A stretch of 35,619 nt of DNA from Chitinophaga pinensis (GCA_945890595.1 CAMDCQ010000002.1:1-35619), one strand, 5' to 3'. Counted from the first letter of the stretch, positions 1-35,619 are shown. The notes: generated by a model not told the origin, from the sequence alone. Numbers and translations: made by a program.

Positions 1-59
1 AATTGTTTCAGTTGCATTCAAAAGTTCAATTTTTTAAAAGATTCTTTAGCAAAGTATTA

Positions 60-81
60 AGTACTCCCCATTGTTAGGACA
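60..81. repeat. IS3 terminal inverted repeat (orfB-proximal end)
   Basis: AGTACTCCCCATTGTTAGGACA matches the reverse complement of 1261-1282 at 17/22 positions; the outer 11 nt and the inner GGACA are identical. Confidence 0.7.
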
Positions 82-84
82 GAA

Positions 85-954
85 TCAAATGTAGTTATAG
101 TTAACTTTAGTTGGTTTATTTTCTGGTAAATATTTTTCTTTAGGTGTAATATCTCCTATTCTGGTGTGCCTTCTTTCAGAGTTATAAAAGTGTACATACT
201 CTTTGATTATTTGATAGAGTTCCAAGCCTCCGTTAGGAGGGTTTAGATATATCTTCTCTTGTTTCAAAGACCTCCAGAAACGTTCAATATAAATATTGTC
301 TGTTGCCCTGCCTTTACCATCCATTGAGATCTGTATCTCATTGTCCTTGAGTGTATTTAAGTACAACTCACTCGTGTATTGAGACCCTTGGTCTGAGTTA
401 TGTATCTCCGGTTTTCCGTGCTGATTAATCGTGTCGATTAGTAACTCATTGCACCATTCTTTGGTCATAGTATTAGATAAGCTCCAGCCTAAGATCTTTC
501 TGCTGTAGACATCTATTATGGCAGCCATGTACATATGACCTCTAAACATCGGAATGTAGGTTATATCTGTTTGCCATACTTGGTTAGGCCTTTCTATTTT
601 TAGCCCTGTGAGCAAGTAGGGATAGATATAGCTCGCTTTGTCTCTTACGGTAGTTCTTGGCCTAGCGTAAATCGTCCTTAGGTTCATTTGATGATAAAGC
701 CGCCTGACTCGTTTTTCATTTACTAGATAGCCTAAATCCTTGTTCAGGTAGGTAGTCATTCGTGATACTCCATAGTAGGGATGATCTAAGAAACATTTGT
801 CGATTGCTTGCATCAATCGTTCGTTAAGTGCACTCGCTTTCTTAGGCTTATAATAAATACCAGAACGGCTTATACTCATAAGCTTACAACGCTCATCAAG
901 AGGAAGTCTTGAACGAGTCTGCATAGCACGTTGTCTTTTCTCTGCTAAACTCAT
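85..954 (-). CDS. IS3-family transposase OrfB (DDE integrase core)
   Basis: The 289-aa ORF shows rve-type motifs: WQTDITYI (first Asp), HNSDQGSQYTS (second Asp) and IERFWRSLKQE (Glu). Its ATG overlaps the orfA stop (ATGA). It is probably also expressed as an OrfAB fusion by -1 frameshifting. Confidence 0.9.
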   Translation of the reverse strand: MSLAEKRQRAMQTRSRLPLDERCKLMSISRSGIYYKPKKASALNERLMQAIDKCFLDHPYYGVSRMTTYLNKDLGYLVNEKRVRRLYHQMNLRTIYARPRTTVRDKASYIYPYLLTGLKIERPNQVWQTDITYIPMFRGHMYMAAIIDVYSRKILGWSLSNTMTKEWCNELLIDTINQHGKPEIHNSDQGSQYTSELYLNTLKDNEIQISMDGKGRATDNIYIERFWRSLKQEKIYLNPPNGGLELYQIIKEYVHFYNSERRHTRIGDITPKEKYLPENKPTKVNYNYI

Positions 955-1229
955 TTGTCCAAGACTTTCTTTAAAAAATCAATCTGCATCTGCATATGAC
1001 CTATCTTGTTGTACAACTGTTCGGTGCCAGCTTCCTCCTTTTTGTTAGAAGTTTTAGCTTCAAATACTTCGGATGCATTTGCTAAAAACTCCTTCTTCCA
1101 GTTTACTACCTGACTACTGTGTAAATCGTACTTACTAGCCAAATCTTGTAAAGTCTGCCTCTCTTTAAGGGCTTCTAAGACTACCTTGGCCTTAAACCCT
1201 GAACTGAATTTTCTTCTCTTTTTGCTCAT
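951..1229 (-). CDS. IS3-family transposase OrfA (HTH DNA-binding subunit)
   Basis: The 92-aa ORF starts KRRKFSSGFKAKVVLEALKERQTLQDLASKYDLHSSQVVNWKKEF, the typical IS3 OrfA helix-turn-helix. A leucine-zipper-like C-terminus follows (LYNKIGHMQMQIDFLKKVL). Confidence 0.9.
   Translation of the reverse strand: MSKKRRKFSSGFKAKVVLEALKERQTLQDLASKYDLHSSQVVNWKKEFLANASEVFEAKTSNKKEEAGTEQLYNKIGHMQMQIDFLKKVLDK
972..978 (-). other. Candidate -1 programmed frameshift heptamer (T TTT TTA) linking orfA to orfB
   Basis: The minus strand reads GAT TTT TTA AAG in the orfA frame, which fits the X XXY YYZ pattern. After a -1 slip the orfB frame stays open (FFKESLGQMSLAEK...) with no stop before the orfB ATG. This is inferred from IS3-family biology only. 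Confidence 0.45.
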
Positions 1230-1260
1230 TTAACAATTCAAATGTATTAATCATCTGAAA

Positions 1261-1282
1261 TGTCCTTTTTTTGGGGAGTACT
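1261..1282. repeat. IS3 terminal inverted repeat (orfA-proximal end)
   Basis: The reverse complement is AGTACTCCCCAAAAAAAGGACA, which pairs with 60-81. Confidence 0.7.
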
Positions 1283-1420
1283 ATACTTTCTTCATTAGAT
1301 AAGTACACCTACAGCAATTATAATCTGAGTTGCGTATATTTTAAATAATAAGCTGCTGAGATAGTCTGAAAGTCTTGTTAAATTTGCTTCATATTAGTGA
1401 TAAAATGCTAGTATGTCACT

Positions 1421-1492
1421 GGTTTCATAGTTCAACGGATAGAACGAGCGTTTCCTAAACGCTAAATGAAGGTTCGATTCCTTCTGAGACCA
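1421..1492 (+). tRNA. tRNA-Arg (anticodon CCT)
   Basis: A cloverleaf folds by hand. Acceptor GGTTTCA/TGAGACC has one G-U pair. D stem is GTTC/GAAC with loop AACGGATA. Anticodon stem is AGCGT/ACGCT with loop TTCCTAA (CCT). Variable region is AAAT. T stem is GAAGG/CCTTC with loop TTCGATT. Discriminator is A; CCA is not encoded. Confidence 0.92.
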
Positions 1493-1497
1493 CCCAA

Positions 1498-1535
1498 CGT
1501 AATAGTGGAATTTAGGTTCATTATTACGCTTTTTG
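1498..1535 (+). terminator. Rho-independent terminator after tRNA-Arg
   Basis: A 10-bp stem pairs CGTAATAGTG (1498-1507) with CATTATTACG (1519-1528), including one G-U pair. The loop is 11 nt and is followed by CTTTTTG. Confidence 0.6.
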
Positions 1536-1741
1536 AAGTCATATTGTTTATTTAAAAAGATTTAGTGTAACCTACTAAAAGACAATTATCCCGTTAGTCT
1601 AAAGAATCGAAATAGAGTCTGTGTTCCCTGTTCAGAGCATGGAAAATAGGGTGAAGTTAAGACTAATGAAATCGACTGTATTATGCTCACAAATACCTCA
1701 CAAACGGCTTTAAGGTAAAAATAAAATACTGATATACAATA

Positions 1742-1815
1742 GGTTAAGTGGCTTTATAAACTAAGATTAGAAGTTTCCTAAACTTTACATCCAGGTTGTA
1801 TTCCTAGCGAGGCCA
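1742..1815 (+). pseudogene. Degenerate tRNA-Arg(CCT)-like copy (tRNA pseudogene or relic)
   Basis: The 3-prime 46 nt (1770-1815) align without gaps to tRNA positions 1447-1492 at 32/46. The anticodon loop TTCCTAA is identical. The anticodon stem carries compensatory changes (GAAGT/ACTTT). The D loop lacks GG, the T loop is TTGTATT (no C56), and the acceptor stem has two mismatches. Confidence 0.45.
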
Positions 1816-1876
1816 CTACAGATTGGTGTGTAATCGCTTAACCGCTGCCATTTAACATAGAAATGTGCAATGTTGC

Positions 1877-2158
1877 TTACGTGCCAGATTCATGATTTTT
1901 GGATACCTTTTTGAAGTTAAGTAATGTTTTGATGGTAAATACGTCCCGCTTTATTTCTTCCTTATTTTTTTTATGAAATGGAATGGCTAGTACCTTGCCT
2001 TCTTGAGTAGTAATGTGAACATAATATTTTTCAAATACAATGAAGGATCTTTTGCGAACATATATAGACTTTGTTTGGTTTAAGTCGATATTTTTCAAAT
2101 ACTGGCGTAGTTCTATGATATCCATATTCCACAATGCTGTTTTAATCCGATTTTCCAT
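1877..2158 (-). CDS. Hypothetical small basic protein, paralog of 4930-5193 (partner B1)
   Basis: The 93-aa ORF is 52/83 identical by hand alignment to the 87-aa ORF at 4930-5193 (shared ELRxYLKNIDL...FEKYYV...IPFxKKxKEE.K.DVFTIKTLLNF). Conservation between two copies argues it is a real gene. I recognise no family. Confidence 0.7.
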   Translation of the reverse strand: MENRIKTALWNMDIIELRQYLKNIDLNQTKSIYVRKRSFIVFEKYYVHITTQEGKVLAIPFHKKNKEEIKRDVFTIKTLLNFKKVSKNHESGT

Positions 2159-2623
2159 CTAAGTGATTGTTTTACGATGCAATGGTCTTTTATGCAGGCG
2201 TAAAATTTCAAAAATCTCCACGAAATAACATTTTATGGTATCTTAAGGAAATAGTTAAAACGCGGATAGAGTCACGAGGACCCCTATTTTGTTGAGATAA
2301 GCAACAATTAAACGTATTAAACAGTGCTAATTACTTAGTTTCTGGGTGTCTTTGACGTTTGGTTTTTAGGGTGTTACCAACTAACCTAAACGAATAAAAG
2401 AATTTAAGGAATATGTAGTTTCTTACTTATTTGTTAAACAAATCGTCTAAGAAATACCTTATTTGTAATGATTTGGTAAACAGCGATATTCACCCTAAAC
2501 TTTCTCAAGATACGCGATTGCTCAGAATGCAAGTTTTGCAGCGTAGTGTGTTAAAAATTTACGTCACTTTGGTCCATAATTATCAGTTTGTAATGAAATT
2601 TTCACCTAGTTATTTATAGCGAT

Positions 2624-3721
2624 ATGATTACGTCATCAGAAGATATTCTATTAATTTTGGTCGGTTTTTTACAATTGGTAGTAGCTATTATACTTCTGCT
2701 ATCTTACAAGTCTAACAAATACGTTAATATTTTTCTAGTTCTACTTCTATTGAATGGAGCTGCGAGAGCCTTGTACGGTGGTTTTATGAGTGAGGTATCA
2801 AACACGTTTATAAACCATGATTTTAGCTGGATAAGGCTTTTGCTAGTGCTCACCGCTCCGAACTCGTATTTGTATTTTAAAACGTTAATTAGTGACGAAA
2901 ATCGGTTGAGTCCAAGATTACTCTTCCATTTAATATTCCCTGTTTTATGGACAATTCTGGTCTATGTACAAACTCATTATGGGTTTGTAACGTATGACGC
3001 TTGGCATTCGATACGTAGCATAACTGTTGTAACCTACGTATTTTTTTATTTGGTATTAACACTGCTCATAATTAAGGATTTCTATAAAAACCGTAATCTG
3101 GATTTAAAAAGGGCTAAGCATTTTAATTCTATCAAGAGATGGGTTACTACTCTTCTATTCTTTATTATTTTGGTCAATCTGAGAGCGTTAGTACATTTTG
3201 TATTTGATATTGAAGACCATGGAGGACTTTTTGCAAATGTGTCATCAATACTGAAATTGGTGTTCGTCTTTTTAATCATCTTTAAAATTCTTATCAGTCC
3301 CGAAATACTCTTTGGGTATTCAAAATTGAAAAAAGCGGTTAATAGCGATTCTGAGGGCGAAGTAGGATCAATGTCGTCTGTAGAAAATAAAATTCTAGAA
3401 ATTAATAGTAAATATTATTTGAGAGATAAGCCTATCGAGGATTATTTTGAAGGCAAAACATTGGAATGTCTGTTGTTTCTATTAACTCATAATAGTGAAT
3501 TTGTTCTTGTCAGCAGTTTGGATGATCTATTTGAGTCTGAATACAAAGCTAGCCTTCCAACGTTGAAAAAACGAAGGGAGCAAAGCCTTAAAGAAATTAG
3601 ATTCTTACTCTCATTTAGGTTATACGTTCCAGTTGATTCTATTTTTATAGAAACCCGAGATGAAGTTGATAAGAGAATTAAAATGATAAAATTTAATCCT
3701 GAGTTGCTAAAGTTAGAGTAA
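2624..3721 (+). CDS. 7-TM membrane protein with C-terminal winged-helix-like (OmpR/ToxR-type) domain (regulator A1)
   Basis: The 365-aa ORF has about seven hydrophobic segments in residues 8-224. Residues ~264-365 form the domain shared with 4139-4906 and 5834-6640 (..PIEDYFEGKTLECLLFLL..LDDLF..LPTLKKRREQSLKEI..IFIETRDEVDKRIKMIKFN). Confidence 0.8.
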   Translation: MITSSEDILLILVGFLQLVVAIILLLSYKSNKYVNIFLVLLLLNGAARALYGGFMSEVSNTFINHDFSWIRLLLVLTAPNSYLYFKTLISDENRLSPRLLFHLIFPVLWTILVYVQTHYGFVTYDAWHSIRSITVVTYVFFYLVLTLLIIKDFYKNRNLDLKRAKHFNSIKRWVTTLLFFIILVNLRALVHFVFDIEDHGGLFANVSSILKLVFVFLIIFKILISPEILFGYSKLKKAVNSDSEGEVGSMSSVENKILEINSKYYLRDKPIEDYFEGKTLECLLFLLTHNSEFVLVSSLDDLFESEYKASLPTLKKRREQSLKEIRFLLSFRLYVPVDSIFIETRDEVDKRIKMIKFNPELLKLE

Positions 3722-3951
3722 AACAGCCCAATAGAGTAAAGGTTATTGCGTATGAAGGTCTACATGTTATCACCCGGTTTTCGTTTAGTTAAGTTTCCAA
3801 TTGTATGCAACGAAATAAGGTTAACAGGCCTATTTCCAGCTTGTTAGGTAAGAAGTAATTTGGGTATATAAGTTATGTGGGCTTACAGTGGTCTGCGCAT
3901 TTCTCTTTTCAGATTAGTTATGCCATATCTAAATAATGGTAATTTACTGTG

Positions 3952-4266
3952 ATGATTGGTGGCATAAAATCAAAGTTAATTCCTGAAAAGCGGCAGGCAT
4001 TGAGGTCACATTATCGAACTCTTTCCATTGTTTTTATACTATTTCTTTCGGGGATAGGCAAAGCACAAACGCCACAAATTGCGGTCTCGTTAAAGACCTT
4101 AAGTGTACTAAGCAAATACGACAATACTTTTATGGTTTTTGATGAACCCACTTATTATTGGACCAAAGGGGCTACGGATAAGCGTTGGAAAAAGAACAAC
4201 TATGAATTTAGCTCGTCTGAAATATCGTTTGATAATTTTTCAACATCCTTATATTCTGAGAATTAA
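3952..4266 (+). CDS. N-terminal fragment (signal peptide + start of periplasmic domain) of a probably frameshift-disrupted regulator paralog (A2)
   Basis: The ORF has a signal-like segment (LSIVFILFLSGIGKAQ) analogous to the N-terminus of 5834-6640. It overlaps the +1-shifted ORF 4139-4906, which supplies the missing TM and winged-helix part. ATG is at 3952; the track starts at GTG 3949. Confidence 0.5.
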   Translation: MIGGIKSKLIPEKRQALRSHYRTLSIVFILFLSGIGKAQTPQIAVSLKTLSVLSKYDNTFMVFDEPTYYWTKGATDKRWKKNNYEFSSSEISFDNFSTSLYSEN

Positions 4267-4906
4267 TCCAACAGAGAATATCGTTAAGCGGTACTTTAAT
4301 CAGGATATTAGTGTGCATACCTTGGGACAATTTGATACATCGCAGAGTTACATTCTATTGAGTGATGAAATAGACCACAGTACCATGTTTTATTTGGTTA
4401 AGACGGAGGATGTACTTCATACCTATGTAGATGAAATGAATCTTTACACAGTACAATCAAACATGTGGTGTTTTGTGCTTTTAGGTCTTTTCTCGTTGAG
4501 TGCGGGATACCTAGTATACCGAGGTAAAGTGATTCGAGCACGTCTCCCTAGCGCAAAAAATGCTGTGCATATCACACAAAGCCACGGTTCGTTTTATATC
4601 AATAGACGGCCTTTGGAAGAATACTTCGATGGTTACGCGTTAATCCTGCTTCTTGCATTTTTAAATCGACCAGACGAGAATATTAGCTTGCAAGAGCTCG
4701 ATGATCTATGCAACCCTAAAAGAACTGCCAGTGGTGTGTCTTTGAAAAAACGGAGCGAACATGCATTGCTAACTATAAACGAAAAACTAGCTATCAACCT
4801 TAATTGTGACCCATCGAGTATATTTACAGAAAAGAGGGATATAACAGACAAGCGTCTTAAAATAATAAAGCTAAATACCTCAGAAATACTCCGAGTTCAA
4901 AACTAA
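4139..4906 (+). CDS. C-terminal fragment (periplasmic part, single TM, winged-helix-like domain) of regulator paralog A2; true start unclear
   Basis: It contains a TM helix (MWCFVLLGLFSLSAGYLVY) followed by basic residues, then the shared C-terminal domain (RPLEEYFDGYALILLLAFL..LDDLC..SLKKRSEHALLTI..IFTEKRDITDKRLKIIKLN). It has no signal peptide of its own. Confidence 0.6.
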   Translation: MMNPLIIGPKGLRISVGKRTTMNLARLKYRLIIFQHPYILRINPTENIVKRYFNQDISVHTLGQFDTSQSYILLSDEIDHSTMFYLVKTEDVLHTYVDEMNLYTVQSNMWCFVLLGLFSLSAGYLVYRGKVIRARLPSAKNAVHITQSHGSFYINRRPLEEYFDGYALILLLAFLNRPDENISLQELDDLCNPKRTASGVSLKKRSEHALLTINEKLAINLNCDPSSIFTEKRDITDKRLKIIKLNTSEILRVQN

Positions 4907-4929
4907 TAGTTTAGTTGACGTGATGGATG

Positions 4930-5193
4930 TTACGAAGAAGTGCTCCTGAAATTGAGCAAGGTTTTTATAGTAAAAACATCTTTTTTAACCTCCTCTTTGT
5001 GCTTTTTTCGAAAGGGGATACTCCTTACATTTCCATCGTTATCACAAATATTTACGTAATACTTTTCAAATAAAAAGAAGTTTCTTTTGTGGACATAGAT
5101 ATACTTAAGTTCCTTTAAGTCAATGTTTTTTAAATAATTCCGTAATTCCGTTATCTCCATTCTTTGTAGGTCTGTTTTAGTCTGATGTGTCAT
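4930..5193 (-). CDS. Hypothetical small basic protein, paralog of 1877-2158 (partner B2)
   Basis: The 87-aa ORF is about 63 percent identical to B1. It is convergent with A2 (23-bp gap) and divergent from A3 across 640 bp. Confidence 0.7.
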   Translation of the reverse strand: MTHQTKTDLQRMEITELRNYLKNIDLKELKYIYVHKRNFFLFEKYYVNICDNDGNVRSIPFRKKHKEEVKKDVFTIKTLLNFRSTSS

Positions 5194-5833
5194 GAAATTA
5201 ATAATTAGTTTTTGAGAGGTTTTTGAGTGCTACATTATTTTCATCCAGAAACCATTTCTGTATACTTTTACAAAGCCAGTTAATTACAAAGCGTTTGAAG
5301 AGAAAACTGACGGGTGCCCCACAATAAGCCTTTGGAAGTGGTTTGAGTTTCATAGTCGTTGTACTTCAATTTTATGTCAAATTTTGTCAAAGTCATGAAA
5401 CTGCACTATAATTTTGATAGATATTGAAGTGTAATGAGGTTTCACGTAATTTTTGTCGCTGTACTTACGGACATAAATTGGATTTAATATAAAATAAAGT
5501 GAATGTCAATTCTATGTTTAGCAACGGTTTACCATTTAAAATTACATGTCCTCAGTTTTATCTTGCTCTAGTATGGTTATGTGTTGGTTTTCAGGAGTAT
5601 TTATTATTGTTTAATGTAATATTAGTGATGTTTTTTTGGTTTGCGGTGTAGAAAATCAATGTTAACGTACCCTATAGTTGCTACCTTATTCTTATAAATG
5701 CGGTGTAGTATTGGTGCCAAGTTTTGGTAAAAAATTAAACAAAACCTTCCCATTAAGCGCTAGTATCAAGCTGCGACATAAAATAGTAGCATAGAATAGG
5801 GTAAAATGCATAGATTTGTCATATTCTAGAACT

Positions 5834-6640
5834 ATGAAACTCAGAGCGCGAAACTTTGAAAAAAAAGTAGCATTAAGTGCTATTGTCTTGTTGCTTAGCA
5901 CTTTATGTGTAGCCCAACGTATCGTCATTCATAAAGATTTAATTGACAAAGAATTAGTAGACGATATTAGGTTAGATACTATGGATGCAGTGGTCTATTT
6001 TGAAGATAACCAAGTGAATATTCGTATGACTCCCAGAACAAACCAGCTGGGTAGTGCTCGACGAACGGAAATCTCTACCCTAATACAAAAAAAGGATGTA
6101 AAAACCGATAATGATTCATTATCCATGGTGGTACGGAGTAATGCAGCAGTAATACAGTCTATAAAGAATAGCTCCTTTTATCGCCACAGCGATTATTGGT
6201 TTCTATTGGGTTTTATTTTATTAATCACCACGGTGAGCAGCATTATGTTATACCGAAGAATTACGAGAATTGTACTTAGGGGAAAAAAAACGGAAAGCCA
6301 CATACATCAATATGGAGATAAATATTTTATTGGTAAAAGTCCTATTGAAGAGTTTTTTGTAGGAAAGGAATTAACGTTAATACTACAATTACTCAAAAAT
6401 TCTGAGAAGTACATACCTCTTCAAGATTTGGATGATATCTTTTTGTCAAACGATAAAGTGAGCCCCACAACCTTAAAAAAACGCCGAGAGATTAGTTTGT
6501 TGAACATAATCAGGACACTCGGAATCGTATTTGATCTGCCCCCAGAAAGAATATTCATGATTCGTCGCGATGAAGATGACCAAAGAATTAAATTGATCAA
6601 GTTTAATGCGGAGGAATTATTAAAAGTGAAAAAGCTTTAA
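5834..6640 (+). CDS. Single-pass membrane protein: signal peptide, periplasmic domain, TM, C-terminal winged-helix-like domain (regulator A3)
   Basis: ATG at 5834 gives MKLRARNFEKKVALSAIVLLLSTLCVAQ, a signal peptide; the track start TTG 5816 is less likely. The TM is YWFLLGFILLITTVSSIMLY, followed by RRITR. The C-terminal domain is 44/97 identical to that of A1 by ungapped hand alignment. Confidence 0.8.
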   Translation: MKLRARNFEKKVALSAIVLLLSTLCVAQRIVIHKDLIDKELVDDIRLDTMDAVVYFEDNQVNIRMTPRTNQLGSARRTEISTLIQKKDVKTDNDSLSMVVRSNAAVIQSIKNSSFYRHSDYWFLLGFILLITTVSSIMLYRRITRIVLRGKKTESHIHQYGDKYFIGKSPIEEFFVGKELTLILQLLKNSEKYIPLQDLDDIFLSNDKVSPTTLKKRREISLLNIIRTLGIVFDLPPERIFMIRRDEDDQRIKLIKFNAEELLKVKKL

Positions 6641-6939
6641 AGAAAAATAATGGACATGCATTTATACTTATACTTCTAAAGGAGAATCGTTACACGCTTG
6701 AGCATTAGTCTATATTCCTTGAGTAGGTTTGGATTACATCGTAATTGCATTGCTTCTTCTAAAATCATTTCAAGAATGTATAGGATATTGCATATTATTC
6801 AATCTCACTCGTTTGGTTATTTACGATAATTGGTTTAGATGAAAAGAACGGTGGTGGTGGACGTAAATAGTAATCTAATATCTAGTTGATACGTAGTAAA
6901 GTTTTGTGCAAAAAGTTAAATCTTAACTCGGTTTGAGCG

Positions 6940-7122
6940 CTACTCGGCAGTCACCGGAAAAGTGGCTTGGTCTCTGTATGGCCAAACACCTAGATAGATA
7001 TAATAAGCAAGGTAAGCTACAATAAATAGACAAGCGGTAGCGTAAAGTAGCAACTCAAGCTTCCGAATGGTATCTGAGTGGCATAAAGACCATTTCCGAA
7101 AAAGTGAAATAAACGTTTTCAT
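6940..7122 (-). CDS. Hypothetical small membrane protein (one TM)
   Basis: The 60-aa ORF has one clear hydrophobic helix (LLLYATACLFIVAYLAYYIYLGVW). It lies 139 bp downstream of, and on the same strand as, 7262-7606. There is no other support. Confidence 0.35.
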   Translation of the reverse strand: MKTFISLFRKWSLCHSDTIRKLELLLYATACLFIVAYLAYYIYLGVWPYRDQATFPVTAE

Positions 7123-7261
7123 CCTATTTTATAAATTTTCTGATTCAATTATACTGACACACTGCTCATTCGTTTCAAAATTTGCAGGAAATTATACTCT
7201 CGTGTATTATCTATCCCCAGGAACAATGATTTAAATGAGTTTAAACGTATGAATTACGCAG

Positions 7262-7606
7262 TCAAATCTCGAGTTCCCAACACAAGCCAAATTCATCTAC
7301 TAATTTCTTTTGTTGAATAGACGCATCATAAATCCCATTGGTTATGTTCATCTTGATTGTGTCCACCTCAGTAAATAGGTGTATGAGCTCATAAACATCA
7401 GTAACGCGATGCGATTTGCATATCGCCGCAATATTCTGGAGTAACGTTGCGTGATCACCAATGGGAGGCGTATAGTATGTTCGCGCTTGTAGATCTAGTA
7501 TAATGTGTACCAAAAAAGCAGGTTTATAATCCTTCCAATTACAAAGTATTTCCAGTAATACAGCCGGTTCAATAAGGTGAAGTGTATTTTGATTTAAGTG
7601 CTTCAT
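7262..7606 (-). CDS. Hypothetical protein (114 aa)
   Basis: This is the only long ORF in its region and has balanced composition. I recognise no motif. Confidence 0.55.
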   Translation of the reverse strand: MKHLNQNTLHLIEPAVLLEILCNWKDYKPAFLVHIILDLQARTYYTPPIGDHATLLQNIAAICKSHRVTDVYELIHLFTEVDTIKMNITNGIYDASIQQKKLVDEFGLCWELEI

Positions 7607-7777
7607 TTCTGTATTACAATACTATTTCGTGAGCGGGTTAATTATAGCTAATTTACAAGAAATCATAGTTTCACTTTATTTTAGAATAGCGTCACGATTA
7701 GCAATAAATTCAACCTTAAGAATTTAGCTTGTATTTAAGTTACATTCAAAAAATGAAACCTACGAATAGAGAATAAC

Positions 7778-8233
7778 CTAGTTTCTTACGTAAAGTGAAT
7801 TGCCGCTTTGGCTCACTTTGTATGTTTTTAAGTTACAGCGAGCAGGACCTGTAAGTACAGTGCTATTAAATGAAAATGTAGAAGCGCAGCAGGATATAAA
7901 ACCAGTGTCAGACTCGGTTCCACAGCGCAATTGGAGCGTTTTAGGATTCAATTGTATCTGCGAGCATTCTCGCTCAGACTCATAGGTACATGTCCTTTCT
8001 ATTGCGTAATAGAGATCATCGTAGTTATGTATCAAATAGATTCCTTTATTGCCTTGATTGATAACGATGTACTCTCCTAAGTTACGAAGATTATAGTATT
8101 CAGGTAACTCCATGTTTATAGTACTATTTACGGAGGCATCTGGCACAAAACAATCTCCAGCATAGGGGTTTTCATCTTTGCAAGCTGGCAAGGTAAAGGA
8201 GAAGACTAGTAGAACGAATAGAACTTTTTTCAT
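7778..8233 (-). CDS. Lipoprotein with degenerate Rieske-like fold pattern
   Basis: The lipobox is FSFTLPAC. The C-terminal pattern IYLIHNYDDLYYAIERTCTYE ... CCASTFSFNSTVLTGPARCNLKTYKV resembles Rieske-domain strands (CxH ... CxxH ... GPA), but the His ligands are absent. Confidence 0.7.
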   Translation of the reverse strand: MKKVLFVLLVFSFTLPACKDENPYAGDCFVPDASVNSTINMELPEYYNLRNLGEYIVINQGNKGIYLIHNYDDLYYAIERTCTYESERECSQIQLNPKTLQLRCGTESDTGFISCCASTFSFNSTVLTGPARCNLKTYKVSQSGNSLYVRN

Positions 8234-8235
8234 TT

Positions 8236-9072
8236 CTAGTAGGTATAAAATCCTTTTCCTGTTTTTCTTCCAAAGTAACCTGCTTGCACTATCTTTTGCT
8301 GAATTCGATTGGGTCTAAACTTAGAATCGTAATTAAATAGCTCGTACATAGATTGGGTAACAGAAAGATTAGTTTCTACACCTATAAGATCCATCAGCTC
8401 AAAAGGACCCATTTTAAAACCACTAGCACGCACTAGATCATCTATCACCTCGTAGCTGGCTACATTTTCTTCTGCTAGTTTGAGACCCTCTACATAAAAA
8501 TGTCGGGCTACTCTATTCACGATAAAACCGGGAGCATCCTTGGCAACAATACAGGTTTTGTGGACACTCGTTACGTAGTCTTTAGCAATTTTCAATACTT
8601 CGGGTGAGGTTTGTTCTGCACTTATTACCTCTACTAATTTCATGATATGTGCAGGATTAAAGTAGTGTATTCCAACGACTTGCGTTGGATACGCAAAGTT
8701 AGCTGCAATTTGTGTTAGCGGAATGGATGAAGTATTTGAAGCGTAAACAGTAGTAGGTCCATTTAGTTCTGCTAATTGGGAAAGGACGTTTACTTTCACC
8801 TCCAATTTTTCGACAATAGCTTCTATAATCAGATCTACATGTACATCGGTAATTTTATTGGAGTAGTGCAAATTCGCATGTGTTGCAGCAACGCTTTCTG
8901 CATTTATTTTACCCAGCTCGAGCGCTTTTGAAAGATTAGCGGCGATGCTTGCTTTTGCAGTTTGTAAAACGTCATCGTTAATTTCAAAAAGCACTACTTG
9001 ATGACCTGCAGACGCAGATACTTGTGCTATACCGCGACCCATTACTCCAGCGCCTATTATTCCTACTTTCAT
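8236..9072 (-). CDS. 3-hydroxyacyl-CoA / 3-hydroxybutyryl-CoA dehydrogenase
   Basis: It has the N-terminal Rossmann motif MKVGIIGAGVMGRGIA and a 3HCDH-type C-terminal domain (GFIVNR, PFELMDLIG). The start is moved to ATG 9072 so the GxGxxG motif is N-terminal; the track ORF extends to 9108. Confidence 0.9.
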   Translation of the reverse strand: MKVGIIGAGVMGRGIAQVSASAGHQVVLFEINDDVLQTAKASIAANLSKALELGKINAESVAATHANLHYSNKITDVHVDLIIEAIVEKLEVKVNVLSQLAELNGPTTVYASNTSSIPLTQIAANFAYPTQVVGIHYFNPAHIMKLVEVISAEQTSPEVLKIAKDYVTSVHKTCIVAKDAPGFIVNRVARHFYVEGLKLAEENVASYEVIDDLVRASGFKMGPFELMDLIGVETNLSVTQSMYELFNYDSKFRPNRIQQKIVQAGYFGRKTGKGFYTY

Positions 9073-9169
9073 TGCTGCTAATATCTCGGTTTTATCGTTA
9101 TAAATCAAATAGTATGGACAAAACCATAAGAATTAAAGCATGGATATCTAGCCGAAGCGATTTAGAGGT

Positions 9170-9910
9170 CTATTTTCGCTTGTATCCAGTTGGTATGCTG
9201 AAAGGGAAGGTAGCTATGGTATTGTCACTTATGGTTTGGTAGTTAAGTACTACTTTTAAATCTTGAGTTTTCTGTTTTACAGCCAGATTAACAATGGTAG
9301 GCACAAGATTATTATTCAAATTTTGATAGGCATCATATTGAATAACAGCATTTTGAGTAGTATCCTGCGTCGTCAATACAGAGTGGTGGGTTCTGTTTTT
9401 TTCATTTACGGTAAGACGATTAATTGCAATGCCATCTGTACCAACTAGTTGTTTGATTTCCGGCTGGTAACGGTATTTATCAGATTGAAACACCGCATTG
9501 CCCAGTAGAAGGTTTTGAACTTGCAATAGTGTTGCTTTATAGCCTAGGTACTGATAAAGGTAATTATTATCGTATGCCATATATTCTTGATTAAGCGAAT
9601 TAATCATAAAGAAACTATCCTTTGTAATAAGTACGGTTGCTCCTATGCCAAACATACTCACTTTAGCCCAAAGTAAACTGTCTTTTTTCATTTTTAGGTG
9701 CAAGGCTAAGTTGGTATTCTTTCCATCCATCACTAAAGTAGCTTTACCTCTAGCTTCAAAATAATCTTCGTGATATTGATTTTCCCAAAATTTTTGAATG
9801 CTTTCAGGAGTTTGAGTAGGCATTGTTTCTGCTACCATTTTGGCTGATTTGCACCCCGAGGCGATACTAAAAAAGGTAAGGAGTAATAGGGTTGTTAGTT
9901 TATTTGACAT
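9170..9910 (-). CDS. DUF4292-like (LolA-fold) lipoprotein
   Basis: Starting at ATG 9910 gives MSNKLTTLLLLTFFSIASGC, a lipobox. This start overlaps the stop of the upstream TPR gene by 11 nt. The TPR plus DUF4292 pairing is typical of Bacteroidota; the family call is from memory. Confidence 0.7.
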   Translation of the reverse strand: MSNKLTTLLLLTFFSIASGCKSAKMVAETMPTQTPESIQKFWENQYHEDYFEARGKATLVMDGKNTNLALHLKMKKDSLLWAKVSMFGIGATVLITKDSFFMINSLNQEYMAYDNNYLYQYLGYKATLLQVQNLLLGNAVFQSDKYRYQPEIKQLVGTDGIAINRLTVNEKNRTHHSVLTTQDTTQNAVIQYDAYQNLNNNLVPTIVNLAVKQKTQDLKVVLNYQTISDNTIATFPFSIPTGYKRK

Positions 9911-11573
9911 TAAAGAGGTCGATTTTAGATTGCATTTCATTGGCCATAGTTTGATTACCCATTTCCAAAAATATTTCTTTTGCGTGGCGATAGTATTCTG
10001 GGTTTGCGGAATCAATTTCCATACATTGGTCTAATAATTTGAGTGCAGATGGATACTCTTTTTTAGCAAAGAATATCCATGCTTTGGTATCCAAGAAAAA
10101 TGGATTCTTAGGTTCTAATTTTAAAGCAAGTTCTATAAGTGAATCTGCTTTAACTAACTTTTCTTTTCGATTGGCTAAACTATATGCATAATTATTGAGC
10201 ACGACGCTGTTGTACGGACTGATACTTAGAATATTATCAAAAATTTGATCCGACTTCCCGTGGTTATTTAATTTTTGGTAAGCGGATGATTGACAGAGCA
10301 ATAAATCTATTTTTTCATTTTTATCCAATGCGATTTCTAAACCTTCTTCCGTAATACTTAAGGCTTGGTAATATTCTTGTTCGTTGATCAGAGCATATCC
10401 AATTTGGGCGTACAGCCGAGTAACATTGGGAAATAAGTCGAGCGCCTTTTTGGCGTCTTCTAGCTGAAGCGCAGTATTTCCAATGCGCTCATCTATGCTG
10501 ATTAGTTTGCTCCAAAGTTTGTAGTCGCTTCGGTCTTTGTCAAGGGCCTTGAGGCTGTATTCACGAGCGAGTGTAAAGTTGCCCATTGTGCCTTCAATAT
10601 CTGATTTTAGAATAAGAGGCTCTGGCGCGTTGGGATAAGTATTTAATAGAATATCAGAGAGTTCTGTGGCTTCTAGTAGTTTGGAAGAGTCCGTTTTGAT
10701 GACTAAAAAGTAGGTACTGATGGCTTGCAGTTTTTGAACCAAATCGAGATCTTGGTGCTTGAAGGCTTCTTTTAGGTTTGCAAAAGCAAGCTTTTCATTC
10801 AGCATATCATGGTATAGTTTAGATAATGCGTAATATGCTTTTCCGCTAGTTGGATCTATTCGCAGGATATCATTTAGCGTCTCAATGGCCTTTTCTGTTT
10901 TTCCTGCATTTTGATATGCTTCCGATAAGTATCCTTTGTATTGTATGTCATTCGGGAAATGTTCAGCAAGTTTTTCCATCTCTAAAACAGCTAATTCTGA
11001 CTTCCCCATAGCTGAATAAACATATTCTAATCGGGTAGAAGATTCGGGTTCAATACCAAACCTTTCTTGCATTTTTTTCAAGTAAATAACGGATTGATTA
11101 TAGTTTTTGGCATTGAAATACTGCCCTGCAGCTTCGGTGTAGTTTTGCTTTTCGTCAGGTTCTTTGTTCACCATTTGGGCAAATACATTGGCGCTTTCGG
11201 TGTATTTGCCGTACTTGCTGTAAAACTGTCCCAATTGTCCTGAATACCAATGATTGTATGGACTTTGTAAGACGGATTTCTCAGCCCAATACAAAGCTTC
11301 GTTCGATTTATTGGCCTGATGATAAAGTTTTGCAAGCTGGTACATCGTAGCATGACTTTTAGGGTCAAGTACTATTGCTTCGTGATACAGCCTTAGCGCA
11401 TTCTCTTTGTTGTTCAGTACCTTTTGCTTGTTGGCTTCGTAGTACACAGTTTCAAAAGCTTCTTTTTGTTTGTAACCGTTTTCTGAGGAGGTTTGTGTAG
11501 AAAAGGAAATGGATTTGCAACCTACGGCTGCAAGTAAGAAAAGAGCTAAAGTTATGTGTACCGTTTTAATCAA
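9900..11573 (-). CDS. Tetratricopeptide-repeat lipoprotein
   Basis: The lipobox is LLAAVGC. The 557-aa protein carries many 34-aa TPR-like units (e.g. ALRLYHEAIVLDPKSHATMYQLAKLY). Confidence 0.85.
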   Translation of the reverse strand: MIKTVHITLALFLLAAVGCKSISFSTQTSSENGYKQKEAFETVYYEANKQKVLNNKENALRLYHEAIVLDPKSHATMYQLAKLYHQANKSNEALYWAEKSVLQSPYNHWYSGQLGQFYSKYGKYTESANVFAQMVNKEPDEKQNYTEAAGQYFNAKNYNQSVIYLKKMQERFGIEPESSTRLEYVYSAMGKSELAVLEMEKLAEHFPNDIQYKGYLSEAYQNAGKTEKAIETLNDILRIDPTSGKAYYALSKLYHDMLNEKLAFANLKEAFKHQDLDLVQKLQAISTYFLVIKTDSSKLLEATELSDILLNTYPNAPEPLILKSDIEGTMGNFTLAREYSLKALDKDRSDYKLWSKLISIDERIGNTALQLEDAKKALDLFPNVTRLYAQIGYALINEQEYYQALSITEEGLEIALDKNEKIDLLLCQSSAYQKLNNHGKSDQIFDNILSISPYNSVVLNNYAYSLANRKEKLVKADSLIELALKLEPKNPFFLDTKAWIFFAKKEYPSALKLLDQCMEIDSANPEYYRHAKEIFLEMGNQTMANEMQSKIDLFNVK

Positions 11574-12582
11574 TACGTTGTGTGCTGAAATCGCCTATGC
11601 TTATTTCATTGGCTGTACCATCATACTCAGCCTTATTACCAATCATGGAGTTGGTTAGATTGGCATTTCGTATGGTGCTGTACGTTTGTATAATACTGTT
11701 GTCGATAGTGCTGTTCTCTATAACGGTATTGTTGCCTATCGAAACATAAGGTCCAATTTTACTATGGGTTAATATTACATTTTCGCCAATAAAACACGGT
11801 TCTATAATTTCAGATCCATTGTTGACTAAAGTATCGGAAATTAATTTCTCCGTAGAATTTGCAAGAACGCGCTGGTTTGTATGCACAGTTGCGTTTTTAT
11901 TTCCGCAATCCCACCATTCTATTACTTTACCAGGAGTAAATTTAGCTCCTTTGTTTTTCAAGGTATCTAAAGCATTGGTTAGTTGATATTCACCTTTTTC
12001 AGTGATATTATTATCCAACAGGTATTCTATTTCTGTTCTTAAGGCTTCCCCATTTTTAAAGTAATAAATACCGATAATGGCCAAATTGGATTGTGGATTT
12101 TCTGGCTTTTCGACAAAGTCTTCAATAATGCCATTAGCGTCTAATTGTACCACACCAAATGCACGCGGATCTTCTACTTCTTTTACCCATACCGTGCCGT
12201 CTACTGTTGCATCTAACACAAAGTCTGCTCTAAAAAGTGTATCGGCAAAAGCTACAATTACATTTCCAGTAAGTGCTTGCTTAGCCATATAGATAGCATG
12301 TGCAGTTCCTAGCGCTTCTTCCTGAATATTAATAGAGCCTTTAGCGCCTAGTTTAGCAGCAACTTCTAGCAGGTTTTTTTGAACCTCTTTACCAAAGAAT
12401 TGTTCGTTAGGCCCAATTACAAAGGCTATTTCTTCAAGTGGTTCGTTTACTACTTTTGCAATGTCTTCTACTAGACGTTGCACTATTGCCTTGCCTGCCA
12501 CGGGAACTAGTGGTTTTGGAACAGTAAGTGTGTGTGGTCTCAACCTACTACCTATACCTGCCATTGGGATGATGATATTCAT
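11566..12582 (-). CDS. Sugar-phosphate nucleotidyltransferase with C-terminal hexapeptide-repeat domain
   Basis: The N-terminus IIPMAGIGSRLRPHTLTVPKPLVPV matches the GxGxRL NTP-transferase motif. The C-terminus has left-handed beta-helix repeats (IGENVIL.., IGPYVSIG.., IENSTI..). Confidence 0.85.
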   Translation of the reverse strand: MNIIIPMAGIGSRLRPHTLTVPKPLVPVAGKAIVQRLVEDIAKVVNEPLEEIAFVIGPNEQFFGKEVQKNLLEVAAKLGAKGSINIQEEALGTAHAIYMAKQALTGNVIVAFADTLFRADFVLDATVDGTVWVKEVEDPRAFGVVQLDANGIIEDFVEKPENPQSNLAIIGIYYFKNGEALRTEIEYLLDNNITEKGEYQLTNALDTLKNKGAKFTPGKVIEWWDCGNKNATVHTNQRVLANSTEKLISDTLVNNGSEIIEPCFIGENVILTHSKIGPYVSIGNNTVIENSTIDNSIIQTYSTIRNANLTNSMIGNKAEYDGTANEISIGDFSTQRID

Positions 12583-12599
12583 GCTATATTCTTAAATTA

Positions 12600-13034
12600 T
12601 TATTTTCCTGTATGTCCGTAGCCTCCAGATCCTCTCTCGGTTTCATCTAGGCTATCGGTTATTTTAAATGCTACTTGTTCGTATTTATTAATCACCATTT
12701 GAGCAATACGATCTCCATTATATATGGTAAATGCTTCTTTTGATAGATTTATTAATGCTATTTTTAGTTCACCACGGTAATCGGCATCTATGGTTCCCGG
12801 TGTGTTTATTACGGTTATTCCATGTTTGAAAGCCATGCCACTTCGAGGGCGAATCATTGCTTCGTATCCCTCGGGCAAAGCCATATATAATCCGGTTCCT
12901 ACCAAAACACGACCCATAGGTTCTATCTCTATCGGGCCTTCAAGAAAAGCCATCAAATCTACTCCGGCAGCTTGTTTTGTCTGATAAGTTGGCAGCGGAT
13001 TGTTGCTTGTATTTATGATAGAAAGTTCGATCAT
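12600..13034 (-). CDS. dut: dUTP diphosphatase
   Basis: The classic dUTPase motifs are present: AAGVDL, IRPRSG, GTIDADYRGE and RGSGGYGHTG. Confidence 0.95.
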   Translation of the reverse strand: MIELSIINTSNNPLPTYQTKQAAGVDLMAFLEGPIEIEPMGRVLVGTGLYMALPEGYEAMIRPRSGMAFKHGITVINTPGTIDADYRGELKIALINLSKEAFTIYNGDRIAQMVINKYEQVAFKITDSLDETERGSGGYGHTGK

Positions 13035-14479
13035 TCGTCAGGCAAATTTACGTTTTTCGTACTTAAAATGAGTTGATAACCTACTAAAGCATATACAATA
13101 AGCGAAATCAGATTGACAATAACTTTCATTGCACCACTTAGAAACAAGAACTCTGTGCCAAAATATAGTCCTATGGCAAGCATTATCATTCCTATAATGT
13201 GCCAAGTATGATAGGCAACTGGATAAAATTTTTGACCTAAAAAATAACTCAATATGGCCATAACAAAGTAAGCGATTAACGTTGTAATTGCAGCGGCCAA
13301 AAATCCATAAATAGGCACATAAATGACTAAAAGTGTAATGGTTATAGCAGCACCAATCAATGAGATTCCTGCACCTAGCTTGGTTTGATTGTTGAGCTTA
13401 TACCATATACTCAAGTTAAAAAATATGCCAATAAACATATTAGCAAGTAGTAAGATAGGTACTATGGTTAGTGCATCGGGATGCTGATGAAATTCTTCAT
13501 TGGCGATCAAAGCCCTCGCTATCTCTCCTTTAAAAGAGGAGGTAAATAAAAAGATTGCTCCACAAGCGAATACAAACCAATCCATAATTTGTATATACGA
13601 TTTTTTGGCATCTGACTTATTTGCTTGTGCAAAGAAGAAAGGCTCTACGGCGTACCTAAATGCCTGGATAAACAAGGTCATGAGCATACTGAGTTTGTAG
13701 AAAGTGCCATATACCCCTATTTGATACGAAGCCTCGCTTTCGGGAAGTAGTTTTCTCATGGCAAGCCTATCAAATGTTTCGTTTACCATTCCTGCAAAAC
13801 CCAAAATAATAAGTGGCCAAGAATAGGCAAACATCTTTTTCCATAGCTCCATATTCGGTTTGCCAAAATGCTTGAAGATGTCTGTGGTCAACAATAAAAA
13901 CTCAATCGCACTTGCTATTAAATTCGCAATAAATACATAAATAATATTTCGATCTACTCCCATTATATCAGGATAGTAAACCACAAAAAAGATATTGAAA
14001 ACTACATTTAATACGATCCCCGTACTTTTGATAAAAGCGAATTTTTTTGCCTTATTCAAATACCTTAAAAGAGCATATGGAATGGATTTAAGTACATCTA
14101 TTGCTAAAATAACAGTAAAAAGCACAACATAATCAAGGTTATTGGGATACCCAACAAACCGACCAACACTTTGCGTATTTAGGAGCATTAGTCCAATAAA
14201 GAATGCCAGTACAATGAGAAGAGAAGACATAGCGGTTGCAAAAACGTCTTTGTATTCTTTTTCAATTCTAGAAAAATTAAAGAATGCGGTTTCCATGCCG
14301 TGTGGAAGTACTACAAAAAAGAAAGCAGCATACGCATAAAACTCTATTTGTGGCGCGAGAAGCGATGGTGTAAAGTAAGCAGCAAAAAAGAAGACTAAAA
14401 TAAAGTTAATAGACCTGCCCACGATACTAGGTATACCGTATATGGCCGTATCACTGGCTAGTTTTTTGAGAATACTCAT
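13031..14479 (-). CDS. Polysaccharide/oligosaccharide flippase (MOP/Wzx-like) membrane protein
   Basis: The 482-aa protein is highly hydrophobic with roughly 12-14 TM segments. It has a 4-nt overlap with dut. Confidence 0.8.
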   Translation of the reverse strand: MSILKKLASDTAIYGIPSIVGRSINFILVFFFAAYFTPSLLAPQIEFYAYAAFFFVVLPHGMETAFFNFSRIEKEYKDVFATAMSSLLIVLAFFIGLMLLNTQSVGRFVGYPNNLDYVVLFTVILAIDVLKSIPYALLRYLNKAKKFAFIKSTGIVLNVVFNIFFVVYYPDIMGVDRNIIYVFIANLIASAIEFLLLTTDIFKHFGKPNMELWKKMFAYSWPLIILGFAGMVNETFDRLAMRKLLPESEASYQIGVYGTFYKLSMLMTLFIQAFRYAVEPFFFAQANKSDAKKSYIQIMDWFVFACGAIFLFTSSFKGEIARALIANEEFHQHPDALTIVPILLLANMFIGIFFNLSIWYKLNNQTKLGAGISLIGAAITITLLVIYVPIYGFLAAAITTLIAYFVMAILSYFLGQKFYPVAYHTWHIIGMIMLAIGLYFGTEFLFLSGAMKVIVNLISLIVYALVGYQLILSTKNVNLPDE

Positions 14480-14523
14480 ATAGGTTACAAAGCTAACAGA
14501 TGCTGGTTACGGCTATTCACACT

Positions 14524-16827
14524 TTATTTTGACTTGTCTAATGTGTAGGATATTTGCATTCTAACAGAGCGTGGTGCACCCAAGTCAGCTGGACGCGTAG
14601 CGTACTCTACATTGGCTAAGTTGCTGATTAACAGGTTTAATTTCCATAGGTTATTTAGTTCATAACCTATTCGCGTGTTAATTAGAACATATTCTGTAAG
14701 TCTCTTATCTATAGACTCTTGTATCCCCGGAATAAAGAAAGGTAGTATGCCAGTGGTAAATGCGGCATCTATGTTTTTTACGACACTTTGATACGTTATA
14801 CCTGCTCCTAGGTTCCACTTTTTGTAACTCAGCATAATATCCGCTTTGGCTAGGTGTTTAGGTCGGTACTTAAGCTCATATCCCAGGGTGTCAGAACTGG
14901 TATTTAAGTAGGTATATTGATTCCCGTTGATATCCGAACCAATGCTTTTGTTGGGTTCAAGTGCTTTGGAAGCCGCGTAGGTGTAACCCATAAAACCTTG
15001 AATATCAAACGAATTAGCTTTTTTCTGAAACGCTATATTGAGTTCACCGCCACGAACCCTTGTTTTTCCGATGTTTAACGTTTTAAAACCAGCACCAAAG
15101 CTAGGCGGGTTTGGATTACCCCATTGCGCAAAGGTAAACTCCATCATTTGGTCAAACTGCATTTGAAATCCCGCGACATCAATCATCATCTGCAGGCCGT
15201 TTAGTGATAAACCTTGTTTTAAACCAAGTTCAAGATTATTGCCACTTTCAGAGTTAAGATTAGGATTGGGAAAAATAGTAACGGGCCCAACGGATGTTTT
15301 AATGTACGACTCAGCTATGCTTGGGAACCTGTATCCCTGTCCAAAACTGCTTCTTAAATAGGTAAACGATGCTATTTTATAATTTAAACCTGCGCGATAA
15401 ACAGGCTTACCTTCTGAACGATTATTAAGTTTAAATTGCTCATAACGAGCACCTAAGGCTATTGACAATCGCTTCCAAGACTTTTCAGACTGAACGTAAG
15501 CAGCATAATTGGTTGCTGTGTTATTTCCGCCATACAACGGAGATTTTGAAACGGTATTTATGCTAACCAAACCACTTGTTATGTATAGATTGTGTGGAGC
15601 AATGGTGTACTTTGATTGATATTCAGCATATACTAAATTAGAGCTATTGTCCTGATTAGTAGTTGGATCCTTGTTATCTACTTTATTGTTTATGTTTAGA
15701 TATCGTGTATTTAATGAATGACTAAATTTTCCTTTGTTCCACGTTAAATAAGGGTCAATGCTAAACCGTGACACTTGATTATCTGTAGTAGAACTATCTA
15801 ATGCGGTATATCCTAGATCATACGAGTGCCAAAGTAAAAAACTTCCAGAATTTCCTTGTTGATAGGTGGTATTAACACCATAAACCAAATTTTTATCTGC
15901 GATTGTTTTTCGAAGCCCAAGTGTGCTTCTGATTCGCTTATCATAGTCACTCATTTTATAGCCTTCGTCATGGAGTGCGTTTAATCCAAATGTGACGCCA
16001 AGTCCCTTGTATGTGCTGGCATGATAAGCTGAAAAATTTGAAACGGTATTTCTTTTATTCCCTTGGTAATGAAGAGATTCTCTCTGAGGAAGGTCGTAAA
16101 ATCCTGATGAAATGGTGACTTGAGTATAGGGATTGAGTGTTGGCTTTTTAGTTTTTAAATTGATAACGCCATTCAACGCAGAACTACCATAAATAACGGA
16201 ACTGGCTCCTTTTATTATTTCTATGCCATCTATACCTTCGGTAGGTAAAAAATTCCAAAGAGGCTGACCGGCATCCCCGCTTAGCATTGGCACACCATCT
16301 ATAAGTACCTGGACACGTGAACCTGCTCCATAACTCCAACCACTTCCGCTGCGGATAGTAGGTTGGTTATCAACAACCTGTACCCCATTTATTCTACCTA
16401 TGGTTTCTTCTATATTAGTTGGAGCGGTGTTTCCTATGAGTTCGGGTTTTATTATTTCAAGTGAAACAGTTGCGTTTTTGAGTTGTGATTCTCGTTTGTT
16501 TTCAGATACCACAATGGCATTAAGCAAACCTGCGGCTTCGTTTAAGATAACCTCATTAATATTTTCATTCACGTTGGGAATTATCAATACAGATTCAAAT
16601 CCAATGTGATTTACCTTAACTTCTAGTAGGGTAGAATAAAATTTGAACGCTCCGTTTTCATTACTTATGGCGATTATTTTGTTGTCTGTTGGTGACACAA
16701 ATTGAACGCCTATCAATGGTTGATTGGCGAAGTCTTTAACCGTTCCAAAATACTGAAATGAATTTTGAGAATAGCAGCTAATACTAAAAAGCAATAATAG
16801 GGCTTGTATGATTAGTCGGGTAGGCAT
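14524..16827 (-). CDS. TonB-dependent outer-membrane receptor with carboxypeptidase-regulatory-like N-terminal domain
   Basis: It has a signal peptide and a CarboxypepD_reg-like segment (GTVKDFANQPLIGVQFVS). A plug region follows (VQVLIDGVPM, IEIIKGASSVIYGSSALNGVINL), then a long beta-barrel. ATG 16827 is preferred over the track GTG at 16842. Confidence 0.9.
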   Translation of the reverse strand: MPTRLIIQALLLLFSISCYSQNSFQYFGTVKDFANQPLIGVQFVSPTDNKIIAISNENGAFKFYSTLLEVKVNHIGFESVLIIPNVNENINEVILNEAAGLLNAIVVSENKRESQLKNATVSLEIIKPELIGNTAPTNIEETIGRINGVQVVDNQPTIRSGSGWSYGAGSRVQVLIDGVPMLSGDAGQPLWNFLPTEGIDGIEIIKGASSVIYGSSALNGVINLKTKKPTLNPYTQVTISSGFYDLPQRESLHYQGNKRNTVSNFSAYHASTYKGLGVTFGLNALHDEGYKMSDYDKRIRSTLGLRKTIADKNLVYGVNTTYQQGNSGSFLLWHSYDLGYTALDSSTTDNQVSRFSIDPYLTWNKGKFSHSLNTRYLNINNKVDNKDPTTNQDNSSNLVYAEYQSKYTIAPHNLYITSGLVSINTVSKSPLYGGNNTATNYAAYVQSEKSWKRLSIALGARYEQFKLNNRSEGKPVYRAGLNYKIASFTYLRSSFGQGYRFPSIAESYIKTSVGPVTIFPNPNLNSESGNNLELGLKQGLSLNGLQMMIDVAGFQMQFDQMMEFTFAQWGNPNPPSFGAGFKTLNIGKTRVRGGELNIAFQKKANSFDIQGFMGYTYAASKALEPNKSIGSDINGNQYTYLNTSSDTLGYELKYRPKHLAKADIMLSYKKWNLGAGITYQSVVKNIDAAFTTGILPFFIPGIQESIDKRLTEYVLINTRIGYELNNLWKLNLLISNLANVEYATRPADLGAPRSVRMQISYTLDKSK

Positions 16828-16864
16828 ATCTTCGTTTTGCACAAATATATTTAAACGAATCAGT

Positions 16865-17581
16865 ATGAAAAGATTTTTACACGTCGCTCTCTTGTCTTTG
16901 GTAGTAGTAACTTGGGCTAAAGCTCAAAATTGTAACCCAGACGTTACCATCACGCAACCCGGAGTGTATCCAGAGCAACCGGATACTGCCTATATCAATC
17001 AGGCATATGATTTTGTGTTTCAGGTATTAGCTATTAAGGATACAACAACCATGTTTAACGGCCAGTTGGTCAATGCAGATATAGACTCGGTGAAAATTGA
17101 CAATGTATTGGGTTTGCCTGCAGGATTTTCATATAGCTGCGAACCAGCTAATTGTTCATTTACGCATAAAGCTGTGGGGTGTATAAAGTTATCTGGGAAT
17201 CCGACATCTGCTCAATCTGGAGTATATTCTATTAAGATAGCAACGACGGCTTTTGCAAGTTTAGGTTTTTTCAAAATACCAGTAAAGGACACAGCTGATA
17301 ATTATTCGTTGGTAATTATAGGAGCTTCAGCGGTTATAGAAAAAAATGTGGAGATAGTCAATATTTACCCAAATCCTGCGGTGTCAGGTAAGTTTTTAGT
17401 AGCGACTAAATCACCTGCTAGTTCAATACAACTAACTGATTTACAGGGAAAAATTGTGAAATTTGATTTAGTTGAAAATAACAATGTGTACAGCCTTGAT
17501 ATTAGCGCTTTGCCAAAAGGCGTTTATCTAATTAATTTAGAAATAGACTATAAAACGTATACACACAAGATAATCCACTAG
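16865..17581 (+). CDS. Secreted protein with T9SS (Por) C-terminal sorting domain
   Basis: ATG 16865 gives the signal peptide MKRFLHVALLSLVVVTWAKAQ. The C-terminus VNIYPNPAVSGKFLV...LTDLQGKIV...LPKGVYLINLE...HKII matches the T9SS type-A sorting-domain pattern. Confidence 0.8.
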   Translation: MKRFLHVALLSLVVVTWAKAQNCNPDVTITQPGVYPEQPDTAYINQAYDFVFQVLAIKDTTTMFNGQLVNADIDSVKIDNVLGLPAGFSYSCEPANCSFTHKAVGCIKLSGNPTSAQSGVYSIKIATTAFASLGFFKIPVKDTADNYSLVIIGASAVIEKNVEIVNIYPNPAVSGKFLVATKSPASSIQLTDLQGKIVKFDLVENNNVYSLDISALPKGVYLINLEIDYKTYTHKIIH

Positions 17582-17622
17582 CATAATTATATGCAGTAGA
17601 GATTACTCTTATCTTTGCTGCA

Positions 17623-20010
17623 ATGGCAAATACATCTGCATCTCCCGATTCACTATCCAAAGATGAATTTATTCAAGAGGTAATTACAGACTATATCATT
17701 GCGTACAAAAGTAGGCAAGCTTCGCTTATTGGTCGAAAAGAAGTACTAACGGGCAAAGCCAAGTTTGGTATTTTCGGTGACGGTAAGGAAGTTGCACAAG
17801 TAGCAATGGCTCGCTATATGAGAAATGGTGATTTTAGAGCAGGTTACTACAGAGATCAAACATTGATGTTTGCACTTGGCCTTAGCGATGTACAGAAGTT
17901 TTTTGCGCAACTTTATGCTCATCCCAGTGCAGAACACGAGCCGAGCAGTGCTGGTAGAAGTATGAATGGGCATTTCGGTACTAGAATGCTAGATGATAAT
18001 GGAGATTGGCTAAAGCAAACAGACCGCATTAATATCTCATCGGATATTTCGCCTACTGCTGGTCAAATGCCCCGCGTACTCGGATTGGCTTTTGCATCTA
18101 AAGTGTATAAAGAAAATGAAAACCTGCATCACAAGACAGATTTTTCGGATCAAGGAAATGAAATTGCTTGGGGTACCATTGGAAACGCAAGTACATCTGA
18201 GGGTCATTTTTGGGAAAGTATAAATGCCGCTGGCGTTATGCAAGTTCCGATGTTAATTAGCATTTGGGATGATGAGTACGGTATATCTGTGCATGCAAAA
18301 CATCAAACTACAAAACAAAATCTTACCGCCATCTTATCTGGGTTTAAAACAGATAAGTTTGGTAAAGGAATAGAGCTTATAACGGTAAACGGATGGGATT
18401 ATCCTGCGCTAATGAATGCCTATAAAAAGGCGTCTGAAGTATGCAGAACAACACACACACCCGTTGTAGTGCATGTAAAAGAACTAACTCAGCCACAAGG
18501 TCATTCTACTTCTGGATCGCATGAGCGATATAAATCTCCAGAAAGATTAGCATGGGAGATAGAACACGACTGTTTGACACAAATGAGATCATGGATTATT
18601 AGCACCAATCTAGCTAGTGAAGATGAGATTTTGGTACTCGAGCAAGAAGCCGAGCAAGAAGCTAAGGTTGCAAAAAAAGACGCGTGGATAGCATTTACTT
18701 CTGAAATAAAACAAGAAATAGAAGAAGCTTGTAACGTCCTAAAAATAGTGGATGATGTTGCGTCAAGTTCATTAAAGGCAATAACAGATGCGGGAAGAAA
18801 AGATATACTAAAAACTATACATGCTACCTTAAGAGCCAACATTGGGAATCACACGCAGGAAGTAAATTCCTTGAAAGAATTTTACGAAGCCTACTTAGCA
18901 AAATATCAAGATGTTTATAGCAGCCACTTGCATAGTCAATCTGCTAATAGCGCACTGAGTGTATCAGAAGTTAAACCGGAGTATGACCACAATAGTGAAG
19001 AGTTAAATGGCTTCGAAATTTTAAATAAAACATTTGATTTTCTTTTATCCAACCATCCTGAAGTCATCGCATTCGGCGAGGACGTTGGTAAAATTGGAGA
19101 TGTAAATCAAGGCTTTGCAGGACTGCAAGAAAAACACGGAAAAACACGTGTAATGGATATGGGCATACGGGAAAATACAATTGTCGGTCAGGCAATTGGA
19201 GCATCTCTACGCGGTCTAAGACCTATTGCAGAAATTCAATACTTAGACTACCTTCTTTACGGTGTTCAAATGATGAGCGACGATATCGCAACGGTTCAAT
19301 ACAGAACCAAAGGTGGTCAGAAATATCCACTTATAATACGAACTAGAGGTCATCGACTAGAGGGGATATGGCACAGTGGTTCTCCTATGGGGATGATATT
19401 AAATGCTGTTAGAGGAATGAATGTACTAGTGCCAAGAGATATGACAAGAGCTGCTGGATTTTACAATACCTTAATGCTAAGTGATGAACCAGCTATCGTA
19501 GTAGAATGTTTAAATGGCTATAGGCTTAAGGAGAAACTGCCAACAAATTTAAGTAGCTTCACCGTTCCCGTAGGTGTGCCAGAAACCTTAATTGAGGGAA
19601 ATGATGTTACCGTCATTACGTATGGTTCTTGCATTAGAATTGCGCAAGACGGGATAAAGCTCTTAAACGAAAAGGGAATTTCTGTAGAACTCATAGATGT
19701 TCAATCCCTATTGCCGTTTGATGTACACCATAACATCGTTGAATCTCTCAAAAAAACCAACAAAGTTGTGTTTATGGATGAAGATGTAAAAGGTGGCGCA
19801 ACGGGTTTTATGATGCAAAAAGTATTAGAAGAGCAAGGTGGATATCAGTACCTTGACAGTGCACCTAGGACACTTACTTCTCAAGATCATAGACCTGCGT
19901 ATGGTACAGATGGAGATTATTTTTCCAAATCAAATCCTGAAGAACTGTTTGATTTAGTGTATGGTATGATGAGCGAATATAATCCGTCTACATACCCTGG
20001 TTTTGAATAG
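17623..20010 (+). CDS. Fused E1 alpha/beta subunit of a 2-oxoacid (branched-chain-type) dehydrogenase, TPP-dependent
   Basis: The 795-aa protein has an E1-alpha-like TPP-binding N-terminal half. The C-terminal half is E1-beta/transketolase-like (FGEDVGKIGDVNQGF..., MDMGIRENTIVGQAIGASLRGLRPIAEIQYLDY). Confidence 0.9.
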   Translation: MANTSASPDSLSKDEFIQEVITDYIIAYKSRQASLIGRKEVLTGKAKFGIFGDGKEVAQVAMARYMRNGDFRAGYYRDQTLMFALGLSDVQKFFAQLYAHPSAEHEPSSAGRSMNGHFGTRMLDDNGDWLKQTDRINISSDISPTAGQMPRVLGLAFASKVYKENENLHHKTDFSDQGNEIAWGTIGNASTSEGHFWESINAAGVMQVPMLISIWDDEYGISVHAKHQTTKQNLTAILSGFKTDKFGKGIELITVNGWDYPALMNAYKKASEVCRTTHTPVVVHVKELTQPQGHSTSGSHERYKSPERLAWEIEHDCLTQMRSWIISTNLASEDEILVLEQEAEQEAKVAKKDAWIAFTSEIKQEIEEACNVLKIVDDVASSSLKAITDAGRKDILKTIHATLRANIGNHTQEVNSLKEFYEAYLAKYQDVYSSHLHSQSANSALSVSEVKPEYDHNSEELNGFEILNKTFDFLLSNHPEVIAFGEDVGKIGDVNQGFAGLQEKHGKTRVMDMGIRENTIVGQAIGASLRGLRPIAEIQYLDYLLYGVQMMSDDIATVQYRTKGGQKYPLIIRTRGHRLEGIWHSGSPMGMILNAVRGMNVLVPRDMTRAAGFYNTLMLSDEPAIVVECLNGYRLKEKLPTNLSSFTVPVGVPETLIEGNDVTVITYGSCIRIAQDGIKLLNEKGISVELIDVQSLLPFDVHHNIVESLKKTNKVVFMDEDVKGGATGFMMQKVLEEQGGYQYLDSAPRTLTSQDHRPAYGTDGDYFSKSNPEELFDLVYGMMSEYNPSTYPGFE

Positions 20011-20026
20011 ATTGTCTTAGGACCAA

Positions 20027-20428
20027 ATGCCACTCATCAAAGAAAATCCCAAAACAAAGGTCGTAATAGATCCAGAAATTCTGGAAGAGGTAAGTGAAGA
20101 GGCGCAAGTTGTGGTCCATTGTTCTTTTTATAATGACCCAACTTTTTATGAAGGTGACATAGGACTCCGCGTATGGAAAGAAACCTTTATTATTGATGAG
20201 CAAACCGGGTTTATAAACCAAATGGTTAAAGCGTTCAGTATAGTCTATCAACCTGAATGGGAATGGATTAAACCAGGACAAACTAAACGTTTCACTATGG
20301 TTTTTGATGCATTACCTAAAGCATGTGTTTCATTTACACTAGCAGAAATAATCAACCAACCGGGGCCATTTGTGGTAAAGGGAATTGCACGAAATAACTC
20401 GGACATTTACCATGTTAAACTAGATTAG
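20027..20428 (+). CDS. Hypothetical protein (133 aa)
   Basis: It begins 16 nt after the E1 gene on the same strand and has balanced composition. I recognise no motif. Confidence 0.6.
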   Translation: MPLIKENPKTKVVIDPEILEEVSEEAQVVVHCSFYNDPTFYEGDIGLRVWKETFIIDEQTGFINQMVKAFSIVYQPEWEWIKPGQTKRFTMVFDALPKACVSFTLAEIINQPGPFVVKGIARNNSDIYHVKLD

Positions 20429-20438
20429 CATAAGAGAA

Positions 20439-21074
20439 ATGAATATACCTCCTGAAATGACGGCTATGTGGAATAGTAGATATGCTGCCAATGAATATGC
20501 TTATGGCATAGCTCCTAATCAGTTTTTAAAAACAGTATTAGAACAGTATGATAAAGGCGGGGATATTCTATTTCCAGCAGAAGGCGAGGGGCGTAATGCA
20601 GTATACGCAGCAACTCAGAAGTGGAATGTGACAGCATTTGATATAAGTACTGAAGGTCAGAAAAAAGCACTTAAACTGGCGGCAGAACAGCAGGTAGAAA
20701 TCAACTATGAAGTAGGTGACTTTATGGAACTCGAACTTAGGAATAAAAAGTTTGACGCCGCTGCCCTTATATATGCTCATTTCCCAGCACATTTAATTTC
20801 TACCTATCATCAAAAAATAGCGGAAATGATACATCCTGGGGGATTGATTATTTTGGAGGGATTTAGCAAAGGTCACTTGCCATTAAGAGAAGAAAATCCG
20901 GCTATTGGAGGACCCAATTCTCTCGATATGTTATTTTCACTTGAAGGTATTCAAAATGATTTCTCTGGTTTTGAAACCCTACAGTTAGAAGAAGTTGAGG
21001 TACAATTAAGCGAGGGCCTTTACCATAACGGTACTGGAAAAGTGATCCGTTTTATCGGTCAAAAGTCACAATAG
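20439..21074 (+). CDS. Class I SAM-dependent methyltransferase
   Basis: The 211-aa protein has a motif-I-like segment ILFPAEGEGRNAVYAA followed by AFDIS and then ALIYAH. This is the typical small Rossmann-fold methyltransferase layout. Confidence 0.75.
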   Translation: MNIPPEMTAMWNSRYAANEYAYGIAPNQFLKTVLEQYDKGGDILFPAEGEGRNAVYAATQKWNVTAFDISTEGQKKALKLAAEQQVEINYEVGDFMELELRNKKFDAAALIYAHFPAHLISTYHQKIAEMIHPGGLIILEGFSKGHLPLREENPAIGGPNSLDMLFSLEGIQNDFSGFETLQLEEVEVQLSEGLYHNGTGKVIRFIGQKSQ

Positions 21075-21091
21075 TCAAAACCTAGGTAAGC

Positions 21092-22558
21092 TTATTTTTT
21101 ATCTAGGTCTGCTAAGAACTTTTCTGCTTTGTGCAGATAGACATCCATTTTTGACCCTTCCATCTTCCTAGCCATACTCACCATCATGCTCATACGTCTA
21201 TTTTTACTAAATTCTTCTTGATTTCCGTAAATGAATCTCCAATATAAGGAGTTCCATACTTCGCACCAGTCTCCCTTGTCGTAGTCGCTCATTTTTAGCA
21301 CGTAGTTGCTACCACTACAGTATGGTTTGGTCGTCATTAGTCCACCATCAGCATACTGCGTCATTCCGTATACATTGGGTACCATTACCCAATCATAGGC
21401 ATCCACATACATTTCCATAAACCACCGGTGCACCTCATCGGGGTCAAATTCGCAGAGTAGCATAAAATTACCAAAAAGCATTAGCCTCTCTATGTGGTGG
21501 GAATAACCTGTTTTCAGAAGCTTTTTTATGGTTTCATCTAGTGGAGTTATGCCCGTATCTCCTGTCCAGAAACTTTCGGGTATTTTTCGCGAGTACCCAA
21601 AATGATTTGTAGTTCTTTGTTTTACACCCTCTAGTAAGTACACTCCACGAATAAATTCTCGCCAGCCTAGTATTTGCCTAATAAATCCTTCAAGGCTATT
21701 CAAAGGAAAGTCGTGCTTCTTATGTGCATTCAGTACTACATTTATAACCTGCTTAGGATTTAATAGACCTATGTTAAGCATGGGAGTAAGTACCGAGTGC
21801 CAAAGCCAGTGTTCCTCTTTAACCATAGCATCCTCGTAGTCTCCAAAATGCTCAAATCGTTCTTGTATAAATAGATGTAAATGTTCTTCTGCGTCAGCAT
21901 GCGTGACAGCATAGTACGATTCATCTAAATCTCCATAGTTGTCTTTGAAATGTTTTTCAACGTATATTTTAGCTTCGTTGACGTAGGTATTGGAATTGGG
22001 AAGTTTTACGTTTGGAATTGGTGTACCCTTAGGCACCTTCTTTCTATTTTCGGTATCAAAACTCCATTTGCCTCCTAATGGTTTTTCGTTTTCCTCCAAC
22101 AGGATGTTATGTTTCTTGCGTGATTCTGTATAGAAGTTTGCCAAAAAATAGCTTTTCTGCTTATTGAGCATTTCTGCTACTTCTGATTCCGTATTTATAA
22201 AATTGGGATTAGTATATCGAATTAGCTTGATGCTAAGCTTTTTTGCATAACGGTTAAGTCTTCGTTCTAGCAGATAATCATCGGTAAGGTAGCAATGAAT
22301 TTCATGATCTTTTAACTCGGTGAGTAATTTCTCAATTCCGAGGTAATCTGTAACTGGAATGTATCTTACGTCTGAGTTAATCGAAATTAAATCTGCATAG
22401 TATTTCATGCTGGCCCTGTGAAGGAGCAGCTTCTGTTTGTGAAATTTATAGTGTGTAAAGTAAAGGTGGTCCTCAATTAGGTAAACAACATCACAGTTAG
22501 TTACGACCTTAGATTCTTTAAATAGCTGATGCGGAAATACAATACCTACTTTTTTCAT
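21092..22558 (-). CDS. Cryptochrome/photolyase-family protein of the photolyase-related (FeS-BCP / bacterial 6-4 photolyase-like, COG3046-type) group
   Basis: The 488-aa protein shows GWREFIRGVY, TGYSHHIERLM, DAYDWVMVPNVYGM and TKPYCSGSNYVLKMSDY, patterns typical of this family. Its start overlaps the upstream gene by 4 nt. Confidence 0.8.
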   Translation of the reverse strand: MKKVGIVFPHQLFKESKVVTNCDVVYLIEDHLYFTHYKFHKQKLLLHRASMKYYADLISINSDVRYIPVTDYLGIEKLLTELKDHEIHCYLTDDYLLERRLNRYAKKLSIKLIRYTNPNFINTESEVAEMLNKQKSYFLANFYTESRKKHNILLEENEKPLGGKWSFDTENRKKVPKGTPIPNVKLPNSNTYVNEAKIYVEKHFKDNYGDLDESYYAVTHADAEEHLHLFIQERFEHFGDYEDAMVKEEHWLWHSVLTPMLNIGLLNPKQVINVVLNAHKKHDFPLNSLEGFIRQILGWREFIRGVYLLEGVKQRTTNHFGYSRKIPESFWTGDTGITPLDETIKKLLKTGYSHHIERLMLFGNFMLLCEFDPDEVHRWFMEMYVDAYDWVMVPNVYGMTQYADGGLMTTKPYCSGSNYVLKMSDYDKGDWCEVWNSLYWRFIYGNQEEFSKNRRMSMMVSMARKMEGSKMDVYLHKAEKFLADLDKK

Positions 22559-23115
22559 ATTATAATAATTCCTTCAGCGGGATTTCCTATTTCTTGATGT
22601 CTGTTCTCTTGGTGTCGAGTCCCAATAAGCAGGGCAATAAGCGCGTCTACTTGATGCCAATTTTGAGGTTGTTGGGCTAAAACAAAACGTTCTTTATGGT
22701 GTAATTCAGCTATAAATAAATGTATATCTACTTTATAATGAACACTTTGAACTATTTCAGATTGGAAGAAAGCAGGGTATATCTCGTGAAAGGTTAATGC
22801 TTTTAAAGCGTGTTTAAGACTCATCGCTCTTGCAGTTAATCCGCCTAAAAACATAGGTGACATAGCACGTGTTAATTTATCTGCTTCTCGATAATGATAG
22901 CTGTCCCCATTATTATAATACGCCGCCGGTAAACTTAAAGGAGCATCTAAATAGACAATATCAGCATGCAGAAATATCAACTCATTTCGGAGCCAAGCAT
23001 CAGCATCTTTTTTTTTGTCTACTTGACTAAAGGTGACTTGGTCATTAGTGTAATGAGCTAATACAGTATTACCGCTCATTTTAGCACCATAGTCTATGCC
23101 AACTATTTTAGCCAT
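22555..23115 (-). CDS. RNase H-fold-like protein (YqgF/RuvX- or DUF429-like N-terminal motif)
   Basis: The 186-aa protein has an N-terminal [13 protein letters not shown] acidic motif and later IVYLDAPLSLP and HQVDALIALL. It is translationally coupled to both flanking photolyase-family genes. Confidence 0.6.
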   Translation of the reverse strand: MAKIVGIDYGAKMSGNTVLAHYTNDQVTFSQVDKKKDADAWLRNELIFLHADIVYLDAPLSLPAAYYNNGDSYHYREADKLTRAMSPMFLGGLTARAMSLKHALKALTFHEIYPAFFQSEIVQSVHYKVDIHLFIAELHHKERFVLAQQPQNWHQVDALIALLIGTRHQENRHQEIGNPAEGIIII

Positions 23116-24323
23116 AGTTTTCTATACGTACCTTCGCTATCATAGCGTTCAGCTTGTAATTTTGTGTTGAATTTTCTGAATGGTCTAGCATCGTGACCAA
23201 CTCCAGCGATATACATCCAATTTCCCCAGTTACTTGCGGGATCATAATCTACCAATGCGCTTTCAAAATAAGCTGCACCCCATCGCCAATCTTGTTTTAA
23301 ATCGTGTATCAGAAAGCTAGCAGTATTCTGTCTTCCTCTATTACTCATCCAGCTTGTAGTATTTAACTCACGCATATTAGCATCAACTAAATCATCGCCA
23401 GTATTACCTTGCATCCATTTTTCAAATGCTGCCGTGTTGCTGGTGTAACGTATTTGTTTTTGCTGAATGCCACCTACTTGAAAAAATAACGATCCCCATA
23501 ATTGCAGTTGTAATTGAAAAAAATCTCTCCACAGTAATTCATAAATAAGCCAATACGTTGATTTATTGGATTCTATTTCTTCTTCGTATCGCACTATATA
23601 ATCAAAAATAGTACGTGGTGTTATGTTACCTATGGCGAGCCAAGGAGATAATCTACTAGAAAAGTCTGTGCCCAACATTCCGTTTCTAGTTAATTCGTAC
23701 GTAGATAGAAGCTGAGATTCTGTAAAGTAGTATGTTAACCTGTTTAACGCTTGAGTCTCGCCGCCAACCAGGTTATAGGTTGTACTTACAGTTGGAAGCA
23801 AGGGTAATTGTATGGTTTCTTGATACGCTCCTTCAGCACCTACAGCATTTTTAAATTGCGTAAATACGGACGGCATATTATCCAGCGTAAATGGTAAGTT
23901 GTTTTTATCGACTAGCGTAAAATCATCAAATACGTAGGTTGTTCCCTTAAAAATAGATGTTATTGATTGCTCGATACTTAGTTCCTCTGTGCCATAAAGT
24001 TTCTGGTAACTGAGCACTTCGTTATTTAACACAGTGCTTGCTATTAATTCCTCCACACTTTGAAATATATGAAGTTGAACATGTAAAGAACTTAAAGAGT
24101 CTCGCAATTCTTGGAGGGATTGTTCCAAAAATAATTTACGGTGATTTCCGATTTTTGGAAATCCCAAATTGAACACCGATTCTATTTCTTTTTCATGCAC
24201 ATAAAATGCAGTGACGGTTGAAAATGAGCCAAGATTTGAAAAAATGGCATGATCGTTTACCCGTTGGTCTTTTCTAAACCAATGTACAATGCTTTTATTT
24301 TTTAGTTCTTCTACAACGCTCAC
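23103..24323 (-). CDS. Cryptochrome DASH-type photolyase-family protein
   Basis: The N-terminus has [14 protein letters not shown]. The C-terminus has [52 protein letters not shown]; the MSNRGRQ signature is typical of Cry-DASH. The start codon is GTG. Confidence 0.85.
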
Positions 24324-24432
24324 TACAGTACTTTACTTCAGTCCAATTTTTCTCCCATTTCTTACGCCACACAAAAGGAAGATTACATGCCACACAAATT
24401 TTGCTTGGAAGATTTAACTTATGATGTGCCAA
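24295..24432 (-). CDS. DUF2256-like small zinc-ribbon protein (45 aa; not in the ORF track)
   Basis: Hand translation of the minus strand from TTG 24432 gives [45 protein letters not shown] then TAA (24295-24297). The pattern CxxC...[16 protein letters not shown] is what I recall for DUF2256 proteins encoded beside photolyase genes. Confidence 0.7.
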
Positions 24433-24456
24433 TTCAACAATGTATCAAGCTTCTAG

Positions 24457-25125
24457 TTACGAGCTAGCTAGTGTGCTCATACCACCGTCTATACCAATTA
24501 TTTGACCCGTAATCCACTTAGCTGAATCGGAAATAAGAAACTTGGCCATTGCGGCTATATCGTTTGCTTCGCCTATTTTTTTAAGCGGGTGCCTAGCCTC
24601 TGCTCCTTCAATTTGCTTTTCATTTCTAAGTAATTTTATGGCCAACGGGGTGTTGGTAAGACTGGGCGCTATGCAGTTTACACGGATGGTGGGTGCAAAC
24701 TCCGCTGCTAGGGCTTTGGTTAGACCTTCTACAGCTCCTTTTGCGCCACTTATACTGCTGTGAAAAGGCATTCCTTTTTGAACTGCAACGGTGCTAAACA
24801 TTAGAATAGACGGATTTTCAGCTTGTTTTAAATGATCTAAGTAGTGCTGAATAGCTTTTACAGCGCCAAGGTAATTTATAGCAAGATCATTTTCGAAATC
24901 AGATACTTTGAGTGATTTGAATGGCTTTAAGTTTATACTTCCTGGGCAATAAACCAACGCATCAATACTTCCTTCTATCAAAGGAAAATTCGGCTCTGCT
25001 TCGGTTACATCTAGCCCGGTTGACTTACTGGCGATAATGGTTTCTATACCGTCTGCTTGTAGTTGTGCATTTAATTCGGCTCCTATTCCTGTATTGCCAC
25101 CTAGTATTAGTACTCTTTTTATCAT
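24457..25125 (-). CDS. Short-chain dehydrogenase/reductase (SDR) family protein, possibly atypical
   Basis: It has the N-terminal motif ILGGNTGIGAE and an SDR-like core (FSTVAV...GAKGAVEGLTKALAAEFAPTIRVNCIAP). The position of the catalytic Tyr in YxxxK appears to be Ile. Confidence 0.85.
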   Translation of the reverse strand: MIKRVLILGGNTGIGAELNAQLQADGIETIIASKSTGLDVTEAEPNFPLIEGSIDALVYCPGSINLKPFKSLKVSDFENDLAINYLGAVKAIQHYLDHLKQAENPSILMFSTVAVQKGMPFHSSISGAKGAVEGLTKALAAEFAPTIRVNCIAPSLTNTPLAIKLLRNEKQIEGAEARHPLKKIGEANDIAAMAKFLISDSAKWITGQIIGIDGGMSTLASS

Positions 25126-25194
25126 AGGTAAAAAACAAAATAGTTTGAAGAAAGGTTTTTGTGCGAAGCATATTAGCTGCTTAAAAAACGATTC

Positions 25195-25227
25195 AAAAAA
25201 AACCCAAGCGTCGACTTGGGTTTTTTA
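25195..25227 (-). terminator. Rho-independent (bidirectional-looking) terminator after the S41 peptidase gene
   Basis: The hairpin AACCCAAG-cgtcga-CTTGGGTT (25201-25222) is flanked by an A-run on the plus strand and a T-run. Read on the minus strand, it is followed by T8. Confidence 0.8.
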
Positions 25228-25241
25228 ACTCTTTTTAGGGT

Positions 25242-27323
25242 TTAATTTAAGTCTTCAATAATTTGCAAGGCCTCGTATACATAAGGATCTTTGGCGATGC
25301 TTTTAATCCATTCCTCGTTGCGTTTTACACGAGAGGCCTCACCTTTAATCAAGGCCAAATCAGAGGGTATGTTGCGCACTACAAATCCATTTATTACAAT
25401 GGTATTAAGTACCTCATATTTTTCTCCTTCTTTATTCTCTTTTACTTCTTGTGCCTTGTAGGCCTCTAAGCTTAATGGGAAAATGTTTATTTCGCGCTGT
25501 TCCTCCCAGCGTCGAGCATTTTCCTCAATCAAATTAAAAGTTTCGTTTTTCTTAACTCTTGCTTGACTTTTCTTAATCGCCTTATTACGTGCATCCAGCT
25601 TGACTATTTCATAGTTAGAACTTGAAATTTGGTCCCAAGCCATAGCATAGTCATTTTCGTTTTCGCCTGTTTTTATATACATGTAGTTGTCAGGTAATAC
25701 TACGTCAGAGCTTACGCCTTTAAGTTGTGTGGCATCTCCGTTTATTCTATAAAACTTCTGAATAGTTAGTTTTACACTACCTAAGTCGGGAAGGTTTTTA
25801 TTGCGTAGGGTTTGATTCAGATTAAGAAAACGTTGAACAGTTCCTTTGCCATGTGATGAGGCTGAACCTACAATAACAGCTCTACCATAATCTTGCATTG
25901 CTGCAGCCATAATTTCAGAGGCTGATGCACTAAATTCATTAATCATAATCACAAGTGCGCCATCCCATTCGGCACCTGGGTTTCTGTCTTCAAGCAGTTG
26001 GGCTTGCCTCCCTTTTTCTTTTACTTGTACAATAGGTCCTTCGTCTATAAAAAGTCCGCCCATTTTCACAACGTCATCTAAGGATCCACCGCCGTTATTT
26101 CGTAGGTCTAATATGATTCCTTTTACACCCGTGGCTTTTAGTTTTTCTACTTCTACTTTTACATCTTTCCAGCTAAATCTTCCTCTAGGATTTTGAAAAT
26201 CAGCATAGAATGTAGGTAGGTAGATGTAACCCGTTTTTACATTATCTTGATCATGTAAAATAAGTGATTTGGCGTAGGTCTCTTCCAAAACTACCACATC
26301 ACGGGTAATCGTTATATTTTTAATGGAACCATCAGGTTTGCGCACGGTAAGTGTCACCTTGGTTCCTTTTTTTCCACGTATAATTTTTACGGCATCATTT
26401 ATTCTCCAATCTATTATTTCTACAGGTTCGCCTCCTTCTTGTTTTACTTTCAAAATAAGGTCATTTGCCATAAGTTCACCTTGAAGCGATGAGGGGCCTC
26501 CAGGAATTATATTCGTTATTTTAATATAGCCGTCTTTTTCTTGCAACTGAGCGCCAATACCTTCAAGGTGGCCGCTCATTTGAATGTCAAAATCCTCTTT
26601 CTGCTCGGGCGGGAAATAGTTAGTGTGAGGATCATATACCGCCGTTATACTGTTTATATAAAGCGCAAGTCGGTCCTTGCGATCTAGGCGATTTAATCTT
26701 TTGTACCAATCTCGGTGTGTTTTTAGCACATTTTGTCGAGCATGGTATTCTAGAGAATCATATGACTTTGGTGTAAAAATAGTATCACCTCTTTCTTTGG
26801 CCTTTTCTTGAGCGATGATATCATCATGTAGGCGAGAGAGAACACTATATTTAAGGTATTTTCTCCAACGATCTCGCAATTCTGTTTCATCTTTGGCAAA
26901 GGGCATATCTTCTCCAAGATTTACTTCTTCATTCTCTGTAAAGCTAAATGGCTTTGCCAGAATATCTTCAAAATATCCCTCAGTTACCTTGGTTTGTTTT
27001 TGGATTAATTCTAATGAAAGGTCAAAAAGTTTGTATGTTCCGTCGTTTATCTCGTTGTCTATTTCATTGCGATAATCAACCAGTTGAACAGTATCTGAGG
27101 CTAGAAGTAAACGCTTGTTACCGTCAATGTTTTTGAGGTATAAATCAAAAGCTTTTTGAGAAAAGGCATCATCTACCACAGGCGGATCATAGTGTGCGCC
27201 TTGTAAACTCATGTTAATTGCTTGGACTAAAATCGACTCACTTTCGTCTTGAGCTTTCATGTAAAATCCAGTGGCTACAAAGAGGAATGGAGCTACGACA
27301 AAAAATATATTTTTTAATTTCAT
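25242..27323 (-). CDS. Carboxy-terminal processing (tail-specific) peptidase, family S41
   Basis: It has a signal peptide and a PDZ-like segment (GIGAQLQEKDGYIKITNIIPGGPSSLQG). The S41 core has the Ser context NEFSASASEIMAAA and the Lys context SHGKGTVQ. Confidence 0.9.
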   Translation of the reverse strand: MKLKNIFFVVAPFLFVATGFYMKAQDESESILVQAINMSLQGAHYDPPVVDDAFSQKAFDLYLKNIDGNKRLLLASDTVQLVDYRNEIDNEINDGTYKLFDLSLELIQKQTKVTEGYFEDILAKPFSFTENEEVNLGEDMPFAKDETELRDRWRKYLKYSVLSRLHDDIIAQEKAKERGDTIFTPKSYDSLEYHARQNVLKTHRDWYKRLNRLDRKDRLALYINSITAVYDPHTNYFPPEQKEDFDIQMSGHLEGIGAQLQEKDGYIKITNIIPGGPSSLQGELMANDLILKVKQEGGEPVEIIDWRINDAVKIIRGKKGTKVTLTVRKPDGSIKNITITRDVVVLEETYAKSLILHDQDNVKTGYIYLPTFYADFQNPRGRFSWKDVKVEVEKLKATGVKGIILDLRNNGGGSLDDVVKMGGLFIDEGPIVQVKEKGRQAQLLEDRNPGAEWDGALVIMINEFSASASEIMAAAMQDYGRAVIVGSASSHGKGTVQRFLNLNQTLRNKNLPDLGSVKLTIQKFYRINGDATQLKGVSSDVVLPDNYMYIKTGENENDYAMAWDQISSSNYEIVKLDARNKAIKKSQARVKKNETFNLIEENARRWEEQREINIFPLSLEAYKAQEVKENKEGEKYEVLNTIVINGFVVRNIPSDLALIKGEASRVKRNEEWIKSIAKDPYVYEALQIIEDLN

Positions 27324-27447
27324 GGTATATGCTTGGAGTATAATAGAGTTACGTAGTTGGTGCGATTTATGTATACCAACGCATTAACTCTTCCTATTAA
27401 GGCACTAAATTAGTAAATTATTGCGGTGAGGATTTTATTTCACCATC

Positions 27448-27488
27448 AAAAATAAAAATAACCCGACCAACGGAATCGGTCGGGTTAT
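27448..27488 (-). terminator. Rho-independent terminator after ndk
   Basis: An 11-bp stem pairs ATAACCCGACC (27458-27468) with GGTCGGGTTAT (27478-27488) around a 9-nt loop. On the minus strand it is followed by TTTTATTTTT. Confidence 0.8.
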
Positions 27489-27504
27489 CTATTGGTTTGT
27501 TTTT

Positions 27505-27921
27505 TTAGAACATTTCGAAAGCAGAGAAGAAGAAAGAAGCTTCTCCAGCTGCATTCTCATCGCTATCGCTTCCGTGTATTGCGTTTGCGTCTATAGACAC
27601 AGCATACTTTGCTCTAATAGTACCCTCAGCAGCATCTGCTGGGTTGGTAGCTCCAATTAGTGTTCTAAAGTCTGCAACCGCATTTTCTTTAGTTAACACA
27701 GCTGCTACGATAGGACCAGAAGTCATAAAGCTAACTAAGTCATTAAAAAATGGACGCTCACGGTGAATACCGTAAAAAGCTTCTGCTTTTTCTTTAGACA
27801 AGTGAAGATACTTCATAGCTTTAATAGAGAATCCTCCTTCTATGATATCGTTAATTACTTTTCCAGTGTGCCCGTTTGCTACGGCATCTGGTTTGATCAT
27901 TGTAAACGTGATGTTTGACAT
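27505..27921 (-). CDS. ndk: Nucleoside-diphosphate kinase
   Basis: It shows [18 protein letters not shown] and the active-site context NAIHGSDS. Confidence 0.95.
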
Positions 27922-27995
27922 GTTTTTTATTGATTTACAGGGGCAAAAATAGAATTATCCTTTTCTTTTCACGAGTTTTGTGACAAAATTAAAAC

Positions 27996-29006
27996 GTGCA
28001 AGATACCATAATCCATTCTTTACAAGATTTAAAAAGACAATCAGGTAAAATCATCATTACCACTCACCACAAACCTGATGGTGACGCCATCGGATCTAGC
28101 TTGGGTTTGTATCATTATTTAAAAGCAGCAGGAGTTGAATCTCAAGTCATTACGCCGACTGATTATGCAGATTTTTTACATTGGTTACCCGCAAATGAAA
28201 GTGTAATCATCTACGAAGAACAGAAAGAAATTAGCCAACAATTAATTGCAAGTGCTGCGTATATTTTCTGCCTTGATTTTAATGCATTAGGCAGAATAAA
28301 CGAGATGGGAGAGAATGTGGCAGCTAGTGCGGCTAAAAAAGTGATGATTGATCATCACCAAGACCCACAAGACTTCGACGATGAGCGTTACTTAGAAATA
28401 GGAGCTAGTTCTACCTGCGAGCTAATCATAAATTATGTAAAAAAACACTTAGATATATCCTTTATGACAAAAGAAATGGGGGAGTGTATCTACACAGGTT
28501 TAATAACAGATACGGGTTCGTTCAGATATGGTAGCACAACAAGTAATACCATACGAACAGCTGCCGACCTGATGGATTTAGGTGTAGTTCCCGCCAAAAT
28601 ATACAACAATCTTTTCGACCAAAATAGACTAGACCGTCTGCAATTATTAGGATACTTTTTAGCGAACAAAATAGAATTGATTGAAGATGGTACCGTTGCT
28701 CTCGCTCATCTAACAGAAGCAGAACTTGCTCAATATAACGTGGTAACGGGAGATACTGAGGGTTTTGTAAATTATGGCTTGGGTATTAAAGGCGTTCAGT
28801 TAAGCGCCTTGATTATTGATAGGGGATATTTAGTAAAAATGAGTTTTAGAAGTACCGATGTATTTCCCTGTAATGAGTTTAGTGCGAAGTATTTTAACGG
28901 TGGAGGTCATAAAAATGCTGCGGGCGGGGCAAGTCAAGAAGGTTTAAAAAAAACAATAGAAAAGTTCAAAGAGTCCATAAAAAATTACAAAAACTACCTG
29001 GGATGA
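27996..29006 (+). CDS. nrnA: DHH-family phosphoesterase (NrnA-type oligoribonuclease / pAp phosphatase)
   Basis: The DHH motifs are HHKPDGDAIGS, DFN, IDHHQD and DTGSFRYG. The DHHA1 motif is GGGHKNAAGG. The start codon is GTG. Confidence 0.85.
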   Translation: MQDTIIHSLQDLKRQSGKIIITTHHKPDGDAIGSSLGLYHYLKAAGVESQVITPTDYADFLHWLPANESVIIYEEQKEISQQLIASAAYIFCLDFNALGRINEMGENVAASAAKKVMIDHHQDPQDFDDERYLEIGASSTCELIINYVKKHLDISFMTKEMGECIYTGLITDTGSFRYGSTTSNTIRTAADLMDLGVVPAKIYNNLFDQNRLDRLQLLGYFLANKIELIEDGTVALAHLTEAELAQYNVVTGDTEGFVNYGLGIKGVQLSALIIDRGYLVKMSFRSTDVFPCNEFSAKYFNGGGHKNAAGGASQEGLKKTIEKFKESIKNYKNYLG

Positions 29007-29812
29007 AGAATGCAATTATCATTAGCTTTCTGTGCTTTATTATAAGCAGTTGTGGAAAGACATTCAAAAAAGAAGGAAATATAGAATTTTGGCGGGGCGG
29101 TGAAGCGTGTAGCGGGGGAGTTAAAAACCATTGGCTACTTGATGTACAAGCTACAAATGCTTCTGATAGCGTATATCTAAACACAAATGCATTGCATCGA
29201 AAACTGGAGCTGCATAGACTGGTGTTAGATACCACAACTGTTTTTTATAAATTACTGAGCCAAACTTGCAAGGGAGATAGTTTAGAAATGAAGATACCAG
29301 CTAATGAGTTTTATACGGGTTTAGGTGGAGCTGTTCCAGAGAATTTAGGCGTAAATGAAGTTTTAAAAATTAAAATTTGGATGCGGGATATGTTAGACGA
29401 CATGGGTCACATTGCGTATAAAAAATTATTTGAAAGCGAAATGATGAGCAGATACATCCAACAAAATAAGTGGAATGCGACCAGAGATAGCAACACGCTC
29501 ATCTACTTTGAACGTCTAAAAACCAATGACAAACCTCGAGGGACCTCCGATAAAACAGAGATCTCATTTGTAATAAAATCGTTAAGCGAATATGTATTTG
29601 CAGGGACGCAAGTGGGTAAACCCTATATCTACAATCCGCAGGACGCAAACCTACTTCCAGGCATTCATTTTTTAATGGCTAATTTGGCTGTAGGAGAGAG
29701 TGTTCGAGCAATACTGCCGTCTGACCAGGCGTTTGGTTCTGAAGGCAATACAACGATTCCTGGCTATACACCGATACTCGTTGAGATAGAGGTGTTGGCA
29801 AAGTCAAAATGA
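29003..29812 (+). CDS. FKBP-type peptidyl-prolyl isomerase-like lipoprotein (possibly GldI-like)
   Basis: The lipobox is FIISSCG. The C-terminus LLPGIHFLMANLAVGESVRAILPSDQAFGSEGNTTIPGYTPILVEIEVL matches the FKBP C-terminal pattern. The GldI assignment is only a recollection of gene context. Confidence 0.65.
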   Translation: MKNAIIISFLCFIISSCGKTFKKEGNIEFWRGGEACSGGVKNHWLLDVQATNASDSVYLNTNALHRKLELHRLVLDTTTVFYKLLSQTCKGDSLEMKIPANEFYTGLGGAVPENLGVNEVLKIKIWMRDMLDDMGHIAYKKLFESEMMSRYIQQNKWNATRDSNTLIYFERLKTNDKPRGTSDKTEISFVIKSLSEYVFAGTQVGKPYIYNPQDANLLPGIHFLMANLAVGESVRAILPSDQAFGSEGNTTIPGYTPILVEIEVLAKSK

Positions 29813-31542
29813 AAAGTTTAAAAGCAATATCGAGTGTTCAGCAAAGACTGAGTAATATTTTGAGTGTCTCGCAGAAAAAGAAATTCTCGATTATGGTTGC
29901 CCTCAGCTTATGTGCAGCTTTGCTCGAAATTGCAGGTATTTCGGTACTCTTACACACCGTGCTTTCTATCCTGAAGCCTGAGTTTGTGCAACGCAATGTT
30001 TTTACTTCTTTTGTTTACAATGGTCTGGGTATTCGTGATTCAAAAACATTCATTCTCTTTATTTCTGCCTTTCTTTTTCTGTTTTATGTTGTTAAAAATG
30101 TAATTTTAGTCCAGCTTAATAAGTACCAGGTTAACTATGCTTTTGAGATTACAGACCAGGTCTCTAGCGGTTTTTATCAGCACATCGCAAAGCAAGATTT
30201 ACTTTATTTTACTCAAAAAAAATCGTCAGAAATAATGCACGAGATAGGCATGACAAGTCTAAGTTTTGCAGAAGGAATATTACTTTCCAGTATCATAGTA
30301 ATTTCAGAATTTATGGTTATTGTGTTGGCACTATGTGGCGTTTTATTGTACAACCCTTTACTCTTCGTATTCTCGTTTCTCACCTTAATTCCAACAGCAG
30401 CTCTTATTATGTTCATCAATCGAAGAAAATTAAGACTTGCAGGTGCTAGCTTAAGTAATATTAGTCCGTTGATATATGAAAATGCGGGTGAGTTAGCCTC
30501 AGGAATAACGAACATAAAACTTTGGAATGGCGCCGGTTATTTTTATGAGAGATATGAAAAGCTAAAAAAGGAGGCATATGCACTTAAAACCAATATGTAT
30601 ATTAGTTCTCAGTTTATTCCCATACGCATATTTGAGGTTATCGCTATTTCAGGGATATTGTGTGTAGTGCTTTATGCCACGTTAGCAGATCATGACTTAA
30701 CCAAAATCGTAATGTACATTTCGATTTATGCAGGAGTTTCGTTCAGGCTGTTGCCCAGTATCAATAGGGTAGTTATGTCGTCAAATAATTTATCAGTCAA
30801 TAGTTATATTTTGGACATGCTGATGAAGGTTGACGAAACAGAAGAAAACATCGGGGCTTTTACAACACGGCTTAGCTTGCACAAGGAAATAAGTTTAAAT
30901 GCAGTTAGTTTTTCTTACCCAGATGGAACAAGGGTACTAAATGATATTACTATCGACATACCAAAAGGCAGTTTTGTTGGGCTAGTAGGGGCTAGCGGTT
31001 CAGGAAAATCCACAGCAGTTAATATTTTGTCTTCTCTAATAGTACCTACAAGCGGTTGTATTATGATAGACGGCAAAAAGCTAGAGCCAGAAAATTATGC
31101 AGCCTATCGTTTTCTATTTTCATATGTGGAACAAGAGGTGTTCATGCTAAATGACTCTGTGCTCCGTAATGTGGCATTTTTAGATCCAAATCCAGATTTG
31201 GTTAAGGCAAGGAAATGCATAGAAAAGGTTAATTTAACCACGTGGCTAGATGGATTGCCAAACGGCTGGGATACTAAAGTGGGAGAATTGGGTAATCACA
31301 TAAGTGGTGGCCAAAAACAGCGAATCGCTATTGCAAGATCGCTGTATAAGGATGCGGAAGTATTCATTTTTGACGAGGTTTCAAATAACCTGGATACGTA
31401 CTCAAAAGAACAAACCTTAATTGCCATTAGAGAGCTTAAGATGGAAGGAAAAACTGCTATTCTTATAACGCACAAAGAGGATGAATTGGAGTTCTGTGAT
31501 CGTGTTTATACACTCAAAAATGGTCAGCTTCTACAAGTGTAA
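29809..31542 (+). CDS. ABC exporter, fused permease/ATPase (MsbA-like)
   Basis: It has about six N-terminal TM helices. The ATPase motifs are Walker A GASGSGKST, signature ISGGQKQR and Walker B VFIFDEVS. Confidence 0.9.
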   Translation: MKSLKAISSVQQRLSNILSVSQKKKFSIMVALSLCAALLEIAGISVLLHTVLSILKPEFVQRNVFTSFVYNGLGIRDSKTFILFISAFLFLFYVVKNVILVQLNKYQVNYAFEITDQVSSGFYQHIAKQDLLYFTQKKSSEIMHEIGMTSLSFAEGILLSSIIVISEFMVIVLALCGVLLYNPLLFVFSFLTLIPTAALIMFINRRKLRLAGASLSNISPLIYENAGELASGITNIKLWNGAGYFYERYEKLKKEAYALKTNMYISSQFIPIRIFEVIAISGILCVVLYATLADHDLTKIVMYISIYAGVSFRLLPSINRVVMSSNNLSVNSYILDMLMKVDETEENIGAFTTRLSLHKEISLNAVSFSYPDGTRVLNDITIDIPKGSFVGLVGASGSGKSTAVNILSSLIVPTSGCIMIDGKKLEPENYAAYRFLFSYVEQEVFMLNDSVLRNVAFLDPNPDLVKARKCIEKVNLTTWLDGLPNGWDTKVGELGNHISGGQKQRIAIARSLYKDAEVFIFDEVSNNLDTYSKEQTLIAIRELKMEGKTAILITHKEDELEFCDRVYTLKNGQLLQV

Positions 31543-31590
31543 TAGAAGTTGTATTTCATTTAAAAAAAAAATTAAGCCACTAAATTACGC

Positions 31591-32043
31591 TTATTTTAGG
31601 GTATTCGTCCTTTTGGGATGTCTATTCTTGGTTACATCTACTATAAATCTATTGGCAAGTAGTTTTCTGCCCAATAGCGTTGGAAATCGCATTTTAGAAC
31701 GATTGCTCAAGTTAAATGTGCTCCTGAAACTGTGACCATTTATTTCCACATCCATTTTAATTTGATATCTTGTGGTTACAATACCATTTGAACTACGCAC
31801 TTTTTTAGTTTTAAACAAAGTGGTTGTATGTTCTTTCCCCGTGTATTCTGGGTGGGTTTTATTAAGTAGGATAAAAACCAAAATGTGCTCTCCATCAGGC
31901 GTTACTCTTTCTTCACTATAGCAACAGTCTATGGCACTATTATACGCGCCAGTATCCGTTTTTGATTTAAGTTTAAATATGCCTACTTGAGGTAAATTTA
32001 TCTCCTCGTGCATGCCGAGTATATTCAGGGATGATGCGTCCAT
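31591..32043 (-). CDS. RimK-associated putative zinc/aspartic protease domain protein (PF05618-like)
   Basis: It has a retropepsin-like motif KSKTDTGAYNSAI and a C-terminal segment FPTLLGRKLLANRFIVDV, as I recall for this family. Confidence 0.75.
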   Translation of the reverse strand: MDASSLNILGMHEEINLPQVGIFKLKSKTDTGAYNSAIDCCYSEERVTPDGEHILVFILLNKTHPEYTGKEHTTTLFKTKKVRSSNGIVTTRYQIKMDVEINGHSFRSTFNLSNRSKMRFPTLLGRKLLANRFIVDVTKNRHPKRTNTLK

Positions 32044-32046
32044 AAC

Positions 32047-33093
32047 CTATAACCACTTTTTCTTTTTAAAGAATAGAATAATAAAAGTTACCACTAAAAC
32101 CATTAAACCAATGACGGTGGGGTAGGCCCAAGCTACTTTAGTTTCTGGCATGTACATAAAATTCATTCCATAAAATCCTGCAATAAAGGTAATAGGGATA
32201 AAAATAGCAGACATAATGGTGAGCAGTTTTATCATCTCATTCAGACGATTAGTTTGTTGTGCGAAGTATAAATCCGACAAAGAGTTTACGTGGTCTAGCT
32301 GTCGGCTCAGAGAATCTATATTATGTTTTGCGTTATGCGATATGGACGTAAATAGTTTAGTCACAAAACTAGAAAGAGCAAAAAATTCTGACGTAGTGAG
32401 TGCCTCAATTATTTCACTAGATATGCGCGCATCTTTGTGTACCTGCAGAAGGTCTTTTTTAACAGCATGCAGAGAACTTAAGTTAATAGCGTTGTCGTTA
32501 CTAGCAATTTCAGACTCAAGTGACAATAGGCTGTCTTCAGAGCTGTCACTAATAAGCGTATATTGGTCCACAATGGAATCACATAGGAGAAAAAAAAGGT
32601 AATCAACACTTTTTTTACGGATCGGGCCATAATTGTTTTCCATGCGGGTTCTAATATTTTGAAAAACGTCTTCTTCTATTTCTTGTAAGCTAATGATTAC
32701 ATTCTCCCCTAAGATAAAACTGATATGCTCGGTGTCGTGCAAATCATATTTTTTCATTTTAAAGGAGCAGAAAAGATGTTTATCCGTTTCCCATTGCTTT
32801 GATCGTTGGGAAAAATCAACAGCATCAGCCATCAAGAAAGGGTCTATCCGAAAAAAGTGTTCTATAGATTCGAGTGTTTTTTTGTCTTCTAATGGATATA
32901 AATTTAACCAGATATATTTATCTTGATGCTCAGAAAGAAGGGGCTGTAAGTCATCCCATTTTTTTTCGATGGATTTTTTATAATATATATCGTTATAGAC
33001 TATACAGTCCATGTTCATGACACCGTTATCCTTTTCAAGATTGTACGAAATAGGACTATTAAATAGTTTCTTGTTCCTTTTTCTTGAGCTCAT
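32047..33093 (-). CDS. corA: CorA-family magnesium/cobalt transporter
   Basis: A GMN motif (FYGMNFMYMPE) lies between the two C-terminal TM helices. The start is uncertain: the 33093 start overlaps the MscS gene by 35 nt, and Met26/Met28 are alternatives. Confidence 0.88.
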   Translation of the reverse strand: MSSRKRNKKLFNSPISYNLEKDNGVMNMDCIVYNDIYYKKSIEKKWDDLQPLLSEHQDKYIWLNLYPLEDKKTLESIEHFFRIDPFLMADAVDFSQRSKQWETDKHLFCSFKMKKYDLHDTEHISFILGENVIISLQEIEEDVFQNIRTRMENNYGPIRKKSVDYLFFLLCDSIVDQYTLISDSSEDSLLSLESEIASNDNAINLSSLHAVKKDLLQVHKDARISSEIIEALTTSEFFALSSFVTKLFTSISHNAKHNIDSLSRQLDHVNSLSDLYFAQQTNRLNEMIKLLTIMSAIFIPITFIAGFYGMNFMYMPETKVAWAYPTVIGLMVLVVTFIILFFKKKKWL

Positions 33094-33937
33094 TATTTTT
33101 ATAAACGATGATTCGATGTGGGTATGGTATTTCTATAGTATTGGCTTCAAACTCTTTTTTAACGGTGTAGAATAGGTCCGTTTTTAAAGCAAATCCTTCT
33201 TCTTGGGTATCCGTCCATATATACGCTCTTAAGGTTATTCCTGAATCACCCCATTTTATAATTCTAACATCCACAGCAGGCTTATTTTCGTTGGTTTCTG
33301 CTAGTGACCTATAATCACGGTATAATGGATGGTTCAATGCGCTTTTCTGAATAATGTCAATAGCAGTATCCATATTAGAGTCGTAACTTATTACAAAAGG
33401 TATTCTATTCATAACCCGTTCATCTTTAATATTGGAGTTATGTATAGTCTCACTACTTATCATGGAGTTAGGAATGACAATGCGTTTATTTTCAAAATCG
33501 CGAATAACCGTATGTCGTAGCGTAATATCTTCTACATAACCTTCATCAAGTTCTCCTACCTTTATAAGATCGCCAACCCTAAAGGGTTTAAACATGACCA
33601 AAAAAATACCCCCTATAATATTTGAGAAAGCCTGTTGAGAGGCAAAACCAAGTATTGCAGCAAATATTCCAGCGCCAGCAAATAGTGTTTTGCCCACGTT
33701 TTTGAGGGGAGGAATAGTGTAAATAATAGCAATGACCCCAACGGTATAAATAAGAAAGGAAAGGGTGTTGTAAAGAAATTTTAGTCCCGTTATTTTAGCG
33801 TCGTCATCCGACGTGTCACTATAGGTTTTGCGAATACTTCGTTTGATAAGGGCTTTTCCTAGCTGTACCAATAAGTACGAAACTAAGGTGATAATTCCTA
33901 TCTGGATCAGCTCTTTTTGGGATATGCCAGCTACCAT
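33059..33937 (-). CDS. Mechanosensitive ion channel (MscS family)
   Basis: Three TM helices are followed by PFRVGDLIKVGELDEGYVEDITLRHTVIRDFENKRIVIPNS, the MscS beta-domain signature. ATG 33937 overlaps the fabH stop (AGATGGTAG). Confidence 0.85.
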   Translation of the reverse strand: MVAGISQKELIQIGIITLVSYLLVQLGKALIKRSIRKTYSDTSDDDAKITGLKFLYNTLSFLIYTVGVIAIIYTIPPLKNVGKTLFAGAGIFAAILGFASQQAFSNIIGGIFLVMFKPFRVGDLIKVGELDEGYVEDITLRHTVIRDFENKRIVIPNSMISSETIHNSNIKDERVMNRIPFVISYDSNMDTAIDIIQKSALNHPLYRDYRSLAETNENKPAVDVRIIKWGDSGITLRAYIWTDTQEEGFALKTDLFYTVKKEFEANTIEIPYPHRIIVYKNNELKKKEQETI

Positions 33938-34935
33938 CTTATAAGTGCACTTGCCCAGGTAAATCCACTGCCAAATGCCGCCAAACAAATCAAGTCTCCT
34001 TCTTTAACTTTACCAGCTAACTTAGCTTCTGCCAATGCTATGGGTATAGAAGCAGCGGTTGTATTGCCGTATTTTTGGATGTTGTTAAAGACTTGATCGT
34101 CTCTTAAGCCCATCTTTTGTTGTACAAATTGAGAAATACGGAGGTTTGCTTGATGGGGTATGAGCAAGTTTATATCAGTGCTTTTTAAATTATTTTGTGT
34201 TAAGGCTTCACCTATTACCTGCGGAAATCGGGTAACTGCATGCTTGAAAACAAACGTTCCGTTCATATATGGATAAATGGCCTCGTCGTCTTTTCCTGCA
34301 CCATCTATTATTTCAGGAACCCAACGTCGTGTGCTTGGCCCAAGTAGCGTAAGCTCTTCTGCAAATTCACCTTGCGAATGCAAGTGCGTAGAGAGGATAC
34401 CTCTATCAGCGTTTGGACTTTTGGATACAATTGCTGCCCCTGCTCCATCGCCAAAAATAACCGTTACTCCGCGTCCTTTAGTGGATTTATCAAGACCGCC
34501 GCTATGATATTCAGAGCCCACTACCAGAATGTTTTTATACATGCCTGTTTTGATGTATTGGTCTGCTATAGACAGGGCGTATACAAAACCACTGCATTGA
34601 TTTCGTACATCTAAGGCACCTATGGTATCTAGTCCTAAGTCTTTTTGCAGTGTAACACCGGGTCCAGGAAAATAGTAATCCGGACTTAAGGTAGCGAATA
34701 TGATAAAATCTATTTCAGTTTTATCTATTCCAGCATCAGCAATGGCATTTTTGGATGCTTCAAGAGCCATAGAAGATGTGCTCTCACTGTTATCTTTAAT
34801 CCAACGTCTTTCATTAATACCCGTCCGCTCAACGATCCACTCGTTGTTGGTGTCCATTATGCTAGCAAGGTCATCATTGGTTACAACATTGCTAGGAACA
34901 TAATAGCCCATACCTTTTATTATAGCACTATTCAT
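33931..34935 (-). CDS. fabH: Beta-ketoacyl-ACP synthase III
   Basis: The Cys-His-Asn triad contexts are NQCSGFVYAL, IPHQANLRI and YGNTTAASIP. The C-terminus is GSGFTWAS. Confidence 0.95.
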   Translation of the reverse strand: MNSAIIKGMGYYVPSNVVTNDDLASIMDTNNEWIVERTGINERRWIKDNSESTSSMALEASKNAIADAGIDKTEIDFIIFATLSPDYYFPGPGVTLQKDLGLDTIGALDVRNQCSGFVYALSIADQYIKTGMYKNILVVGSEYHSGGLDKSTKGRGVTVIFGDGAGAAIVSKSPNADRGILSTHLHSQGEFAEELTLLGPSTRRWVPEIIDGAGKDDEAIYPYMNGTFVFKHAVTRFPQVIGEALTQNNLKSTDINLLIPHQANLRISQFVQQKMGLRDDQVFNNIQKYGNTTAASIPIALAEAKLAGKVKEGDLICLAAFGSGFTWASALIRW

Positions 34936-35477
34936 CGGTGCAATTTAAGAAGAAAATGGAAAAGAGTAGAAATGATTTTTTCTGGTGTTTTACCAATGCA
35001 TATTGAGTTTGCAGACATGTCATGCGTAAGCCACACATGGTGTCCCTATATGAAGGCTTTATTATGCAAGAAGACTATGCATTGCCACTGCAGTTGTAAG
35101 TATCAGTCTATACGCCTATGGCTAATCATGTATGGTAACTACATAAAAGTGAACGCGGTAAGGCAACAGCATGCATTACGTAGTCACAGTGTATGAATCG
35201 GCGTGCTAATTGGTTTTGTGAGTAATAATTTTTTTTTGACAAAACAACTTGCTTGTTATCAATTAATTGCGTATTTTCTTTGCACTTTTTTTCTTCACAC
35301 TTTTTTCTTCCAAAAAAATTTTCCTATTTTCGGGATAGAACAAAACTCTAATTGCGGATTTATGAACTCTAAATAAGCAATACATTTTAAAAGTCAAGTA
35401 ACTATATAAAACACACTAAAAATAGTGACGGAAGGGGTATGTTCTGTAAACAATGTAAAACTGTAAAAACTAGACCT

Positions 35478-35619
35478 ATGAAAAAAACAATCAAAACACT
35501 AACTTTAGCTACTATGATAGCCGCTTCTTTCACTGCTTCTGCTCAATGGGCTACCAATGCCTCCAATACAGGATCTAGCTTAAAAATAGGATTAACCACT
35601 TTGGGCCAGGGCTTTGATT
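35478..35619 (+). CDS. Secreted protein, 5-prime partial (runs off window end)
   Basis: ATG 35478 gives MKKTIKTLTLATMIAASFTASAQ, a signal peptide. The ORF stays open to the end of the window. Confidence 0.5.
   Translation, partial: MKKTIKTLTLATMIAASFTASAQWATNASNTGSSLKIGLTTLGQGFD

Follow-up and report, generated by a model that had tools for sequence, protein, structure and literature searches.

Two questions are raised by the window analysed here, that is, the whole stretch of 35,619 nucleotides from Chitinophaga pinensis: what the C-terminal domain common to three plus-strand genes (A1, A2 and A3) does, and whether these genes and the small minus-strand genes among them (B1 and B2) form one unit that was multiplied as such. 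The ORFs, their coordinates and both spacer lengths (Table 1) are those given in the first-pass annotation, with B1 divergent from A1 and B2 divergent from A3. The islet described there as AT-rich does have a lower GC content (33.9% in 1877-6640 vs. 37.8% from 7262 to the window end), although the difference is modest. It holds no recombinase, as had been stated, but an IS3-family element with Pfam matches to rve (2.5e-25), HTH_21 and HTH_Tnp_1 lies about 650 bp from B1.

Table 1. Features of the islet and its flanks (window coordinates)
Feature	Position	Strand	Description
IS3-family insertion sequence	85..1229	-	orfA 951-1229, orfB 85-954; flanks the islet
B1	1877..2158	-	93 aa; B family, basic (pI 9.9), predicted cytoplasmic
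Divergent spacer B1/A1	2159..2623		465 bp exactly
A1	2624..3721	+	365 aa; predicted 7-TM sensor, SPEILFGY linker and OmpR-like winged helix
A2	3949..4906	+	degraded Kelch-type family member; reading split across two frames (3949-4266 plus 4139-4906)
B2	4930..5193	-	87 aa; B family, basic; ortholog of the sole B in L001
Divergent spacer B2/A3	5194..5833		640 bp exactly; possible decayed C-like remnant at ~5335-5412 (-)
A3	5834..6640	+	ATG start (TTG further upstream, 5816); predicted signal peptide/anchor, ectodomain, one TM and OmpR-like winged helix
60-aa hydrophobic ORF	6940..7122	-	same position in L001 and L010 (neighbour clustering); doubtful gene
C	7262..7606	-	114 aa, acidic (pI 5.6), soluble; third co-occurring family

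The three A proteins have a C-terminal domain of ~110 aa in common (BLASTP E ~1e-18 to 1e-25), while their N-terminal halves are unrelated to one another, in agreement with the first reading of the locus. Specifically, A1 and A3 are identical at 50/114 positions of the domain (44%, E 3e-21), A1 and A2 present a 38% identity (E 9e-18), and A2 and A3 a 36% identity over 151 aa (E 1e-24). Curated models (Pfam, NCBIfam) do not pick up this domain, and Pfam Trans_reg_C (PF00486) could not be matched with A1, A3 or the C-terminal part of A2, even at E<=1. Trans_reg_C is nevertheless the sole Pfam family that recurs among members, in 4 of 48 and always below threshold (best E 0.0065). A search of PDB with a 48-sequence profile placed OmpR-family regulators at six of the seven best matches (E 0.013-0.12, and up to 0.17 among all the OmpR-family matches ranked here), in register from the beta-sheet to alpha3; among distinct sequences, ranks 1-6 were taken by CosR (two constructs), the HP1043-like 2hqn and ArlR (three constructs), followed at ranks 7-9 by the response regulator 1p2f, a MarR-family chain and 2hqr. 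Alignment with hhalign to six E. coli OmpR-family domains (PhoB, OmpR, BasR, CreB, ArcA and CadC) gave a probability of 81% (P 1.2e-5) and a score of 33.9, against 9.9 +/- 1.7 for 60 column shuffles and 11.0 for the reversed alignment, that is, ~14 SD over the shuffles; the match spans the beta-sheet to alpha3, with the wing outside it. Sequence-profile homology to bona fide OmpR-family members was found by both approaches, although no single database-search measure is conventionally significant (best Foldseek E 0.026, PDB profile 0.013).

The predicted structure leads to the same family. The AF2 model of the A1 domain, built on an alignment only 8 sequences deep, has a pLDDT of 91.9 and a pTM of 0.84, and its elements (E4-7, E10-13, H24-35, H43-50, H58-80, E88-92, E100-104 and E109-111) follow the order beta-beta-(beta)-alpha1-alpha2-alpha3-beta-beta-beta, hence an N-terminal sheet, three helices and a hairpin wing, as in the winged-helix fold. 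In Foldseek, the best full-length match is DNA-bound CosR of the OmpR family (TM 0.58, 109/112 columns), and the remaining top matches are all winged-helix regulators.

A third line of evidence comes from the sensor of A1. Residues 1-239 correspond to a predicted 7-TM sensor, joined by the juxtamembrane SPEILFGY linker to the predicted winged helix (residues ~253-365, nt ~3380-3718). This sensor matches 7-TM AraC-type regulators with profile E-values down to 7e-51, and the N-terminal domain has a 34% identity with that of P0197 (E 9e-42). Proteins of this type are ~385 aa long and carry an AraC HTH_18 domain, which occupies residues 299-379 in P0197 and is also present in P0201, P0207 and P0209, whereas Pfam finds no HTH_18 in A1. 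Since the 7-TM parts are homologous, the new domain sits where a known DNA-binding output would otherwise be. On the basis of the AF2/Foldseek results, the PDB profile search, hhalign with its shuffle controls and this exchange of the AraC HTH, the C-terminal domain of A1, A2 and A3 is predicted to be a strongly diverged OmpR/PhoB-type winged helix, as the first-pass annotation had proposed when it placed an OmpR/PhoB/ToxR-type domain in the cytoplasm, just after the last TM helix. Its statement that no described counterpart was recognised applies to the annotation and the architecture, but not to the domain itself, a member of a well-known superfamily.

It could be argued that a winged-helix-like fold serves here for something other than transcription, e.g., protein-protein contact or membrane-proximal scaffolding, in which case the host protein would be anti-sigma-like or a signalling adaptor. 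The weak similarity to OmpR-family domains, the divergent wing and the acidic overall pI of the A1 C-terminal domain (5.6) are compatible with such a role. Additionally, operator-like repeats were not found in the 465- and 640-bp spacers, and k-mers shared between them did not exceed shuffles, a null result that neither supports nor excludes DNA binding. Against this explanation, the domain takes the place of an AraC HTH that follows a homologous sensor, its structural neighbours are all DNA-binding regulators, and its near-invariant residues (K63, R65, R98 and K100) are basic and lie where the recognition helix begins or within the wing, which carry the signatures T-[LV]-K-K-R-R-E and D-K-R-[IM]-K, respectively. 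We therefore consider a non-transcriptional role very unlikely, and treat the domain as a putative DNA-binding output.

Concerning topology, hydropathy and K/R distribution point to seven TM helices in A1 with an N-out/C-in orientation, and the last TM of each A protein is followed by a segment rich in K/R. A3 would consist of an ectodomain of ~95 aa, a TM at residues 123-139 and the winged helix (nt ~6296-6637). For A3 and A2, hydropathy indicates one TM after the signal sequence, with the orientation read from the K/R distribution only. Pfam detects no Response_reg (REC) domain in the A proteins, whose N-terminal parts are membrane or Kelch segments. The frameshift reported for A2 is real, and the broken structure recurs in an independent assembly (L023). 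Alignment with P0027 (480 aa) places its residues 1-96 at 3952-4239 in frame 1 and 255-476 at 4232-4891 in frame 2, a deletion of ~158 aa that removes the core of the Kelch propeller. Judged from this alignment, A2 reads as a Kelch-type gene that lost its propeller, and is either a pseudogene or the source of a truncated 254-aa product (TM and C-domain) starting at 4139/4142.

The A family extends well beyond this locus. It comprises ~207 clusters at 50% identity, and every named source organism belongs to Bacteroidota; 2.9 million viral contigs yielded no relatives. 'Hypothetical protein' is the annotation of all named members, for which Pfam and NCBIfam have no model. The domain is C-terminal in 153/153 representatives. 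The commonest form combines a signal peptide, a Kelch propeller, one TM and the winged-helix domain; 91 of the 153 are Kelch-type and seven are 7-TM-type, while the A3 architecture does not recur among them. Kelch-type members have neighbours other than B. In flavobacterial genomes, a gene for a T9SS-secreted lectin-like protein often lies beside the family member.

The small proteins have a much narrower range. B1 and B2 are clearly related, as first noted (61.6% identity over 86 aa, E 7e-36, BLASTP), and the family has no Pfam, NCBIfam, PHROGs or PADLOC match. The AF2 model, computed for B2, has a pLDDT of 87 and an alpha-alpha-beta3-alpha fold, for which neither a consistent structural match nor an informative homologue was found. 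B is very rare and confined to a narrow lineage, where all contigs that carry B and have sufficient flanking sequence show it next to an A gene (twice in the window, and in L001, L004/L029, L021 and L022). The locus had been described as a two-part unit, but a third small family, C, co-occurs with A and B: in L004/L029, L021 and L022, the gene immediately upstream of B encodes an 85-102-aa homologue of C (E 7e-10 to 1e-6), and C also adjoins an A gene in L001 and L010. In L022, the A-to-B distance of 498 bp is filled by an 85-aa C gene and is near the length of the 465-bp spacer, in which a C remnant is not detectable. In the 640-bp spacer, a weak tblastn match at ~5335-5412 (-) to residues 20-45 of the L022 protein (42% identity, E 0.17; QWHDYDK vs. 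QFHDFDK), interrupted by stop codons, may tentatively be read as a decayed C-like remnant. C has no family in PADLOC, Pfam or NCBIfam either, and the earlier statement that the islet contains no known toxin or defence domain holds for A, B and C.

Such an arrangement could suggest that A, B and C are an obligate multi-part signalling module that duplicates as a unit, B and/or C gating the winged helix as cytoplasmic counterparts of ToxS, TcpH or PsaF. Indeed, all informative contigs that contain B have it divergent from an A gene, C and B are only 27 nt apart in L021 and L022 and lie there as a pair opposite A1-like genes, the window contains two A-B pairs, and the dN/dS of B2 (0.13, vs. L001) indicates strong purifying selection. 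The divergent association proposed for the two families is thus seen in all informative contigs with B, but it does not extend to the A family: the A homologues of 15 named genomes lack a B gene at distances of up to 6 kb, Kelch-type members, the dominant form, are flanked by other genes, and in L006 an A1-like gene stands alone at the same chromosomal site. Moreover, B and C contain no TM segment and therefore cannot act as ToxS does, and the sensors of A1, A2 and A3 are unrelated, which argues against duplication as a unit. Both the obligate module and the gating role it assigns to B and C are consequently unlikely. The range of B and C is limited to a narrow lineage, and they are no obligatory partners of A; judged by gene order alone, the C-B genes are most likely a local regulatory target of the adjacent A protein, or lineage-specific accessory factors.

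The content of the site differs among relatives. The close relative L001 has only A3 and B at the same site, without the IS. The variable locus lies between a lipoprotein gene and, in L001 and L006, metG; here the metG side is disrupted by the IS3 element and metG is outside the window. The break in assembly L023 falls at window position 1198, within the 5' end of orfA (951-1229) of the IS. At the DNA level, the copies in the locus resemble each other only where B or the C-terminal domain is encoded (~68-79% identity), and the paralogues must therefore be old. Hence the earlier view of a triplicated unit does not stand: the locus is a set of paralogues with three different sensors, collected at a variable site beside IS3. 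Substitution rates point to purifying selection on these genes, an expectation of the earlier annotation, with a dN/dS of 0.33 for A3 (vs. L001) and of 0.39 for C, and with 15 synonymous and 5 non-synonymous changes in a polymorphic tract of A1. The value for the 60-aa ORF is 0.92.

An island of mobile-element cargo, or of defence or toxin-antitoxin type, with B as toxin or antitoxin and the A proteins as membrane effectors, would account for the adjoining IS3, the GC below that of the flanks, the clustered polymorphisms, the patchy distribution and the differing site content among relatives. We regard it as highly improbable, given that PADLOC and PHROGs families were not matched, viral contigs yielded no relatives, inverted or direct repeats bounding the islet were not found, the A3-B pair is kept in place in the relative without the IS, and the A family has a regulator architecture.

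Taken together, A1, A3 and A2 before its decay are probably membrane-bound one-component transcription regulators of a Bacteroidota-restricted family, with C-B as a local target or accessory. In each, the last TM helix and a short juxtamembrane linker would connect a cytoplasmic DNA-binding domain to an extracytoplasmic or intramembrane sensor; for A1 this sensor would be a 7-TM bundle, for A3 a short ectodomain, and for the A2 ancestor a Kelch beta-propeller. On perception of a signal, the tethered domains may change how they dimerise or are oriented, and could then bind nearby promoters while still held at the membrane, as ToxR and CadC do, with the polarity opposite to theirs. An extended form of this reading, in our opinion improbable, would see a phylum-wide, so far unrecognised 'inverted ToxR' class of Kelch, 7-TM and short-ectodomain proteins that in one lineage recruited the novel small proteins B, with a new fold, and C as dedicated cofactors, giving a three-part membrane-to-DNA module that diversifies its sensors; equally improbable is the associated route of diversification, by accumulation of paralogues and patchwise recombination at a chromosomal hotspot. 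No concept is overturned by the probable regulator family, but it would represent a separate, currently unannotated class in which a periplasmic Kelch or 7-TM sensor is wired straight to a cryptic OmpR-like domain. A profile for this domain would give a few hundred protein clusters an annotation and a lead to their targets, and the exchange of AraC for a winged helix behind one sensor offers a clean natural case of an output-domain swap.

Membrane-tethered one-component regulators with OmpR-type domains are an established class, and Bacteroidota are known for hybrid two-component systems, SusR-like regulators and ECF-sigma/anti-sigma regulators. Among Bacteroidota proteins, the nearest to A1 are the 7-TM AraC regulators P0197, P0201 and P0207 (JGI 'AraC-like DNA-binding protein'), which have the SPEILFG motif and a 7-TM part homologous to that of A1 along its full length but differ in their output, AraC HTH_18 instead of the winged helix. 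The OmpR/PhoB effector domains (PF00486) resemble the A domain in the order beta-sheet, alpha1, alpha2, alpha3 and beta-hairpin, and their profile match with it stays in register from the sheet up to and including the recognition helix. In contrast to OmpR/PhoB response regulators, the A proteins have no receiver domain or partner kinase and stay below the Pfam threshold; the modelled recognition helix is long (23 residues) and begins with KKRRE, and the wing carries DKR[IM]K where the RG-GY motif is usual. In the ToxR-like receptors (ToxR, CadC, TcpP and PsaE), one polypeptide carries an extracytoplasmic sensor, crosses the membrane and bears an OmpR-type winged helix in the cytoplasm, and the DNA-binding domain of CadC has an extra (third) C-terminal strand (PMC5430869). 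Comparable parts in one polypeptide are predicted for the A proteins, with a single TM by hydropathy in A3 and A2 and seven in A1, and the predicted fold of A1 has the CadC topology, including the third C-terminal strand. The A proteins differ in their reversed polarity (sensor N-terminal, DNA-binding domain C-terminal), in their sensors (Kelch propeller, 7-TM bundle or short ectodomain), in a domain too diverged for Pfam Trans_reg_C, in belonging to the phylum Bacteroidota, and in having soluble B and C beside them, whereas ToxS, TcpH and PsaF are membrane partners.

The ORF map gave the layout of three A genes (membrane proteins with a common C-terminal domain) and two B genes (small basic proteins) that the first-pass annotation had drawn, with divergent spacers of exactly 465 and 640 bp. 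As had been noted, B1 and B2 are alike (62% identity by BLASTP, E = 7e-36). In the same comparison the common C-terminal ~110 aa are 44% identical between A1 and A3 (E = 3e-21) and 38% between A1 and A2 (E = 9e-18), and A2 and A3 share 36% identity over 151 aa, TM helix included (E = 1e-24). The N-terminal halves of the three did not match one another, and A1, A2 and A3 are old paralogues with different sensors. The description of the islet as AT-rich holds only as a mild bias (GC 33.9% versus 37.8% for the remainder of the window). It had also been described as lacking a recombinase; a complete IS3-family element lies between it and the window start, and the neighbourhood is therefore not free of recombinases. 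The 151-aa lipoprotein beside the region carries several conserved cysteines; Rieske-type ferredoxin subunits (HcaC, E = 0.011) matched it weakly in NCBIfam, below threshold. A distant trio of ORFs that includes two photolyase-type genes has no relation to the A, B and C genes.

Features of the window and of homologous loci (positions refer to the window unless a locus is named)
Feature	Position	Strand	Remarks
IS3-family element, complete (orfA/orfB)	85-1229	-	rve, HTH_21, HTH_Tnp_1
Islet	1877-6640		A/B gene region
B1	1877-2158	-	small basic protein
A1	2624-3721	+	365 aa
A2	3949-4266 and 4139-4906	+	split
B2	4930-5193	-	small basic protein
C-like trace	5335-5412	-	in 640-bp spacer
A3	5834-6640	+	268 aa from ATG; 274 aa from upstream TTG
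60-aa hydrophobic ORF	6940-7122	-	between A3 and C; position kept in window, L001, L010
C	7262-7606	-	114-aa acidic protein
Lipoprotein, 151 aa	7778-8233	-	lipobox-like LPAC; beside hotspot in all relatives
ORF trio with two photolyase-type genes	21092-24323	-	three adjacent ORFs
DPRP protein, photolyase-related	21092-22558	-	one of the trio
DNA photolyase/cryptochrome	23103-24323	-	one of the trio
Hotspot interval	~1230-7260; L001 7354-10448; L006 2985-6482; L010 1-2738
Difference patch 1	2659-2924		A1 membrane domain
Difference patch 2	4295-4308		A2c
Tandem A1-like genes	L004/L029 1839-4057; L021 3-2288		opposite C-B pair
LamG/T9SS neighbour	L011 3735-4772; L017 6435-7460; L018 2286-3305; L019 2084-3088; L020 6455-7564		beside Kelch-type members

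None of A1, A2, A3, B1, B2 and C matched anything above noise in Pfam, NCBIfam, PHROGs or PADLOC, and a three-sequence profile of the shared domain found no matches in the PDB. Four independent lines nevertheless converge on a predicted winged helix of OmpR/PhoB type, as first proposed. The AlphaFold2 model of the domain (8-sequence alignment; pLDDT 91.9, pTM 0.84) has the element order beta-beta-(beta)-alpha1-alpha2-alpha3-beta-beta-beta, a topology also reported for the DNA-binding domain of CadC, extra C-terminal strand included (PMC5430869). Foldseek ranked DNA-bound CosR, an OmpR-family regulator, first in the PDB (TM 0.58 over 109/112 columns), followed by MarR, SarA and forkhead winged helices, with no match at E <= 1e-3. 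In profile searches, OmpR-family matches in the PDB surfaced only with a 48-sequence profile, where they make up six of the seven best and align in register between the N-terminal strands and helix 3, both included. Six distinct sequences lead the list, namely CosR (two constructs), the HP1043-like 2hqn and ArlR (three constructs); ranks 7, 8 and 9 are the response regulator 1p2f, a MarR-family chain and 2hqr. The OmpR-family entries among these have E from 0.013 to 0.17. When the 48 members were scanned singly, Trans_reg_C was the only recurring Pfam family (four members, best E = 0.0065). Finally, hhalign of the family profile against the DNA-binding domains of E. coli PhoB, OmpR, BasR, CreB, ArcA and CadC gave a score of 33.9 (probability 81%, P = 1.2e-5), against 9.9 ± 1.7 (maximum 14.8) for sixty column shuffles and 11.0 for the reversed alignment. 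The sheet and all three helices are included in this match; the wing has diverged, with DKR[IM]K in place of the usual RG-GY. The family's near-invariant residues, K63, R65, R98 and K100, are basic and lie where the recognition helix begins and in the wing. Fold and profile thus agree with an OmpR/PhoB winged helix, while the Pfam matches stay below threshold.

Searched exhaustively with HMMER, 1.84 billion representatives yielded 207 clusters with the A domain at E <= 1e-3. Among the best 153 of these, 91 carry a homologous Kelch-type ectodomain (signal peptide, Kelch propeller, one TM and the domain; median length 455 aa) and seven are of the A1-like 7-TM type; the remainder are mostly short fragments, and the A3 architecture is unique to this lineage. 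All members bear the source name 'hypothetical protein', and all named carrier genomes belong to the Bacteroidota (Bacteroidia, Sphingobacteriales, Polaribacter, Flavobacterium, Flavobacteriaceae and Fluviicola). A phage or mobile origin was rejected, as the family has no relatives in IMG/VR. A2 keeps residues 1-96 and 255-476 of the 480-aa homologue P0027 in different frames, with the propeller core deleted, and is a decayed Kelch-type gene. Residues 1-239 of A1, its 7-TM half, have homologues in the N-terminal halves of ~385-aa proteins (profile E down to 7e-51; 34% pairwise identity with P0197, E = 9e-42, including the juxtamembrane motif SPEILFG). These homologues end in an AraC-type HTH_18/HTH_AraC domain, so the new domain occupies the slot that a bona fide DNA-binding output has after the same sensor. 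Hydropathy and K/R counts predict that A1 has its N-terminus outside and its C-terminal domain inside, and that in A2 and A3 the domain directly follows a single TM and a K/R-rich stretch; the topology of all three is inferred accordingly from sequence.

The region had been interpreted as a triplicated module, a view that the DNA does not bear out. The A1 and A3 units align only in the B coding region and in short pieces of that for the C-terminal domain (68-79%), and the two spacers do not align, which rules them out as duplicated DNA. Comparison with relatives showed different contents at the same site. In L001, a close relative with flanks 95% identical to the window, only C, the 60-aa ORF, A3 and B lie between the lipoprotein gene and metG. 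In the more distant L006 (Bacteroidia bacterium M30B35) a single A1-like gene stands there together with a 591-aa secreted protein, so that the A-family gene set of this interval differs between the two. L010 holds C and a full-length Kelch-type gene. The window lacks metG and L010 stops at its contig end, and both differ again on the lipoprotein-gene side. Given these differing gene contents, the site is a variable hotspot, and that of the window contains A1-like, Kelch-type, A3, B and C genes. The B1-A1-A2 block with the IS3 element is an addition in the window; it is the sequence downstream of B1, not B2, that matches the B-to-metG spacer of L001. Tandem A1-like 7-TM genes opposite a C-B pair also occur in two further lineages, L004/L029 (358 and 357 aa) and L021 (322 aa, cut, and 372 aa), so paralogue build-up by duplication of the regulator gene is recurrent.

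An independent assembly, L023, has the complete arrangement as well (99.78% identity over 12.5 kb). Its contig breaks at window position 1198, within the 5' end of orfA of the IS3 element, which suggests that this genome carries the element as a multi-copy repeat. Of the 27 differences between the two, 25 fall in two short patches: the one in the A1 membrane domain has 20 (15 synonymous, five non-synonymous) in 266 nt, and the one in A2c, the C-terminal part of the broken A2, has five in 14 nt. This clustering is consistent with tracts of recombination or gene conversion, or with mixed strains in the assembly, rather than with point mutation. Mutagenesis by a diversity-generating retroelement is unlikely for A2c, because the substitutions are not adenine-specific.

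Purifying selection on the ORFs, as anticipated, was found against L001, with dN/dS of 0.33 for A3, 0.13 for B2 and 0.39 for C, compared with 0.04-0.21 for housekeeping neighbours; by these ratios, A3, B2 and C are genuine genes on which purifying selection is somewhat relaxed. The 60-aa ORF (dN/dS 0.92) probably lacks protein-level selection and is doubtful as a gene.

With 14 clusters in 5.8 billion proteins, B is very rare; a JGI metagenome scan found it at two loci and added just an extended copy of one that was known before. The protein is basic (pI 9.6-9.9), with a confident AF2 model (alpha-alpha-beta3-alpha, pLDDT 87) whose matches to PDB and viral structure models were heterogeneous and non-significant, giving no consistent match or functional lead. 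The expected co-occurrence of A and B as divergent neighbours stands in one direction only. Wherever the flank is long enough, a B-bearing contig has an A gene divergently upstream (the window, twice, L001, L004/L029, L021 and L022), but B is absent within 6 kb at all 15 genome loci where the 8-sequence alignment found A homologues. The C family comprises the 114-aa acidic protein and relatives of 85-102 aa; it sits immediately upstream of B in L004/L029, L021 and L022, and adjoins A in L001 and L010. In L022 the A-to-B distance, with C between, is 498 bp, near the 465-bp spacer of the window, in which a search for a decayed C gene found none. The 640-bp spacer holds a weak, stop-interrupted C-like trace (tblastn E = 0.17) just upstream of B2, the place of C in other loci. 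Its translation, IIVQFHDFDK, is similar to the C-family motif QWHDYDK, and the trace may be what is left of a C pseudogene. From the L022 distance and this trace, we tentatively suggest that the long spacers may be graves of C genes.

The best-supported reading is that A proteins are membrane-integrated one-component regulators. The signal would run from the sensor through the last TM and juxtamembrane linker to the OmpR-like winged helix tethered behind them. In the manner of ToxR and CadC (PMC5430869), that domain would bind DNA at the membrane. Most economically, the divergent C-B genes are candidate local targets of A or lineage-specific accessories. Spacers were searched for operator-like repeats, and those of five loci for common k-mers, with none above shuffles; a sigma-70 scan gave 32 sites against 28.6 ± 5.1 expected and is uninformative, this promoter type being wrong for Bacteroidota. 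In five flavobacterial loci, Kelch-type members adjoin a ~340-370-aa protein with Laminin_G_3 (ConA-like lectin) and T9SS C-terminal sorting domains. This conserved neighbour is a candidate regulatory target and hints that Kelch-type members control secreted surface proteins.

The A proteins form an unannotated, Bacteroidota-restricted family with new architectures, to which two small proteins, B and C, with roles only proposed, are attached in one lineage. Sequence comparison also documents a swap of output from AraC to winged helix. The value lies in annotation and in Bacteroidota signalling, the concept itself being no surprise. A proteins would work like ToxR-like receptors, from which they differ in polarity, as their DNA-binding domain is C-terminal, in their sensors and in having no membrane partner.
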